A DNA stretch of 64,000 bases, taken from the NCBI GenBank assembly GCA_045587385.1, contig JAZNCE010000124.1, forward strand, positions 58,210 through 122,209, read 5' to 3'. Positions within the stretch are counted from its first letter, which is position 1; the number at the start of each line of letters is the position of its first letter. A program made the translations under genes and the position numbers. This document shows, one piece after another, positions 1 to 64,000 of this stretch. The notes beneath the pieces were generated by a model, which was given only the letters and a program-made list of their open reading frames with translations, had not been told where the DNA came from and did no database searches. This DNA is from Eubacteriales bacterium. Its GTDB lineage: Bacteria; Bacillota; Clostridia; Oscillospirales; CAG-272.

Positions 1-494
1 CTTACATGACGGCAATGTACATTATCGCTGCTTTTACGTCTATCGTGTACGTCAGAGATTCCAGCGATAAAGGTCAGTTTTTACTTATCATGATGTTTGC
101 CGCACCGTGGATAACCGATACCTTCGCGTATTTCTTTGGCAGGGCATTCGGTAAACACAAGCTAATTCCCGACGTCAGCCCTAAGAAAACGATCGAAGGA
201 AGCGTAGCGGGAATTATCTGTTGTACTCTGGTCATTCTTGGTTACGCATTCGTATGCTCGCGTGTTTGGGGCGTACAGTGCAACTATGCCATTTTGGCTG
301 CATTGGGCGTATTGCTGTCAATTGTTGGACAAATCGGTGATCTTGCTATGTCCGTGATTAAAAGAGAATATAACATCAAAGACTATGGAAAGATCATGCC
401 CGGTCACGGTGGTGCATTGGATAGATTTGACTCTGTTCTTGCTGTCGCCATCGTTCTTGCTGCAGCAGAGATCTTCGTTGACGTTTTCGCATGA
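1..494 (+). CDS. cdsA: phosphatidate cytidylyltransferase, C-terminal part (5' end outside window)
   Basis: Frame is open to the window edge. Hydrophobic multi-pass protein with signature SVIKREYNIKDYGKIMPGHGGALDRFDS. Sits in the cdsA-dxr-rseP order typical of Firmicutes. Confidence 0.85.
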   Translation, partial: YMTAMYIIAAFTSIVYVRDSSDKGQFLLIMMFAAPWITDTFAYFFGRAFGKHKLIPDVSPKKTIEGSVAGIICCTLVILGYAFVCSRVWGVQCNYAILAALGVLLSIVGQIGDLAMSVIKREYNIKDYGKIMPGHGGALDRFDSVLAVAIVLAAAEIFVDVFA

Positions 495-1666
495 GCAGAA
501 TAAACTCCTCCATGATGATTCTCGGCGTAACAGGATCTGTCGGAAAACAAGCGGCAGACGTTGCGCAGAAGCATCATGTCAAAGTAGACGCAATCAGTGC
601 AAACAAGAGTGTCGTTGAAACCGAAAACCTTGTGAGAAAGCTACACCCCAAAGCTTGTGCGATGGCTGATGAACAAAGCGCACGTGATCTTGCTTTGCGC
701 GTAGCGGATCTGCCCGTGAAGGTTTACAGCGGCACCGACGGCATTTGTGAGATGATTGCAATGACCGAAGCCGATCATGAACGCCAGGTCGTTGTCAATT
801 CCATTCTCGGCCAGGCAGGTCTGGCTCCTACAATAGCTACCTTAGAGGCAGGGAAGCAGCTTGCTCTTGCAAACAAGGAATCTCTTGTAGTGGCAGGCGA
901 TATCGTTATGCCCTTGGCAAAAAAGCAGGGGATTGACATTCTTCCCGTGGATAGCGAGCATTGCGCTATTTACCAATGCTTGCGCGCAGGAGATCCTAAA
1001 GAGATCAAGCGCATTATGCTGACAGCCTCCGGAGGACCGTTTTACGGGTATACCAGAAAACAGCTGGAGAGCGTTACCAAACAGCACACACTTGCGCATC
1101 CTACGTGGACAATGGGCGCGAAAATCACTGTTGACAGTGCTACGATGATGAATAAAGGCTTTGAAGTGATCGAGGCTGTACATTTGTTTGGAGTAAAACC
1201 CGATCAGATAGAAGTCACGGTTCATCGCGAAAGTATAATTCATTCTGCAGTTGAATATATTGATAATAGCGTCATAGCACAGCTTTCCGTTCCCGACATG
1301 CGTTCCTGCGTGCAGTATGCTTTGACTCACCCCGTTCGTGTAGAAGCTTCTGTTCCGCAATTGGACTGGTTCTCGGTTGGAAGGTTGACGTTCGACAGAC
1401 CCGATATGCAGACCTTCAGCCCTTTACGCCTTGCATTTGAATGTATTGACAAGGGTGGAGCACTGCCTGCCGTATTGAATGCAGCGAATGAAATCTGCGT
1501 AGCTGCCTTTTTGAACGAGCAGCTTTCTTTCTGCGGTATTATGGATACCTTAGAGCAGGTTGTAGCCGACATGCAATACGCGGCAAACATGCACACCATG
1601 GACGAAATCCTTGCGTGTGACCGTGAAGCCCGCAGGCTGGCGATGCATTATTTGGAAAAACAGTAA
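491..1666 (+). CDS. dxr: 1-deoxy-D-xylulose 5-phosphate reductoisomerase
   Basis: 391 aa. N-terminal GVTGSVGKQ dinucleotide fold, plus LANKESLV, DSEH and MGAKITVDSATMMNKG motifs. ATGA overlap with the cdsA stop. Confidence 0.95.
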   Translation: MSRINSSMMILGVTGSVGKQAADVAQKHHVKVDAISANKSVVETENLVRKLHPKACAMADEQSARDLALRVADLPVKVYSGTDGICEMIAMTEADHERQVVVNSILGQAGLAPTIATLEAGKQLALANKESLVVAGDIVMPLAKKQGIDILPVDSEHCAIYQCLRAGDPKEIKRIMLTASGGPFYGYTRKQLESVTKQHTLAHPTWTMGAKITVDSATMMNKGFEVIEAVHLFGVKPDQIEVTVHRESIIHSAVEYIDNSVIAQLSVPDMRSCVQYALTHPVRVEASVPQLDWFSVGRLTFDRPDMQTFSPLRLAFECIDKGGALPAVLNAANEICVAAFLNEQLSFCGIMDTLEQVVADMQYAANMHTMDEILACDREARRLAMHYLEKQ

Positions 1667-1688
1667 TTATTTCTAAGGAGAACATCAT

Positions 1689-2777
1689 TTGGAAACCCTT
1701 TTAGCAATTCCCGCGATCAAAACCGCCCTTTATATTCTGCTTGCAGTAGGTATTTTCGGCGCTTTGATTCTCATTCATGAATTCGGTCATTACTTGACCG
1801 CCAGATTATGCGGCGTTACCGTGCGTGAATTTGCGCTCGGCATGGGACCGCAGATCTTTTCCCGCGTCTCAAAAAAAAGCGGAATCCGCTATTCTATCAG
1901 ATTATTTCTGATTGGCGGATACGTCAGTATGGACGGAGAAGACGGGGATTCCGAAAATCCCAACGCCTTCTGTAACAAAAACGTATGGCAAAGAATTCTG
2001 ATTATCGTAGCCGGAGCAGGCATGAACATTCTGCTTGGCTTTATTGCCATGTTTATTTTGACTACGTCTACCGTGCTGGCAACCGAGGGGGCATTGCTGC
2101 CCACGAACGTCATTGCCGAATTTGATGAAAATGCCACCTCCAACCAGTCAGGTGAGCACGGCTTAATGGTAGGCGACCGCGTCATGACCGTAAACGGATT
2201 TCCCGTATTTACGGGTTATGATCTGATCTATGAGATCACAAACAGCGCATACGAGCCTGTTGACATGGTTGTAGTCAGAGGGGATAAATTCGTATTTTTG
2301 AAAGACGTTCAATTCCCGACCACGGAAGAGAGCGGAGTCGTGTTTGGCTCTTACGACTTCAAGGTCTACGGTAAAGCACCGAACATTTTTAACCTCAGTT
2401 TGTATTCCGTCAACCGTGCAACCTCTACCGTAAAAATGGTTTACGATTCGCTTTTTGATCTGCTGACGGGCAGATACGGAGCGGATGCCGTTTCGGGTCC
2501 CGTTGGCACAACGGAGGTCATCGGTCAGGCGGCTCAAGCGGGTGGCGCAACGCTGCTGTATCTGGTTGCTGTCATTACCATCAACCTTGGTGTGTTCAAT
2601 CTTTTACCCGTTCCCGCACTTGATGGCGGCAGGTTGCTGTTCCTGATCATCGAGTTATTCAGAGGTAAGCCTATCAACCGAAACCTTGAAGGCTACGTGC
2701 ATTTCATCGGCATCATCATTCTGTTTGGACTGATGGCACTGATCTCAGTAAAAGATATTATAGGATTATTCTCATGA
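1689..2777 (+). CDS. rseP: RIP metalloprotease RseP/YluC (site-2 protease)
   Basis: HEFGH zinc motif in the first TM helix, a central PDZ-like segment, and NLLPVPALDGG. TTG start lies 8 nt after AAGGAG. Confidence 0.9.
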   Translation: METLLAIPAIKTALYILLAVGIFGALILIHEFGHYLTARLCGVTVREFALGMGPQIFSRVSKKSGIRYSIRLFLIGGYVSMDGEDGDSENPNAFCNKNVWQRILIIVAGAGMNILLGFIAMFILTTSTVLATEGALLPTNVIAEFDENATSNQSGEHGLMVGDRVMTVNGFPVFTGYDLIYEITNSAYEPVDMVVVRGDKFVFLKDVQFPTTEESGVVFGSYDFKVYGKAPNIFNLSLYSVNRATSTVKMVYDSLFDLLTGRYGADAVSGPVGTTEVIGQAAQAGGATLLYLVAVITINLGVFNLLPVPALDGGRLLFLIIELFRGKPINRNLEGYVHFIGIIILFGLMALISVKDIIGLFS

Positions 2778-3865
2778 TAGATTATCAAAACATCAGAAGA
2801 AAAACGCGCACGGTAAACGTAGGCGGCGTCATGATTGGCGGAAATGCTCCAATCTCCATTCAATCCATGACAAACACAGATACCAAAGACGTTACCGCAA
2901 CGATCAACCAAGTGCGCAATCTGGAGCAAGCGGGATGCGAAATCGTGCGCATTACCGTACCGGATGCAGAGAGTGCCGAAACCATTGCGGCTATCAAGCG
3001 GGCAGGTATTCGCGTGCCGATCGTGGCAGACATTCACTTTGATTACAAAGCAGCGCTTGCTTGCGCTGAGCGAGGTGTAGACAAGATCCGCATCAATCCC
3101 GGTAATATTGGTGATGAGGATCGTGTCAAGGCGGTCGTGGATGCATGCAAAAAGAGCAGTATTCCGATCAGAATCGGCGTTAACGGTGGCTCTCTTGAAA
3201 AGCACATTCTGGCAAAGCACGGTGCTCCTACCCCCGAAGCCCTTTGCGAATCTGCCATGTATCACGTATCATTACTGGAAAAGTTTGATTTCAATGACAT
3301 TGTCATTTCAATCAAGGGATCTTCCGTAGAGCAAATGGTCAAGGCAAACCGATTGGTCGCAGCGCGATGTGACTATCCGATCCACATTGGTGTTACCGAG
3401 GCAGGCAGCGAGCAATACGGCATGATCAAGAGTGCTGCCGGCATTGGTGCCTTACTGTGTGACGGCATTGGAGATACCATGCGAGTATCCTTAACCGCCG
3501 ATCCCGTCAAAGAGGTATCTGCTGCCCGTGCAATTCTCAATGCACTTGAAATCAAAGGGCAATGTGGTATGAATATCGTCAGCTGCCCCACCTGCGGACG
3601 TACCAAGATCGATCTGATCAGCCTTGAGCACCAATTCAGAGAAGCCGCAGAGCGTGAAGGGCTGCTGGATTATCCGATCCGCGTTGCACTCATGGGATGC
3701 GTTGTTAACGGCCCCGGAGAAGCCAGAGAGGCAGACATCGGTATTGCCGGTGGAAAAGGCGAGGCTCTTTTAATCTCCCACGGCGAAATTATTGCCAAAA
3801 TTAAAGAAGATGAAGTTATTAAGGTTTTGATCGAAAAGATCAAACAGATGCGGAATAATAGATAA
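2774..3865 (+). CDS. ispG: 4-hydroxy-3-methylbut-2-en-1-yl diphosphate synthase
   Basis: 363 aa GcpE-type sequence with Fe-S cysteines in CPTCGR and GCVVNGPGE. Start overlaps the rseP stop. Confidence 0.95.
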   Translation: MIDYQNIRRKTRTVNVGGVMIGGNAPISIQSMTNTDTKDVTATINQVRNLEQAGCEIVRITVPDAESAETIAAIKRAGIRVPIVADIHFDYKAALACAERGVDKIRINPGNIGDEDRVKAVVDACKKSSIPIRIGVNGGSLEKHILAKHGAPTPEALCESAMYHVSLLEKFDFNDIVISIKGSSVEQMVKANRLVAARCDYPIHIGVTEAGSEQYGMIKSAAGIGALLCDGIGDTMRVSLTADPVKEVSAARAILNALEIKGQCGMNIVSCPTCGRTKIDLISLEHQFREAAEREGLLDYPIRVALMGCVVNGPGEAREADIGIAGGKGEALLISHGEIIAKIKEDEVIKVLIEKIKQMRNNR

Positions 3866-3914
3866 TAAAATATTTGTCATCGAGAAATATAAAGTTTAAA
3901 ACACGGAGTCTGAC

Positions 3915-6900
3915 ATGAAAAAGACGTTTCTTGAGATATTTCATAAATATCACCCCGATACATATACGGAAAAATTGCTTTTGACCATCACGGATATCAA
4001 GCTGATGGCGGATAAGGATTTGAAGATCATTGAAGCCACGGTGCATTTCCCGCAGCTTGTGGATAAAGCGGAGCTTTACCGCATACAAGAAGAGATCCGT
4101 AAGGCATATGATCTCAATCGTGTTAAGCTGCTTCCCAAGTATCCTGCAGAGCTGTTCAGTGCCGATTACGTACCACAGCTGCTGATGGAAACAGAAGAGA
4201 TCGGCATCGTTGCAAGAGGATTTTTCCACAGATACAAGTACAAGCTTGATCAAGGGGTGCTCACAGTAGAACTGCCCGTGATTGACGCGGGCATTTTGCT
4301 TATGGAGGATGCACGCACCCCACAGATTATGGAGAACATTTTGCTCTCCGAATTTAGCATCCACATCAAAGTAAAGATCGTGCATTCCGAGGATTTTCAC
4401 GAAAGTGAGCACAACGCCATTCTGCAGCGTCAGCTCGAAGAGCTTGATAAGCGTTTGGCAAAGGCTGCCAAGGAATATGACCAAGCCAAAGCACAAGGCG
4501 CATTTTCCTCCCAAGCACCTGAACCGCAGGGAATTGAGCAGCCTGCGCTGCCGCGTATACGTTCGGTTTATGACGAAGACCCCACCCCCATTATCATAGA
4601 CGGTATCTGCACCATCGGTCATACCTCATATGATATTTCTTCCGTAGAATACGTGATCGGTGATGCCTTCGAGATCAAGCCCACGCCCATTGCCGCGCTG
4701 GACAAGCCTGTGCGCAATGCCGTGATCCTGGGCGAAATCTACGCTTTTAACAAAGAGCGCAATCGCACGGGTGAAAAATTTAACCTTAACTATTGCATTA
4801 CCGACGGCAACTCCTCGATTGAAATCAAGCTGTTCAACGTTGAGCCTGAGCAATCCGACGAGATGTGTAAGGTCATTTCCAACGGTGCGATTGTTGCCAT
4901 GAAAGGGTATGCCAAGTACGAAACCAAGAAGAACAAGGACGGCAGCCGCAGTGAAGGCCCCGACTGTCTGTTCTATCCCAATGAAATCGCAAAGATCAAA
5001 AAGCTTGCGCGCACGGACAATGCTCCCGTGAAGCGCGTCGAGCTGCATCTTCACACACAGATGTCCACCATGGACGCTATGATCCCGCCATCTGTTGCCG
5101 TTAAGCAGGCAAACAAATGGGGACATCCCGCCGTAGCGATCACTGATCACGGCAATGTCCAAGGCTTTCAGGACGCTATGCTGACTGCTGAAAAGATCGG
5201 TCAAAAGGTCATTTACGGCATGGAAGCATACTTCGTCAACGATACAGCGGGTGCTGTTACGGGACAGTGTGCCTATACGCCTTACGATGAGTGCATCGTG
5301 TTTGATATCGAGACCACGGGTCTTTCCGCGAAGACCTGCAAGATCACCGAGATCGGTGCCGTGCGTATCAAGCAGGGCGAGGTTCTTGATTCCTTTAATA
5401 CCTTTGTTGATCCCGAGGTGCCTATCCCCGAAGAAATCATCAAATTGACGGGCATCACCGATGATATGGTGAAGGGTGCACCTAAAGTAAAAGAGGCATT
5501 AGAAGCGTTTTTTGCCTTTATAGGTGACGTGGAAGGAAAGCCTGCCAAACTGTTGATCGCACATAACGCAAGCTTTGATATCGGTTTTATCCGCCATTTC
5601 GCGCAGGAGTGTAGCATGCAGCTGCGCAACCCGTATCTTGATACCGTTGCACTCTCACGCTTCCTCAACCCGTCCTTGAACAAGCATAAGCTCAACCTGC
5701 TTGCAGAGCATTATAATTTGGGAGACTTTAATCACCACCGCGCAAGTGATGACGCAGAAATGTTGGCGTATATTTATTTCAAGATGTGCGAGCAGATGAA
5801 GTCAGCCGAAATCATGTCTTTTGAGCAGCTTTGTCATGAAATGACGGTCAGCTCAGACCCGCTCAAGCTCAAGCCGTATCACCAGATATTGCTTGTCAAG
5901 AATGCAACGGGCTTGAAAAACCTTTATAAGCTGGTTTCCATGAGTAACCTGCAATATTACCGCAGAAGCCCCCGTATTCCCAAAACGCAGCTTGAAAAAT
6001 ATCGCGAAGGCTTGATCATTGGCTCTGCTTGCGAAGCAGGCGAAGTGTTCACTGCAATTCTTGAAAACAAGAGTGAAGCGGAGCTGGAAGAGCTCGTGAA
6101 CTTCTACGATTATTTAGAGATCCAGCCCATCACCAACAACATGTTCTTGATTGACGAGGGCAAGGTTGCTAACGAAGAGGGGCTGCGTGATCTGAACCGA
6201 CGCATTGTTGCGCTTGGTGAGCAATATAATAAGCCAGTTGTGGCTACTTGTGACGCGCATTTCCTTAATAAAGAGGACGGCATTTACAGAAAGATCCTGC
6301 TTTGCGGTCAGAAGTTCAAGGACGGTGACCGAGATATCTTCCTCTACTACAGAACCACCGAGGAAATGCTGGAGGAGTTCTCGTACTTGGGCGAGGAGAA
6401 AGCATATGAGGTCGTTGTCACCAATACAAATATGATCAACGACATGATCGAGAGCAATATCCGCCCGTTCCCCAAGGGTACGTTTACACCTACCATGGAT
6501 GGAGCAGAGGAAGATCTGCAGCGCATCTGTTGGGAAAAGGCAAAGAAGATGTACGGTGATCCGCTACCCGAGATTGTATCCTCGCGTCTTGCAAGAGAGC
6601 TGGAATCCATCATTAAAAACGGCTTTGCCGTGCTGTATATGATCGCGCAAAAGCTGGTTTGGTACAGCGAGCAGCAGGGCTATCTGGTTGGCTCGCGTGG
6701 TTCGGTTGGTTCGTCCGTAGTCGCATCTATGGCAGGCATTTCCGAGGTAAACCCGCTGCCCGCTCATTATTGGTGTCCCAACTGTCAATATTCGGACTTT
6801 GAATATGCGAAAAAGCATAAGATCGGCTCAGGATTTGACCTGCCCGATGCCAACTGCCCCAAGTGCGGCACCAAGCTCAATTATGACGGACACGATATTC

Positions 6901-8363
6901 CGTTTGAAACTTTCCTTGGATTCTACGGTGATAAATCACCTGATATTGACCTGAACTTCTCGGGCGAGGTGCAGGGACGCGTACATAAGTACACGGAAGA
7001 ACTGTTCGGTGCGGAAAACGTGTTCCGCGCGGGTACGATCGGTACGCTTGCCGATAAGACCGCGTACGGTTACGTCATGAAGTATTTTGAAGAGCGCAAC
7101 GTCAGCGTATCCAATGCGGAAGCAAACAGATTGGTTGCTAACTGCGTTGGCGTTAAGCGCAATACAGGTCAGCACCCCGGCGGTATCGTCGTAGTGCCCA
7201 AGACCATGGAGGTTTACGATTTCTGTCCCGTACAGCATCCCGCCGAGGACGTTAAATCTGATATCGTCACAACGCATTTCACTTTTGAATATCTGCATGA
7301 TACGCTGCTCAAGCTGGACGAGCTGGGACACGATATGCCTACCAAGTATAAGTATCTGGAAAAGTATTCCGACACCAGCGTGCTTGACGTGCCCATGAAT
7401 GACCGCTCAATCTACGAGCTGTTTTTGTCCACCAAGCCGCTCGGTATCACGCCCGAGGACATTAACTGTCCGCTTGGTACGCTTGGTTTGCCCGAGCTTG
7501 GCACCAAGTTCGTTATCAAGATGCTGCAAGAGTGTAAGCCGCAGACCTTTTCTGACTTGTTGCAGATCTCGGGACTCTCGCACGGTACGGACGTTTGGAC
7601 AAATAATGCGCAAGAGTTGATCAAAAACGGTACGTGCACCATTTCCGAGGTTATCGGTACGCGTGACTCGATCATGCTTGCGCTGATCGATTACGGCGTG
7701 CAAAAGGACCACGCATTCAAGATCATGGAAATGGTTCGAAAAGGGAAGGGACTTACCCCCGAATATGAGCAGGAAATGCTGGAGGCTGGCGTACCCGATT
7801 GGTATATCTGGTCGTGTAAGCGTATCAAATACATGTTCCCCAAGGCACATGCAGCAGCATACGATATGTCTGCGATCCGACTTGGATGGTATAAGGTACA
7901 TATTCCGCTCGCTTTCTATTGTGCCATGTTTACCGTTCAGCCTGATGGCTTTGACGGCGAGCTGATCATGAAGGGCAAAAAAGCACTTGTTGCACATATT
8001 AAGGATATTGAGGACAGAGGATTTGACGCATCCCCCAAGGAACAAGCCAGCATACCCGTTCTGCAGCTTGCAAACGAGGCTTTTGCACGCGGTATCAGAT
8101 TCCTGCCCGTTGATCTTGAAAAGTCTGACTGGCGCGAATTTCTGCCCGAAAACGGTAAGATTCGTCTGCCGTTCTCTTCACTTGGCGGACTTGGCGAAAC
8201 TGCTGCTGAGAATATTGTGCGAGCAAGAGAGGAAGAGCCCTTCTTCTCGGTCGAGGATCTCAAGATACGCGCAAAGCTTTCGCAGGCTGTTATCGATATC
8301 CTGCGCCGAAACGGCGTACTTGACAATATTAATGAAACAGACCAGTTGACATTCAGCTTCTGA
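3915..8363 (+). CDS. polC: DNA polymerase III alpha subunit, Gram-positive PolC type
   Basis: 1482 aa. PHP motif HLHTQMS, inserted 3'-5' exonuclease (IVFDIETTGLS, HNASFDIGF, HRASDDA), and polymerase core PDIDLNFS. Confidence 0.97.
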   Translation: MKKTFLEIFHKYHPDTYTEKLLLTITDIKLMADKDLKIIEATVHFPQLVDKAELYRIQEEIRKAYDLNRVKLLPKYPAELFSADYVPQLLMETEEIGIVARGFFHRYKYKLDQGVLTVELPVIDAGILLMEDARTPQIMENILLSEFSIHIKVKIVHSEDFHESEHNAILQRQLEELDKRLAKAAKEYDQAKAQGAFSSQAPEPQGIEQPALPRIRSVYDEDPTPIIIDGICTIGHTSYDISSVEYVIGDAFEIKPTPIAALDKPVRNAVILGEIYAFNKERNRTGEKFNLNYCITDGNSSIEIKLFNVEPEQSDEMCKVISNGAIVAMKGYAKYETKKNKDGSRSEGPDCLFYPNEIAKIKKLARTDNAPVKRVELHLHTQMSTMDAMIPPSVAVKQANKWGHPAVAITDHGNVQGFQDAMLTAEKIGQKVIYGMEAYFVNDTAGAVTGQCAYTPYDECIVFDIETTGLSAKTCKITEIGAVRIKQGEVLDSFNTFVDPEVPIPEEIIKLTGITDDMVKGAPKVKEALEAFFAFIGDVEGKPAKLLIAHNASFDIGFIRHFAQECSMQLRNPYLDTVALSRFLNPSLNKHKLNLLAEHYNLGDFNHHRASDDAEMLAYIYFKMCEQMKSAEIMSFEQLCHEMTVSSDPLKLKPYHQILLVKNATGLKNLYKLVSMSNLQYYRRSPRIPKTQLEKYREGLIIGSACEAGEVFTAILENKSEAELEELVNFYDYLEIQPITNNMFLIDEGKVANEEGLRDLNRRIVALGEQYNKPVVATCDAHFLNKEDGIYRKILLCGQKFKDGDRDIFLYYRTTEEMLEEFSYLGEEKAYEVVVTNTNMINDMIESNIRPFPKGTFTPTMDGAEEDLQRICWEKAKKMYGDPLPEIVSSRLARELESIIKNGFAVLYMIAQKLVWYSEQQGYLVGSRGSVGSSVVASMAGISEVNPLPAHYWCPNCQYSDFEYAKKHKIGSGFDLPDANCPKCGTKLNYDGHDIPFETFLGFYGDKSPDIDLNFSGEVQGRVHKYTEELFGAENVFRAGTIGTLADKTAYGYVMKYFEERNVSVSNAEANRLVANCVGVKRNTGQHPGGIVVVPKTMEVYDFCPVQHPAEDVKSDIVTTHFTFEYLHDTLLKLDELGHDMPTKYKYLEKYSDTSVLDVPMNDRSIYELFLSTKPLGITPEDINCPLGTLGLPELGTKFVIKMLQECKPQTFSDLLQISGLSHGTDVWTNNAQELIKNGTCTISEVIGTRDSIMLALIDYGVQKDHAFKIMEMVRKGKGLTPEYEQEMLEAGVPDWYIWSCKRIKYMFPKAHAAAYDMSAIRLGWYKVHIPLAFYCAMFTVQPDGFDGELIMKGKKALVAHIKDIEDRGFDASPKEQASIPVLQLANEAFARGIRFLPVDLEKSDWREFLPENGKIRLPFSSLGGLGETAAENIVRAREEEPFFSVEDLKIRAKLSQAVIDILRRNGVLDNINETDQLTFSF

Positions 8364-8378
8364 TGAAAGGAGATTTTT

Positions 8379-10724
8379 ATGGAACATCGCATTCAGATTT
8401 CAAACTGGAACCTTACTTGGGTAGAAAATGCCCACGTAAAAAGTAAAAGTATTGCACTTAAGACACCCGACGACGTTACTTTAAGCGGTTACCGCACAAT
8501 CAAGGCAAGTGTTCCGGGCAACTTTGAATTGGATTTTATGCGCGAAGGCATACTTGATGATGTGTACTTCGGGCAGAATCCGGTCAAAGCGCAGCGTTTA
8601 GAAAATCTTCATCTCTACTATTTTACAGAATTCAACTATCAAAGCAAGCAAGGCCATGATGCCGAGCTTGTGTTCGGCGGTATAGACACCGCTGCAGAAA
8701 TTTATCTGGACGGAAAACTGCTCGGATTTGTGGAAAACATGTTCCATGCCCACACCTTTGATTTGCGCGACTTGGAAGACGGACAGCACAGCATTCTGGT
8801 TCATATTCTGCCTGCGGCAATTTATGCAAGACAATTTGAAGTGCCCGCCATGTGCTTTGGACTGAAGTATAATCAGGACGGGATTCAACTGCGCAAGGCA
8901 GGCTCCATGTTTGGTTGGGATATTATGCCGCGCTTTGTTTCCGGAGGACTTTGGAAGCCTGTGGAAATCGTGTATAAGCCCAAGAGCCGTATTGTGAATC
9001 CGTTTACCTATACAAGGTGGGCAAATGAACATGATGCGTTTATTTGCACCACGTTGCGTATTGAGTCTGATGAAGATTTCATTTCCGATTTCCGCGTCAT
9101 TCTGCACGGTGAGTGCGGCGAGAGTGTCATTCATCATGAATACAGACCCTTCTGCGCTTCCTGCAAGATCGACTTCGGATTTTTAGCCCCCAAGCTTTGG
9201 TGGCCCAAGAATTACGGTGAGCCAAACCTGTATGATATGGAAATTACGCTTGTCAAGGATGGCGTTGTATACGATCGTGTCAAATATCGCTTTGGCATCC
9301 GCACGCTGGAGCTTAAGCGTACATCCTGCTCAGGCGATGACGGTGATTTCTGCTTCATTGTTAATGGTAAGCGCATTTTTGCCATGGGTACGAACTGGGT
9401 TCCTTGCGACGCTTTCCCGTCAAGACACGATGACTACACGCTGCGCAATATCAAACTTGCGGATGAGCAGGGCTGTAATATGATCCGCTGCTGGGGCGGT
9501 AATGTATATCCCAGTGACGTCTTGTACGATTACTGTGACGAGCACGGTATCATGATATGGCAGGACTTCAGCTTTGCCTGCGGTCATTTTCCGGATGACG
9601 AAAGGCTCTGTAAGCTTGTCAAAGAAGAGATCAAACATATTGCAATTGAAAAGCGCAATCACCCCGCGCTTGTTTTGTGGGCAGGGGATAATGAATGTGA
9701 TATTTTCGTCGTGCCGTATTGGGAATCGCACAGAACGGATGATGATCCGACTGCAATGCTTGACCCCAACTTTAACAAAATCACGCGCGATACCATTCTG
9801 CGTGAGCTGCGCAATCACGATGCTACACGTCCGTATCTTCCCAGCAGCCCGTATCTTGACCCGACCGCTTATAAATACGGGATGCCCTCCGAGGATCATC
9901 TGTGGGGCCCCCGTGACTATTTCAAGGGCGATTTCTACGGCAATGCAGAATGTCACTTTGCTTCTGAGATTGGCTACCACGGTTGTCCTTCGCCGGAATC
10001 GATCAAGAAATTCATTCCCGCAGAAAGTATGCCCAAGGAATCCATTTACGAGATCTGCGATCATCCCGATTGGCTGATTCACGCAGCGGGAATGGAGCCT
10101 TATCTGGACGGTAATCCGTATTTCTACCGTAATCGACTTATGGTCAGCCAGGTAGAGAGGCTGTTCGGTACACCCGCCAATGATCTTGACACCTTTGCAA
10201 GACAAAGTCAGGTTTCCCAGGCTGAGGCGGTCAAGTATTTCATTGAAAAATTCCGCATCAACAAAGGACGCATGAACGGCATTCTTTGGTGGAACATTGC
10301 AGATGGCTGGCCGCAAGTTTCCGATGCGGTTGTTGACTGGTACGGCTGCAAAAAGCTGGCATATCACTATATTACCCGCTCTCAAGCACCTTTCTGCATG
10401 ATGATGGACGAGCCCGTGGACGGTAAATTGACGCTTGTAGCGTCCAATGATACCCAGCAAGCTGTGCATGCACGCTATACGGTGACCGATCTGACAACCA
10501 ACGAGATCGTAACAAGCGGTGAGGTTGACGTTGATGCAAACGGCTGCGTGCGCGTTCAAGAAGTTGCAGAGCGCAAGTTTGGTTTCTATATGATCACCTG
10601 GGAAAGCACCGCAGGGAACGGCAGAAACCACTTCACCTGCACCATTGGTGACGGCTGGACGTGGGACGCATACCGCGACGCCATGACCAAAGCCGGATTC
10701 TATGAAGAGTACGAAGGGTTTTAA
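8379..10724 (+). CDS. glycoside hydrolase family 2 protein (beta-mannosidase-like)
   Basis: 781 aa. The N-terminal sugar-binding pattern (WxL...VPGNFELDF...DDVYFGQN), the TIM-barrel region (NMIRCWGGNVYPSD, IMIWQDF) and the overall length resemble GH2 exo-glycosidases. AAAGGAG RBS. Confidence 0.75.
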   Translation: MEHRIQISNWNLTWVENAHVKSKSIALKTPDDVTLSGYRTIKASVPGNFELDFMREGILDDVYFGQNPVKAQRLENLHLYYFTEFNYQSKQGHDAELVFGGIDTAAEIYLDGKLLGFVENMFHAHTFDLRDLEDGQHSILVHILPAAIYARQFEVPAMCFGLKYNQDGIQLRKAGSMFGWDIMPRFVSGGLWKPVEIVYKPKSRIVNPFTYTRWANEHDAFICTTLRIESDEDFISDFRVILHGECGESVIHHEYRPFCASCKIDFGFLAPKLWWPKNYGEPNLYDMEITLVKDGVVYDRVKYRFGIRTLELKRTSCSGDDGDFCFIVNGKRIFAMGTNWVPCDAFPSRHDDYTLRNIKLADEQGCNMIRCWGGNVYPSDVLYDYCDEHGIMIWQDFSFACGHFPDDERLCKLVKEEIKHIAIEKRNHPALVLWAGDNECDIFVVPYWESHRTDDDPTAMLDPNFNKITRDTILRELRNHDATRPYLPSSPYLDPTAYKYGMPSEDHLWGPRDYFKGDFYGNAECHFASEIGYHGCPSPESIKKFIPAESMPKESIYEICDHPDWLIHAAGMEPYLDGNPYFYRNRLMVSQVERLFGTPANDLDTFARQSQVSQAEAVKYFIEKFRINKGRMNGILWWNIADGWPQVSDAVVDWYGCKKLAYHYITRSQAPFCMMMDEPVDGKLTLVASNDTQQAVHARYTVTDLTTNEIVTSGEVDVDANGCVRVQEVAERKFGFYMITWESTAGNGRNHFTCTIGDGWTWDAYRDAMTKAGFYEEYEGF

Positions 10725-10737
10725 CGAATAAAAAGAT

Positions 10738-10761
10738 CCCAACCTCCGTTCGGAGGTTGGG
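10738..10761. terminator. bidirectional stem-loop between convergent GH2 and XRE genes
   Basis: CCCAACCTCCG-TT-CGGAGGTTGGG perfect 11-bp stem. Confidence 0.6.
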
Positions 10762-10780
10762 ATGTTTGCGTTATGTAATA

Positions 10781-11959
10781 TTATACTTCACAAAGAGCTT
10801 TCTCGATTTCTTTAACCGCGTTTTTATACCGTTCCGACCTTGTGAAATCATTATCTTCGCTTGAATACAAGCCACTAAAACTAAACGCCCAATGAGGTGT
10901 TTTTTCAGCAAAGAACTTGTAATCTGACAAAATTTCTTTATCCTTTGTCGTTCCTTTTACCCATGCATACATTTCACACGCAGTTTTTGCCGCTTTGTCA
11001 AGTGCTGTATATGCAGCATCGTAATCGGTATCCAACAAATACATTTTGCACATCATAGTGTATGCCGTGATCAGATAGCAATAGGGCATCTTTTCATAAG
11101 AATTTACAGCAAGCGTTGTAGCATCCAAATACAAAGATACTGCTGCTTTGGAAACGCTTTCGGCGTGCTCCAACACTGAGATGGATTTGTCTTTCTCATA
11201 CATACCGGAAATTGCGCTTTCATACAATGCCCTCAAATAATCCAAGCATTTTTCTTTGTCTGCGATCAATTTCACTTGATTTGCCCTGTCAATTGCTTTT
11301 TGAGCGTATAACACTTTGCCTTGTGCCGCGCATTTGATTCCGCAGGTTTCCGGAAGCATTTCAACGAAGTGCAGAGCTTCATCAAAGTTATCGTCCAAGA
11401 GCAAAAGCTCGATCATCAACTGATTGGCATTTATCTGAAGCTCTATAACCAAGGTGTTGTTACAAATCGAAGAAAGCATTGATTTGCACTGAGTGTAGAT
11501 TGATTCATAGGTATCTGCTTCAATATGGAATTTTCCTCTTACCTTGCCTACCAAAAGATAATCGTATAAAGCCAACGCGCACTTGTATTTTACCTCGTAA
11601 TCGGTAGGATACCTGCGCAGATACTCCTTATACAGATTGGCGACTAACAAATCGGCGTTGTTTTCTTTTGTATTGACGGAATAATTAGCCCAAACTGTAC
11701 TCACATTGCGGATAAGTGTTTCATGATCGGATTTCTCGTCAAATCCGACTCCAAGTAAATAATCGGTTGAAACGCAAAGGATACTTGCAAGCGGAACAAT
11801 TTGAGATATATCCGGCATTGTGTTGTTACATTCCCAGTTGGATATAGACTGAACCGAAACACCAATGTGTTCTGCAAGCATAGCTTGCGACAAGCCTGCA
11901 TCCGTGCGCAGCTTTTTAATTTTTTGACCAAAATTCAACATATTCATTCCTTCTTTCAT
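10781..11959 (-). CDS. XRE-family HTH regulator with long helical-repeat (TPR-like) C-terminal domain
   Basis: N-terminus FGQKIKKLRTDAGLSQAMLAEHIGVSVQSISNWE is a Cro/C1 HTH, followed by about 300 aa of alpha-helical repeats rich in Y/L/A. The better-spaced RBS suggests the start at 11941 (MLNFGQ...). Confidence 0.75.
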   Translation of the reverse strand: MKEGMNMLNFGQKIKKLRTDAGLSQAMLAEHIGVSVQSISNWECNNTMPDISQIVPLASILCVSTDYLLGVGFDEKSDHETLIRNVSTVWANYSVNTKENNADLLVANLYKEYLRRYPTDYEVKYKCALALYDYLLVGKVRGKFHIEADTYESIYTQCKSMLSSICNNTLVIELQINANQLMIELLLLDDNFDEALHFVEMLPETCGIKCAAQGKVLYAQKAIDRANQVKLIADKEKCLDYLRALYESAISGMYEKDKSISVLEHAESVSKAAVSLYLDATTLAVNSYEKMPYCYLITAYTMMCKMYLLDTDYDAAYTALDKAAKTACEMYAWVKGTTKDKEILSDYKFFAEKTPHWAFSFSGLYSSEDNDFTRSERYKNAVKEIEKALCEV

Positions 11960-12149
11960 GGTTTGATTGAAAGATCGTAGCTACTCTTTCTGATGACATT
12001 ATAGCAACAAAAATGTAAAAATGAAATATAGCAAACCGTTACCGTGATTATAAATGTATTTATACACCAGATTGTAAAGGGCATATTCTCGCAAAGCAAG
12101 ACGCCGAGAGTAACCATAACGGCTGCTCTCGGCGGTGTATTTATTTGTA

Positions 12150-12872
12150 TCAGTCGTCAGATGCCTTTTGAGTGATCGAAATATTGAGGTTGCCGTTACG
12201 TACACGGATATCGTCAAGCAGCGCCTTTTGTGCGTCCTTATTCTTGAGGCGAATTCTGTAGCGCAGCTCGGTCAGCGTACCGTATTCTACAGACTTGACT
12301 CTCTCAAGGCTGTAGCTCTTGCAATGCTCCTTGAGAACAGGTTCAAATACACCTGCAAAATCAAGGGATTCGGGAATCATGATCGTAAGTCTCATTGCGC
12401 CGCCGCCAATGCTGTCAAATTTGGTCAGGGAAGCGATGAGAATAACTGCCAGGATAATACCGATTGCGATAAGAGCAAATCCGATACCGCCCGTACCGCA
12501 AGCCATACCGACTGCAGCGGAGAGATAAATAAAGATCAGATCGCTGGGATTTTCAACCGAGTGTCTGAAACGGATCAGTGCAAGACCACCACCAATGGAG
12601 ATCGCACGCGCCAGGTTAGAACCTACTGCAATAACGATAACGGAAACGATAGGACCCATCAAAAGAATGGTGAACAGCGACTTAGTGGAATATGCTTTTT
12701 TGCGATTGACGAATAAGTAAACTAAAGTAACGAGGAAAGACAAACCAATACTTGAGCCAATCAGCGCAAGAGTTTTGCCAAGAGTCAAAGTTGACACACC
12801 GGTAGTCGCGGTGTCGTAATAAATCTGGATATTGACCAGAAGCTGGTTAAAAAAGTTTTCTAAAGCCTGCAT
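12150..12872 (-). CDS. DUF4956-type membrane protein
   Basis: 240 aa. About 4 TM helices followed by a soluble C-terminal tail. The sequence pattern and its position directly downstream of a VTC-domain gene match the usual VTC/DUF4956 pairing. Confidence 0.6.
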   Translation of the reverse strand: MQALENFFNQLLVNIQIYYDTATTGVSTLTLGKTLALIGSSIGLSFLVTLVYLFVNRKKAYSTKSLFTILLMGPIVSVIVIAVGSNLARAISIGGGLALIRFRHSVENPSDLIFIYLSAAVGMACGTGGIGFALIAIGIILAVILIASLTKFDSIGGGAMRLTIMIPESLDFAGVFEPVLKEHCKSYSLERVKSVEYGTLTELRYRIRLKNKDAQKALLDDIRVRNGNLNISITQKASDD

Positions 12873-12887
12873 ATTTGAAATTCTCCT

Positions 12888-13637
12888 TTACATGAATCCT
12901 GTCAACAAAAATTCTTCAATACCGTTATTTTTCAGTACGTTCTTTTTCAGATCCGTTCCGATCTTGGAAAAGGTGTGGAAGGTCAGCTCATACTCATTCA
13001 TAATCTGTACGAACCAATAGGGAACTGCGCCTGCGAATTTAACCTCTACGATCATCTTATCGGGTGGCAACAGCGGTTCACCGTATCTTCCGCTCTCTAA
13101 AGTAAGATCATGACGCCTTGAAAGTATGTCAAAATCAAACGTTACACGGAAATCGGGATCTTCCTTACCATGGTATGCATACCGCAGATAACTGACGTAT
13201 GCAACCGGTTCTACGGGCGTGTGCGAAAGATAGTACTCAATCTCGCGCAGCACCTGGGTGTTTATGTACTTGGTGTCCTTGGGATATTCGCGCCGTTCCA
13301 GAAAGTCATACACCTCTTGCAGCGTGATTTTGGCGCGACGCTTTGTACCAATGCCGTTTTGCTTACGTTTGATCTCCAAAAACACCTTGGTGTCAAGATC
13401 AGGCGTATCGTAACTGCGCAGCCTGAGCTTTTCTTTGTACTTGGGCAGCTGCACCGAATTTCTGATTACGTCATTGTGCTCGTTGTCAAAATACAGATTA
13501 CAGATCATGTACGGCTTACCGTCCTTGTTATAGGGGTCGGCATTCATGTATTCCTCAATGCGTTGCTTGAGCGGCTCCATCAGAGAAGCATCAATGATAA
13601 TCTTCTTCTCTCGCCGTTGAAACGTATTTCCTGCCAA
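12888..13637 (-). CDS. VTC-domain (polyphosphate polymerase-like, triphosphate tunnel) protein
   Basis: 249 aa. REKKIII, YMICNLYFD, LRLRSY, FLEIKRK and IVEVKF strands are characteristic of CYTH/VTC tunnel folds. Confidence 0.6.
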   Translation of the reverse strand: MAGNTFQRREKKIIIDASLMEPLKQRIEEYMNADPYNKDGKPYMICNLYFDNEHNDVIRNSVQLPKYKEKLRLRSYDTPDLDTKVFLEIKRKQNGIGTKRRAKITLQEVYDFLERREYPKDTKYINTQVLREIEYYLSHTPVEPVAYVSYLRYAYHGKEDPDFRVTFDFDILSRRHDLTLESGRYGEPLLPPDKMIVEVKFAGAVPYWFVQIMNEYELTFHTFSKIGTDLKKNVLKNNGIEEFLLTGFM

Positions 13638-13715
13638 AGCGTCACCTCCTTATACAATCTTCGCATATTTTAGCACAAACAATTGAATTAAGATTGAACA
13701 TGACGTGAATGAAAT

Positions 13716-13745
13716 ATGACTTTTGCACAAAAAGCACAAAAGTCA
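13716..13745 (-). terminator. stem-loop after argH
   Basis: ATGACTTTTG...CAAAAGTCAT 10-bp inverted repeat followed on the minus strand by a T-rich tract. Confidence 0.5.
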
Positions 13746-13758
13746 TACTCAATAGCTC

Positions 13759-15135
13759 TCATAAATTCAAATATTTGCGCATATCTTCAATCTGCTCCAA
13801 TACACGCTCGGGTGCAGGACCACCATAGCAAGCGCGTTCTGCAACGCATATATCAGGGTCAATGGCTTTGTAAACGTCCTCTTCGAAAATAGGAGAAGCG
13901 ATATGATACTCATCAAGAGATAGCGTTTCAAGCGTTTTCTTATGTGCAATGCAATACGCAACCAATTGTCCTACGATCTTATACGCGCTACGGAAGGGAA
14001 GTCCTTTTTTGACCATATAATCGGCGCAATCCGTTGCGTTGATAAAGCCCTTTGAAACCGCTTCGCGCAATATTGCCACCTTGAAGGTCGCTGTATCCAG
14101 CATAGCAGCAAACAATTCAAGGCAGATCTTAGCTGTATCCACAGCATCAAATACCGCCTCCTTGTCCTCCTGCATATCTTTGTTGTATGCGAGCGGAATG
14201 CCTTTCATAACGGTGAGCAGCGTTGTCAGATCCCCATATACACGCCCTGTCTTACCGCGCACCAGCTCGGCAATATCGGGGTTTTTCTTTTGGGGCATAA
14301 TGGACGAGCCGGTAGAAAAAGCGTCATCCAGATCAACAAATCCGAATTCGGAAGACGACCAAAGAATGATCTCTTCCGAAAAACGCGACAGGTGCATCAT
14401 CAGGATCGAAAGGGCGCTGAGAAGCTCAATTGCATAATCGCGATCGGAAACACCGTCCATGCTGTTTTGACACACGCTGTCAAAACCGAGCAGATCTGCA
14501 ACCATAAAGCGATCAATGGGATAGGTTGTACCTGCCAGCGCACAAGAGCCCAGAGGCAAAACATTCATATTCTTAGCGACGTCATCAAGTCTGCGCATGT
14601 CACGCGCAAGCATTTGCCCGTAAGCCATGAGATAGTGTCCCAACGTGACCGGTTGTGCACGTTGCAGGTGCGTATATCCGGGCATAATATCGGCTGCATG
14701 CTGCTCGGACTTATCACAAATGACGTCGATCAAATGTAATAACATCGCCTTTAATTCGGCAATTTCATCACGCAGATACAAGCGCAGATCAAGTGCGACC
14801 TGATCGTTTCTGCTGCGCGCTGTGTGCAAACGCTTACCAACGTCACCGATGCGTGCGGTCAACTCACTTTCGATAAACATGTGAATATCTTCTGCATTCA
14901 TGTCAAACTCTAGCGTTCCTGCGCCAAGATCGTCGAGGATCTCGCCAAGCGTTTTACGGATCAGCGCAGCATCGTCTTCGGAAATAATACCGCATTTCCC
15001 AAGCATGGTTACGTGTGCGATGGAGCCCTTGATATCTTGCTTGTACATTCTGCAATCAAAGTGAATTGACGAATTAAAATCATTCACGCGGCTGTTAAGT
15101 TGCTTTTGAAAGCGTCCTGCCCACATAGTATTCAT
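13759..15135 (-). CDS. argH: argininosuccinate lyase
   Basis: 458 aa. MWAGRF start, fumarate-lyase signature GSSIMPQKKNPD, and TARSRNDQV. Confidence 0.96.
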   Translation of the reverse strand: MNTMWAGRFQKQLNSRVNDFNSSIHFDCRMYKQDIKGSIAHVTMLGKCGIISEDDAALIRKTLGEILDDLGAGTLEFDMNAEDIHMFIESELTARIGDVGKRLHTARSRNDQVALDLRLYLRDEIAELKAMLLHLIDVICDKSEQHAADIMPGYTHLQRAQPVTLGHYLMAYGQMLARDMRRLDDVAKNMNVLPLGSCALAGTTYPIDRFMVADLLGFDSVCQNSMDGVSDRDYAIELLSALSILMMHLSRFSEEIILWSSSEFGFVDLDDAFSTGSSIMPQKKNPDIAELVRGKTGRVYGDLTTLLTVMKGIPLAYNKDMQEDKEAVFDAVDTAKICLELFAAMLDTATFKVAILREAVSKGFINATDCADYMVKKGLPFRSAYKIVGQLVAYCIAHKKTLETLSLDEYHIASPIFEEDVYKAIDPDICVAERACYGGPAPERVLEQIEDMRKYLNL

Positions 15136-15194
15136 AGTAAAAAATCCTACCTTTCAATCAAACGAGGGGTGTCGTAAGACACCCCTTGGGGGAA

Positions 15195-16421
15195 TTATTT
15201 GTTCTTTTGTGCATCCAACATTGCCTTGACCTTGATGGGAAGACCGTACAGGTTGATAAATCCTGCAGAATCCTTTTGGTCGTATGCGCCGCCGTCCTCG
15301 CCAAACGATGCGATGGTTTCGCTGTAAAGGGAATTGGGGGAAGTAACGCCTGCATTGATAATGTTACCCTTATAAAGTTTGAGCTTGACATCACCGCTGA
15401 CGCTCTCCTGCGTCTTGTCCACAAATGCGGAAAGGGCTTCGCGCAGAGGGGTAAACCACTGACCGTTATACACCAGCTCACCAAACTTAATGGCGATCTG
15501 CTGCTTATAATGCTGCGTATCGCGATCCAGCGTGATAGATTCAAGCACCTTGTGTGCGTGATACAAAATTGTACCACCGGGCGTTTCGTAAACACCGCGG
15601 CTCTTCATACCGACAAGGCGATTTTCTACCAGATCCAAAAGACCGATACCGTGTGCACCGCCCAGCTCATTGAGTTTTTCAACAAGGGAAACACTATCCA
15701 TTTCAACACCGTCGATTGCGGTGGGAATGCCCTTATCAAACGTAATGGTCAAGTACGCCGGCGTATCGGGAGCCTGCTCGGGGCAAACGCCCATTTCCAA
15801 GAAACCGGGCTTTTGATACTGCGGCTCGTTTGCAGGATCTTCCAGATCCAACCCCTCGTGAGACAGATGCCAGATATTCTTATCCTTGGAATAGTTGGTC
15901 TCACGGCTAATTTTAAGAGGAATGTTATGTGCTTCGGCATAATCAATTTCTTCGTCACGGGATTTGATATCCCATACGCGCCAAGGAGCAATGATCTGCA
16001 TATCGGGCGCAAACGCCTTAATCGTCAGCTCAAAGCGCACCTGGTCGTTGCCCTTACCGGTACAACCGTGACAGATCGCATCTGCACCTTCCTTGATGGC
16101 AATCTCTGCAAGTCCTTTCGCGATACAGGGACGCGCGTGAGAGGTACCCAGCAGATACTCTTCGTAAGCCGCACCTGCTTTCAAACAGGGATATATATAA
16201 TTTTCAATGTAATCCTTCTTGAGATCCAGTACGTACAACTTAGAAGCACCGGTCTTGATCGCCTTTTCTTCCAGACCGTCAAGCTCAGTTCCTTGTCCGA
16301 CGTCACCGGATACTGCAATCACTTCACATCCGGGATAATTTTCTTTGAGCCACGGAATGATAATAGAAGTGTCAAGACCACCGGAATATGCGAGAACGAT
16401 TTTTTTGATTTGCTTTTTCAT
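15195..16421 (-). CDS. argG: argininosuccinate synthase
   Basis: 408 aa. [10 protein letters not shown]-loop-like motif and [13 protein letters not shown] signature. Confidence 0.96.
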
Positions 16422-16461
16422 GATAAACGCCTTTCAGTATTGCTAAGAAAAATATGAATAT

Positions 16462-16490
16462 ATTATACTGCATAAATATGAGAAATGCAA
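16462..16490 (-). promoter_or_regulatory. sigma-A type promoter of argGH
   Basis: Minus strand reads TTGCAT-17 nt-TATAAT, about 40 nt upstream of the argG start. Confidence 0.6.
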
Positions 16491-16509
16491 TAGTAATATT
16501 CAACAAATT

Positions 16510-16523
16510 TGCATATATATGCA
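16510..16523. promoter_or_regulatory. ARG-box-like palindrome (candidate ArgR/AhrC operator)
   Basis: Perfect 14-bp palindrome TGCATATATATGCA. Related half-matches TGAATATATTATAC (16455..16468) and TGCATAAATATGAG (16469..16482) overlap the promoter. Confidence 0.45.
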
Positions 16524-16610
16524 TGTGCAGAATGCCCAATCCAAGTCCATCAATTCCCATGATATATTCAGCAATTTTCGTTTATAATAAAGGAGAAAGG
16601 AGATGATGCA

Positions 16611-17405
16611 ATGAAACTTGGCAAGCTTTTCCGAGCATTCAGCAAATTATGTATATTTTTCACATTATGCATGATATTATGCATAAATGCGAGCGCTGAC
16701 TCATCCCAGCATTGGTATTGTAAGCGCACCGCAGATCATTCACAGCCCGGCATTGATACGGACATGCAATGGATCGAACAGGACGGCGGCACGTATCTTG
16801 ACAAGCATCACCAAAATTATAATGAAGACAAGGTCATTTACCTGACCTTTGACGCAGGATATGAGAACGGAAACATCGCAAAGATTCTGGACGTGATGCA
16901 AGAGCAAAACGTAACGGGGGCTTTTTTTATCCTCGGTAATCTGATCGAAAGAAACCCCGACCTTGTCAAACGCATGGCAGATCAAGGACATCTTGTTTGC
17001 AACCACACGTATACGCATAAAAATATCACTACCATGTCTCAAAGCGAGCTGAACGCCGAATTGGATCGTCTTGAAAACGCTTATCAGCAGCTGACAGGCA
17101 AGCCTATGGATAAATATTTCAGACCGCCGGAAGGCACTTTTGATCAGTCGTCGCTTAAGGTCGTATGCGACAGCGGCTACAAGACCGTCTTTTGGAGCTT
17201 TGCATATGCTGACTGGGACAATCATAAGCAAATGAGCCCGCAAGCCGCCAAGAAAAAGATCTTTGATAATCTGCACAATGGCGAGATCATGCTGCTGCAT
17301 CCGACATCGGCAACCAACGCACAAATTCTTGGCGAGGTCATCAGCGAATTAAAAAGCATGGGATACCGCTTTGGCACGCTGGATGAATTGGAGTTTGGAG
17401 CATGA
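16611..17405 (+). CDS. pdaA: delta-lactam-biosynthetic de-N-acetylase (polysaccharide deacetylase, PdaA-like)
   Basis: Signal/anchor sequence at the N-terminus. YLTFDAGYENGN, VTGAFFILGN and CNHTYTHK NodB motifs resemble B. subtilis PdaA. Confidence 0.75.
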   Translation: MKLGKLFRAFSKLCIFFTLCMILCINASADSSQHWYCKRTADHSQPGIDTDMQWIEQDGGTYLDKHHQNYNEDKVIYLTFDAGYENGNIAKILDVMQEQNVTGAFFILGNLIERNPDLVKRMADQGHLVCNHTYTHKNITTMSQSELNAELDRLENAYQQLTGKPMDKYFRPPEGTFDQSSLKVVCDSGYKTVFWSFAYADWDNHKQMSPQAAKKKIFDNLHNGEIMLLHPTSATNAQILGEVISELKSMGYRFGTLDELEFGA

Positions 17406-18082
17406 TAAAACGCGCGATCATCTGTATCATCCTTATAGGCAGCCTGATTTCGGGCTTCACTGTGCATAGTTGCGCCGTTGGCACAGACAATCAAAGCACC
17501 AAGAATAAACGCATCGCACTGACCTTTGACGACGGGCCGCACCCAAGACAGACAAAACAAATTTTGGACGTGCTGGATAAATACGGCATTAAGGCAACGT
17601 TTTTCGTCATCGGCGTCAACGTAAAGAACTATCCGGGAATTATCTTTGAGGTACTTGAACGCGGGCACGAAATAGGCAACCACACCACCACGCACTCACA
17701 TGCAGCAAGATTGGATCTGAATGCGCTGCAAACGGAAATTGCAGATTGTGAAAGGGAAGTATTGCTGCAAACAGGGAAGCGTTGCAAGCTGTTCAGACCT
17801 CCCGAAGGGGCTATGACAGATACGATGCGCAAGGTGGTCAAGGAGCTGGGCTACACCAGCGTGTTCTGGACGCTTGATACGCGGGATTGGGCGCATACTC
17901 CTCCGGATCAGATCAGTGATTATATCATACAGAATGCGAAAAACGGTGACATCATTCTGATGCATGACTATATAGGTGCAAACAGCCCTACCGTCAAGGC
18001 CTTGGAATCGTTTATTCCCATCCTCTTGGATCAAGGATTTACGTTCGTCACTGTCAGCGAGTTATTGCAAAGCAGCCAATAA
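17402..18082 (+). CDS. polysaccharide deacetylase family protein
   Basis: NodB motifs LTFDDGP, ATFFVIG, GNHTTTH and LMHD. N-terminal hydrophobic anchor. ATGA overlap with the upstream gene. Confidence 0.85.
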   Translation: MIKRAIICIILIGSLISGFTVHSCAVGTDNQSTKNKRIALTFDDGPHPRQTKQILDVLDKYGIKATFFVIGVNVKNYPGIIFEVLERGHEIGNHTTTHSHAARLDLNALQTEIADCEREVLLQTGKRCKLFRPPEGAMTDTMRKVVKELGYTSVFWTLDTRDWAHTPPDQISDYIIQNAKNGDIILMHDYIGANSPTVKALESFIPILLDQGFTFVTVSELLQSSQ

Positions 18083-18114
18083 AAATGCGACCGCATATAG
18101 CGGTCTCTTTTTGA

Positions 18115-19077
18115 TTATTCTTCGCCTGATTCATTTGCCGTAACTGTGATTGGATCGATCATATGCTTTTTGATAACCGGATATGCACAGTAAACAGAAA
18201 TAAAGGAAATAAAAGCAAACAAGAACAGGGCAGGGACAAAGATCAAGAACCCAAGATTATATTGCAAGCCAATAAATGCAAGTGCAGCCCACAAAGCAAT
18301 GCACAGGAATATGCCCAAGCCTGCCATCAAATTGCGCTTAATACCAAGAGCCGTAAAGATCAACGCATTTTTCAGCATTTTATAGATGGAAATATTGAAC
18401 GTGATCATCATCAAATACAGATACATACGCATAAACAGATACACGATGATCAGCGCTGTGACTGCAAAAAACATCAGGTATGACCAGTAGTTCGAGCGCA
18501 CGCTCCATGTATACATGAAGTCGATGATCAACACAATGATGATACCTGCATCCATAAGCCCGAGAATCAGTCCTTGCTTGAAATTCTTTTTGATAGCATA
18601 AAAGTAATCAGAAAAGATAAACACACCATCACCTCGCGCAAGACCGCGAAGAATATACGTCACACCGGTATTCTGCCATCCCCAGGTAATTGCCAGCACG
18701 CCCAAAAGCACGTAAGGCAGCCAGCTTGCGTAGGAATTATACGTGATAAAATTGACCTGAGGCAATACGTGCATCAGCTTGGTAAGTGTTTCTATACCGC
18801 CGGCGCCTGTCATTTGAGCGCCAATGAGTGCCGAATACGCAGGACTACTTACAGTAGGCATTTGCGGACCGTTAAAAAAGACGTAAACCGCGATCGCAAT
18901 TGGCAGCACCATGCCGAACATCATCAAATTCAACGTAAGCAGATTAGAAAACTTACGGAAGGTGAGCTTGAAGAAGTAGCTGAGATTCGGAGTTTTATCT
19001 TCACCGGGCTCAACACCGCGTCCGTCGCGATTCATATCAAAAATATTGGGAATTTTAAATTTCTTTTTCTTTTCCAA
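18115..19077 (-). CDS. DUF624/YesL-like integral membrane protein
   Basis: 320 aa with 6 or more TM helices. The N-terminal cytoplasmic segment followed by FFKLTFRKFSNLLTLNLMMF is typical of the YesL family. Confidence 0.55.
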   Translation of the reverse strand: MEKKKKFKIPNIFDMNRDGRGVEPGEDKTPNLSYFFKLTFRKFSNLLTLNLMMFGMVLPIAIAVYVFFNGPQMPTVSSPAYSALIGAQMTGAGGIETLTKLMHVLPQVNFITYNSYASWLPYVLLGVLAITWGWQNTGVTYILRGLARGDGVFIFSDYFYAIKKNFKQGLILGLMDAGIIIVLIIDFMYTWSVRSNYWSYLMFFAVTALIIVYLFMRMYLYLMMITFNISIYKMLKNALIFTALGIKRNLMAGLGIFLCIALWAALAFIGLQYNLGFLIFVPALFLFAFISFISVYCAYPVIKKHMIDPITVTANESGEE

Positions 19078-19125
19078 AACAGTGAATTCCTTTATAGTAT
19101 GATTTTGTATAATGTCAGGTTAGAA

Positions 19126-19887
19126 TTATGAATTCTGATGAAGCACCTCAAAGGCAATGACCGTAACAGCGGAAGCTGCCGATAATGACCCGTTGAAGGT
19201 TCGTCCGTAGTCTATGCGGACTATCTGATCAGCGCTGTCCAAAATACTTCTGGAAATGCCGCGCTTTTCGCCACCGATGACAAGCAACAAAGGCTTACGC
19301 AGATCCGCCTCATAAATGGTTTTCGAATCGCGAATACCCGCACACACAATGCGATATCCTGCGTTTTTAAATTGGCTGATAGCCGTCTCGGGGTCTGATA
19401 CGCGAATATCCAGCATTTCGGACGTTCCTGCGGAAGATTTTGCAACAATACCGGGTGCGCACATACAATTATGCGGCGGCAGCAGCACGCCGTCAACGCC
19501 TGCAGCGTACATAGACCTGATCGCAAAGCCAAGATTAAACGGATCCTCAATGCCATCAGCCAGCACCCAGAAGCCGTGATCGTCAAGATTGGTGCAGTCA
19601 GCAAATTCGCGGTCTCCGCAAAGCGCAATAATGCCGCCATGCGTATTACCTTGCGACATGCTGTCTATAACCTCGGCATTCACGAAAACAAGCTCATAAC
19701 CGTGTGTTTGAGACATAGCTTTCAGATAGCCGATCTCTTTATATTTATTTCGTTTTTTCGCAACGTCAATCAGAACTGCATGAATGTGTCTTGTATTGAC
19801 ACCGCTTTCGCGACCGTGTATCAAAGAAGAGATAGACGTCATGCCTTCCAATATGCAACTGTAAATGATATTACGAAATACCGGCAT
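19126..19887 (-). CDS. TrmH/SpoU-family RNA 2'-O-methyltransferase
   Basis: SPOUT C-terminal motifs LLLVIGGEKRGIS and NGSLSAASAVTVIAFE. Start chosen at MPVF, 7 nt after AAGGAG. The track ORF extends to 19914. Confidence 0.8.
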   Translation of the reverse strand: MPVFRNIIYSCILEGMTSISSLIHGRESGVNTRHIHAVLIDVAKKRNKYKEIGYLKAMSQTHGYELVFVNAEVIDSMSQGNTHGGIIALCGDREFADCTNLDDHGFWVLADGIEDPFNLGFAIRSMYAAGVDGVLLPPHNCMCAPGIVAKSSAGTSEMLDIRVSDPETAISQFKNAGYRIVCAGIRDSKTIYEADLRKPLLLVIGGEKRGISRSILDSADQIVRIDYGRTFNGSLSAASAVTVIAFEVLHQNS

Positions 19888-19967
19888 AAAGCATCTCCTT
19901 AAACACATAATCATTTGTTATAAAGCATATGATGAAAGCAGAAATCAGTAGCGAGAGGTACGGATAA

Positions 19968-20258
19968 ATGATGTACATATCTTCCGAAAAAGAACGTTGC
20001 GTATTACTTGCCAATTATATGATTGAAAATCAGGCTACGGTCAGAATCACCGCAGCAAGATTCGGAATCAGTAAAAGCACCGTACACAAGGACGTTACGC
20101 AGGTACTGCCGCACGTTAACAAATCCTTGTATCTGCACGTAAAAGAAATTCTCGACAAGAACAAGCAGGAACGGCATTTGCGAGGTGGGCAAGCAACCAA
20201 AAGAAAATACTTATCACAATCCAAACAATCAGGTAAAATCAGCCGGGGGAGTGCCTGA
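19968..20258 (+). CDS. spoIIID: sporulation transcriptional regulator SpoIIID
   Basis: 96 aa. TVRITAARFGISKSTVHKDVT HTH and HLRGGQATKRKY match SpoIIID. Confidence 0.9.
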   Translation: MMYISSEKERCVLLANYMIENQATVRITAARFGISKSTVHKDVTQVLPHVNKSLYLHVKEILDKNKQERHLRGGQATKRKYLSQSKQSGKISRGSA

Positions 20259-20643
20259 AAGGGCTTCGGGGACACATTTCGCTCCCCTACATTATACAAA
20301 ACTTTGATTTTGTATAATATTGTGTGTATTGATAAATAGTGCTCTTTTCTGCCGTATATTTCCGTTTTGCGTTATTTTTGCTTATATAACTTATATATTA
20401 TAGCATATATATTCCATAAATACAAGATGTCATCATAAAATTCACCTCTGAATCAAGGAAAATTTACATGTCAACAAGGCGATGCTGCCCTGTATGTCAA
20501 CCTCACTAAATTTCGCAATCAAAATCTGTGTAATATCCCGATTTTCATTTTTCCCCTTTACTCCCCTTTACTTTGTACGACGGAATGTGTTATAATAATA
20601 AAAATATTAACCGGTCCATTGCCGGTAAGGAGGATTTATTATT

Positions 20644-21063
20644 ATGGCTATTAAAATGCGCGTACTTTGCACCCCCGGCAAAAAGAAGCTGGTTTCCATC
20701 ACACAGATGATCAAGCAGGAATTTGAGTTGAATATCAATGCTGCTGACGTAATTCCGCCCGCATATTCCTGCGACAAGGAGCGTTTGGTCGTTCTTTGCG
20801 TTACCTGCAAGGGTTCTCTGAAGGATGACGTCAGACTGTTTATCAGCGAGCTCAATAAGACTCGCGCAGCTAACGTCGCATTGATGATCGACGGCACGCC
20901 CGACGGCGACGCGTACGTACGCTCGCTGCTGGCTAATGCAGGCACTAACGTCTGCGAAAAGACTCTGTACATAAACGGCGGTAATCTCTTTAATTCCAAG
21001 ATCACCGATCAGGAAAAAACCGACATTATTGCTTGGGTCAACGAGTGCATCGCAACGATTTGA
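20644..21063 (+). CDS. hypothetical protein (139 aa)
   Basis: Strong RBS (AAGGAGG) and a clean ORF followed by a terminator. No family recognised. Confidence 0.6.
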   Translation: MAIKMRVLCTPGKKKLVSITQMIKQEFELNINAADVIPPAYSCDKERLVVLCVTCKGSLKDDVRLFISELNKTRAANVALMIDGTPDGDAYVRSLLANAGTNVCEKTLYINGGNLFNSKITDQEKTDIIAWVNECIATI

Positions 21064-21077
21064 TTTAACTTTATCAT

Positions 21078-21106
21078 AAAAAAAGAGGCGTCAGCCTCTT
21101 TTTTTA
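21078..21106. terminator. bidirectional rho-independent terminator
   Basis: AAAAAAAGAGGC-GTCA-GCCTCTTTTTTT. Confidence 0.7.
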
Positions 21107-21139
21107 TTTGCCGATATCACTCTCATATGGGCTTTTGTA

Positions 21140-21883
21140 TCAGTGTGCGAACCTGTAGCCGTAAAACAAGTCTTCAATCATGAGCTTACCGTTACGGTCA
21201 GTAATGATAATATAGGTAGTCGCACTACCGTCGCTGCCTATATCGCTACGGAAGGTTCCGTTGTTTTGGCGGATCTTGTATTGCAGGACAAAATGATATT
21301 CGGTATAAGCTCCCAGCTTTTTGTCCGTCACCTTTTTCTCACCAAAATTCGTGATCTTAATTTCATAAAGCTGCGTCATTGTAAAGCCGGGATCAGGCTC
21401 TATCTCTTTGTGCTCAAAATAATAATCGCTGAAAAATGCGTTATATCGATCAACGTCACCCATAATGATACTGTCTACAAAGTCACAAATCAAAGTGACT
21501 CCTACAGCCTGCTTATCGCGATTGGTGTCGTCAAGCTCTATCATAGAGCCCAACTGCGATTGATCGGCATAATAGTAGATCTTGCGGTCAAGCTCCAGGT
21601 ACTCTTTATCCTTCATGATATTATACTCGTAGTCGATCGGGTAAAAATATATGGTAAAATTATTACCTTGATATTCATTCCCCGCCCCGCGGTCCAAGAA
21701 ATCCGCAAGTCCCGGAAAATATCCTTCTATAGTCTGGGAAATGGACGGATATAAAACGAGCGAAAACACCATGTAAAGTATGGCAAATGCGAGCATCGCG
21801 CAAAATGTGATAATGATGATCTTTTTCAGTTTTTTGGTTTGCTCCTTGGCGCTTCTCGGAATATCGTTTTGCTGTTGATTCAC
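21140..21883 (-). CDS. membrane-anchored hypothetical protein
   Basis: 247 aa. Basic N-terminus, a single TM helix (IIIITFCAMLAFAILYMVFSLVLY), then a soluble domain. No family recognised. Confidence 0.6.
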   Translation of the reverse strand: MNQQQNDIPRSAKEQTKKLKKIIIITFCAMLAFAILYMVFSLVLYPSISQTIEGYFPGLADFLDRGAGNEYQGNNFTIYFYPIDYEYNIMKDKEYLELDRKIYYYADQSQLGSMIELDDTNRDKQAVGVTLICDFVDSIIMGDVDRYNAFFSDYYFEHKEIEPDPGFTMTQLYEIKITNFGEKKVTDKKLGAYTEYHFVLQYKIRQNNGTFRSDIGSDGSATTYIIITDRNGKLMIEDLFYGYRFAH

Positions 21884-22009
21884 AACGTTTCTCCATTCAA
21901 TTTTATGATACGTATATTATAGCACATCAAGCCTGTAAATACAAGCCTGCATACGCAAGAAAGGTGTGAATATCTTGCAAATTTTTTAGGAATGTTTTGC
22001 GCAAAGGTG

Positions 22010-22038
22010 TTGTATATTTTTAAAATATATGATATAAT
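22010..22038 (+). promoter_or_regulatory. sigma-A type promoter
   Basis: TTGTAT-17 nt-TATAAT. This places the ATG at 22042 too close to the promoter and supports the start at 22069. Confidence 0.5.
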
Positions 22039-22068
22039 ATTATGAATAATTATCACTCGGAGCAAAAT

Positions 22069-23925
22069 ATGAAATATCTTGTTTTAATCCCGGACGGAAT
22101 GGCAGACGTTAACGTGCCGCAGCTGGGAGACCATACTCCCATGCAACGTGCCCACAAACCCTGCATGGACGCTCTTGCCAAAGAATCCATGGTTGGTATC
22201 GTATCCAACGTCCCCGAGGGCATGGTTCCCGAAAGCGATACTGCCAATATGGCAATTCTTTCCTTTGACCCTAAGATCTATTCTCGCGGCAGATCCCCGT
22301 TAGAGGCGGTCAGTATGGGCATTGATATGCTGCCTGATGAAACTGCTTTTCGCTGTAACCTCGTTACCCTCTCGGAGGAAGAAGAACAGTATGAAGATAA
22401 GATCATGATCGACCATAGCGCAGACGAGATCACAACCGCTGAGGCTGATGAATTAATCAAGGCGTTGCAAGCGCATTTCGGCAATGATTACCGCAAGTTT
22501 TATACCGGCGTCAGCTACAGGCATTGCCTGATCTGGAAGGACAGACCCGATACCTATCCCTTTATGCGTCCGCACGACATTCTCGGGCAATGCATCAGAG
22601 AGCATCTCCCCATTGCAGAAGGCGGCGAGGAGTACTACGCTTTCATGAAGGAAAGCTACGAAGTGCTTAACAATCATCCGGTCAACCAAGCCAGACGCGC
22701 GCGCGGATTAAGACCTGCGAATTCCGCTTGGCTGTGGAGTCCCGGAAAGAAACCGGCTCTTCCCTCTTTCCGCGACAAATGGGGAATCGACGGAGCTGTC
22801 ATATCTGCGGTTGATCTGATCAAAGGTATCGGACTTTGCGCCGGCATGCGTTCCATCGACGTACCGGGAGCTACCGGAAACGTACACACGAATTATGACG
22901 GCAAAGCCAATGCTGCCATCGAGGCGTTTGAATCAGGCGTTGAATTTGTTTACGTACACGTTGAAGGTCCCGACGAATGCGGTCATCGCGGCGAGATTGA
23001 TAATAAAGTGCTGTCCATTGAACTGATCGATCAAAAAATTCTGAAGCCCGTTTACGAATACCTGGTAAGCAGCGGCGAGGATTTCAAAATATTGGTTCTT
23101 CCGGATCACCCTACTCCCCTTTCGATTCGCACGCACTCTTCCGATCCTGTACCTTTTATGCTCTATGACTCCAAGAAGGAGTGTCAAGGCGTTGCATGCT
23201 TTGACGAGAGATCTGCAAGAACCACCGATATCGTCATAGAGCACGGTCACGATTTGCTTGATATCGTTATTGAAAAAAAGGAAACTCCCCAAGCTGCCGC
23301 TTCGGGAAATAAGCTCAGCTCCTTTGCCGCTAACTTCTTTGATTATCTTGAAATATTCGTGCTTTCCGTCACTATGGTGCTCATTCTGTTCTCCTTCTGC
23401 GCTCGTCTTTGTCGCGTTGACGGAGAATCCATGAAAAACACGTTTGAGCACGGTCAGCCGCTGATTATTTCCGACCTGTTTTACACACCGGATAACGGTG
23501 ACGTGGTCGTATTCCACCAGACCGAACGATATCAGAAGCCCTTGGTCAAACGCGTGATCGCAACAGGCGGACAGCACGTGGTACTGAACTTCAAGAATAA
23601 GACAGTTATCATTACGGATGCAACAACCGGTGAAAAAATCGATTTTGCAGACGAATTTGCAACCTACTACAATTCTGACAAAACAGCATACGGCGATCAA
23701 TACGAATGGCGCGACAATTTGTATGGCTTAAATAATCCCTTGGATGCCGTATACGACGAAGAAACCGGAAACTATAGCTTTACCGTTCCGCAAGGCATGC
23801 TGTTTGTTATGGGAGACAACAGAAACTTCTCTGCTGACAGTCGCTCTATCGGCTTTATTGACGAGCGCACCGTCCTTGGAAAAGCAATCGTTCGCTTAAA
23901 GCCCTTTACCATTTTTACAGATTAA
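22069..23925 (+). CDS. fusion protein: ApgM-type cofactor-independent phosphoglycerate mutase-like domain + signal peptidase I
   Basis: N-terminal about 400 aa carries MKYLVLIPDGMAD and YVHVEGPDECGHRGE (metalloenzyme/ApgM family). A TM helix follows (FFDYLEIFVLSVTMVLILFSF), then SPase I boxes GESMKNTF, VVFH, LVKRVIATGGQ and GDNRNFSADSR. There is no stop codon between the two parts. Confidence 0.75.
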   Translation: MKYLVLIPDGMADVNVPQLGDHTPMQRAHKPCMDALAKESMVGIVSNVPEGMVPESDTANMAILSFDPKIYSRGRSPLEAVSMGIDMLPDETAFRCNLVTLSEEEEQYEDKIMIDHSADEITTAEADELIKALQAHFGNDYRKFYTGVSYRHCLIWKDRPDTYPFMRPHDILGQCIREHLPIAEGGEEYYAFMKESYEVLNNHPVNQARRARGLRPANSAWLWSPGKKPALPSFRDKWGIDGAVISAVDLIKGIGLCAGMRSIDVPGATGNVHTNYDGKANAAIEAFESGVEFVYVHVEGPDECGHRGEIDNKVLSIELIDQKILKPVYEYLVSSGEDFKILVLPDHPTPLSIRTHSSDPVPFMLYDSKKECQGVACFDERSARTTDIVIEHGHDLLDIVIEKKETPQAAASGNKLSSFAANFFDYLEIFVLSVTMVLILFSFCARLCRVDGESMKNTFEHGQPLIISDLFYTPDNGDVVVFHQTERYQKPLVKRVIATGGQHVVLNFKNKTVIITDATTGEKIDFADEFATYYNSDKTAYGDQYEWRDNLYGLNNPLDAVYDEETGNYSFTVPQGMLFVMGDNRNFSADSRSIGFIDERTVLGKAIVRLKPFTIFTD

Positions 23926-23944
23926 TCCGAAAGGAAATTACACA

Positions 23945-24817
23945 ATGCCCTCACAGGTCATTCAATGGTTTCCCGGACATATGGCGAAAACGCGCCGTTT
24001 GATCTCGGAAAACCTCAAAAACGTTGACATTATTATTGAAATTCTGGATGCACGTATTCCCTACTCATCCAGAAACCCCGAAATTAAAAAGTTGATTGGC
24101 GAAAAGCCTACGCTTCTTCTGTTGAACAAAGCATCTCTTGCAGATCCTGCAGAGAACAAATATTGGGTGCAGCATTACACGGACGACCATACCGTTTGTA
24201 TTTTGACAGACTGTATTGGCGGCGAAGGAATCAAGCAGCTCAGTCCTGCCATTCACGATATCCTGATTGAAAAGGTGGAGAGATACAAGAACAAAGGCAT
24301 GGCGGGCAGAAAGCTCCGCGCCATGGTTCTTGGTGTACCCAACGTAGGAAAATCCTCTTTGATCAATAAGCTTTGCGGTAATAAAAAAGCAAAGGTCGAA
24401 AACCGTCCCGGAGTCACCGTGGACAAACAATGGGTGGCTACCAACATCGGTATCGATCTGATGGATATGCCAGGCATTCTGTGGCCAAAGTTTGAAGAAA
24501 AGTCCGTTGGCGAAAACCTCGCCATCACAGGCGCTATCAAAGACGATATTCTGGACATTGAAGAGATCGCCATGATTCTTTGCGGCAGATTGCGCAAGCT
24601 GTATCCCGCACTCCTGAGCGAGCGGTATAAGCTTGGTGACTTATCTCAGTACGAAGATCTGAGCGATTACGACCTCATGCTGGCTATCGGCAAAAAACGC
24701 GGTTTTCTGATCTCGGGCGGTGAAGTCCACTCTGAAAGAACAGCCAATATGCTGCTTGACGAATACCGTGCGGGAAAGATCGGCCGTGTCACGCTCGACA
24801 CGCGACCGGACAATTGA
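23945..24817 (+). CDS. rbgA: ribosome biogenesis GTPase A (YlqF)
   Basis: [10 protein letters not shown] start with circularly permuted GTPase motifs ([23 protein letters not shown]). Confidence 0.93.
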
Positions 24818-24827
24818 GGTGAATATC

Positions 24828-25439
24828 ATGTTGGAATATACACTCGAATCCGAGCTCTATGATCTGGGCTACCACAATGTCTGTGGCGTTGATGAAGCAG
24901 GCAGAGGTCCCTTGTGCGGCCCCGTCGTTGCTGCGGCATGTATTCTTCCATGCGGTCTGGTATTGCCCGGTCTGAACGACTCAAAAAAGCTCTCGGAGAA
25001 AAAAAGAGATCTGCTTTTTGATCAGATCAAGGAAAATGCAATCGCTTACTGTATTGCAAGTGCCAGCGTTGAGGAGATCGATCAGCTTAATATCCTGGAA
25101 GCAACGCTGCTTGCTATGCGCCGTGCGATCGACGGGCTTTCCGTCAAGCCTGACTTTGCCCTCATTGACGGTAACGTCTCCAGAGATTTTCAAGTTGATG
25201 CTAAGGCGGTTATCTCGGGCGATGCAACCTCACCCTCTATTGCAGCAGCTTCTATTTTGGCGAAGGTGACGCGTGACCGTATGTGCATTGAGTTGGATGC
25301 TGCATATCCCCAATACGGTATTGCAAAGCACAAGGGCTACGGCACCAAAGCACACATGCAAGCGTTGCGCGAGTACGGTGCCTCTCCCATTCACAGAAAG
25401 CAGTTTGTGCGCTTTCTGGAAAAAGAAAAGCATGAATAA
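24828..25439 (+). CDS. rnhB: ribonuclease HII
   Basis: [15 protein letters not shown] and DSKKLS motifs. Start taken at the ATG after GAGGTG. The track ORF starts upstream at 24720, inside rbgA. Confidence 0.93.
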
Positions 25440-25884
25440 AGCGCAAGTCGGAAAGTTAGGTGAACGGCTCGCGGCAAAATACCTGCGTCGACACGGCTAC
25501 GATATTCTTGAGCGTAATATCCACGTCTCTCACGAGGAGATTGATATTATTGCAATCAACAAGCAGTATATTGCGTTCGTGGAAGTGAAAACGCGCGTAT
25601 CCCGTCCCGAAAACGCGGATTATCTATCCGCCCCCGCTTCTGCCGTCACGCTCAAAAAACAAGAGCATTTGATACGTGCGGCACGTACATATTTGGCCAA
25701 TAACAGCTTTTCCCTGCATCCCCGCATGGATATCATTGAGGTATACCTTACGCCCGATTCCGATTTGTCAAAAAAAGATAAATGCATTGAAAAAATCAGC
25801 TGCATATTTGGCTTACCGCGCAGACCTGCATTGCTTATCAATCATATAGAAAACGCTTTTGGCGTTCACGGATACCGTCCCTGA
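25432..25884 (+). CDS. yraN: YraN-family (UPF0102) endonuclease-like protein
   Basis: [23 protein letters not shown]....EIDIIA...FVEVKTR pattern. The C-terminal extension is longer than usual. Confidence 0.8.
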
Positions 25885-25903
25885 AATAAAAAAGGAGCCT
25901 ACT

Positions 25904-26854
25904 ATGTCTTTATCTCTGTTTGACACGCATTGCGATACCGCTTTTGAACTGTATCGCAGGCAGGAGAAGTTGCGTGACAATACCTGCCACATTTCCCTTT
26001 CACATGCCGATCAATACGAAAAGTACGTTCAGTTATTTGCTATCTGGTCCGATCGTCGATTGGACGACCAGACCTGCTGGAATGATTTTCTTGCAATAGC
26101 GGACAATTTCGACCGTTTGATTGCGCTTGAAAATGATCAAATCACACGCATCCGTTCGGCCGCCGAGCTTGAAGAGGCAATTGCGCAATCCAAAAGAGCT
26201 GCCGTTTTGGCTGTCGAGGACGCAAGATTGCTCGCAGGCGATATTGAAAGGCTGCCCGTTCTCTACGACAAAGGCGTTCGCTGCATGACGCTTTTATGGG
26301 GCGGAGAATCCTGTATAGGCGGCTCTCACAATACCGAAATCGGATTAACGGATTTTGGAAAGCTGGTCACTAAAAAATGCTTTGAGATCGGCATTGTTCC
26401 CGATATCTCACACGCTTCCGAGCAAAGTGTTGACGACGTGATTGAGATTGCCAACCGCTACAACAAGCCGTTTATCGCAACGCATTCCAACTCCTATTCT
26501 GCATATGCTCATACAAGAAACTTGCGCGACAGACATCTTAGTGAGCTTATGCGCCTGGGCGGCATCGTAGGCGTGAGTATGTGTCCCGCGCATTTGCGCG
26601 ATTGCTCACAAGGAAACGCAACATCGGAAGACATGGTACGCCATATAGATCACTATATGGAGCTTGGCGCACAAGACCACCTTTGCTTCGGATGTGATTT
26701 TGACGGAACGGATCTTCCCTGTGATATCACTCATGTCGGAGACTTATATAAGGTGGCAGACCGCCTGACCGCGCTTGGTTATACAACCGAACAGATCGAA
26801 AAAATATTCTGGAAAAACGCATACTCGTTCTTCCATAACCAATTACACAAATAA
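25904..26854 (+). CDS. membrane dipeptidase family (peptidase M19) protein
   Basis: FDTHCD start, DISHAS, ATHSN and FGCDFDG motifs of the renal-dipeptidase fold. AAAGGAG RBS. Confidence 0.75.
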   Translation: MSLSLFDTHCDTAFELYRRQEKLRDNTCHISLSHADQYEKYVQLFAIWSDRRLDDQTCWNDFLAIADNFDRLIALENDQITRIRSAAELEEAIAQSKRAAVLAVEDARLLAGDIERLPVLYDKGVRCMTLLWGGESCIGGSHNTEIGLTDFGKLVTKKCFEIGIVPDISHASEQSVDDVIEIANRYNKPFIATHSNSYSAYAHTRNLRDRHLSELMRLGGIVGVSMCPAHLRDCSQGNATSEDMVRHIDHYMELGAQDHLCFGCDFDGTDLPCDITHVGDLYKVADRLTALGYTTEQIEKIFWKNAYSFFHNQLHK

Positions 26855-26868
26855 ATCGGAGACCAATT

Positions 26869-28356
26869 ATGAAATTCCAAAGCACACGAGATTCAAAACA
26901 AGAAAAATTCACGTCAGCACAAGTCATCAGAAAGGGCCTGGCTGACGATGGCGGTCTGTTTGTACCCGAGAGTATCCCTACTCTTTCCGCTGACGAAATT
27001 GCCACTCTTTGCGGCATGGATTATGCAAACAGAGCGGCATTTATTTTGGGCAAGTATTTGACCGATTATACCCATGAAGAGCTTCTTGCAGACTGTATGC
27101 AGGCTTATAACGAGAATTCTTTCGTTGGTGGCGCAGCCCCTCTGCATCACGTTTGCGACAACGTATATACCCAGGAGCTTTGGCACGGCCCCACCGCAGC
27201 ATTCAAGGATATGGCACTGCAAATCATGCCTCGCCTGCTCTCTCGCGCGCTCAAAAAGACCGGCGAGCAGCGCAAAGCGCTGATTCTGGTTGCAACTTCC
27301 GGTGATACGGGCAAAGCTGCGCTTGAAGGCTACCGTGACGTTGATCAGGTTTGTATTTCCGTATTCTACCCCGTCAACGGAGTCAGCAAGATTCAAAAGC
27401 TGCAGATGGTTACGCAGCAGGGTGATAACGTCAACGTATGTGCTATTCACGGAAACTTTGACGATGCACAAACCGGTGTCAAGCGCATTTTCGCAGATGC
27501 AGACGCTGCACAAGCACTCGATCAGAAGGGCTTCTTCCTTTCCAGTGCTAACTCGATCAACTGGGGCAGACTTGCTCCGCAGATCGTGTATTACGTTTCT
27601 GCTTACTGTGACCTGCTCAACGCAAAGCGTCTTCAGATGGGAGACCTTATGAACGTATGCGTTCCCACAGGCAATTTCGGCAATATCTTCGCGGCTTACC
27701 TTGCAAAGCTTATGGGGCTGCCGATCGGCAAGCTGATTTGCGCGTCTAACAAAAATAACATCCTGACAGATTTTCTGCAAACAGGCACGTACGACCGCAA
27801 CCGTCAGTTCCACCTTACCATGTCTCCTTCTATGGATATTCTGATCTCCAGCAATCTTGAACGTCTTCTCTATTTCGTTGCAGGTGCTGAACATACCAAG
27901 GCATACATGGAGTCACTTGCAACAAACGGTGCATATACTGTCAGCAATGCGGTCAAGGAAAAGATCGACGCTGATTTCTGTGGGTATTATGCAGATGAGG
28001 AGCAAACCGCACAAACCATTTGCAAGTATCAAAAATCCGGTTATCTGATGGATACACATACGGCTGTTGGCGTATGCTGCGCCGAGCAGTATCTCAAGGA
28101 TAGCTGCGACGTTCACACGCCTATGGTTGTTGCTTCTACTGCAAGCCCTTATAAGTTTGCTGCTGACGTATACACCTCGCTTGGCATGGAGGCACCCTCC
28201 GATCCGCTTCTTTCCCAGGAATTGCTTGCAAAGCATACCGGCACGCAGATCCCCTATCCGTTGGTGGGTCTTGGCGAGCGCACGATCAGATTTGATAAAA
28301 CCGTAGATTCGCAGGATATTTTGCAAGAAGTACTTCGTTTTGCAGACACGCAATAA
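26869..28356 (+). CDS. thrC: threonine synthase
   Basis: 495 aa long-form ThrC. PLP lysine context PTAAFKDMALQ, followed by TSGDTG. Confidence 0.93.
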   Translation: MKFQSTRDSKQEKFTSAQVIRKGLADDGGLFVPESIPTLSADEIATLCGMDYANRAAFILGKYLTDYTHEELLADCMQAYNENSFVGGAAPLHHVCDNVYTQELWHGPTAAFKDMALQIMPRLLSRALKKTGEQRKALILVATSGDTGKAALEGYRDVDQVCISVFYPVNGVSKIQKLQMVTQQGDNVNVCAIHGNFDDAQTGVKRIFADADAAQALDQKGFFLSSANSINWGRLAPQIVYYVSAYCDLLNAKRLQMGDLMNVCVPTGNFGNIFAAYLAKLMGLPIGKLICASNKNNILTDFLQTGTYDRNRQFHLTMSPSMDILISSNLERLLYFVAGAEHTKAYMESLATNGAYTVSNAVKEKIDADFCGYYADEEQTAQTICKYQKSGYLMDTHTAVGVCCAEQYLKDSCDVHTPMVVASTASPYKFAADVYTSLGMEAPSDPLLSQELLAKHTGTQIPYPLVGLGERTIRFDKTVDSQDILQEVLRFADTQ

Positions 28357-28362
28357 AAAATT

Positions 28363-28390
28363 GCGGACATCGGCTTTTGCCGATGTCCGC
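28363..28390. terminator. bidirectional terminator between thrC and the DUF1540 gene
   Basis: GCGGACATCGG-CTTTTG-CCGATGTCCGC 11-bp stem. Confidence 0.7.
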
Positions 28391-28397
28391 GCAGGAA

Positions 28398-28586
28398 TCA
28401 CATCTTATTCTGATCCTGCTTAAAGGTAGAACAGATCGTATCAGTAGAAGAAGTAGCGAAGGAAGGACCAATCGCAATTTCACCGGCTGTGCAGTAGCAA
28501 TCACCATCGTGATATACGCAGTTCTTCACGTCACACTTGACGTCCTTGATATGCTTTTCGCATCCGCATCCGCGTTTGTTATCCAT
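28398..28586 (-). CDS. DUF1540 cysteine-rich small protein
   Basis: 62 aa with a duplicated motif (V.C.V..C.YH......C.A..I). AAAGGAG RBS. Confidence 0.7.
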   Translation of the reverse strand: MDNKRGCGCEKHIKDVKCDVKNCVYHDGDCYCTAGEIAIGPSFATSSTDTICSTFKQDQNKM

Positions 28587-28667
28587 TTTTCATTTCTCCT
28601 TTTGTCAATCTGACAACAATAGTATGGCACTCAATCATCTTCTTATTCTCAAAGAAAGGAGTTCTCC

Positions 28668-29393
28668 ATGGCAATTTATACCATAGCAGACTTACATTTG
28701 TCCATCAACGATCAAACGAATAAATCCATGGAGGTCTTCGGCGCTCGCTGGAGCGGCTACGTGGAAAAGCTGGAGCAGCACTGGCGCAATACGGTTCACC
28801 AGTCCGACACGGTCGTCATTCCCGGTGATATTTCGTGGGCATTGACGCTGGAGGAAGCCGCACAAGATCTCAATTTTTTGAATTCCCTTCCAGGCAAAAA
28901 GCTGATCGGAAAAGGAAATCACGATTTTTGGTGGTCAACTGCCTCCAAAATCAATACCTTTTTTGCCGAACACAATATTGATACAATTTCGCTTTTGCAG
29001 AACAATGCTTATAAAGTGGAAGATAAAATCATTTGCGGTACGCGCGGCTGGTTTACCGACGACAGTCAGCAGTTGACCGTGTCCGAAACAGATTACGCCA
29101 AGATCGTTAACCGCGAGGTAATCAGACTGGAGCTCAGCTTAAAGCAGGGGCAAAAATTGCAAGATCCGGAAAACGCGGAGGAAATTCTCGTATTCCTGCA
29201 CTTTCCACCGATTTGGGGTAGTTTCCTTTGCCCGGAAATATTGGATACCCTGTCCAAATACGGAGTTAAAAATTGTTACTTTGGTCACATCCACGGTGGG
29301 TATAATCTTCCGAGCGTGCTCTACCATAACGACATTCGATTCGTAAGAATCTCCGCAGACCATCTCTCTTTCTTGCCTTACCCCATAAAATAA
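28668..29393 (+). CDS. metallophosphoesterase
   Basis: ADLHLS, GDISWA, GNHDFWW, LHFPP and GHIHGG calcineurin-like motifs. Confidence 0.85.
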   Translation: MAIYTIADLHLSINDQTNKSMEVFGARWSGYVEKLEQHWRNTVHQSDTVVIPGDISWALTLEEAAQDLNFLNSLPGKKLIGKGNHDFWWSTASKINTFFAEHNIDTISLLQNNAYKVEDKIICGTRGWFTDDSQQLTVSETDYAKIVNREVIRLELSLKQGQKLQDPENAEEILVFLHFPPIWGSFLCPEILDTLSKYGVKNCYFGHIHGGYNLPSVLYHNDIRFVRISADHLSFLPYPIK

Positions 29394-29424
29394 GATATTT
29401 TATAAGGGAAAATCACGATTTCTA

Positions 29425-29453
29425 TTGACAAAACAAACGAAATTGTGTACAAT
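29425..29453 (+). promoter_or_regulatory. sigma-A promoter of tig-clpP-clpX
   Basis: TTGACA-17 nt-TACAAT with a TG extension. Confidence 0.65.
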
Positions 29454-29507
29454 TAATAGGTTGTGTAAAATAAAAAATAAAATAAATCAAAATTTTGGAG
29501 GATCAAC

Positions 29508-30791
29508 ATGAATCTCGTAAAATCTGAAAAGAACGAACACAGCATGCACTATCTTGAGATTGCCATTGATAAGGCAACCTTTGATGCTGCTGTAGACAAG
29601 GTTTACCGCAAGCAGGTAAAGAACATCAATGTCCCCGGCTTCCGCAAGGGCAAGGCTCCCAAGTCTGTCATCGAAAAGATGTACGGCACCGGCGTTTTCT
29701 ATGAGGATGCTATCAACGATCTCATTCCCGAGAACTATGAGGCTGCTGTTAAGGAAGCAGGCATCACCGTTGTCGGCCAGCCTGAAATCGACATCGTTTC
29801 TCTTGATGAGAACGGTCTGGTTCTCTCCGCAAAGGTTCCCGTAAAGCCCGAGATGCAGATCAAGGACTACAAGGGTATCGAAGCTGTTAAGGCTACTGCA
29901 GAAGCTACCGATGAGCAGGTTAACCGTGAGCTCGAAATGATCCGTGAGAGAAACTCCCGTGAGATCGAGATCACCGAAGAGGCTGCACAGATGGGCGACA
30001 TCGTAAAGATCGACTTTGACGGCTCTGTTGACGGCGTTGCATTTGACGGCGGCAAGGGTACCGACTATTCCCTGAAGCTTGGCTCCGGCTCTTTCATTCC
30101 CGGTTTTGAAGAGCAGATCGCAGGCCACACCATCGGCGAAGAGTTCGACGTTAACGTTACCTTCCCTGAAGACTACCATGCAACCGAGCTTGCAGGCAAG
30201 GCTTCCGTATTCAAGACCAAGGTCAACGCTATTTCCCGCATTGAGCTCCCCGAGCTGGATGATGAATTTGCAAAGGACGCTTCCGAATTTGACACTCTTG
30301 ATGAATTAAAGGCTGATATGAAGGCTAAAATCCAAGAGAGAAACGAAAAGCAGGCTGAGAACGAGTTCGAAGAGAAGCTGATTGAGGCTCTGATCGAAAA
30401 GCTGGAGGGCGAAATTCCCGAAGCTATGTTTGTAAACGAGACCGAGAACTTTGTTCGTGACTTTGACAACAGACTGCGCAGCCAGGGCATGGATATGAAC
30501 CTGTACTTCAAGTACACCGGTCTGACCATCGAGGCTCTGCGCGAGCAGATGAGACCTCAGGCTGAGCGTCAGGTCAAGGCAAGACTGGCTCTTGAGACCA
30601 TCGCTGCTCTGGAAGGCGTTGTTGCATCCGAGGATGAGATCAACGAAGAATACCAGAGAATTGCTGATGCTTACCACCTGGAGGTTGCTCAGGTTAAGGG
30701 TATGCTGGATGATGCTTCCATCATTGCAGACCTGCAGGTTAAGAAGGCAATGGACATCGTTAAGGAGTCCGCTGTAATCAAGGCTGAGTAA
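29508..30791 (+). CDS. tig: trigger factor
   Basis: 427 aa. GFRKGKAP ribosome-binding motif, FKBP-type PPIase middle domain, acidic helical C-terminal domain. Confidence 0.95.
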   Translation: MNLVKSEKNEHSMHYLEIAIDKATFDAAVDKVYRKQVKNINVPGFRKGKAPKSVIEKMYGTGVFYEDAINDLIPENYEAAVKEAGITVVGQPEIDIVSLDENGLVLSAKVPVKPEMQIKDYKGIEAVKATAEATDEQVNRELEMIRERNSREIEITEEAAQMGDIVKIDFDGSVDGVAFDGGKGTDYSLKLGSGSFIPGFEEQIAGHTIGEEFDVNVTFPEDYHATELAGKASVFKTKVNAISRIELPELDDEFAKDASEFDTLDELKADMKAKIQERNEKQAENEFEEKLIEALIEKLEGEIPEAMFVNETENFVRDFDNRLRSQGMDMNLYFKYTGLTIEALREQMRPQAERQVKARLALETIAALEGVVASEDEINEEYQRIADAYHLEVAQVKGMLDDASIIADLQVKKAMDIVKESAVIKAE

Positions 30792-30837
30792 TTATACTCC
30801 CCCTACTTCCCTATTATTTTGAAACGAGGTAAACAAG

Positions 30838-31455
30838 ATGTATTATCCGCAATATCCGAGAGACGCCCTTGTACCTACCGTCATTGAACAAACCGGCAGA
30901 GGCGAACGTGCATACGATATTTTCTCCCGCCTGCTCAATGACCGTATCATTTTCCTGTCTGACGAGGTCAATGATGCAACCGCTTCTCTGATCGTTGCTC
31001 AGATGCTCTTCCTCGAATCGCAGGACCCCGATAAGGATATTTATTTCTACATTAACAGCCCCGGCGGTTCCGTGACTGCAGGAATGGCAATTTACGACAC
31101 CATGAAGTTTATTCGTTGTGACGTTTCCACCATTTGCATCGGTCTTGCCGCAAGCATGGGCGCATTCCTGCTCTCTGCAGGCACCAAGGGTAAGAGAATT
31201 GCCCTGCCTCACAGTGAGATCATGATCCACCAGCCCAGCGGCGGTGCAAGAGGTCAGGCAAGTGATATCAAGATCCAGGCTGATCTGATTCTGCGCACGC
31301 GCAAGACTCTCAACGAGCTGCTTGCAGAGCACACCGGACAGACCGTCAAGCAGATTGAAAAAGATACCGAAAGAGACCACTTTATGACCGCCCAAGAAGC
31401 TTTGGCTTACGGCATTGTTGACCAGGTAAAGTCGCATCGCGGCGAGATCAATTGA
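30838..31455 (+). CDS. clpP: ATP-dependent Clp protease proteolytic subunit
   Basis: [12 protein letters not shown], catalytic GLAASMGA, and IMIHQP. Confidence 0.97.
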
Positions 31456-31465
31456 GGTAACGCGC

Positions 31466-32812
31466 ATGGCGAATTCCAATAACGGTTCCCGCAGAGGGAG
31501 CAACGGGGATACTCCCTTTTGCTCCTTCTGCGGCAGACATGAAAGTCAGGTCAATTTTCTGATCTCTGCGCCTACAGGTGCTTATATCTGCGATTTTTGC
31601 GCAGAAGCTTGCAGCGAGTACGTTGAGGCGGCAGCTACCCCTTCGATTGATCTTGGAAAGCTGTCAATGTCCACGCTCCCGAAACCTATGGATATCAAGC
31701 ATGCGCTTGATGAATATGTCATCGGGCAGGACGACGCTAAAATTGCTCTTTCCGTATCCGTATATAATCATTATAAGCGTGTACTCTCCAAGAATGAAAA
31801 GCCCAAGGGACGCAAGAAAAAGGCTTCTCAATCCGATCAGGATTTCGTAGAGCTTCAAAAAAGCAACGTGCTTTTAATTGGTCCTACCGGTGTCGGTAAG
31901 ACCTATCTTGCACAGACACTTGCAAAAACCTTACAAGTTCCCTTTGCAATTGCAGACGCAACTACGCTGACCGAAGCGGGTTATGTGGGTGAAGACGTGG
32001 AAAACATTCTTCTCCGCCTGATCCAGGCAGCAGATTACGACGTTGATCTGGCTGAGCACGGTATTATCTATATTGATGAGATCGACAAGATCTCCCGTAA
32101 GAGCGAAAACAGATCCATCACCCGTGACGTTTCCGGCGAAGGCGTACAGCAGGCGTTGCTTAAAATTCTGGAAGGAACAGTTGCAAACGTTCCTCCCCAG
32201 GGTGGACGCAAGCATCCCAATCAGGAGTTTATTAAGATCAATACCGAGAACATTCTGTTTATCTGCGGAGGCGCATTTGACGGGCTGGAAGGTATCATCG
32301 GTAAGAGACAAGGCAATCAGGCAATTGGTTTCTGCGCCGATATTCAAAAGAAATCCGAGCGTCGTGACAGCGGCATTTACCGTGACGTCACACCGCACGA
32401 TATCGTCAAATATGGCTTGATTCCCGAACTGATCGGTAGACTTCCCGTCATTGTTTCCTTGAGCGATCTTGACAAAGATGCTCTGCTTCGTATCATCAAG
32501 GAGCCTAAATCCGCACTGTTAAAGCAGTATATCAAGCTGTTTGACATGGATAACGTAAAGCTGACCCTAACGGATGATGCTTTGGAAGCTGTTGCTGAGC
32601 TCGCCATCAAGCGCAACACAGGTGCGCGCGGTCTGCGTTCCATCATGGAAAGCATAATGATGCAAAGCATGTATGAAATCCCCTCCCGCGGTGACGTTGC
32701 AGAGGTGATCATCCATCGCGATTGCGTCGAGAAAGGTGCACTTCCCGAGCTGGTAATCAAGACTGAGCAGCTTGATGCTCCTCTCGACCTTTTGACAGAC
32801 GGTCAAGCATAA
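31466..32812 (+). CDS. clpX: ATP-dependent Clp protease ATP-binding subunit ClpX
   Basis: Zinc-ribbon CSFCGR...CDFC, Walker A GPTGVGKT, Walker [10 protein letters not shown]. Confidence 0.97.
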
Positions 32813-32818
32813 AGCATT

Positions 32819-32852
32819 ACGACTCGTTACTGAATGGTAGCGAGTCGTTTTT
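32819..32852 (+). terminator. rho-independent terminator after clpX
   Basis: ACGACTCG...CGAGTCGT stem followed by TTTTTG. Confidence 0.65.
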
Positions 32853-32885
32853 GTATTTTTTCCTATTTTACCTGTTTTTGGTGCT

Positions 32886-32914
32886 TTGACAAATTGTCAG
32901 ATTTATGGTACAAT
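32886..32914 (+). promoter_or_regulatory. sigma-A promoter of the AraC-family gene, overlapped by a palindrome
   Basis: TTGACA-17 nt-TACAAT. The 13-bp palindrome TGACAAATTGTCA (32887..32899) overlaps the -35. Confidence 0.6.
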
Positions 32915-32950
32915 ATTAATGGGGGAAGATCATAATACTTGAGGTGAAAT

Positions 32951-33790
32951 ATGAAATACCAACCAAACCTTATTGCCCTTTTCGACGGAATCACACCGGG
33001 AGAGAATATGTTAACCATGATTCTGCTTCGCGCAAATTCCTTACACCTGACAATTGATCATACACAATGCTATCTTGACGGCACATACGTACTATGTTTA
33101 AAGCCGGATGAACACGTGAAAATACACAAAGGCAAATTTGAAGCATTGTCCTTGGGATTTTTGCCGTATTTTTATAATGTCAATTTGAATCACGAAATAA
33201 TCGGCACATCAAAATATACAGAATTACGGCAAACACACGGATTTCCGGACTTTCATTTATTTACCGAGCGAAGTGAACAATACTTTGGAATTATTCCCAT
33301 ATCTGCCGAGGGTTTTATTTGCATCAGAGACTATTTCAACAATATTAACCGCTACATCAAAAATCATGCGAATGACAGCATGTGGTCTTGTCATGCCAGA
33401 TCTGTGCTTATCTCAACGTTATATTACGCTGACAGCGCATACATGAGCAATAATGACAAAGAAATCAGCGCGGTTATCCTGTATATCCGAGAACACGTAG
33501 CATCCTCTATGAGCTTGAAACAGCTTTGTCTGAGATTCAGAACCAACCGCACCACGTTAAATCAACAGTTCAAGGATATGATCGGCATGACACCTATGCA
33601 ATTTGTGTTAGAAGAACGCTTGAATCAATCACGTTCGGAATTATTGTTTACCGCTCTGCCCATCGGTGAAATCGCTCTAAAATACGGTTTTTCTGATGCA
33701 AACTATTACATCCGCGCATTTAAGCGCAGATTTGGGCAATCGCCTCTGCAATACCGTAAAGAATGTCGCGCGAAACGTAATCAACTCTAA
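32951..33790 (+). CDS. AraC-family transcriptional regulator
   Basis: 279 aa. C-terminal double HTH (LKQLCLRFRTNRTTLNQQFK, IGEIALKYGFSDANYYIRAFKRRFGQSP). Lower GC than its neighbours. Confidence 0.85.
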   Translation: MKYQPNLIALFDGITPGENMLTMILLRANSLHLTIDHTQCYLDGTYVLCLKPDEHVKIHKGKFEALSLGFLPYFYNVNLNHEIIGTSKYTELRQTHGFPDFHLFTERSEQYFGIIPISAEGFICIRDYFNNINRYIKNHANDSMWSCHARSVLISTLYYADSAYMSNNDKEISAVILYIREHVASSMSLKQLCLRFRTNRTTLNQQFKDMIGMTPMQFVLEERLNQSRSELLFTALPIGEIALKYGFSDANYYIRAFKRRFGQSPLQYRKECRAKRNQL

Positions 33791-33793
33791 ATG

Positions 33794-33823
33794 CAGAACC
33801 GCACCGAAATCGGTGCGGTTCTG
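33794..33823. terminator. bidirectional terminator
   Basis: CAGAACCGCACCG-AAAT-CGGTGCGGTTCTG 13-bp stem. Confidence 0.7.
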
Positions 33824-33830
33824 TGATTTA

Positions 33831-34661
33831 TTATGAGCAACCGCAGTTCCCTGCGCGATCCCCCTTGAATTCGCCATTATAACCGGGAGGGCAAAATTCA
33901 GCCGAAGGAAAAGGCATATGACGGAATACGCTGCAAGGATCAGAGCTATCGTTGCTGATGCACTCCTTATCGGGCACGCAGTATTCGGTCGCCTGAAGCA
34001 AATATTGTGCGGGTCTTACAAGACGAATAACCGAGAACAAGCCAAAGGAAACGGCGAGATATCTGCGGTATTCATCATCTCCGCCCAGCATCTGACCAAG
34101 ATCGGCACATACACCGTCGGGAATATCGCAGGAGCAGCAGCAACAGCAGCAGCAATCCTGAACGTTCTCCACAACCTTAACACCAAGCACGATAGGGTCA
34201 ACTACCTCGATCACAGCCTGCGGCACGTTTCTCTCACCGCAGACGGGTACGGGGCGAGCACAGAATTCGTCAGAGCATTTGCCCGACTTGAAAATACTGA
34301 CGTTGCTTTCACTACCGTACAGTACGACGTTCTTTTCAAGAACGGCAATCCCTTGGAACTCCTGCGCCCTTGCGTTAATGCACGCCTCAAGAGTCAGCTT
34401 GATATAAAAGCGAATGGTGACGGTATAAAACCCACGGTTAAACTGTACGGGCTCGACCGTAATATTCGTCCAGCCAATCTCAGCACATTTCACGCGAATA
34501 TTCGACGTGTGCTCAATGATCTCCTGCCCGTAATCGGTCAGATATACGCGTACGTTCTCAAAGCAATCACGATCCCTGCAGGAATCCAGAATTCTGTTGG
34601 TTTCAATACAAACAGTTTCCTTAGCATGGCAGGAATTGTTTGCAAATCTGTTATCAGACAT
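33831..34661 (-). CDS. cysteine-rich protein with poly-Cys tract (candidate spore coat/exosporium component)
   Basis: 276 aa starting at MSDNRF, 6 nt after GGAGGTG. 24 Cys, including DCCCCCCCSCD and a C-terminal NCGCS. The track ORF extends to 34766 with no RBS. Confidence 0.65.
   Translation of the reverse strand: MSDNRFANNSCHAKETVCIETNRILDSCRDRDCFENVRVYLTDYGQEIIEHTSNIRVKCAEIGWTNITVEPVQFNRGFYTVTIRFYIKLTLEACINARAQEFQGIAVLEKNVVLYGSESNVSIFKSGKCSDEFCARPVPVCGERNVPQAVIEVVDPIVLGVKVVENVQDCCCCCCCSCDIPDGVCADLGQMLGGDDEYRRYLAVSFGLFSVIRLVRPAQYLLQATEYCVPDKECISNDSSDPCSVFRHMPFPSAEFCPPGYNGEFKGDRAGNCGCS
34128..34154 (-). repeat. imperfect (TGC)n / (GCA)n triplet repeat encoding the poly-Cys run
   Basis: Plus strand reads GCA GGA GCA GCA GCA ACA GCA GCA GCA, in frame with the CDS. 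Confidence 0.9.
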
Positions 34662-34764
34662 AGTAACACCTCCGTAGTTTAGAAGCAGAAATGCTTCTTC
34701 CCTAATATGGTATGCACACGTGACGATTTTTGACAGCGCAAAACAAAATGATCTTATATACGAC

Positions 34765-34791
34765 AAAAAAGCAACCGCTGTCAGCGGTTGC
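34765..34791 (-). terminator. rho-independent terminator after the membrane-protein gene
   Basis: Minus strand reads GCAACCGCTG-A-CAGCGGTTGC followed by TTTTTT. Confidence 0.7.
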
Positions 34792-34798
34792 TTTCGGT

Positions 34799-35578
34799 TT
34801 ATTCTGATTTAGGCATCTTCTCATCAAGCTTTATCAAAATAAAGGTGGCGATGCAGTAGCATACCCAAGCCATGATGGCATAGAAAACCAACTCCATAAT
34901 TTGAAAGCCGATGTATTCCCAAAAATTAAGCTTAATTAAATTCATGGCGGCGTAATAGACGTATTGCACTGCAAACATCGCCCAATACGTGGCTGCAGCG
35001 ACAAGAACACCCACCTGTACAGGATTTTTCATGCTGACGAATTTGCTGAACGGAAAAGCAATGCTTCTTGGATCCAGCAGCTCATCACCCATGATTTTTG
35101 CCTTGCGGTTATAATCGTTGCGCGCCGCCTCACGTTTAGCAAGCAGCTTAGCGGTCACAAATCCCACAATAAACAAACGCAGGCAATCCAGCAGAATATA
35201 CAGTACCAAGCTCTCCAGCGCCATGCGCAGCCAGTCCTCCACCGTTTCGGGCAGCGTTCCGGGATAGATCGCCCAGCCAATTCCTAATATTGCTACGCGA
35301 TGGAGAACCGTAATAGCAAAAAACGCTGAGAATACGGTGGTCATATTGCGAGCTCCCACGGCATAGATACCGTAGATCACGACTGCCGACGCAAACGCAA
35401 ACGTAAACACATCGACGATGGCAGTAACAATGTCCAACGCGATCGCCCACAAGCCGTCTTGGAACAGAACGTCACTGTTCAAGAATCTGGCTGCCGTGGA
35501 CAAACCGATCAGCAGCAGCATGAATCCGCCGTAGCCGAACAGCATCCATTTCAGAAGTTTTTGTTTATATATAACCAT
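34799..35578 (-). CDS. multi-pass membrane protein, unknown function
   Basis: 259 aa with about 6-7 hydrophobic helices. No family recognised. Confidence 0.6.
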   Translation of the reverse strand: MVIYKQKLLKWMLFGYGGFMLLLIGLSTAARFLNSDVLFQDGLWAIALDIVTAIVDVFTFAFASAVVIYGIYAVGARNMTTVFSAFFAITVLHRVAILGIGWAIYPGTLPETVEDWLRMALESLVLYILLDCLRLFIVGFVTAKLLAKREAARNDYNRKAKIMGDELLDPRSIAFPFSKFVSMKNPVQVGVLVAAATYWAMFAVQYVYYAAMNLIKLNFWEYIGFQIMELVFYAIMAWVCYCIATFILIKLDEKMPKSE

Positions 35579-35721
35579 GTTTCAATTCCCTTTCAAATAT
35601 ATGTATACAGTATACCATATTACCCAAAAAAATGCTACAGTTAAATGTAAATATTTTGCAATACCGGATTAAAACGCAAAGGTGCGGCATATGCTGGAAT
35701 ATCAGATCAAGGAGGTGGCAT

Positions 35722-36132
35722 ATGTACGTTGCATTTGGCTCCGGTAACAAACAAATCATCATATATAATGCGGACAAGCGTCCGGACGTTGACGTCATGT
35801 TATCTCGCATAGCTTCATCCTACAAGGCAATGCTTGCCGCGGGCTATCCGAACATAGCACGCGTTGAACGTGGCTGTAAATTGATTTTTACAAGCGACAT
35901 GCCTATTTGTGGTGCTCTTAAGATATATATCACTTCGCGTCCTCATGGTATCTATACGGATGTGCAAGCATATCACAAGCAGCTTGCACGGGTGCTGTAT
36001 TCAGCCACGGGATTTGACGTGCTTCAAACAAGCGGCAGTGATGCCGATCTGGAGATCGGTATCGGAAACATGGATGCCGGCACACAAGGATACGTGATGC
36101 TGAAGGATGCGATCCTGGAATTCGCCTTTTAA
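35722..36132 (+). CDS. hypothetical protein (136 aa)
   Basis: Start MYVAFGSG lies 6 nt after AAGGAGGTGG. The track ORF begins upstream at 35632 without an RBS. Confidence 0.5.
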   Translation: MYVAFGSGNKQIIIYNADKRPDVDVMLSRIASSYKAMLAAGYPNIARVERGCKLIFTSDMPICGALKIYITSRPHGIYTDVQAYHKQLARVLYSATGFDVLQTSGSDADLEIGIGNMDAGTQGYVMLKDAILEFAF

Positions 36133-36177
36133 GGCATCATGGGCACAAATATTTTTCTGTTTTTTTTCAAAAAGGGG

Positions 36178-36206
36178 TTGCATTTCAGTTGCGTTTGTGG
36201 TATAAT
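36178..36206 (+). promoter_or_regulatory. sigma-A promoter of tRNA-Val
   Basis: TTGCAT-17 nt-TATAAT, with the -10 ending 11 nt before the tRNA 5' end. Confidence 0.7.
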
Positions 36207-36217
36207 ACCAAACGTTC

Positions 36218-36294
36218 GGAGGCGTAGCTCAGTTGGTCAGAGCGCACGGTTCACATCCGTGAGGTCATGGGTTCGAGCCCCCTCGTCTCCACCA
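36218..36294 (+). tRNA. tRNA-Val (anticodon CAC), CCA encoded
   Basis: Cloverleaf folded by hand. Acceptor GGAGGCG/CGTCTCC, D-arm GCTC/GAGC, anticodon stem CACGG/CCGTG with loop TTCACAT, T-loop TTCGAGC, and 3' ACCA. One T50-C64 mismatch in the T-stem. Confidence 0.85.
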
Positions 36295-36296
36295 AT

Positions 36297-36337
36297 AAAA
36301 ACAGAACATTTGTCAGTAGACAAATGTTCTGTTTTTG
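36297..36337. terminator. bidirectional terminator
   Basis: AAAA-ACAGAACATTTGTC-AGTA-GACAAATGTTCTGT-TTTTT, a 14-bp stem. Confidence 0.8.
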
Positions 36338-36412
36338 TTTATCCAAGCCGCAGGCTTGGTATATCATCACCACTCGAAGTATACTATGAGCCAAAAGAAG
36401 CAGTCACCGCAA

Positions 36413-36814
36413 TCACTTATTAGAGAACAATTCCGGATTGTATCTGTAAATATCCTGGCTATCAATATCCACATCAGGAATAATTACAGGCAAAATTCCC
36501 GTGGCGGAAGTCATGGTGGAAACCGCTGCCCTTGCAAACGGATACAGCTGCTTAAAGGATTCCTTATGCAGGAGCTCTTTATCCTGTTCCGCCACAATTT
36601 CAAAAATACCTACCAGCGTCAAGTCCATTTTAAACGTATCGGGATTGTCCCGGTCACAAACAGAAACCTTCATTTCCGCTCTGCAGGTATTGTTCGTGCC
36701 AAACTTGACTTGATACGTATACTTTGTCTCCAGCTTTGTCTTGCCGCTTGTCGTAGCATGATTTTGAAACTGAATATCCGTAATCCTATAAGTCTTTAGT
36801 ACAAGTGCTTTCAT
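36413..36814 (-). CDS. SecB-like chaperone family protein
   Basis: 133 aa from MKALVLK, after an AAGGAG RBS. Aligns by eye along E. coli SecB: LKTYRITDIQFQ vs IQRIYTKDISFE; LVGIFEI vs QGGIFSI; QLYPFARAAVSTMTSATGILPVIIPDVDI vs [29 protein letters not shown]. Confidence 0.65.
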   Translation of the reverse strand: MKALVLKTYRITDIQFQNHATTSGKTKLETKYTYQVKFGTNNTCRAEMKVSVCDRDNPDTFKMDLTLVGIFEIVAEQDKELLHKESFKQLYPFARAAVSTMTSATGILPVIIPDVDIDSQDIYRYNPELFSNK

Positions 36815-36833
36815 ATCTTCTCCTTTTATGATG

Positions 36834-36859
36834 AAAAAAGAGGCATACGCCTCTTTTTT
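36834..36859 (-). terminator. intra-cassette stem-loop between the P-loop and SecB-like genes
   Basis: AAAAAAGAGGC-(4 nt)-GCCTCTTTTTT. The U-tract ends about 20 nt before the SecB-like start codon. Confidence 0.6.
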
Positions 36860-36883
36860 CATTAAGACATTTTGTCGTATGAC

Positions 36884-37291
36884 TTACAGATACTTCTTGA
36901 TGGTATCGGAAGCCTCTTCTACAGGCAGAGAGGAAGTCATCACAACGTTGACGTTCATCTTGGAGCAGAGCTCGTCAACAGCAAGAACCATCTTCTCAAA
37001 TGCAGCAACGTCTTCGTTGCAGATCTTGAGTGCGGAGTCCACGAACAAATCGGAAACGTCGTGGTTGCTTGCAAGAATACCTGCGATGAAGCCATACAGA
37101 GCTTCTGCATCGAATACAAGGTATTCGTTGGTATTGATCAGTCTTGCCTGATACTTAACGTCGTATCTCAGCTTAACGCCCTTTTCAATGCAAACAACGT
37201 CGCCCTGGGTCTTGGAAAGTGCGTCGTTAACCATTTCAATCAAAGTCTTAGTTTTTCCGGTGCCTTTAACACCAATCAGCAATTTCAGCAT
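36884..37291 (-). CDS. minimal P-loop NTPase-like protein (135 aa)
   Basis: Walker A at residues 7-14 (GVKGTGKT). Candidate Walker B is VVCIE or LFVD. GGAGG RBS. Confidence 0.6.
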   Translation of the reverse strand: MLKLLIGVKGTGKTKTLIEMVNDALSKTQGDVVCIEKGVKLRYDVKYQARLINTNEYLVFDAEALYGFIAGILASNHDVSDLFVDSALKICNEDVAAFEKMVLAVDELCSKMNVNVVMTSSLPVEEASDTIKKYL

Positions 37292-37322
37292 ATGTTTAGT
37301 CCTCCATGGAATGCTTTTCTAT

Positions 37323-37351
37323 ATTATACAGTATTTTTTTGAATATTACAA
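37323..37351 (-). promoter_or_regulatory. sigma-A promoter of the P-loop/SecB-like cassette
   Basis: Minus strand reads TTGTAA-17 nt-TATAAT. Confidence 0.55.
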
Positions 37352-37366
37352 GACCTTTTTGAAAAA

Positions 37367-38704
37367 TTATCCTAATCTTGCTTCAAGTTTTTGCTTCATT
37401 TCCTCGTATCCGGGCTTACCAAGCAGCGCAAACATGTTTTTCTTGTACGCCTCAACGCCGGGCTGGTCGAACGGATTGACGCCAAGCATATAACCGGAGA
37501 TCGCGCAAGCCAATTCAAAGAAGTAAATCATGTAGCCAAGAGAGTGTGCGCTGCGATCCTTGATTTCAAGCAGTACGTTAGGTACGCCACCGTCTACGTG
37601 TGCAAGCAGAGTTCCCTGCATTGCGGTCTTCTTGACGACGTTCAGATCCACGCCGGACAGGAAGTTCAGACCGTCCACGTTCGCGGGGTCATGAGGAATA
37701 TCAAAGGTGACGTCGCTATTCTCAATCGAGATCACGGTCTCAAACAGATTGCGCACGCCGTCCTGGATGTACTGACCCAGCGAGTGCAGGTCGGTAGAGA
37801 AAATTACGGATGCGGGGAAAATACCCTTCTGGTCCTTACCTTCGCTCTCACCGTACAGCTGCTTCCACCACTCGTTGAACATCTGCGAATAGGTTTCATA
37901 ACCAACCAGAATCTCGGTTGTCTTGCCCTTCCTGTACAGAATATTACGAATTGCTGCGTACTTATAGCAATCATTATTTGCGATCTCGTCATCGGTGTAT
38001 GCAAGTCTTGCATCGTTTGCGCCCTGCATCAGTGCATCAATGTCAATGCCTGCAACTGCGATGGGAAGAAGACCTACTGCGGTAAGCACCGAGAATCTGC
38101 CGCCAACGTCATCCGGAACGACAAAGGTCTGATAACCCATCTGATCAGAGAACGCCTTGAGCGTGCCTCTCTGACGGTCAGTGGTTACGTAAATGCGCTC
38201 CTTTGCTCCCTCAACGCCGTACTTCTCTTCCAGCATGTTGCGGAATACGCGGAAAGCAACTGCGGGCTCGGTGGTAGTACCGGATTTAGAGATGACGTTA
38301 ATGCAAACGTCTTTACCCTCGCAAATGCTCAGCAGCTCCGCAATGGATGCAGCGCTGATGTTGCAGCCTGCGAAATAGATGTCGGGAGTATCCTTTTTCA
38401 GATTGTTATACAGGGGGGATTTAAGATATTCGATCACAGCACGCGCACCAAGATAAGAACCGCCGATACCAATAACGATAAATACGTCACAGTCTTTCTT
38501 GATCTTCTCTGCGCACTGCTTAATAGCAGCAAATTCCTGCTTATCGTAGTCTTCGGGCAACGTTGTCCAGCCAAGGAAATCGTTACCAAGACCGCTCTTT
38601 GCAACAAGCATGTTATGTGCTGCAGTAACCTGAGGTTGAATTGCGGTGTATTCCTGATCCAGAATAAAACCGCGCAAATAGTTATCATTCAGTCGGATAG
38701 CCAT
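37367..38704 (-). CDS. pgi: glucose-6-phosphate isomerase
   Basis: 445 aa Gram-positive short-form PGI with [16 protein letters not shown] and GRFSVL motifs. Confidence 0.95.
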
Positions 38705-38805
38705 TTTTATACCGCCTTTATGTTATTTCGCCCACACGTGAGCGTCTGTCATTATTATACTGCATATCTCGGATTTTTTCAAGCCCCCGAAAGCGTATTT
38801 TTATA

Positions 38806-40029
38806 TCAAATCAGCAGAAATTTTGCAAACATTCTGCCAAGAACACCCCAATATCCGATTTTTTCGATATTTTGCGTACTCAGAATGCTCACGCTTCCGA
38901 TCTGCTTGCCATCCAGAGTATAGATCACCTTCCCGAGTTTGTCTCCTACACGTATCGGTGCTGTATAGAAAGGTGCGTCCATCTGCGCCTGCTCTTGTAT
39001 TTTCGCAATATCTGCCTTGGGCATAACACAGTAAAAGCTGCCGTATTCTGCGCTGACAGTATTTTGCGTACCACCTTTGATTGGAATATCATGCAGCTTC
39101 CCCACGGGCTTGGCAAAAAGCCCATAGTTGGCAAAACCCCAATCTAATAGCTGTGTCGCTATCTGATTGCGCGTATCCCTGTTCTCTGCCCCCATAATCA
39201 CGCAGATCAGTGTCATACCGTCGCGCTCAGCTGTTGCGCTGACACAAAAGCCCGCCTTGGAAGTAGAGCCCGTTTTCAATCCGTTACACCCCTTATAAAA
39301 ACGCACAAGCCTGTTTGTATTGGTGAGACCAAACGCACCATCTCGTATCGTATCCATCCAGATCGAGCTGTATTCCAAAATCTTTTCATGCTTGATCAAC
39401 TCGCGCGACATGATAGCAATATCACGCGCGGACGTATAATGATTAAGCGTGGTATCGTCAAGTCCGTTTGTGTTCTCGAACTTTGTGTTGATCATATCAA
39501 GCTGCAAAGCCCTGTCATTCATCATTTTTACAAAGGATTGCTCGCTCCCTGCAATATGCTCTGCAAGTGCAAGGGCCGCATCGTTCGCAGATGCGATGAC
39601 CACACTTTTGATCATATCCTCCACACTCATGCGCTCGCCTTCTTTTAAGTAGATCTGCGAACCACCCATAGAACAAGCGTGGGCACTTGCCGTCACCGTG
39701 TCGTCCCATTTGATCTTCCCTTGCTCTATCGCCTCCATGACAAGCAGCAGCGTCATGATCTTTGTAACCGATGCAGGCGGCAAGCTTTCATCTGCATTCT
39801 TTTCAAACAGTACTTCGCCCGTCTGCGCTTCCATTAATATGGCGGATTTACAATCAATCTCCCCTTCATACGTGACCTTTTTATCGGTCGATTCCCACAG
39901 AGCCCAATCGTCCTCACTGATCGGCACCGTCTGTGCCCCCACTGTAACGGTCGAAAGCAATAATAATAATACTGTCATGCATCCGGTTAATATTCTCAAA
40001 AAACCTTTTCTCACTGTGTTCGACATCAT
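38806..40029 (-). CDS. D-alanyl-D-alanine carboxypeptidase (S11 family PBP)
   Basis: Signal peptide, then SVTKIM (SxxK), SANDAA (SxN) and KTGST (KTG) motifs. Start MMSNTV follows GGGGTGG. Confidence 0.88.
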   Translation of the reverse strand: MMSNTVRKGFLRILTGCMTVLLLLLSTVTVGAQTVPISEDDWALWESTDKKVTYEGEIDCKSAILMEAQTGEVLFEKNADESLPPASVTKIMTLLLVMEAIEQGKIKWDDTVTASAHACSMGGSQIYLKEGERMSVEDMIKSVVIASANDAALALAEHIAGSEQSFVKMMNDRALQLDMINTKFENTNGLDDTTLNHYTSARDIAIMSRELIKHEKILEYSSIWMDTIRDGAFGLTNTNRLVRFYKGCNGLKTGSTSKAGFCVSATAERDGMTLICVIMGAENRDTRNQIATQLLDWGFANYGLFAKPVGKLHDIPIKGGTQNTVSAEYGSFYCVMPKADIAKIQEQAQMDAPFYTAPIRVGDKLGKVIYTLDGKQIGSVSILSTQNIEKIGYWGVLGRMFAKFLLI

Positions 40030-40127
40030 ATACCACCCCTTTCGTTGCAATATATGTGACAAATGCAGAGAATATGAAAGGCATGACGATACGCATCATG
40101 CTCCTTGGAGTTTTCTTCAACAATTAT

Positions 40128-40157
40128 AAAAATAGTGCGCGGCTTATGCCGCGCACT
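40128..40157 (-). terminator. rho-independent terminator after galM
   Basis: AGTGCGCGGC-(4 nt)-GCCGCGCACT with a T-tract on the minus strand. Confidence 0.7.
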
Positions 40158-40168
40158 GTTATCAATTA

Positions 40169-41227
40169 TTATTTGACGTAGAACTTAAACTCGGTCGTCG
40201 TGCTATAAAGTTCACCGGGCTTGAGTACACAGTTGGTGAACTCGGCGCGGTTGGGACTGTCGGGCATGATCTGTGTTTCCAGGCAAAATGCATTCTGCGT
40301 TGCCTTTCTGTAACCACCGTAGAACGGATGTCCGTCATCGGTCAAGAAGTTGCCGCTATAGAACTGCACACAAGGCAGATCGGTACGCACGTCCATGGCT
40401 CTACCACTCTTGGGATCGTATGCGGTAATGACGCGCTTAATCTGACCGTCAAAACTATCAAAGCACCAGCAATGATCGTAGCCGCCTGCGATCTTAAGAT
40501 CGGTATCATCGGCAAAGAAATCCTGTCCGATGGGCTTTGCGGTACGGAAATCAAAGGGAGTGCCCTCAACGGAAGCGATCTCACCCGTGGGGATCAGCTT
40601 GTCGTCCGTCTTCAGGTAGTGCCCTGCATCCATTTGCAATACCTGATCAAACACCTTGCCGGATGCATAGCCGCCAAGATTGAAGTATGCATGATTGGTC
40701 AAGCTGATCACGGTCGTTTTATCGGTAATCGCCTTATAATCAATCGCAAGTGTATCGTCTTCTGTAATGCGGTAGGTTACCGTGCAAGAGAGCTCACCGG
40801 GGAATCCCTCTTCCATATCGGGAGAGATCAGCGAGAAATAAACGCTGGGCTGCGTGGTATCCGAATAAGAGGATGCCCACAGCTTATGAGAAAAGCCAAC
40901 CTTGCCGCCATGCAATGTGTTGCCGTTGTTATTGGGATATAAGGTATATTCCTTCCCTTCCAAGGTAAAGCGCGCACCGCCGATGCGGTTGCCGAAGCGA
41001 CCGATCAGAGCACCGACATAGCCATCAGACTCCATAAGATCCTTCAGAGAGTCATAGCCGCAAAGCACGTTGGTAAAACAGCCGTTCTTGTCGGGCGCTT
41101 CAATGCTCATAAGCGTACCGCCGAATTCGCAAACCTTAGCGCGAATACCGCCCACATGATGCTGTAAGGTATAAACGTAAACCTCGCGTCCATCGGGCAT
41201 ATAGCCGAATAATTCTTTGGTTACCAT
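40169..41227 (-). CDS. galM: aldose 1-epimerase (galactose mutarotase)
   Basis: GRFGNRIG, NTLHGG and LTNHAYFNL motifs. Start MVTKELFG lies just after the galE stop. The track ORF extends 14 codons into galE. Confidence 0.9.
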   Translation of the reverse strand: MVTKELFGYMPDGREVYVYTLQHHVGGIRAKVCEFGGTLMSIEAPDKNGCFTNVLCGYDSLKDLMESDGYVGALIGRFGNRIGGARFTLEGKEYTLYPNNNGNTLHGGKVGFSHKLWASSYSDTTQPSVYFSLISPDMEEGFPGELSCTVTYRITEDDTLAIDYKAITDKTTVISLTNHAYFNLGGYASGKVFDQVLQMDAGHYLKTDDKLIPTGEIASVEGTPFDFRTAKPIGQDFFADDTDLKIAGGYDHCWCFDSFDGQIKRVITAYDPKSGRAMDVRTDLPCVQFYSGNFLTDDGHPFYGGYRKATQNAFCLETQIMPDSPNRAEFTNCVLKPGELYSTTTEFKFYVK

Positions 41228-41232
41228 ATCAT

Positions 41233-42252
41233 TTATTCTCCGTATCCGTCCGGATTTATGGTCTGCCAACGATATGCGTCCTCACACATACGGTCAATGT
41301 CGTATTTTGCCTTCCAGCCAAGCTCTTTTTCTGCCTTTGCAGGATCCGCATAGCAGGTTGCAATATCACCGGGACGGCGTTCCACAATGCGATAAGGCAG
41401 AGGCTTGCCGGTAGCCTTTTCAAAAGCGTGTACAACATCCAGTACAGAGTATCCCTTGCCGGTGCCAATGTTGAAGTAATCAATGCCCTCTTTGCTCATC
41501 GCCAATTCAAGAGCAGAAAGATGCGCCTGCGCAAGGTCTACAACGTGAATGTAGTCACGCACACCCGTACCGTCGGGAGTAGGATAATCATTGCCGTAAA
41601 CACGCAGATATTCGCGCTTACCGGATGCAACCTGGGTAATATAAGGAAGCAGATTGTTGGGAATACCGTTGGGATCTTCACCGATCAAACCACTTTCGTG
41701 TGCGCCGATAGGATTGAAATAGCGCAGAATGGAGATTCTCCAAGAAGGATCGGATACGTGGGTATCCTTGAGAATACGCTCGATCATGTGCTTGGTTTCA
41801 CCGTAAGGGTTAGTGGTATTTCCCGTGGGGAAATCCTCACGAATCGGTACTGTCGCGGGATCACCGTAAACAGTCGCGGAAGAGCTGAAAACAATGGTCT
41901 TTACGTTATGCTCCTTCATAGAGTTGCAGAGATTGATAGTCCCGGTCAGATTGTTGTGATAATATGCCAAAGGCATGCTGACAGATTCACCGACTGCCTT
42001 AAGACCTGCAAAGTGAATGCAGGAATCGATCTCGGGGCACTCGTCAAACATGCGGTCAACCGCAGGCTTATCAAGCAGGTCAATCTCATAGAACTTGAAA
42101 TCTTTACCCGTAATCTTACGAATGCGGTCCAAAACACAAGGCTTACTGTTAGAGAAGTTATCAAGGATTACAAGCTCGTAACCCTTATTGAGAAATTCAA
42201 CTGCAGCGTGAGAGCCGATAAAGCCCGCACCGCCCGTAATCAATACTGCCAT
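41233..42252 (-). CDS. galE: UDP-glucose 4-epimerase
   Basis: VLITGGAGFIGSH, SSSATVYG and YGETK (YxxxK) motifs. 339 aa. Confidence 0.95.
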   Translation of the reverse strand: MAVLITGGAGFIGSHAAVEFLNKGYELVILDNFSNSKPCVLDRIRKITGKDFKFYEIDLLDKPAVDRMFDECPEIDSCIHFAGLKAVGESVSMPLAYYHNNLTGTINLCNSMKEHNVKTIVFSSSATVYGDPATVPIREDFPTGNTTNPYGETKHMIERILKDTHVSDPSWRISILRYFNPIGAHESGLIGEDPNGIPNNLLPYITQVASGKREYLRVYGNDYPTPDGTGVRDYIHVVDLAQAHLSALELAMSKEGIDYFNIGTGKGYSVLDVVHAFEKATGKPLPYRIVERRPGDIATCYADPAKAEKELGWKAKYDIDRMCEDAYRWQTINPDGYGE

Positions 42253-42270
42253 TTTTATATCCTCCGTGTT

Positions 42271-43371
42271 TTACAAGTATTTCTGGATGATCTGATTCAT
42301 CTGATCCATTTTCTGTTCCATATCGGCAACCAGCTTGAACTGATTACGCGCACGGTCAAGATTATGCTGAGAATACGACGTTCTGAAATAGGTGTCACCG
42401 TTGAGGTAGTCAGTCAAGAAGCGAATGCCCGTTTCCAGCGTCAGTATGTATGCACCCATGGGCAAAGAGCGAATCTCCTCTTCGGTCAGCGAATGATCAA
42501 GACCTTCGATAAAGCCCTTTGCAAACGCATCGAACATTTCAAGTCTGACGTATACCTTGTTTAGATCGGTCTCGTCCTCTGCTGCAGAAGATGCGCCAAA
42601 ACGAATGCTGTCACCAAAATCAGCCAGAACCGAGCCGGGCATAACGGTATCCAAGTCAATAACGCAAATTCCCTCACCCGTTTCATTATCAAGCATGATG
42701 TTGTTGAGCTTGGTGTCGTTGTGTGTCACGCGCAGCGGGATTCTGCCGTCCGCAATGCGCTCGTTGATATAGCTGCAGGTTTCCTGTCTGCGCAATACAA
42801 AAGCGATCTCTTCGCGCACGCTCTCGCGTCTGCCTGCTGCATTGTTTTCCATCGCGGTGATAAACTGATTGAATCTATCCTCGGTATTATGGAAATTCGG
42901 AATCGATTCAAACAAAACGGATGCGTTAAAATCAGCAAGCTGACGCTGGAAGATACCAAACGCCTTACCCACCTTGGTAAACATTTCTTCGGATTCCACA
43001 GCCTGATAGCAGGTTGCGTTCTCAACGAAGTCATAAGCGCGCCAATAATTACCAAACTGATCCACATACGCATAATGACCGTCCTTGGTGAAGATCAGAT
43101 GCAATGTGCCGCGCTCCGCATCACCACCGGTCGAAATCAGCTTATTTTCAATATGCTTGGTTACGTGCAAAATATTTTGCATAACCTCATCCGGCTTTTT
43201 GAAAATATTGGTATTCACGATCTGCATCACGTAGCGATGCAAGCCGTCGTCCGCGCTGCAATCAACAAAATAGGTAGAGTTGATATGCCCTGTAGTACAT
43301 TCGGTTGCCGAAATGGGTTGTCCCTTAAAAGCAAATTGCTCGGCAATTACAAAAATTTGTGCCTGATTCAT
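42271..43371 (-). CDS. anomeric sugar kinase of the APH/NahK family (N-acetylhexosamine 1-kinase-like)
   Basis: 366 aa. GHINSTYFV nucleotide-loop region, THNDTKLNNIM catalytic loop, IDLDTVMPG. Overall similarity to Bifidobacterium NahK (LnpB) and AmgK-type kinases. Confidence 0.7.
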   Translation of the reverse strand: MNQAQIFVIAEQFAFKGQPISATECTTGHINSTYFVDCSADDGLHRYVMQIVNTNIFKKPDEVMQNILHVTKHIENKLISTGGDAERGTLHLIFTKDGHYAYVDQFGNYWRAYDFVENATCYQAVESEEMFTKVGKAFGIFQRQLADFNASVLFESIPNFHNTEDRFNQFITAMENNAAGRRESVREEIAFVLRRQETCSYINERIADGRIPLRVTHNDTKLNNIMLDNETGEGICVIDLDTVMPGSVLADFGDSIRFGASSAAEDETDLNKVYVRLEMFDAFAKGFIEGLDHSLTEEEIRSLPMGAYILTLETGIRFLTDYLNGDTYFRTSYSQHNLDRARNQFKLVADMEQKMDQMNQIIQKYL

Positions 43372-43399
43372 AAAAATCCTTTCAATGCTGTTTATTCAT

Positions 43400-44296
43400 T
43401 CAATTCCAAAGAGAATCGGGATATACGCCGCTTTCAATCATGCTCTTGATAGAAGCTTTTACGTATTCCTTATCCTCTGTATAAGTGACGCCGTACCATT
43501 GCGCATCGGTCTTATACACCTTAACGTCGCAAAGTCCTGCCTTCATGAAGCTGTCAACCGCGCCGGGAATAAAGTATTCACTCTTGAGCTCGGTGCCTCT
43601 CTGCGCAAGAAATTCGTGAAAGCCTTCGGCAAGTCTGGGAGCGATCGACGGTGTCATACCCCAGAAGTTCATCGATACCACGGTATCTCCCGAGAGCATC
43701 ACCCAATCTCCGTTCTCGTTTCGATAAGCGGCATCCTCGCCAACGCGCTTAATATCCGTGCGCTCGATCACACTGTCAAGCATGCCGTTCTCATTGACAA
43801 AGCACTGCCCGCGCGAGACCGTTCCACTATCCGAAAGCGTATTGCCAAGTCTGTAGCCAACCATGCAATAGTGATCGCCGTCGGCATGGTTTTTTAAATG
43901 CTCTGCTGCCTTGAAAAAAGCATCACGACCGTAAAAATCATCCGAATTGATCACGGCAAAGCCTTCCGTCAAGTATTCTCTTGCCGCATAAAGCGCATGC
44001 CCCGTACCCCAAGGCTTTACCCTGCCTTCGGGAACCGTATATCCATCCGGCAGATCATCCAATTCCTGAAACGCATAAAAAGTCTGCACGTGCTGCGAAA
44101 CTCTCTTTCCAACGGTTTCTGCAAATGCCTGATAATTTTCCTTCTTGATGATGAATACTACCTTATCAAAACCCGCTTGAATAGCGTCGTAAATCGAAAA
44201 ATCAATAATAAATTCTCCATGCTCGGTCATGGGGTCTATCTGCTTGAGTCCGCCGTAACGAGAGCCCATACCGGCTGCTAAAATTACAAGTGTCAT
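43400..44296 (-). CDS. sugar-1-phosphate nucleotidyltransferase
   Basis: LAAGMGSRYGGLKQ N-terminal NTP-transferase signature. 298 aa. GGAGGAG RBS. Confidence 0.8.
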   Translation of the reverse strand: MTLVILAAGMGSRYGGLKQIDPMTEHGEFIIDFSIYDAIQAGFDKVVFIIKKENYQAFAETVGKRVSQHVQTFYAFQELDDLPDGYTVPEGRVKPWGTGHALYAAREYLTEGFAVINSDDFYGRDAFFKAAEHLKNHADGDHYCMVGYRLGNTLSDSGTVSRGQCFVNENGMLDSVIERTDIKRVGEDAAYRNENGDWVMLSGDTVVSMNFWGMTPSIAPRLAEGFHEFLAQRGTELKSEYFIPGAVDSFMKAGLCDVKVYKTDAQWYGVTYTEDKEYVKASIKSMIESGVYPDSLWN

Positions 44297-44331
44297 TGTG
44301 CTCCTCCCTATCTATGCTCGTATAGTATATT

Positions 44332-44360
44332 ATTATACTACAACAAAATCGAAAATGCAA
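44332..44360 (-). promoter_or_regulatory. sigma-A promoter of the nucleotidyltransferase-kinase-galE-galM operon
   Basis: Minus strand reads TTGCAT-17 nt-TATAAT. The inverted repeat TAGTATA-4 nt-TATACTA (44323..44340) overlaps the -10. Confidence 0.6.
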
Positions 44361-44402
44361 TATCATAAGTGTTAATTTTCACTTCTTTTGTGCGATTTTC
44401 TA

Positions 44403-44431
44403 TTGACAAACCGTAACCAATCGTTTATAAT
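44403..44431 (+). promoter_or_regulatory. sigma-A promoter of the crp-family gene
   Basis: TTGACA-17 nt-TATAAT. Confidence 0.65.
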
Positions 44432-44463
44432 TAAGTGTATCATATGAGACACAAGGAGAACGT

Positions 44464-45126
44464 ATGAAAGACATCTCGCAAATCTTGAATAAGCTTTCGA
44501 TCACGGCATGTGCAAGCGCGGACTGCATTGAGAGAGCCTCTTTGGTTGCCGCTCCTGTTTTTTTGCAAATGCAACGCGATCAAACAATATTGTCTCCGGG
44601 ACAAACGGGTGATGCCCTGTACGTATTATGCGAAGGTCGTGCCGCCGCTTATGCTGCTGACGAGGACAAGCACGTATTGCTGCGCACGTTTGAGCCTTAT
44701 GAAATATTTGGCATTTCCAACCTGTTTACTGATCAGCCTTTTGTAACAAAGATCATTGCAAAAACAGATTGCACCGTGCTTGTGCTGTATAAGCCGTTTT
44801 TAACCTATCTGATTGACAACGACGTTGCCGTAAGATACCAATATATCGCTTTTTTAGCCAAAAAGACGCTGTATCTCAATCAAAAGATTTCTTGCTTGAC
44901 CGCGGGATCAGCCGAGCAAAAGTTAGCCTACTGGTTAGATGCGAACGCCAGCGGTGACATCGTGCAGACGCAGATTCCCATGAATGCGCTTTGCACCATG
45001 CTGGATATCGGCAGGGCCTCTCTGTACCGCGCCTTTGACAAACTGGAGCAAGAAGGCTTTATCATCCGTGAACAAAAAACGGTGCGGCTTCTTGACCGTG
45101 ACCGTATGTTACATAAATACAAATGA
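44464..45126 (+). CDS. Crp/Fnr-family transcriptional regulator
   Basis: 220 aa. cNMP-binding-like beta-roll (GDALYVLCEGRA, EIFGISNLF) and C-terminal HTH (IGRASLYRAFDKLEQEGFI). Confidence 0.85.
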   Translation: MKDISQILNKLSITACASADCIERASLVAAPVFLQMQRDQTILSPGQTGDALYVLCEGRAAAYAADEDKHVLLRTFEPYEIFGISNLFTDQPFVTKIIAKTDCTVLVLYKPFLTYLIDNDVAVRYQYIAFLAKKTLYLNQKISCLTAGSAEQKLAYWLDANASGDIVQTQIPMNALCTMLDIGRASLYRAFDKLEQEGFIIREQKTVRLLDRDRMLHKYK

Positions 45127-45139
45127 AAGGGAAAAACTC

Positions 45140-46144
45140 ATGAAAACCACCATCAAAATCTTCTCCGTACTTCTCACCCTCGCGCTTGCGCTTTCCGTGC
45201 TTACGGGCTGTATCAATCAGAATCCCGATCCGGAAAAGGTACCTACCGTTGAAAACGTTAACGTTATGGTACTCAACGGCACGACCGGCTTTGGCATGGC
45301 TAAGCTGATTTCCGACAACAAGAACGGCACTGCCGCTCTGCACTATACCGTTTCCGTAGAGACCGATGCTTCCAATATCACCGCATCTCTTGTCAGCGGT
45401 GCGTGCGACATCGCTGCTCTTCCCACCAATGCAGCAGCAAACGTAGCTATGAAAACAGGCGGCGGTGTTAAAGTCATTGCAGTCAATACGCTTGGCGTGC
45501 TTTACGTTATGAACAACACCGAAAAGGTATCCGTTTCCTCCTTTGAGGATCTGCGCGGCAAAACCGTTTATTGTCCCGCACAGAATCCCACCTTCCTGTT
45601 CAAGGCTGTATGTGAAGCAAACGGTTTGAAGGTTGGCGAGGATATCATCATTGACAACACCTACGCGCAGCCTGCTGATCTGCGCACGGCTCTTGCTTCC
45701 GGTCTGGTCGATCTCGCTGTATTGCCCGAGCCCATGGTCACCATTGCAAAGAGTGCCAACGCTTCCCTTGCAGCATCTCTGGACCTTACCGCGGAATGGG
45801 CAAAGCATTATCCCGCCAATTCCTTGATGCAGGGATGCGTTGTTGTGCGCTCCCAGTTCGCAGAGCAGAATCCCGAAGCAGTTCAGACTTTTTTGAATGA
45901 ATACAAAGCTTCTATCGAGTTCGTCAACGCAAACCCTGCGGACGCCTCCGGCATGATCGTTGAAGCAGGCATCTTCGCGCAAGCTCCCGTGGCAGCTAAG
46001 GCGATCCCCAATTCCAACATCTGCTATATTGACGGCGCTGAAATGAAGGCGGGCTTGCAGAAGTTCTATGAAATTCTGTACGCCGTTGCTCCCGCTTCCA
46101 TTGGCGGTCAGCTGCCTGCAGAGGACTTTTATTACCTTCCCTGA
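45140..46144 (+). CDS. ABC transporter substrate-binding lipoprotein (NMT1/SsuA-like)
   Basis: Lipobox LTGC after a signal peptide. The periplasmic-binding fold pattern resembles nitrate/sulfonate/bicarbonate binding proteins. The track ORF starts upstream inside crp. Confidence 0.75.
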   Translation: MKTTIKIFSVLLTLALALSVLTGCINQNPDPEKVPTVENVNVMVLNGTTGFGMAKLISDNKNGTAALHYTVSVETDASNITASLVSGACDIAALPTNAAANVAMKTGGGVKVIAVNTLGVLYVMNNTEKVSVSSFEDLRGKTVYCPAQNPTFLFKAVCEANGLKVGEDIIIDNTYAQPADLRTALASGLVDLAVLPEPMVTIAKSANASLAASLDLTAEWAKHYPANSLMQGCVVVRSQFAEQNPEAVQTFLNEYKASIEFVNANPADASGMIVEAGIFAQAPVAAKAIPNSNICYIDGAEMKAGLQKFYEILYAVAPASIGGQLPAEDFYYLP

Positions 46145-46905
46145 TGAAACGTATCTTCAAATACTTTCTCATCGTTTTATTTTGGCTGGGGCTTTGGTGG
46201 GCGGCAGCCGCTATCGTAAATCTGCCGCTCATCCTTCCCTCTCCGATTGACGTGTTGGTCAAGCTGGGACAAATGAGTGCGACGCCGCTTTTCTGGCGTG
46301 TCATGTTGATTTCATCCGTTCGCGTACTTATCGGCATCGTCTGTTCATATGCGCTGGCATTTGCCCTTGCGCTGCTTTGTCACCGCGTCAAATTCCTGTA
46401 CGACTTTTTCATGCCTGCGATCTCCGTTATAAAAACGACTCCCGTAACATCATTTATTCTGATCGCATTCGTGCTTATGCACCGTGACCTGATTCCGGGT
46501 CTGATTGCAGCGCTGATCGTGTTCCCCGTAGTATTTTCCAATACAATCGAGGGACTTCGCGCTGCACGTCCCGAATTGATCGAAACCGCGCGTGCATACC
46601 GACTTGGCTGGGCGGATCGCGCCAGATGCATCTGGATACCAACGCTGCGTCCGTTCATGATCTCGGCTGCAGGTGCCTCGGTCGGTCTTGCGATCAAGGC
46701 AGGCGTTGCCGCAGAGGTACTGATCTGCCCGGAGGTTTCGGTTGGCAAATATATCTTCCAAGCTAAGCAAAACATGGAATATGTTGAGCTGTTTGCCTGG
46801 ACGGTAGCAATCGTCATCTTCAGCTATCTCCTGGACTTGGCATTCAAGCTGGCGCTCAAGCGCATCAAGCGCAAGACCAGAAAGGAGGCAGCTTATGAAA
46901 ATTGA
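46144..46905 (+). CDS. ABC transporter permease
   Basis: 253 aa with 6 TM helices and an EAA-like loop (IEGLRAARPELIETARAYRLG). Confidence 0.85.
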   Translation: MKRIFKYFLIVLFWLGLWWAAAAIVNLPLILPSPIDVLVKLGQMSATPLFWRVMLISSVRVLIGIVCSYALAFALALLCHRVKFLYDFFMPAISVIKTTPVTSFILIAFVLMHRDLIPGLIAALIVFPVVFSNTIEGLRAARPELIETARAYRLGWADRARCIWIPTLRPFMISAAGASVGLAIKAGVAAEVLICPEVSVGKYIFQAKQNMEYVELFAWTVAIVIFSYLLDLAFKLALKRIKRKTRKEAAYEN

Positions 46906-47464
46906 GCATTTATGCTTCTCTTTTGAGAACAAACCGATTTTTGACGATTTCAATCTTGAAGTCAAGGATGAAGCCATCACGGCTTTGATGGCACCATCCG
47001 GACATGGCAAAACAACTCTGCTTCGGCTGATGGCAGGACTCATCAAGCCGCAAAGCGGAAGCATTGAAACGAGCGGGAAATCCATAGGAATCATGTTCCA
47101 GGAGCCGCGTTTGTTCGGACAACTGACGGCTCTGCAAAACGTCACGCTTGTTATCAAGGACAAAAAGCACAAGCAAGAGCGCGCCTTGGCTTTATTGCAA
47201 GCCTTTGGCGTATCGGATGCATCCGATAAGTATCCGGACGAGCTTTCCGGCGGCATGGCAAAGCGTGTCAGCCTTGCCAGAGCGATTGCGTATGACCCCG
47301 ATGTTTTGCTTTTGGACGAGCCTTTTTCCGCATTGGACGAAGACACCAAGGCCGAGGTCATCAAAGCTGCCAAGCAGCTTCTGTGCGGCAAAACGGTATT
47401 ACTGGTCACGCATGATGCAAAAGAAGCAGCAGAGTTCGCTGACCATATCGTAACTTTATCGTAA
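46895..47464 (+). CDS. ABC transporter ATP-binding protein (compact, 189 aa)
   Basis: Walker A APSGHGKTT, Q-loop MFQEP, signature LSGGMAKR, Walker B LLLDEP, H-loop VTHD. Confidence 0.88.
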   Translation: MKIEHLCFSFENKPIFDDFNLEVKDEAITALMAPSGHGKTTLLRLMAGLIKPQSGSIETSGKSIGIMFQEPRLFGQLTALQNVTLVIKDKKHKQERALALLQAFGVSDASDKYPDELSGGMAKRVSLARAIAYDPDVLLLDEPFSALDEDTKAEVIKAAKQLLCGKTVLLVTHDAKEAAEFADHIVTLS

Positions 47465-47466
47465 AT

Positions 47467-47509
47467 AAAGCACTTACCGCAACGGATAATCCGTTGCGGT
47501 AAGTGCTTT
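47467..47509. terminator. bidirectional terminator
   Basis: AAAGCACTTACCGCAACGG-ATAAT-CCGTTGCGGTAAGTGCTTT, a 19-bp stem. Confidence 0.85.
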
Positions 47510-47512
47510 TCT

Positions 47513-48622
47513 TTATGAATCGGTCTCTATGGGCTTATCGCTCATCAATCTAAGATCTAACAGCTCGGCGATCAATAAAAGCATAAGGTCGCGTTCTCTT
47601 TGATCCAGATCGTTAAAGGTACGGATCATGGTCACAATATGCTTCAAGCTGCGCGCATTGAGCTCCGAAAGCGTTGTGGCGCCCGTAGATTCCAGCATGG
47701 TAAACAATACATCAACAAAATGCTTTCTTGCCCCCACAGGCAGCGCATGAATGCGATCGTTGAGGAGCATGGTATCTCCAACCCCCTTTGACAGCTTCTT
47801 GGCCCTTACAAAGTTTCCTCCCATGACCTCCCAGCTGACCGCGTCGTGTTGGAAAACGCCGATCTGCTTGCTCTTGACAACTCTTCTCTTGTCCTTGTTT
47901 TCAAAAAACATGCCAATCACGGAATTCTGCGGCATATAGATATGAAACTTATGCTCTGCTTCGAGATACGCGGGAAGCTCGGTGAATTCCCGGGAAAAAC
48001 CAGGACCGTCGTTACTGAACGCCGCTACGATACGGTTTTGATTTTCGGGAGCACATTTCACCGCTGCATACAACGCCAGATGCCCGCCCTTGGAATGCCC
48101 TCCGATATAGAAATTCCCGCTTTGTGCAGCGCATACTCCATTGACGTATTCCACAACACGGCGTTGCGAAGGAATCTCATCAAGGAACAGCAAATTAAAG
48201 TCTTCCTTCCAGCCAACGATGGTGTCATCCGTTCCGCGGATACTGATATACGAAATTTTTTCCTTGAGTCTGATCGTCAAGGCGGAAAACTGCTTTTCCG
48301 CATCAAGATCGATTTCGTTGACGAATGCGGAAAGCGTTAAGCCTCCAAACCTTTTGCTCTCCGCCATCATGCGGAACATTTTGTAAATCTGCGCAGAGAT
48401 GACCAAGCCGGGTCCCTTGTTCTTTTTGATGTCATTTTCAAAGAAAAACTGCATGGCAGCCTGCTTGATCGTAACGGGTGGAGCGGTGGGATCAGAGGAA
48501 ACGATCCCCGAAAAATCCACAAATGCAAGCAAAGACAGTATAAGGTTGTCCACCTCGCCAAGCTTGACTTGATCAAAGGTAATGTCTCCGCGCCACTTCA
48601 GATAATCAATGATATTTGCCAT
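47513..48622 (-). CDS. DUF2974 (Mbeg1-like) alpha/beta-hydrolase family protein
   Basis: IIDYLKWRGDITF start, IRGTDDTIVGWKEDF, and nucleophile elbow GGHSKGGHLA. Confidence 0.7.
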   Translation of the reverse strand: MANIIDYLKWRGDITFDQVKLGEVDNLILSLLAFVDFSGIVSSDPTAPPVTIKQAAMQFFFENDIKKNKGPGLVISAQIYKMFRMMAESKRFGGLTLSAFVNEIDLDAEKQFSALTIRLKEKISYISIRGTDDTIVGWKEDFNLLFLDEIPSQRRVVEYVNGVCAAQSGNFYIGGHSKGGHLALYAAVKCAPENQNRIVAAFSNDGPGFSREFTELPAYLEAEHKFHIYMPQNSVIGMFFENKDKRRVVKSKQIGVFQHDAVSWEVMGGNFVRAKKLSKGVGDTMLLNDRIHALPVGARKHFVDVLFTMLESTGATTLSELNARSLKHIVTMIRTFNDLDQRERDLMLLLIAELLDLRLMSDKPIETDS

Positions 48623-48647
48623 TGCCAGCACTCCTTTCGATTGTTTA

Positions 48648-51239
48648 TTAAAGACTTACGGCACGGTATACGCCGGAGCCGACGCAGCACGTATCATCCT
48701 CGCCGCAAACCTGTCCGGCGCCCTGCTCCGAGGTGATCTCAACGCCCTCCTCGAACGAAAGGACGGCATGCGTATTGGCGGGAACTCTGACGAGATATTC
48801 ATAGCCCTTGGCGGTCTTATCTGCACGCACTTCAATCGTGCCGTACTGACATTCATAGGTAACTGCTACGTGATCGACACCCTTGACGTGGTAAGGCTTG
48901 ACCACAAACGTCTTGAAGCCGGGCTCTGCGGGCTGAATACCGCCAAGGTATGCATAATAAATATATGCAAATCCCGCATGCATGGGATGGTTATACGAGG
49001 AAATGCCATGGGTGCGATCCGTTTCAACGTGGTGCATTTCCAGCACTTCCCAAACCGACGTCGCACCGTCATCCATCATAGTGCCAAAGCTGGTATGTCT
49101 GCGATTGAAGAGGATCTCCATTGCCGCATCTCCCATGCCCTCTTCAAAGAGCAAAGGAATGAGATACTTATTTCCGTAGATACCCGTGCTCATGGCATAA
49201 TCATCTGCCACGATGCTGCTGCGTAGAGATTCCAGAAGCGCAGCTCTGTCGTATTCGGGATACACGCCCAAATTCAACGCCACGGCATCGGATGCCCAAG
49301 TTCCGTACGTATGCTTTTCATGATCGTAAAAATGACGAATGAACGATTCACCGATACGGTCTGCCAAATCGGTATAATACTTGGCGTTATTATAGCCAAA
49401 TTGGTTTGAAAGCTCTGCCATCTTGATGCAAATCTCGTAAAACATCAGCGTAGAAGAATGAGGAACGGGAATTCTGCGCGGATTTGCTTCTCCTCCGGGA
49501 GGACACCAGTCACCAAGACCCACCGAGATGATATAGTCATCGGCTCTTGCCAGCTCGTGCTCTACCCACGCCTGCATCAGATCCCAGTTGCGTGTCACGG
49601 CAGCGGAGTCGTTGCAATAATGATACAGCCAATACGGAATGATGTTCTGTGCACAGCCCCATAATGGAGTTGCCTCACCGCATCCGCGCTTACCGGGCGC
49701 GATCATGGTCCAGGTACCGTAGACCTCCTTTTGTGTACGAATGTCGCTCAAATACTTTTCGTAAGACGATACCATATCATAATTCATGATACCGGTATTG
49801 CATACGATCTGCGCATCGCCCAGCCAGCCGCATTTTTCGCGTGCAGGACAGTCTTCGGGCAAACCGTGGTAATTGGAGCGGAAGGTACGGTCAATCAGCT
49901 TATGCAGCAAATTCAGGTCATCGGACGAGGATTCAAACGTGCCGTTTCGTTCCAGATCGGTAGACAGCGCACAACCGACCACAATATCAATTTCAGGCTC
50001 TTTACCGTATTCGTAACAATAGTCCACTCCCGTCAGTTCCACGTAACGGAAGCCGTGATAGGTAAATCGCGGACGCCATACTTCACCGTTCACATCTCCA
50101 CGTGCAATATAGATCTCTTGCTGGATGCACTGTGTAGCAAACGTGCCCGTTGAACGGAAGTCCAACTGCCCTGCTGCGTTGAGTGTTTCCGCACAGCGGA
50201 ACACGTAGATATGACCTCTGGAAGAACGAGGGAGATGAAATTCACAAACACCCGCAAAATTTTCACCCATATCAAAGATCCACGCGCCGTCGCTCTTGCC
50301 GCAGCAAGGTGTCACGCTGACCGCAGGAAATTGTCTGATCATGCGCACGGGAGGCATATTACAAGGCTTGAGTACGCCCTTGGGAGTTTGATCGACAACG
50401 CAATCGATCCAGCCTGCGTCGCTTCCGTCTGCCAGTGCAAAATCCGGCGTTTCCAATCTTGCGTCATAGGTTTCGCCGCCGTAGATATTATTGAGTATGA
50501 TCGGGCTGTTCTTGCTTTGCCACGTGGTGTCCGTAACAATTGCATCACGCGTGCCGTCGTCATATTCGATCTCAAGGCGCGCGATCAGGCATACGTTGCC
50601 GTAATAAAATCCACCGTAAGTCCATACCTGGCTCTGCGCGTAAAAGCCTTCGCCCAGCCAAGCCGCGATCGCATTTTTCTCATCGATGAACGATGTAACG
50701 TCATACGCACGATACAAGATTTCTTTTTCATAATTGGTCATGGGCGGATCAATATAATCATCGGCAATCTTTTTGCCGTTGATATAATATTCTGCGCATC
50801 CAAGTCCGCAAGCATACAGCGTTGCACGACGAACACCCAACTTAGCCTCAAACTTCTTTCTCAAATACGGCGCCCAACTGACAGTATATTCCGCAGGGGT
50901 AATCCACTGCGCCTGCCACATATCGGGATATAATTCGGTGGAAAACTGCAGCGATGCAATGGCGCTTCTGTCGTAATTGTCTTTGATGCAAAGATTCCAA
51001 ACGTATTCGGTAGCAGGTTGTAAAAACAGTTCGTCAAACGTGATATCCGAGGACTGATCGGATTCAACGGTATCCGAATCAAACACGATCTCGTTATCCT
51101 TGCAGATGGTAACGCGATAGGTTTTTTGAAGCACGTTTTCCCGTTCAGATTTCATCTTCCATGAAAATCTGATTCCATGCGTCAATACAAGATCAGGCGC
51201 GGGATTATGATCAATTCTTAAATCAAACAGTTGCAGCAT
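48648..51239 (-). CDS. alpha-L-rhamnosidase (GH78)
   Basis: 863 aa. N-terminal rhamnosidase domains, FRYVE, and six-hairpin core with DCPAREKCGWLGD. Confidence 0.85.
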   Translation of the reverse strand: MLQLFDLRIDHNPAPDLVLTHGIRFSWKMKSERENVLQKTYRVTICKDNEIVFDSDTVESDQSSDITFDELFLQPATEYVWNLCIKDNYDRSAIASLQFSTELYPDMWQAQWITPAEYTVSWAPYLRKKFEAKLGVRRATLYACGLGCAEYYINGKKIADDYIDPPMTNYEKEILYRAYDVTSFIDEKNAIAAWLGEGFYAQSQVWTYGGFYYGNVCLIARLEIEYDDGTRDAIVTDTTWQSKNSPIILNNIYGGETYDARLETPDFALADGSDAGWIDCVVDQTPKGVLKPCNMPPVRMIRQFPAVSVTPCCGKSDGAWIFDMGENFAGVCEFHLPRSSRGHIYVFRCAETLNAAGQLDFRSTGTFATQCIQQEIYIARGDVNGEVWRPRFTYHGFRYVELTGVDYCYEYGKEPEIDIVVGCALSTDLERNGTFESSSDDLNLLHKLIDRTFRSNYHGLPEDCPAREKCGWLGDAQIVCNTGIMNYDMVSSYEKYLSDIRTQKEVYGTWTMIAPGKRGCGEATPLWGCAQNIIPYWLYHYCNDSAAVTRNWDLMQAWVEHELARADDYIISVGLGDWCPPGGEANPRRIPVPHSSTLMFYEICIKMAELSNQFGYNNAKYYTDLADRIGESFIRHFYDHEKHTYGTWASDAVALNLGVYPEYDRAALLESLRSSIVADDYAMSTGIYGNKYLIPLLFEEGMGDAAMEILFNRRHTSFGTMMDDGATSVWEVLEMHHVETDRTHGISSYNHPMHAGFAYIYYAYLGGIQPAEPGFKTFVVKPYHVKGVDHVAVTYECQYGTIEVRADKTAKGYEYLVRVPANTHAVLSFEEGVEITSEQGAGQVCGEDDTCCVGSGVYRAVSL

Positions 51240-51839
51240 GTATTACCTCCATACCCAAATTACTTAGTACATACATTATAGCAGATAATTTCCGGATAGT
51301 CAATTTGATTGTAAGAAATTTCACATTCGACTTTTTCGTTTGGTACAACATCCACAAAAATGCAGACCGTTTTTGGTCGATGCGCACATTATCACAGCTG
51401 CGCTTGCGGCATTTGTGCACTTTGACAATACCAAGAGCATTATACATGGTGCGACAATCGTTCAATTCCCACATTAGCACCTAAAACAAGCGCATGCTAT
51501 CGAGCTTGCCGTCATCAGCGTCTCATGTTCTGTATTCCCCTTATATCATAATGCTTTTTCAGCATTGCAAAGCAAGTTTAGTATGCTTTACTTGCGTGAT
51601 TATCCGCGTCATCAAGCTCTTCGAATGGTGGTTTTTAGCGCTTTTCAACACGACAATCATGTCGTGTCAAGTCGGCTTCCTCGGATGCTTGTTATCCATT
51701 TGTTGTGATGCTGTTTTTGATACTTTTTGATTGTTTTAACACTATTTTTTTGCTGTTTTTCGCAATTTCGCTTAATTTACTAATATTGTCACTTTGTTAT
51801 GAAATTGCATATTGCAAAGAGCTATTTTTGCATTTTGTA

Positions 51840-51868
51840 TTGACAAATTGACGCTTCTAATATAAAAT
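51840..51868 (+). promoter_or_regulatory. sigma-A promoter of the LRR-protein gene
   Basis: TTGACA-17 nt-TAAAAT. Confidence 0.55.
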
Positions 51869-51924
51869 AAGTGCACAAACAACGGATTAGCTTCCGTGTA
51901 TTTTGAGGAAAGTGAGGTTTCGCC

Positions 51925-52587
51925 ATGCAACAAATCAAGGCATCTGCAGGACTTGCGTTCAGCGCAATCAACGATAATGAGTGTGCCCTCTCCGGCATTG
52001 GCACCTGTACAGACCACAATATCGTGATCCCCACTGAGCACATGGGAAGAACCGTAACAGGTATCGCTGATATGGCATTCGCTCATAATCACGAGATCAT
52101 TTCCGTATATGTTCCCGCGTCCGTCACCATGATCGGTGATTACGCTTTTGCATGGTGTCACGGACTGACTTCCGTCACCATGGAAAATCAAGGTGTAAGA
52201 GCAATCGGTGAGCGTTGCTTTATCGGATGCGACAGCATGACCAATCTTTACCTTGGCGACGCGATCCGCTCTATCGGCGAAAAGGCATTTGCTTTTTGCG
52301 CATCGCTGCAAACACTCTCGCTTCCCTATGGCACGCGCGAGGTTGGTCATTCCGCATTTGAGGGATGCACCTCTCTTGTAACCGTAATCCTTCCGGAAAC
52401 CCTGGATACCCTGCCCAACAACATGTTTGGCGCATGTATCTCCCTTCGTGACGTTTCCCTCTCCTCGCTGACCAAGTCCATCGGATACTACGCTTTCTCC
52501 TACTGCCGCAATCTGCGTAACATCAACGTAGGAAATGCACTGGTGGATGATCAAGCCTTCATGGGCTGCGAGGCTTTAGCAAGCTAA
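51925..52587 (+). CDS. leucine-rich repeat (BspA-type) protein
   Basis: 220 aa made of about 23-aa repeats of the form I.IP.SVT.IG..AF..C..L. No signal peptide is seen. Confidence 0.8.
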   Translation: MQQIKASAGLAFSAINDNECALSGIGTCTDHNIVIPTEHMGRTVTGIADMAFAHNHEIISVYVPASVTMIGDYAFAWCHGLTSVTMENQGVRAIGERCFIGCDSMTNLYLGDAIRSIGEKAFAFCASLQTLSLPYGTREVGHSAFEGCTSLVTVILPETLDTLPNNMFGACISLRDVSLSSLTKSIGYYAFSYCRNLRNINVGNALVDDQAFMGCEALAS

Positions 52588-52608
52588 AGAAAACACGGCG
52601 ACACACAT

Positions 52609-52640
52609 ACAGACCGAGAACAAAGCTCGGTCTGTTTTTT
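52609..52640 (+). terminator. rho-independent terminator
   Basis: ACAGACCGAG-(7 nt)-CTCGGTCTGT followed by TTTTTT. Confidence 0.8.
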
Positions 52641-52726
52641 ATTGATCAATTTCATCATATCCCTTGCATTTCCACCGCACATATGCTATACTTGAAGCAA
52701 CGACCAACATCTATGGAGGTGCTAAT

Positions 52727-55249
52727 ATGCAAGAACTCATGAATTCAAAAAACGCAAATTGGATCTCGTTTCGCTATCCCGGCACTAACGAGCTGGCTAA
52801 GATCAGCAACCCTTGGGAAAAACTTGATCTTACCGCACAGGCAAAGCCCATTCAGTCCAGACACGGTCTCGCTCTCTTCCGCAAGAGCTTTACGGCAAGC
52901 AAGGCTGACAGCGTCAAGATCGCAGCTACCGCTATGGGTATTTTCGATCTGTATTGCAACGGCAAGCGCGTCGGACGCTTTGACGAGAACGATAACGAGG
53001 TATATGACGAGCTCAAGCCCGGTTATTACGAATTTCGCAAGAGAGCTTTGTACTTTACATATGATCTGACTCCCTATCTGAAAGACGGTGAAAACGTCAT
53101 CCTTGCCGCAGTCGCTCCCGGTTGGAGAAACGGACGCATTTCCTTTGAAGCGTTCAAGGGTGAGCCCGAGGCGTTTTGCGCCGTTATCACCATCAACGAC
53201 GCTCCCCTTTTCACCGATGCAACCTGGCAGGCAAGCTGGGGCGGCAGAGTCCGTGCTGCAGATATCTGGGACGGCGAGCTGTATAACGCAAAATATCCTT
53301 CCTACGAAAGCATGAGCCAAGCAGGCTACGACACCTCCGATTGGTGCGCTCCCTCTGTTGACGAGCACGACGTAGAGATCACTCCCTTTATTGGTCCTAC
53401 CGTTATGATTCGTCCCGAGCTGACCAGAAAGCCCCAAACTTTAACCGTGCACGAAGGCACGATCGATAACGGCACTGAATACGGTGAGATCAACGTGGTC
53501 TATGCTGCTGAAAACCAGGACGCTGTCGTACTGAAAAAGGGTCAGACGCTGACTTACGATCTTGGTCAGAATATGGTTGGCTTCCCCGTGTTCACCGTTA
53601 AGGGCAATGCCGAAACCGCAATCCAGGTACGCGCATCCGAATTTCTCAATGACAGCGGCTCTACCGAGCGCGGCAACGACGGTCCTAAGGGTTCTGTTTA
53701 CACCATTAACTATAGAAGCGCAAGTGCTAAGGCATATTATCTGCTCGAGGGGAACCCCGCAGGAGAATCCTATCAGCCAACCTTTTCCTTCTTCGGCTTC
53801 CGCTATATTGAGATTATCGCTGACAATGACGTCGAAATTCTCTCCTTCTGCGCAAAGGTCATCGGTTCTGCGACCCGTGAGACCGGCAAGATGGAAACCT
53901 CGAACGCGCTTGTTAATCAGCTGATTTCCAACGTCATCTGGGGGCAGCGCGGCAACTACCTGTACGTACCCACCGACTGCCCGCAGAGAGACGAACGTCT
54001 TGGCTGGACCGGTGACACGCAGATCTTCTGTAACACCGCTGCATATAACGCAGACGTGCGCCTGTTCTTCCACAAGTGGTTACAGGATGCAAGAGACAGC
54101 CAGGCAAGCTGGGGCGGATATACCGACGTGGTTCCCGCTGCACGTGTCGTAGGCTGCGGCGGTGCTGCTTGGGGCGACGCAGGCATCATCGTTCCCTACG
54201 TCATGTACAAGATGTACGGTGACGTGGAGCTGTTGCGCGATCACTACGATTCCATGAAGAGATGCATGGATATGTTTGAAGCGCGCGACATCAACATGCC
54301 CCACAAACACTCCGCATACGGTGACTGGCTGGCATACGAGCCTACCGATCACTGGATGGTTTCTGTGTGCTACGCTGCATTTGACGCACGCTTGATGATC
54401 ACTATTGCGCGCGCACTTGGCAAGGAAAGCGATGCAAGACACTACGAAAGAGTTTTCGAAGGCTATAAGGCACACTATAACAGCTTCTACTGTGATGAAA
54501 ACGGCGATTTGCTGCCTCAGCACCAGACCCAGACCGCATACCTGATGGGACTGAAATTCCACCTGCTGCAGGAAAAGAACAGGCCCGCTGCAATTGCTGC
54601 GCTGCGTAAGAAGATCATCGACAACGGACACAAGCTGTCCACGGGCTTTGTCGGCACGGGTATTCTGGCGCAGACACTTGCAGAGATTGGTGAAAACGAT
54701 CTTGCATATTCCCTCTTGCTCCAGCGCGATAACCCCTCTTGGCTGTACTCCGTAGATCAGGGTGCAACCACCATTTGGGAAAGATGGAATTCCTACACCT
54801 TGGCAACCGGATTTGGTAACGTGGCAATGAATTCCTTCAACCACTACGCATACGGCGCAGTTCAGGAGTGGCTGTACAGACACGCTGCCGGTATTGAATA
54901 CGATCCTGCAGCTCCCGGCTTTGAGCGCGCAATCCTGCAGCCCAAGCCCGATACCAGAACGGCAGATGAGCTGCCCGAGGGTCAGGAAAACATCAAGTAT
55001 CTCAAGACTTCTTACGAGTCTTACCACGGCACCATCGTATCCAACTGGTCGACCGAAAACGGCTTTGACTACTATTGCGAGGTTGCAATGCCCACAAGAC
55101 TGTACCTGCCTATTCTGACCAAGAATGACAGCTTCACCTTAAACGGTGTCAGCCATAAGTTCTCGGAATTCCACCAGGCGCCCTACAACGACAGACTCAA
55201 CAGAATCGTCATTGATCTGGCTCCCGGCAAGTATCAATTCAATATGTAA
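52727..55249 (+). CDS. alpha-L-rhamnosidase (GH78), second copy
   Basis: 840 aa from MQELMNSK, after GGAGGTG. FGFRYIE and DCPQRDERLGWTGD motifs. Divergent from the first copy. Confidence 0.88.
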   Translation: MQELMNSKNANWISFRYPGTNELAKISNPWEKLDLTAQAKPIQSRHGLALFRKSFTASKADSVKIAATAMGIFDLYCNGKRVGRFDENDNEVYDELKPGYYEFRKRALYFTYDLTPYLKDGENVILAAVAPGWRNGRISFEAFKGEPEAFCAVITINDAPLFTDATWQASWGGRVRAADIWDGELYNAKYPSYESMSQAGYDTSDWCAPSVDEHDVEITPFIGPTVMIRPELTRKPQTLTVHEGTIDNGTEYGEINVVYAAENQDAVVLKKGQTLTYDLGQNMVGFPVFTVKGNAETAIQVRASEFLNDSGSTERGNDGPKGSVYTINYRSASAKAYYLLEGNPAGESYQPTFSFFGFRYIEIIADNDVEILSFCAKVIGSATRETGKMETSNALVNQLISNVIWGQRGNYLYVPTDCPQRDERLGWTGDTQIFCNTAAYNADVRLFFHKWLQDARDSQASWGGYTDVVPAARVVGCGGAAWGDAGIIVPYVMYKMYGDVELLRDHYDSMKRCMDMFEARDINMPHKHSAYGDWLAYEPTDHWMVSVCYAAFDARLMITIARALGKESDARHYERVFEGYKAHYNSFYCDENGDLLPQHQTQTAYLMGLKFHLLQEKNRPAAIAALRKKIIDNGHKLSTGFVGTGILAQTLAEIGENDLAYSLLLQRDNPSWLYSVDQGATTIWERWNSYTLATGFGNVAMNSFNHYAYGAVQEWLYRHAAGIEYDPAAPGFERAILQPKPDTRTADELPEGQENIKYLKTSYESYHGTIVSNWSTENGFDYYCEVAMPTRLYLPILTKNDSFTLNGVSHKFSEFHQAPYNDRLNRIVIDLAPGKYQFNM

Positions 55250-55259
55250 AAAACAAAAA

Positions 55260-55285
55260 GCGGTTGTCTTCGGACAGCCGCTTTT
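55260..55285 (+). terminator. rho-independent terminator
   Basis: GCGGTTGTC-TTCG-GACAGCCGC followed by TTTT. Confidence 0.7.
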
Positions 55286-55297
55286 CTTGATTTTGTC

Positions 55298-55326
55298 TTG
55301 CAATATTGGCTTGTATATGTTATAAT
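55298..55326 (+). promoter_or_regulatory. sigma-A promoter of the GNAT-GrpB-pilin-like operon
   Basis: TTGCAA-17 nt-TATAAT. Confidence 0.6.
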
Positions 55327-55353
55327 GTCAATATCAACAACAAAGAGGACATT

Positions 55354-55767
55354 ATGAAAGTTGAAGTTTTCGATTACCTGCCCGAGTCCGCCAAGTATAT
55401 ACGCGAGGTAGTATTCATGCAGGAGCAAGGATTTACGGAAGAATTTGACGCGCTGGACGGGGTTGCAACGCACCTTGTCGCGTTTGACGGTGATAACCCC
55501 GTAGCAGTATGTCGCATCTGGCTTGCCGAGGACGGATATCACGTCGGCAGGCTTGCAGTCATAAAGGAAAAGCGCGGTATGGGGCTTGGCAGTCTGATGC
55601 TTGCAGCGGCAGAAACGCACGTACATGCACTTGGCGGACGCAGCATTTCCCTGCACGCGCAATGCAGAGCTGAGCAATTCTACCGCATGTGTGGGTATAC
55701 GCCTTACGGAGAAATTGACTACGACGAAGGCGTTGAGCACGTGCATATGAGAAAGATTTTTGATTGA
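55354..55767 (+). CDS. GNAT-family N-acetyltransferase
   Basis: 137 aa. Acetyl-CoA motif A: RLAVIKEKRGMGLGSLML. Confidence 0.85.
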   Translation: MKVEVFDYLPESAKYIREVVFMQEQGFTEEFDALDGVATHLVAFDGDNPVAVCRIWLAEDGYHVGRLAVIKEKRGMGLGSLMLAAAETHVHALGGRSISLHAQCRAEQFYRMCGYTPYGEIDYDEGVEHVHMRKIFD

Positions 55768-55778
55768 GAGGGGTTCAT

Positions 55779-56438
55779 ATGGCTATTTTGGTTGAATACA
55801 ATAAGGATTGGAGCAAGCTTTACAAGCAGCAGGCCAAGCTGATCAAGAAAACAGTGGGCAAGCCTTACGTTGGCACTTATCACATCGGATCAACTGCTAT
55901 TCCCGGTGTGCCCGCAAAGCCGGTGATCGATATCATGGTGTTGCTCAAGGACATTGCGGCAGCTAAGCAGCTTGTCGCGCTCGGATACATTGAGAACGGC
56001 GACGGAACCTATACGCTGCATCAGTCCGAACTCTCATACAAGGCATATTGCGTGGATGTGAGCGACCACGACACGATTGACGCACACATGGGAATTCTCG
56101 GCAAGCACCGTGCAAGCAAGAAGGATACGCAGGCATGGATTGAGCTAAAGCAATCCTGGGCTCAGCAATTTGCAGACGATCCGCAAGGCTATGAGGATGC
56201 AAAAAAAGCGTATTTTGAACAGATCGCGCCCGAGGCGCGTGAAAAGAACCGGAATGATCAAAAGCTCGGAACTTCCCTTGCCATTGGCATGTGCCTGGGT
56301 ATGGGCATCGGCGTTGCGCTGGGCTCTGCTATGGGTAATATCGGCGTCGGCATGTGCATCGGCATCAGCGTGGGCATGTGTCTGGGGCTGGCGCTGGGAG
56401 CCGCTCAAACCAAAAAAGACGGAGACAAACACGAATAA
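55779..56438 (+). CDS. GrpB-family (UPF0157) protein with C-terminal glycine-zipper membrane tail
   Basis: HIGSTAIPGVPAKPVIDIMV motif of the GrpB nucleotidyltransferase fold. The last ~60 aa read GMCLGMGIGVALGSAMGNIGVGMCIGISVGMCLGLALGAA. Confidence 0.75.
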   Translation: MAILVEYNKDWSKLYKQQAKLIKKTVGKPYVGTYHIGSTAIPGVPAKPVIDIMVLLKDIAAAKQLVALGYIENGDGTYTLHQSELSYKAYCVDVSDHDTIDAHMGILGKHRASKKDTQAWIELKQSWAQQFADDPQGYEDAKKAYFEQIAPEAREKNRNDQKLGTSLAIGMCLGMGIGVALGSAMGNIGVGMCIGISVGMCLGLALGAAQTKKDGDKHE

Positions 56439-56474
56439 CGGTTGCATATCTATTTTTATAGAAAGGTAACGCAC

Positions 56475-56966
56475 ATGAAGCACGAACATAAACGTCACTC
56501 GCGCAACAAGGGATTTTCACTGGTGGAAATCATTGTAGTCATAGCAGTTATGGCGATTCTTGCGGCAATTGCAATCCCTACGTTTGCGCATTTTATCAAT
56601 AAAGCAAACATGGCTTCCGATATTGACTTTATGAACAAACTTGAGCGTGCGATCATATATGCCTCCGCTACGCAGGATGATAAAGCAGAACTGATCGCGA
56701 TAGAGGTCACTGTCAACACACGCGACAAACGAATTGAGAAAATCATTTACACATCAAAAACAGAAGCCGGCAAGGAAAAGCGACTGCCAATTGATCCGAA
56801 ATCGGATCCGGAGATGCTGGCATTCCTGCCGATCGACTGGAATTACAAATTTCAGGCTTGGGACAGTCTGAATGAAGATGGGATAATAGATCACGAAAAC
56901 TGGAAGCCGTATTGGAGCGTCCATATCAAAAAAGCCACAGATCCATGGGATAAAATTCCGGAATAA
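56475..56966 (+). CDS. prepilin-type N-terminal cleavage/methylation domain protein (pilin/pseudopilin-like)
   Basis: Basic leader MKHEHKRHSRNKG, then FSLVEIIVVIAVMAILAAIAIP (class III signal with Glu at +5). Confidence 0.8.
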   Translation: MKHEHKRHSRNKGFSLVEIIVVIAVMAILAAIAIPTFAHFINKANMASDIDFMNKLERAIIYASATQDDKAELIAIEVTVNTRDKRIEKIIYTSKTEAGKEKRLPIDPKSDPEMLAFLPIDWNYKFQAWDSLNEDGIIDHENWKPYWSVHIKKATDPWDKIPE

Positions 56967-56971
56967 ACGCA

Positions 56972-56997
56972 CCCCCGCACCGAGTGCGGGGGTTTTA
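56972..56997. terminator. bidirectional terminator
   Basis: CCCCCGCAC-CGA-GTGCGGGGG followed by TTTT. Confidence 0.75.
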
Positions 56998-57013
56998 CGT
57001 TTCATGGGATCAT

Positions 57014-57601
57014 TCACATTGCACCAATCATGCACTCCAATGCTGCCACGATCTCATCTGTAGTCATGCAGGGTTGCCCCTCATTTGCTTGCTCGGGCAG
57101 ATACGGCACGTGAACAAAACCTACCTTGGTATTCGTGTCGTGGTAATGATGCAGCAGCGTATACAGCACGTCGTTGCATACAAATCTGCCTGCGCTATAG
57201 GACAATTGGCACGGCAGACCTGCGCTGCGTACCGCTCGCACGATGTCCTTTACGGGCAACGTGGTAGTGTACGAAGCTGGTGCGCTTTGCACAATAGGCG
57301 TGGCAAGAGGTTGCTTGCATGCATTATCCGCAATTCTCGCGTGTCGCAGATTGACACCGTGTACCTCGGGCATAATTGCCGCTCTTCCTCCCGCCTGTCC
57401 TATACAAACAATAGCATCGGGCTGCACTTCTTTCGCAACTTGCAGTACTGTCTGCGCGGCAAGACCGAACACGGTAGGAATTTCGATTTTAGTCAAATGC
57501 CAATCCCCTATTTGGTCAGGCAAACGCTGGACCGATTCCCAGGATGGATTTATAGCAGCTCCACCAAACGGGTCAAAGCCGGTAATCAGTAGTTTTTTCA
57601 C
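57014..57601 (-). CDS. pcp: pyroglutamyl-peptidase I
   Basis: KKLLITGFDPFGG start. Catalytic Cys context AGRFVCN and His in VHVP. Confidence 0.93.
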   Translation of the reverse strand: MKKLLITGFDPFGGAAINPSWESVQRLPDQIGDWHLTKIEIPTVFGLAAQTVLQVAKEVQPDAIVCIGQAGGRAAIMPEVHGVNLRHARIADNACKQPLATPIVQSAPASYTTTLPVKDIVRAVRSAGLPCQLSYSAGRFVCNDVLYTLLHHYHDTNTKVGFVHVPYLPEQANEGQPCMTTDEIVAALECMIGAM

Positions 57602-57734
57602 GCTATCCCCTCTTTCTTGCAGTTATTCTATCACAAATCGCACGTTTTTGCAAGTACCGCGTCGGTTTTTGTTGACAAATTCTTCCCGATGCTGTATGAT
57701 ATAAGTAACGATTGATGAAGGTGAGGTAATACAG

Positions 57735-58964
57735 ATGAACAAGCATAGAATCACGTGTGTCCTTGCGGCGATCCTGCTTTCGGGCACGATTTTGGCATCT
57801 TGTGACAACGCTCCCTCCGAAGAGGTGCAGTCCACAGAGCCTATCACAGATACCCAAGAAATTACCGCAGAAGCACCGACCGAAACACAAGAAGAGACGA
57901 CCGAGGAGGAAGAAATGACTACCGAAGCAACAAATGTCATTCCCGAAGACGGAGATTACTACAAAAATCAAGTCAAGCTCAATAACAAGTCCATCATGTT
58001 CTGCGCCAACGAGTTCAAGGGTGAATTCAACTCGGTACATTTTGAGAATCACGGTCTGATGCTGGACGCAGGCGCAACCGAGGGTTATTTCATTTCCGAA
58101 GAGATTGACATGGGCGGCAGCTTCAAGAATATGCTTGCATCCTGGAACAGCTCCTCTGCGGGCGGCACGGTTGAAGTATCCGTATCCGTCAAGCTTGACG
58201 ACGGCAGCTTTACGACCTGGTATTCCTGGGGCGAATGGAGTGCGATTCCCGAAACGTCGGGCAGCAAATCCAATGAGGATGAATACGGCTCTGTGGGCAT
58301 TGATATTCTCACGCTCAAAAAGCAATGCCAAGGCATTGTTAAATACAGAATCGATATCAAGCAAACAGGAGAAAACTCCCCCATCGTTTACAACGTCACG
58401 CTTGCTTGTGACAAGCAAAACGGTAATCTGACTGCTCCTGCGGACACCTACAAAAAGCTGGACGTGCCGTACAGACGCCAGATGGACGTGCCCGAGATCG
58501 GCGGCAGCATTTGCTCTGCAACTTCCCTTTCCATGGTGATGCTCTACCACGGTGAGCAGATCGACGATATTGCCGATATTGCCTGGGGCGTGCGCGACTG
58601 GGGCGAGGAGATCTTTGGTAACTGGGCGTTCAACGTGGCATACGCAGGCGAGCTTGGTTATCAGACCTATATCGATTACTACGAGATCGACGCAATCAAG
58701 CATGCAATCTCTACGGGTCACCCCATCGTGTCCTCGATCCGCGTTAAGGCAGGTCAGCTTGCAGCCAGCGGACACCCGGGCTATACCACAAACGGACACT
58801 TGCTGTGCGTTGTGGGATATGAGGAAAAAGACGGTCAGAAATGGCTGCTGATCAACGACCCTGCTCATCCCGAGGTCAAGGCAATCTTAGAATCCGATTT
58901 CGAGAACATCTACAGAGGCGTTTCCTATATCGTGCAGTTGAGAGCCGATACCTACGCTGAATAA
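57735..58964 (+). CDS. lipoprotein with C-terminal peptidase C39-like domain
   Basis: Lipobox LASC, acidic T/E-rich linker, and a C-terminal domain with GGSICSATSLSMVMLYHG (Cys nucleophile context) and GHLLCVVGY. Confidence 0.65.
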   Translation: MNKHRITCVLAAILLSGTILASCDNAPSEEVQSTEPITDTQEITAEAPTETQEETTEEEEMTTEATNVIPEDGDYYKNQVKLNNKSIMFCANEFKGEFNSVHFENHGLMLDAGATEGYFISEEIDMGGSFKNMLASWNSSSAGGTVEVSVSVKLDDGSFTTWYSWGEWSAIPETSGSKSNEDEYGSVGIDILTLKKQCQGIVKYRIDIKQTGENSPIVYNVTLACDKQNGNLTAPADTYKKLDVPYRRQMDVPEIGGSICSATSLSMVMLYHGEQIDDIADIAWGVRDWGEEIFGNWAFNVAYAGELGYQTYIDYYEIDAIKHAISTGHPIVSSIRVKAGQLAASGHPGYTTNGHLLCVVGYEEKDGQKWLLINDPAHPEVKAILESDFENIYRGVSYIVQLRADTYAE

Positions 58965-58969
58965 TCAAT

Positions 58970-59003
58970 AGCTCCGCATCCCAAAATGATGCGGAGCTTT
59001 TTT
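58970..59003. terminator. bidirectional terminator
   Basis: AGCTCCGCATC-(7 nt)-GATGCGGAGCT followed by TTTTTT. Confidence 0.8.
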
Positions 59004-59409
59004 ATTGTTGATTCATACGCTCGGTTCCCCACCAATCGGGGACAAGGTCACCAAGCGTGACGGTGGAGAGCGTTTCAAGTTCGGTCAGAATCTCGATTTT
59101 GGGGCTGTGCTGATCCAGTTGCATCATCATTTCCCTACACGCGCCGCAGGGAGAGCCGACGCGCCCGTCACCCATTACACATACAAGCTTGACAATACGG
59201 CTCTCACCGTTTGTAATCATGTTGGCGATCGCATTGCGCTCGGCACACATACCAAGCCCCGAACAAGTGTCGATGCACACGCCCACGTACACGTTGCCCT
59301 GATCGGTCAAAATCGCCGCTGCCACGCCGCCCGCGTCCATAAAGGGCGTCAACACGCGCGGATTCAGGTATTGTTTTGCTATGTCATACAGCTCTTGCCA
59401 AGTATACAT
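59002..59409 (-). CDS. cdd: cytidine deaminase
   Basis: CAERNAI and PCGACRE zinc motifs. Start MYTWQE follows GGAGAA. Confidence 0.9.
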   Translation of the reverse strand: MYTWQELYDIAKQYLNPRVLTPFMDAGGVAAAILTDQGNVYVGVCIDTCSGLGMCAERNAIANMITNGESRIVKLVCVMGDGRVGSPCGACREMMMQLDQHSPKIEILTELETLSTVTLGDLVPDWWGTERMNQQ

Positions 59410-59537
59410 ATCAGTTTCTCCTATTCTCATATTACTTGTATTCTACCACAGAAATCGCAATTTTTCAAGTCTTTTTTGCATGGGGTTGCAATCTCGCAAA
59501 TTACATGCTATAATGAAAGAAAAAAGGAGGCTACGAC

Positions 59538-60458
59538 ATGACAGACCTTGAAAAGATCGCGTATGCTAAATCGTTTATAGATAAGCTGTCGGCGGGCATT
59601 GACCCAACGGATGGCACACTCATCCCCGAGGATGACGTGGCTGCCAAGGCACGTATTGTCGGGTGCTTTAGCTATGTGTCCGAGGTGCTTGGTAAACTGA
59701 TAAATGCTCCCAATGTCGTTGCAGACCTGTACCGTGTCCCCGAGCGCAAGCTGACGTCGCAGGTGTTGTCCTCGATCGAATGCACGCAATTTCCCGTCAG
59801 CATCAGCGCATTTGCGCAAAGAATTGACGCGGCGCTGCGCTCGTCCAAAAAGTTTACAGCGCATGATCTCACGCCTTGGCTGATGCATAACGGATATATT
59901 GAAAAGCTGATTGATTACAGAGATAAGTCCTTTAAGCGTCCTACACAAAAGGGTGTAGAGATCGGCATTATCGTGCAACAGTCCACGTCAAAGACAGGAA
60001 GGGTCACAAACTCGCTCAGGCTGAATATGTTTGCGCAGCAATTCATACGCGACCACCTGCACGAGATCCTGGCATTTTCGCCAAGTCCGCCCCACCCTGC
60101 AGATCGTATTCCTCTGGTCACCTTTACACTCTCTCAAGCACAGCTTGCAAAATTTGAAATTTCGGAGATGCCGCTCTCCATTTCGCAAATTGCCAGTGCG
60201 ATCAGCACTCTTAATCCGCAATCCAAGACGGGGCTCAAGGCAGGTGACCTTGCCGATTGGCTGATGCATCTCGGACTTTTACGCACCGTTGAGCACGGGG
60301 GCAAGAACTATAAGCTGCCCACCGATGCCGGCAAGCAGCTTGGCATTTTGGTCGAAGCTCGCCACGGGCTCAACAGCGATTACTATATCGCATTGTACAA
60401 TACGGATGCACAGAGGTTTATAATAGACAACATTCACGGCCTGATCAAGGTCTATTGA
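59538..60458 (+). CDS. hypothetical protein with internally duplicated ~95-aa domain
   Basis: 306 aa with an AAGGAGG RBS. The two repeats share P.SIS..A..I......K....DL..WLMH.G.......K..K.PT..G...GI.V ... AQ.FI.D..H..I. Confidence 0.65.
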   Translation: MTDLEKIAYAKSFIDKLSAGIDPTDGTLIPEDDVAAKARIVGCFSYVSEVLGKLINAPNVVADLYRVPERKLTSQVLSSIECTQFPVSISAFAQRIDAALRSSKKFTAHDLTPWLMHNGYIEKLIDYRDKSFKRPTQKGVEIGIIVQQSTSKTGRVTNSLRLNMFAQQFIRDHLHEILAFSPSPPHPADRIPLVTFTLSQAQLAKFEISEMPLSISQIASAISTLNPQSKTGLKAGDLADWLMHLGLLRTVEHGGKNYKLPTDAGKQLGILVEARHGLNSDYYIALYNTDAQRFIIDNIHGLIKVY

Positions 60459-60701
60459 TCATGAAGCAAACCGCTTGCGATACAAAACAAAAGCTATACT
60501 GTGTTCACGTCAAATCTCACACAATCCATCCCCCATGCAATTCGCATCTCTGCGCATGCCAAGGAGTTTGATGGCGCCTTGGCATATAGCGCATCCCAAC
60601 AACCGGGTATTTGCATCACCACCTCGCAAAATAACCAAAAACAACATCTTTTTTGTGCAGAAAATTGAGCGAAAAAAAGTGAAAATATTTCAAAAAAGGT
60701 A

Positions 60702-60730
60702 TTGACTTTTATAATTTTATGTGGTAGAAT
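60702..60730 (+). promoter_or_regulatory. sigma-A promoter of tRNA-Pro
   Basis: TTGACT-17 nt-TAGAAT. Confidence 0.65.
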
Positions 60731-60768
60731 ATACAGGTCGTCAGGGAGCAATAATTCCCAAGACGCAT

Positions 60769-60844
60769 CTGGGTGTGGCGCAGCTGGTAGCGCGCTACCT
60801 TGGGGTGGTAGAGGCCGCAAGTTCAAGTCTTGTCACTCAGACCA
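60769..60844 (+). tRNA. tRNA-Pro (anticodon GGG), CCA encoded
   Basis: Acceptor CTGGGTG/CACTCAG, D-arm GCGC/GCGC, anticodon stem CTACC/GGTAG with loop TTGGGGT, T-arm GCAAG-TTCAAGT-CTTGT, and 3' ACCA. Confidence 0.88.
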
Positions 60845-60845
60845 G

Positions 60846-60876
60846 TTCGGAGGTTCATAACGAACCTCCGAATTTT
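60846..60876 (+). terminator. rho-independent terminator after tRNA-Pro
   Basis: TTCGGAGGTTC-(5 nt)-GAACCTCCGAA followed by TTTT. Confidence 0.8.
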
Positions 60877-61041
60877 CTTTATTTTACGGGCTTTTTCGGG
60901 CTTTTTGGTGATTGCACCGCCTCGAAATCGTCCGCTATTTTTTTGCCAAAAATCGGCTACGACCACATGTTTGACCACATTTGTCACGAAAAAGCTATAT
61001 TCCATAAGGGATTTCGGCACTTTTCGATTTTTATTTTATGC

Positions 61042-61082
61042 AAAATGACGGCGGTTCTCTGCTTTTGAGAACCGCCGTTTTA
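61042..61082 (-). terminator. terminator downstream of the DUF4062 gene (works in both orientations)
   Basis: ACGGCGGTTCTC-(7 nt)-GAGAACCGCCGT 12-bp stem flanked by A/T runs. Confidence 0.7.
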
Positions 61083-61137
61083 AACTTTTCAGTTGGTTTT
61101 TTCTTTGATTATCGCGGAGCAAAAATTCGTGTAGAAA

Positions 61138-62262
61138 TCACTCTTCAAACTCTTTTAACTCGTCAAGCGGAGGTTTAGAAGTGTCAATTTCCATACATTC
61201 TTTTAACCAGTCTGCTTTACTGTATCCTGTACCTGTCAATTCAAATATTTCACCTTTATATCCAACAGGTTTAACCCATCCCCATTCTACAAGTCGGTCT
61301 AAAGCCTCAACCCATCTTGCAGATTCTCTCCTTGAGTTATCAGCCATAAACTGTTTACCAGACGTACAGATCTGAGTAGGCGAACCGAGTGTCTGAATCT
61401 TTAAAATTTGACCATCGCCGTCGGCGGCATACACCAACAGAAAAGCGGAATCCACAGGAATATTGCCTACCTCATCTTGCCCAACAACCGATTTATCGCC
61501 CTCCGAATTTCCAATGATTAATGTTTCTTTTTCAACCCGAAACAATTTTTCGATATCCTCGCTCGTTGCCGTGGGAATATTCTCCCATGTTAACTGGTTG
61601 TTTTCCATATCGGTAAGTCTAATGCCGAATTGAGAAAGCATTTCTTTCATCTCTTCTAACAATTTCTGTTGATTTTCTCCGATTTCGGCATTGGCTCTAT
61701 TCCTCACTTCTGCCTCTTCGTTGATTACGTCTACAAGGTCTCGATATCGAACCCATCCTGCGTTTTCGTCAGCATAATTAATTGCGTTTCGAAACGCAGG
61801 TGAAGCCACATACTTCAAACTGTTTAAATCTGTGAAGAAATCAACAGTATTCCCCTCATCCTTTACTTTCTGTCTGAACTCCTCCAGCATTCTCATTTTT
61901 GTATATTTATCATATTTTTCATCTCCTACATCCTGTTCATTTGCAGTGATAGCCGAAGATTCCTTTATCAGTACAAGTATTGGTACTCCCTTAGCTTTGG
62001 CATAATTGTACTCTTTCTCCGTGTAGCTTATACCAGCATCATCATCGATTGAACCATAACGTCCTCCAATAACGAGAAGGTAAAAATCGCACTCATCAAT
62101 CATCTTCGTTATCACATCCCATTGGGTGGCAGGAGCTGCGTGAAATTGCTCCATGCCCACGGGGATGAAATTGTTTTCAAGTGCTACCCCCATCAATGCC
62201 TGTCTTTGTTCCTTTAAGTCCTCATAGGTAGAACTAATAAAAACCGAAAACTTTCTTTTCAT
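61138..62262 (-). CDS. DUF4062-domain protein with uncharacterised C-terminal region
   Basis: 374 aa from MKRKFSVF, after AAGGAG. FISSTYEDLKEQRQ, GMEQF, DECDFYLLVIGGRYGS and SYTEKEYNYAKAKGVPILVLIK fit the DUF4062 pattern. GC is much lower than in the flanks. Confidence 0.7.
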   Translation of the reverse strand: MKRKFSVFISSTYEDLKEQRQALMGVALENNFIPVGMEQFHAAPATQWDVITKMIDECDFYLLVIGGRYGSIDDDAGISYTEKEYNYAKAKGVPILVLIKESSAITANEQDVGDEKYDKYTKMRMLEEFRQKVKDEGNTVDFFTDLNSLKYVASPAFRNAINYADENAGWVRYRDLVDVINEEAEVRNRANAEIGENQQKLLEEMKEMLSQFGIRLTDMENNQLTWENIPTATSEDIEKLFRVEKETLIIGNSEGDKSVVGQDEVGNIPVDSAFLLVYAADGDGQILKIQTLGSPTQICTSGKQFMADNSRRESARWVEALDRLVEWGWVKPVGYKGEIFELTGTGYSKADWLKECMEIDTSKPPLDELKEFEE

Positions 62263-62343
62263 AATCAATATTCTCCTTACATGTTTTCCTTTTGTTGTGT
62301 TACCGTCTGGTGAATGAACTATCAAATCTATAAAAGACAATAA

Positions 62344-63381
62344 TTAGTTGCATTCCACCGCGACCTTGATCACTCCGTCGCGTTTATTTTCAAACAGCTC
62401 ATACGCCTCATTGATCTTCGAGAGCGGATAGGTATGCGTGATCAGCGGCTCGGTATCGAGCTTGCCCTCGGCAATCAGCTTCAGCGTTTCCTCGCAGTCG
62501 CAACCGTCAACGCCGCCGATCTTGAAGGTCAGGTTCTTGCCGTACATATCGGGCAATGGCAGAGTCTGCGCCTTGTCGTAAAGCGCCACCACCGTGACGA
62601 CGGCATTCGGGCGCGCGCACTGCCATGCAAGTTCGAAGGTGTTCTCTGCTCCGGCAACCTCCAGCACCACGTCTGCACCGCCGTGATCGCTGTTCTCACG
62701 AGCGAAATCAAGGCATTTTTCGGGCGTAACCGTCAGTACATCGGGATAGTGCTCATTCACAAACTTGATACGGTTCTCGTCCTTCTCGCACACGATAATG
62801 CGCTTGGGTTTCTTCAGCATCACGCATAGGAGCGTACAAATTCCCGTGGGGCCTGCTCCGATGATGAGAACGGTATCGTCCTCTGTGATCTCGGAGATCT
62901 TCGCCGCCCAATAGCCCGTGGCAAGAACATCGCCCACGAGCAGAGCTTGTCTATCAGTCACGCTATCGGGAATCTTATTCAGCCCCTGATCCGCAAATGG
63001 CACGCGAACGTACTCTGCCTGACCACCGTCAATGCGGCAACCAAGCGCCCAACCGCCATTCTTGTCGGTGCAGTTGTTGACAAAGCCCTTCTTGCAGAAG
63101 AAGCACTCGCCGCAGAAGGTCTCCACGTTGACTGCGACTCGATCTCCGGGCTTTACGTGCGTGACCGCCGATCCGACCTCTTCCACAATGCCGACCATTT
63201 CGTGTCCGACCGTAATTCCCTCCACCGCTCTCGGCACGCTTCCGTGTTTAATGTGCAAATCGCTCGAACAGATGCTCGCAAGCGTAACCTTGACAATCGC
63301 ATCCCTCTCGTGCTGTATCGTCGGCTTAGGCTTCTCCACCAAGCCGAATTTTCCTTTTGATATGTATGTATAGGTAAGCAT
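62344..63381 (-). CDS. zinc-dependent alcohol dehydrogenase (MDR family)
   Basis: 345 aa. GHEMVGIVEEVG catalytic zinc site, structural zinc CGECFFCKKGFVNNC, and GAGPTG NAD fold. Confidence 0.9.
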   Translation of the reverse strand: MLTYTYISKGKFGLVEKPKPTIQHERDAIVKVTLASICSSDLHIKHGSVPRAVEGITVGHEMVGIVEEVGSAVTHVKPGDRVAVNVETFCGECFFCKKGFVNNCTDKNGGWALGCRIDGGQAEYVRVPFADQGLNKIPDSVTDRQALLVGDVLATGYWAAKISEITEDDTVLIIGAGPTGICTLLCVMLKKPKRIIVCEKDENRIKFVNEHYPDVLTVTPEKCLDFARENSDHGGADVVLEVAGAENTFELAWQCARPNAVVTVVALYDKAQTLPLPDMYGKNLTFKIGGVDGCDCEETLKLIAEGKLDTEPLITHTYPLSKINEAYELFENKRDGVIKVAVECN

Positions 63382-63420
63382 AATTACCTCCTGATTTTCG
63401 CCTCAACAACTATCACATGG

Positions 63421-64000
63421 TTATGACCAGCTGTAATCTTTTAATTTCTGATATATCCGGCTTTTATTTGTATTAATTGTATCAACCAATACGCACCGTT
63501 CACCATCCAGCTTTAGAACTACTAGATGATCATCATATATGAAAGACAAAAATGTATCCTTAGCAGGTACTTGCTTACTCCTATACTTCATTGCTTCTGC
63601 AAAATCGTTAAACATAGCTTTTTTTATTTCTGCAACTGCATAATTGAAGTTATAGTCGTTTTTAAAGTACAAATCAAGCGGATATAACATCAATATGTTT
63701 TTATCTGTTTCCAATGTTTGCAAAAAAGAAACAACATCATATTCAACACTGCCATAAGAATGCTTCTCTTTTCTCAAATTTTCCAACTGATTCAGATTAT
63801 AACTTCTTAGTGCTGCGTGTAATCGAGTCACCTGCATAGAAGCGTTTTCCTTCCTTGGTGGAGATGATCCATACATGCCTTGCGTATACACAGTAACTTG
63901 ATGAGATAATTCTCTCCTTGCTTGCATTCCAGTTTGTCCCAGTATCAATTTAAAATCTAGTCCATACTCTCCTGCGTAACAATCGCATTCTCCGGCATCT
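63421..64000 (-). CDS. hypothetical protein, 5' end beyond window
   Basis: I translated the minus-strand frame upstream of the track's TTG start (63948). It stays open to position 64000 (...DAGECDCYAGEYGLDFKLILGQ...). Very AT-rich, and no family recognised. Confidence 0.5.
   Translation of the reverse strand, partial: DAGECDCYAGEYGLDFKLILGQTGMQARRELSHQVTVYTQGMYGSSPPRKENASMQVTRLHAALRSYNLNQLENLRKEKHSYGSVEYDVVSFLQTLETDKNILMLYPLDLYFKNDYNFNYAVAEIKKAMFNDFAEAMKYRSKQVPAKDTFLSFIYDDHLVVLKLDGERCVLVDTINTNKSRIYQKLKDYSWS

Follow-up and report, generated by a model that had tools for sequence, protein, structure and literature searches.

A protein of 374 residues is encoded beside a tRNA-Pro gene near the end of the window, a stretch of 64,000 nucleotides from an Eubacteriales bacterium. 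This raises the question of which function the protein performs, and whether its gene stands alone or belongs to a larger mobile structure. An earlier reading of the letters without database searches, here called the sequence-only reading, had proposed a small defence islet with a single gene.

The tRNA-Pro border and the adjoining island

The tRNA-Pro gene (anticodon GGG) is located at 60769..60844 on the + strand (ARAGORN; Rfam RF00005, 60.7 bits). It is preceded by a promoter-like TTGACT-17-TAGAAT at 60702-60730 and followed by a terminator hairpin (60844..60874, +) with a 13-pair stem and a T run, in agreement with the sequence-only reading, which had placed the tRNA and its terminator directly before a low-GC patch. 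The 3' part of the tRNA gene, 45 nt in length (60800..60844, +), is a putative att-like recombination core. It is 100% identical in locus L056 and also present in L005, adjoining island DNA in both, with unrelated sequence in place of the tRNA 5' half upstream of it; ARAGORN calls no tRNA at the detached core in either locus. The core recurs in these two loci; the window contains no second copy of it, and no distal direct repeat was found in contigs 92-99% identical to the last 0.7-1.65 kb of the window. The recurrence of the core detached from the tRNA points to the tRNA 3' end as the border of a tRNA-integrated island, with tRNA-Pro(GGG) as the probable integration target. The non-coding spacer that separates the tRNA from the DUF4062 gene (60845..61137) is conserved, with 88-95% identity in L005, L047-L051, L001, and L055, contains tandem short repeats (60882-60901 and 60961-60984), matches no Rfam family, and may represent the arm region of the att site.

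Behind the spacer follows the DUF4062-winged-helix gene (61138..62262, -; Pfam and homologs), a candidate single-gene NADase abortive-infection defence gene. It has an AAGGAG ribosome-binding site at 62278-62273 and, as had been suggested, an intrinsic terminator of its own at 61078-61048 (-; inverted repeat I1) with a 12-pair stem including 8 GC pairs. Upstream of it lie a gene of the Zn-dependent alcohol dehydrogenase family (ADH; 62344..63381, -; Pfam ADH_N/ADH_zinc_N, NCBIfam) and the C-terminal part of an orphan 249-aa gene (P0271, P249; 63421..64000, -), which is truncated by the window end and was recognised from sister contigs. The reading frame listed as 'orf175' is this C-terminal part of the 249-aa gene running off the window.

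The ADH gene is conserved beside the orphan gene in L054-L058, and in sister contigs the orphan gene is located directly downstream of GajB. Contigs 92-99% identical to window positions 62351-64000 encode GajA (E 3e-258), GajB (E 3e-221), PDC-M42A/B, and one or two tyrosine integrases about 7 kb past the window end; this Gabija and integrase part beyond the window is deduced from contigs overlapping only its last 0.7-1.65 kb. The earlier observation that no integrase is visible holds for 60.8-64 kb and for the window as a whole. In sister contigs, Stk2 (E 1e-226) follows the ADH gene in the slot held here by DUF4062. The content of this slot varies between DUF4062, Stk2, and other genes, and ADH stays in the backbone, which according to the sister contigs would consist of tyrosine integrases, PDC-M42, Gabija, the orphan gene, and ADH. 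The slot occupied by the DUF4062 gene takes variable cargo and lies at the tRNA-Pro end of what is predicted to be an integrative defence island. The proposal of a tRNA-adjacent defence islet is supported by the integrases, Gabija, PDC-M42, and Stk2 of the sister islands, and the islet is probably the edge of a larger island extending past the window. An allelic slot of this kind near Gabija illustrates clearly how cargo is exchanged in a defence island linked to a tRNA.

The base composition of this region is foreign, and gene content varies between relatives. The DUF4062 gene has 40.8% GC compared with 47.4% upstream (z = -2.25, lowest 2.3% of equal-size windows), and its GC3 of 38% lies below that of all 41 long background ORFs (mean 54.1%, sd 4.2, minimum 42.3). 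The housekeeping background amounts to 47% GC, rather than the 50% estimated by eye. Further patches of about 40% GC occur at roughly 10.7-11 kb, 19.5-21 kb, and 50.8 kb of the window, and therefore the bulk GC of the gene alone is not unique. The compositional change noted in the sequence-only reading is confirmed, and the GC3 shift is unique in the window. The ADH gene deviates in the other direction, with 54.8% GC and a GC3 of 68%, above every background ORF, so that the island edge contains GC3 outliers both ways. The value of about 65% G+C given for ADH referred to one line; averaged over the gene it is 55%. At 35% GC, the last ORF of the window is lower than any equal-size window.

In total, 1,488 homologs of the DUF4062 protein were found, many of them in relatives of Faecalibacterium, Blautia, and Dorea. 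Copies with approximately 80% identity occur in Lachnospiraceae, Oscillospiraceae/Faecalibacterium, and Anaerovoracaceae. Across more than 40 loci, DNA homology is limited to the gene and about 30 nt, and no neighbour or partner gene is conserved, in line with the suggestion of a stand-alone gene. The neighbours include ICE-type genes, CBASS, Wadjet, Dpd, HEC-02, and methyltransferases, and many homologs are found within ICE-like regions with ArdC/SNF2-methylase giants, Dcm, ParM-like genes, Cna-B adhesins, and integrases nearby. This distribution identifies the DUF4062 gene as a horizontally mobile, gene-sized cassette among families of gut Clostridia.

Domain architecture of the DUF4062 protein

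Residues 1-172 (61747..62262, -) form the predicted TIR-like DUF4062 NADase core, which is supported by Pfam, alignments with KpSwz and Eva01, and Foldseek. The DUF4062-type N-terminal domain noticed by eye was verified by the Pfam profile PF13271, which matches residues 7-88 over profile positions 2-82 of 82 (E 2e-29, 102.1 bits against a cut-off of 24.7). KpSwz is a Swarozyc protein from Klebsiella pneumoniae (Osinski et al., bioRxiv 10.64898/2026.05.01.722283; PDB 10wc/11cq/11cv) and shares 34% identity with the window protein over residues 3-201 (phmmer E 1.7e-26, BLASTP E 2e-31). The alanine of the KpSwz E97A mutant chain aligns with E84 (codon 62011-62013), and the putative catalytic glutamate is thus kept. 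The Evangelion protein Eva01 derives from S. aureus pMW2-type plasmids (Ibarra-Chavez et al., bioRxiv 10.64898/2026.06.25.731849); a staphylococcal plasmid protein of the pMW2/Eva01 type is 38% identical over residues 2-175 (E 6e-36). The Eva01 residues F11, E87-Y88, and W162 correspond to F8, E84-Y85, and W170, and its Q/W/E to Q47-W48. Defence by Eva01 is lost on mutating F11, E87, or W162 (bioRxiv 10.64898/2026.06.25.731849). Accordingly aligned, the window protein contains the glutamate of the 'SxTE.E-Y' region, the N-terminal aromatic residue, and the Q-W motif, while G169-W170 aligns with the 'SGW' W162 of Eva01 at the core-AUX junction. The conserved motifs F8, Q47-W48, E84-Y85, and G169-W170 are invariant in 63 homologs.

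The AF2 model of the core has a beta-alpha repeat topology, with moderate confidence for the N-terminal domain. Foldseek matched BcmB, TIR-STING, SPARTA TIR, NDT, and SARM1 (probability 0.97-1.0) with modest E values of 4.5e-4 to 1e-2, as well as DNPH1, which agrees with a flavodoxin-like TIR/NDT fold. Together with the KpSwz homology, these TIR, NDT, and BcmB folds bear out the grouping of DUF4062 with TIR/NDT-like Rossmannoid modules. The N-terminal 170-200 residues are homologous to two experimentally characterised single-gene defence NADases, KpSwz/Swarozyc and Eva01/Evangelion, and the window protein is likely to have NADase activity.

The coiled-coil-like stretch recognised earlier corresponds to a long predicted helix, the stalk of residues 173-209 (61636..61746, -), for which AF2 gave low monomer confidence. 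Over residues 173-201, this helix can be aligned with the beginning of the KpSwz stalk. A low-confidence linker (residues 210-264; 61471..61635, -; pLDDT < 50) connects it to a C-terminal winged-helix (AUX) domain of residues 265-360 (61183..61470, -), the presumed sensor, and an acidic tail at 61141-61182 (-). The sequence-only reading had described a W/G-rich domain with an acidic tail correctly, but the family it did not recognise is a confident winged helix: a domain-only AF2 model of the C-terminal 115 residues reached a pLDDT of 90.1 and a pTM of 0.82, and Foldseek matched the winged helices of eS10, SSV1 F-93, and MarR. The domain also resembles HxlR regulators.

This winged helix has 577 homologs, mostly fused to TIR. 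Among 61 representative proteins containing it, TIR_2 is present in 36, DUF4062 in nine, and ThsA_Macro and SEFIR in one each. For the TIR partners, matches to PADLOC spbK reach E values as low as 4e-69, and the predominant fusion to SpbK-type canonical TIR suggests an exchangeable sensor module. No relation to the KpSwz AUX domain was found with the profile of the C-terminal domain (hhalign probability 0.2%), a profile search of the PDB returned no KpSwz match at E <= 10, and the Eva01 AUX region has no detectable sequence similarity to the domain. Because of this lack of detectable similarity between the AUX domains, trigger and activation mode are not transferable from KpSwz or Eva01.

Proposed function and alternative explanations

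Single-gene DUF4062+AUX proteins were shown experimentally to be NAD+-depleting abortive-infection systems, with both NAD+ depletion and abortive infection depending on the catalytic glutamate and the AUX region (bioRxiv 10.64898/2026.05.01.722283; 10.64898/2026.06.25.731849). The 374-aa protein is probably a stand-alone abortive-infection anti-phage defence protein of this Swarozyc/Evangelion kind. Its N-terminal TIR-like domain would act as an NAD+ glycohydrolase that dimerisation or oligomerisation through the stalk would hold in an inactive state. Once a phage infects, the C-terminal winged helix would recognise a phage-derived trigger, either a multimeric structural protein (e.g., portal) or a nucleic-acid intermediate. 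Binding of the trigger would cluster or re-orient the TIR-like domains, NAD+ would be hydrolysed, and the infected cell would no longer support phage replication. In this scheme, NADase activity, abortive infection, the sensing role of the winged helix, and the nature of the trigger are inferred.

The protein might instead serve the mobile element, depleting NAD+ independently of infection in element competition, entry exclusion, or post-segregational stabilisation of ICEs or islands, with the winged helix sensing foreign DNA or conjugation intermediates rather than phage. The many homologs inside ICE-like regions agree with such a role, as do the nucleic-acid binding common for winged helices and the binding of recombination-like DNA substrates by Eva01 (bioRxiv 10.64898/2026.06.25.731849). 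However, ICE-borne TIR NADases such as SpbK, an ICEBs1 protein of Bacillus subtilis activated by the SPbeta portal YonE, are genuine anti-phage systems (PMC12847820, PMC8880864). The slot is moreover shared with the anti-phage kinase Stk2 and lies beside Gabija, and no cognate antitoxin or partner gene was found across the DUF4062 loci. We consider this role unlikely.

Less likely still is a multi-gene operon of DUF4062 with the upstream ADH, possibly including the 249-aa orphan, e.g., as a coupled NAD(P)-metabolising module. ADH and DUF4062 share a strand with a gap of 81 nt, and no promoter-like site or terminator is predicted between them in the window, so that the DUF4062 gene may be co-transcribed with ADH here. 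The adjacency is repeated in L005 and L047-L051, and ADH is a weak PADLOC mad2 match (E 4.7e-6). In contrast, ADH is absent at more than 35 loci whose DUF4062 genes are 75-85% identical, L001 encodes an identical DUF4062 protein behind a different gene, ADH persists when the slot holds Stk2 or other cargo, and the characterised DUF4062 systems are single genes. ADH belongs to the conserved island backbone and is dispensable for the DUF4062 cassette. A housekeeping or regulatory protein in an incidental island location, either a transcription factor that combines a winged helix with a receiver-like domain binding nucleotides or a salvage enzyme similar to nucleoside 2-deoxyribosyltransferase, would fit the Foldseek matches to NDT, DNPH1, and BcmB N-glycosidases and the resemblance to MarR and HxlR regulators, but is highly improbable given the patchy distribution across families at about 80% identity, the foreign GC3, the conserved E-Y, F, and W motifs of defence NADases, the almost exclusive partnering of the C-terminal domain with TIR-type effector domains, and the defence-island context.

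Within the preferred reading as an abortive-infection protein, a more far-reaching proposal is tentative and, taken as a whole, has somewhat less than an even chance. The C-terminal winged helix would be a hitherto undescribed phage sensor of gut Clostridia, exchangeable as a module and combined with at least four kinds of NAD-targeting effectors (DUF4062, SpbK-type TIR, ThsA-Macro, and SEFIR). It may recognise a trigger other than those of KpSwz (portal) and Eva01 (recombination intermediates). If this applies, canonical TIR and DUF4062 would be functionally interchangeable outputs of one sensor. Separately, the gene together with its promoter would spread as a sharply delimited cassette among ICEs and islands in different bacterial families; its flanks do not reveal the mechanism. 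The same sensor domain on DUF4062 or SpbK-type TIR constitutes a natural experiment on the recombination of sensors and effectors. Recognition of DUF4062 NADases as immune effectors dates only from 2026, and the tested examples are only proteobacterial and staphylococcal; with this lineage, which is abundant in human and animal guts, the family would come to include the dominant anaerobic commensals.

Comparison with known systems

PADLOC v2.0.0 (2023) and NCBIfam do not recognise the window protein, as expected for a family described in 2026. With Swarozyc, the protein shares a single polypeptide composed of a DUF4062 TIR-like core, a 'GWVR' junction, a helical stalk, and a C-terminal AUX domain of winged-helix type. 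Core and stalk are homologous over residues 3-201, with E97 of KpSwz equivalent to E84, and both proteins occur in defence islands or spread by horizontal gene transfer. The five tested Swz proteins have similar AUX domains (bioRxiv 10.64898/2026.05.01.722283), whereas that of the window protein has no detectable sequence relation to the KpSwz AUX, and the common winged-helix type is a resemblance rather than an established homology. Further differences are the additional linker of about 55 residues and the acidic tail, portal sensing, which was demonstrated for KpSwz only, and the hosts, which are gut Clostridia here and Enterobacteria for KpSwz.

Evangelion systems likewise consist of one gene, with a DUF4062 core followed by a non-annotated AUX region and no conserved partner gene; the functional residues of Eva01 are shared, and both proteins are carried on mobile elements. 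However, the AUX of Eva01 is helical, comprises about 150 residues, and is unrelated to that of the window protein. In the comparison with Eva01, the named lineage considered, only the core aligns and no plasmid match covers more than 48% of the query, which argues against full-length homology. Eva01 is plasmid-borne in staphylococci and enterococci and tied to phage recombination functions, in contrast to the window protein on chromosomal islands and ICEs of Clostridia. Eva02, another Evangelion lineage, gave no protection against the phages tested (bioRxiv 10.64898/2026.06.25.731849).

SpbK is also a single-gene, element-borne NADase, as predicted for the window protein, with clustering of the TIR domains driven by a separate sensor, and SpbK-type TIR proteins carry the winged helix of the window protein with up to ~75% identity. 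The window protein contains DUF4062 instead of a canonical TIR, and SpbK of B. subtilis senses via an N-terminal 4-helix bundle, with no winged helix described (PMC12847820, PMC8880864). Stk2 is a single-gene abortive-infection system in the same post-ADH slot of sister islands, and Gabija belongs to the shared island backbone. Both are unrelated in protein and mechanism, Stk2 being a kinase and Gabija an OLD nuclease plus UvrD helicase, and both count as evidence from context only. The window protein is probably a new relative of the recently described single-gene NAD+-depleting anti-phage systems; its lineage would open no new category, and TIR clustering with NAD+ depletion is the expected mechanism.

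N-terminal DUF4062 core

The 374-aa product matches the Pfam family DUF4062 with an E value of 2e-29, as the sequence-only reading had anticipated (PF13271). Residues 3-172 align with the solved structures of KpSwz, the single-gene DUF4062 NADase (Swarozyc) of Klebsiella pneumoniae (PDB 10wc, 11cq, 11cv; E 1.7e-26). A reconstructed KpSwz sequence shows 34% identity across residues 3-201 (E 2e-31), an alignment that runs through the 'GWVR' junction into the beginning of the helical stalk. E84 of the window protein pairs with the alanine of the deposited KpSwz E97A chain ('TEKEY' versus 'TEKAF'). Residues 2-175 are also 38% identical to a staphylococcal pMW2-type plasmid protein of the Eva01 type, for which the plasmid search matched 201 Staphylococcus plasmids. 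F11, E87 and W162 of Eva01 correspond to F8, E84 and W170 in the window protein, where F8, Q47-W48, E84, Y85 and W170 are invariant among 63 homologs. Scans of the 374-aa protein with PADLOC and NCBIfam gave no match, which is uninformative since these libraries do not yet cover the family.

In the AlphaFold2 model, a long helix (173-209) leads from a beta-alpha TIR-like domain (residues 5-163) to a disordered linker (210-264), after which the chain folds into a compact C-terminal domain. Foldseek searches with the full model retrieved BcmB, TIR-STING, SPARTA-TIR, NDT and SARM1. These matches were confined to the N-terminal TIR/NDT part, and the C-terminal domain was therefore modelled alone.

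C-terminal winged-helix domain

The C-terminal domain has no match in Pfam, NCBIfam or PADLOC. The sequence-only reading had recognised no family in this part of the protein; a separate model built from a diverse alignment has the fold H-β-β-H-β-β-H (pLDDT 90.1, pTM 0.82), and the domain gives weak matches to the winged-helix proteins eS10, SSV1 F-93, MarR and HxlR. The AUX of KpSwz, its C-terminal sensor-type region, is likewise reported to adopt an HTH/winged fold (bioRxiv 10.64898/2026.05.01.722283). Homology between the two domains was undetectable in sequence and profile tests (hhalign probability 0.2%), and sequence comparison detected none to the AUX of Eva01.

Residues 181-374, searched against 1.84 billion representative proteins, yielded 577 relatives. 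In most of them the similarity is restricted to the final ~115 residues, where identity reaches up to 75%, and DUF4062 is absent. Among the 61 representatives that reach 250 aa, the partner domain is TIR_2 in 36, DUF4062 in nine, and ThsA_Macro and SEFIR in one each. The TIR domains of these relatives are recognised by PADLOC's SpbK model, with E values down to 4e-69. One winged-helix module is thus joined alternately to a canonical TIR domain or to DUF4062, as one would expect if it acts as a sensor or adaptor for interchangeable NAD-consuming effectors. The IMG/VR contigs L063 (1-1398) and L064 also encode SpbK-type TIR proteins with a FISHSSKD motif that terminate in this winged helix, and the module is therefore present on virus-classified elements as well.

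The tRNA-Pro island and the spread of the gene

tRNA-Pro(GGG) (60769-60844, + strand; ARAGORN and Rfam) has a promoter-like TTGACT-17-TAGAAT upstream and a terminator hairpin (60844-60874). The DUF4062 gene (61138-62262, - strand) carries an AAGGAG site 11 nt before its ATG. Its own terminator, already noticed by eye, is a hairpin with a 12-bp stem (61078-61048, - strand). A Zn-ADH-family gene (62344-63381, - strand) and an ORF running past the window end (63421 to beyond 64000, - strand) complete the locus.

The base composition of the locus is truly anomalous, in both directions. The DUF4062 gene has 40.8% GC, within the lowest 2.3% of equal-size windows, and a GC3 of 38%, compared with 54.1±4.2% across 41 background ORFs (lowest 42%). 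Because a bulk GC of ~40% is found elsewhere in the window too, GC3 carries more weight. The ADH gene has the highest GC3 of the window (68%; background maximum 62%), and the last ORF, with 35% GC, lies below every equal-size window. The description of a compositionally foreign gene beside tRNA-Pro thus holds. The GC values counted by hand were roughly right, except that the ADH gene averages 55% rather than 65%, and the background is 47%.

Directly left of the tRNA lies a 306-aa ORF (59538-60458, + strand) with no match in Pfam, NCBIfam or PADLOC, preceded by a cytidine deaminase-like gene (59002-59430) and a lipoprotein-like C39-type peptidase gene (57735-58964). To find an empty tRNA-Pro site, the ADH from inside the island and two left-flank proteins (306-aa ORF, cytidine deaminase) were looked up by exact sequence, but none has a record in the collection. 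Further left are two alpha-L-rhamnosidase genes (48648-51239, - strand; 52664-55249, + strand), which enclose a 260-aa ORF without Pfam match (51772-52554); GrpB and pilin-like genes are nearby. This is a usual carbohydrate-utilisation context of gut commensals, which marks the left flank as chromosomal.

The ORF at the window end encodes the last 175 aa of an orphan protein of 249 aa; this protein matches no family, and 5.8 billion proteins contain just three clusters of it. Contigs encoding the exact 249-aa protein match window positions 62351-64000 at 92-99% identity (99.4% in L061), and their homology to the window stops 7 nt inside the ADH stop region. Their gene order comprises tyrosine integrase(s), DUF3990 + HTH (PDC-M42A/B in PADLOC), GajA (E 3e-258), GajB (E 3e-221), the 249-aa gene, ADH and a variable slot. 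This slot is occupied by DUF4062 in the window and in the related contigs L005 and L047-L051, by the abortive-infection kinase Stk2 (E 1e-226) in L054, L057 and L058, and by other genes in L055 and L056. The 249-aa orphan always lies between GajB and ADH and may be a Gabija-associated accessory gene. Despite its high GC3, the ADH gene is fixed in the low-GC island backbone, always adjoining the orphan downstream of GajB in the sister contigs; it also shows a weak PADLOC match to mad2 (E 4.7e-6).

At the tRNA border, the whole tRNA-Pro is common to L047 and L048. In L005 (2202-2246) and L056 (12572-12616), only 45 nt from the 3' end of the tRNA are present (window 60800-60844; identity in L056, 100%). 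In both, the fragment borders on island DNA at one end and on unrelated sequence at the other, and ARAGORN found no tRNA at these sites. Such a detached fragment is the signature of a putative site-specific att-like core inside the tRNA. No second copy of the tRNA 3' end was found within the window, and blastn-short searches of integrase-bearing contigs gave only short, chance-level matches. A match between the DNA beyond the 45-nt core in L005 and L056 and the integrase end of the island would have pointed to an attP or to a tandem array, but there was none; the junctions may be attP sites, tandem elements or secondary sites. In L005, the next gene after the 45-nt copy opens with an excisionase-like HTH (MTIAEASERWGISQRQVQ...). 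The adjoining 293-nt non-coding spacer (60845-61137) has no Rfam match and is 88-95% conserved in unrelated contexts (L001, L005, L047-L051; internal in L055). It contains the tandem short repeats GACCACAT(G)TTT (twice, 60961-60984) and TTTT(A/T)CGGGC (twice, 60882-60901), which may be arm sites of a recombinase or excisionase.

The gene has 1,488 homologs, the best 120 of which are full-length with at least 77% identity. Copies of ~80% identity occur in GTDB species representatives of Frisingicoccus, Blautia, Dorea, Acetatifactor, Faecalibacterium prausnitzii and Faecousia, and in an Anaerovoracaceae MAG. DNA similarity to the window is limited to ~61137-62293, the gene plus roughly 30 nt. 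A subset of loci from different bacterial families (L006, L008, L011, L016, L017, L020, L025, L030) additionally shares ~75 nt of promoter-like sequence upstream (…TTGGTAAATTC…TATACT…) and ~40 nt downstream, beyond which homology stops abruptly. Inspection of the cassette borders revealed neither target-site duplications nor inverted repeats, and no repeats that account for gene-sized movement. Many metagenome and MAG contigs (L033, L038-L046) break off inside the gene, a pattern to be expected where several genomes in a sample carry near-identical copies that disrupt assembly.

No conserved neighbour gene was found across the DUF4062 loci surveyed. ICE-type neighbours include an ArdC/SNF2-methylase giant, Dcm, a ParM-like gene, a Cna-B adhesin, XRE regulators and tyrosine integrases. 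Known defence genes also adjoin the gene: in L002, a SMODS-domain protein is encoded with an S_4TM-domain protein, and PADLOC assigned other neighbours to a CBASS-type cyclase with 4TM effector, JetA/JetB, DpdF, HEC-02, IetS, methyltransferases and several PDC candidates. A prophage origin is ruled out, because INPHARED phage genomes contain no close homolog and IMG/VR only a single full-length copy. The gene-context survey likewise led to the rejection of ADH as an obligatory partner.

Proposed mechanism and relation to known systems

Two 2026 preprints provide direct experimental precedent (bioRxiv 10.64898/2026.05.01.722283; 10.64898/2026.06.25.731849). In KpSwz, the DUF4062 NADase is kept inactive in stalk-linked dimers until the winged AUX engages the phage portal; NAD+ is then cleaved to ADPR and nicotinamide and infection aborts, for which E97 and the AUX are needed (bioRxiv 10.64898/2026.05.01.722283). 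Eva01, an Evangelion system and likewise a single-gene DUF4062+AUX protein, causes NAD+ depletion and has been connected with phage recombination functions. It requires F11, E87, W162 and the AUX, and mutation of any of these three residues abolishes defence (bioRxiv 10.64898/2026.06.25.731849). SpbK, the portal-activated NADase of ICEBs1, follows the same clustering logic with a canonical TIR domain (PMC12847820, PMC8880864).

By analogy, a trigger would cluster or re-orient the TIR-like domains of the window protein, NAD+ would be depleted and infection would be aborted. We consider this mechanism probable and the best supported, given the conserved core with junction Trp and stalk, the sensor-like domain shared with SpbK-type TIR proteins and the defence-island slot that elsewhere contains Stk2. 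The trigger is not transferable from KpSwz or Eva01, as the AUX domains are unrelated in sequence. The small defence islet with sensor/effector-like architecture proposed by the sequence-only reading gains support from the core homology, the conserved motifs and the slot shared with Stk2 beside the Gabija backbone. Beyond published work, the analysis adds a winged-helix module common to DUF4062 and SpbK-type TIR proteins, a DUF4062-winged-helix lineage abundant in gut Clostridia, and an allelic slot for DUF4062 or Stk2 within a tRNA-Pro island that carries Gabija.

The window protein shares the core and the start of the stalk with KpSwz, whereas its AUX has no detectable sequence relation, which sets it apart from Swarozyc in the strict sense. 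It does not belong to the Eva01 lineage either. SpbK differs in its canonical TIR domain, but SpbK-type TIR relatives carry the winged-helix domain of the window protein. In every respect that could be tested, the protein has the features of the DUF4062 TIR-like superfamily and of 'Evangelion' in the broad sense, namely a single gene, a conserved core and a diversified AUX. The kind itself was already described in 2026, and the window protein is thus a new candidate member with a distinct presumed sensor domain.
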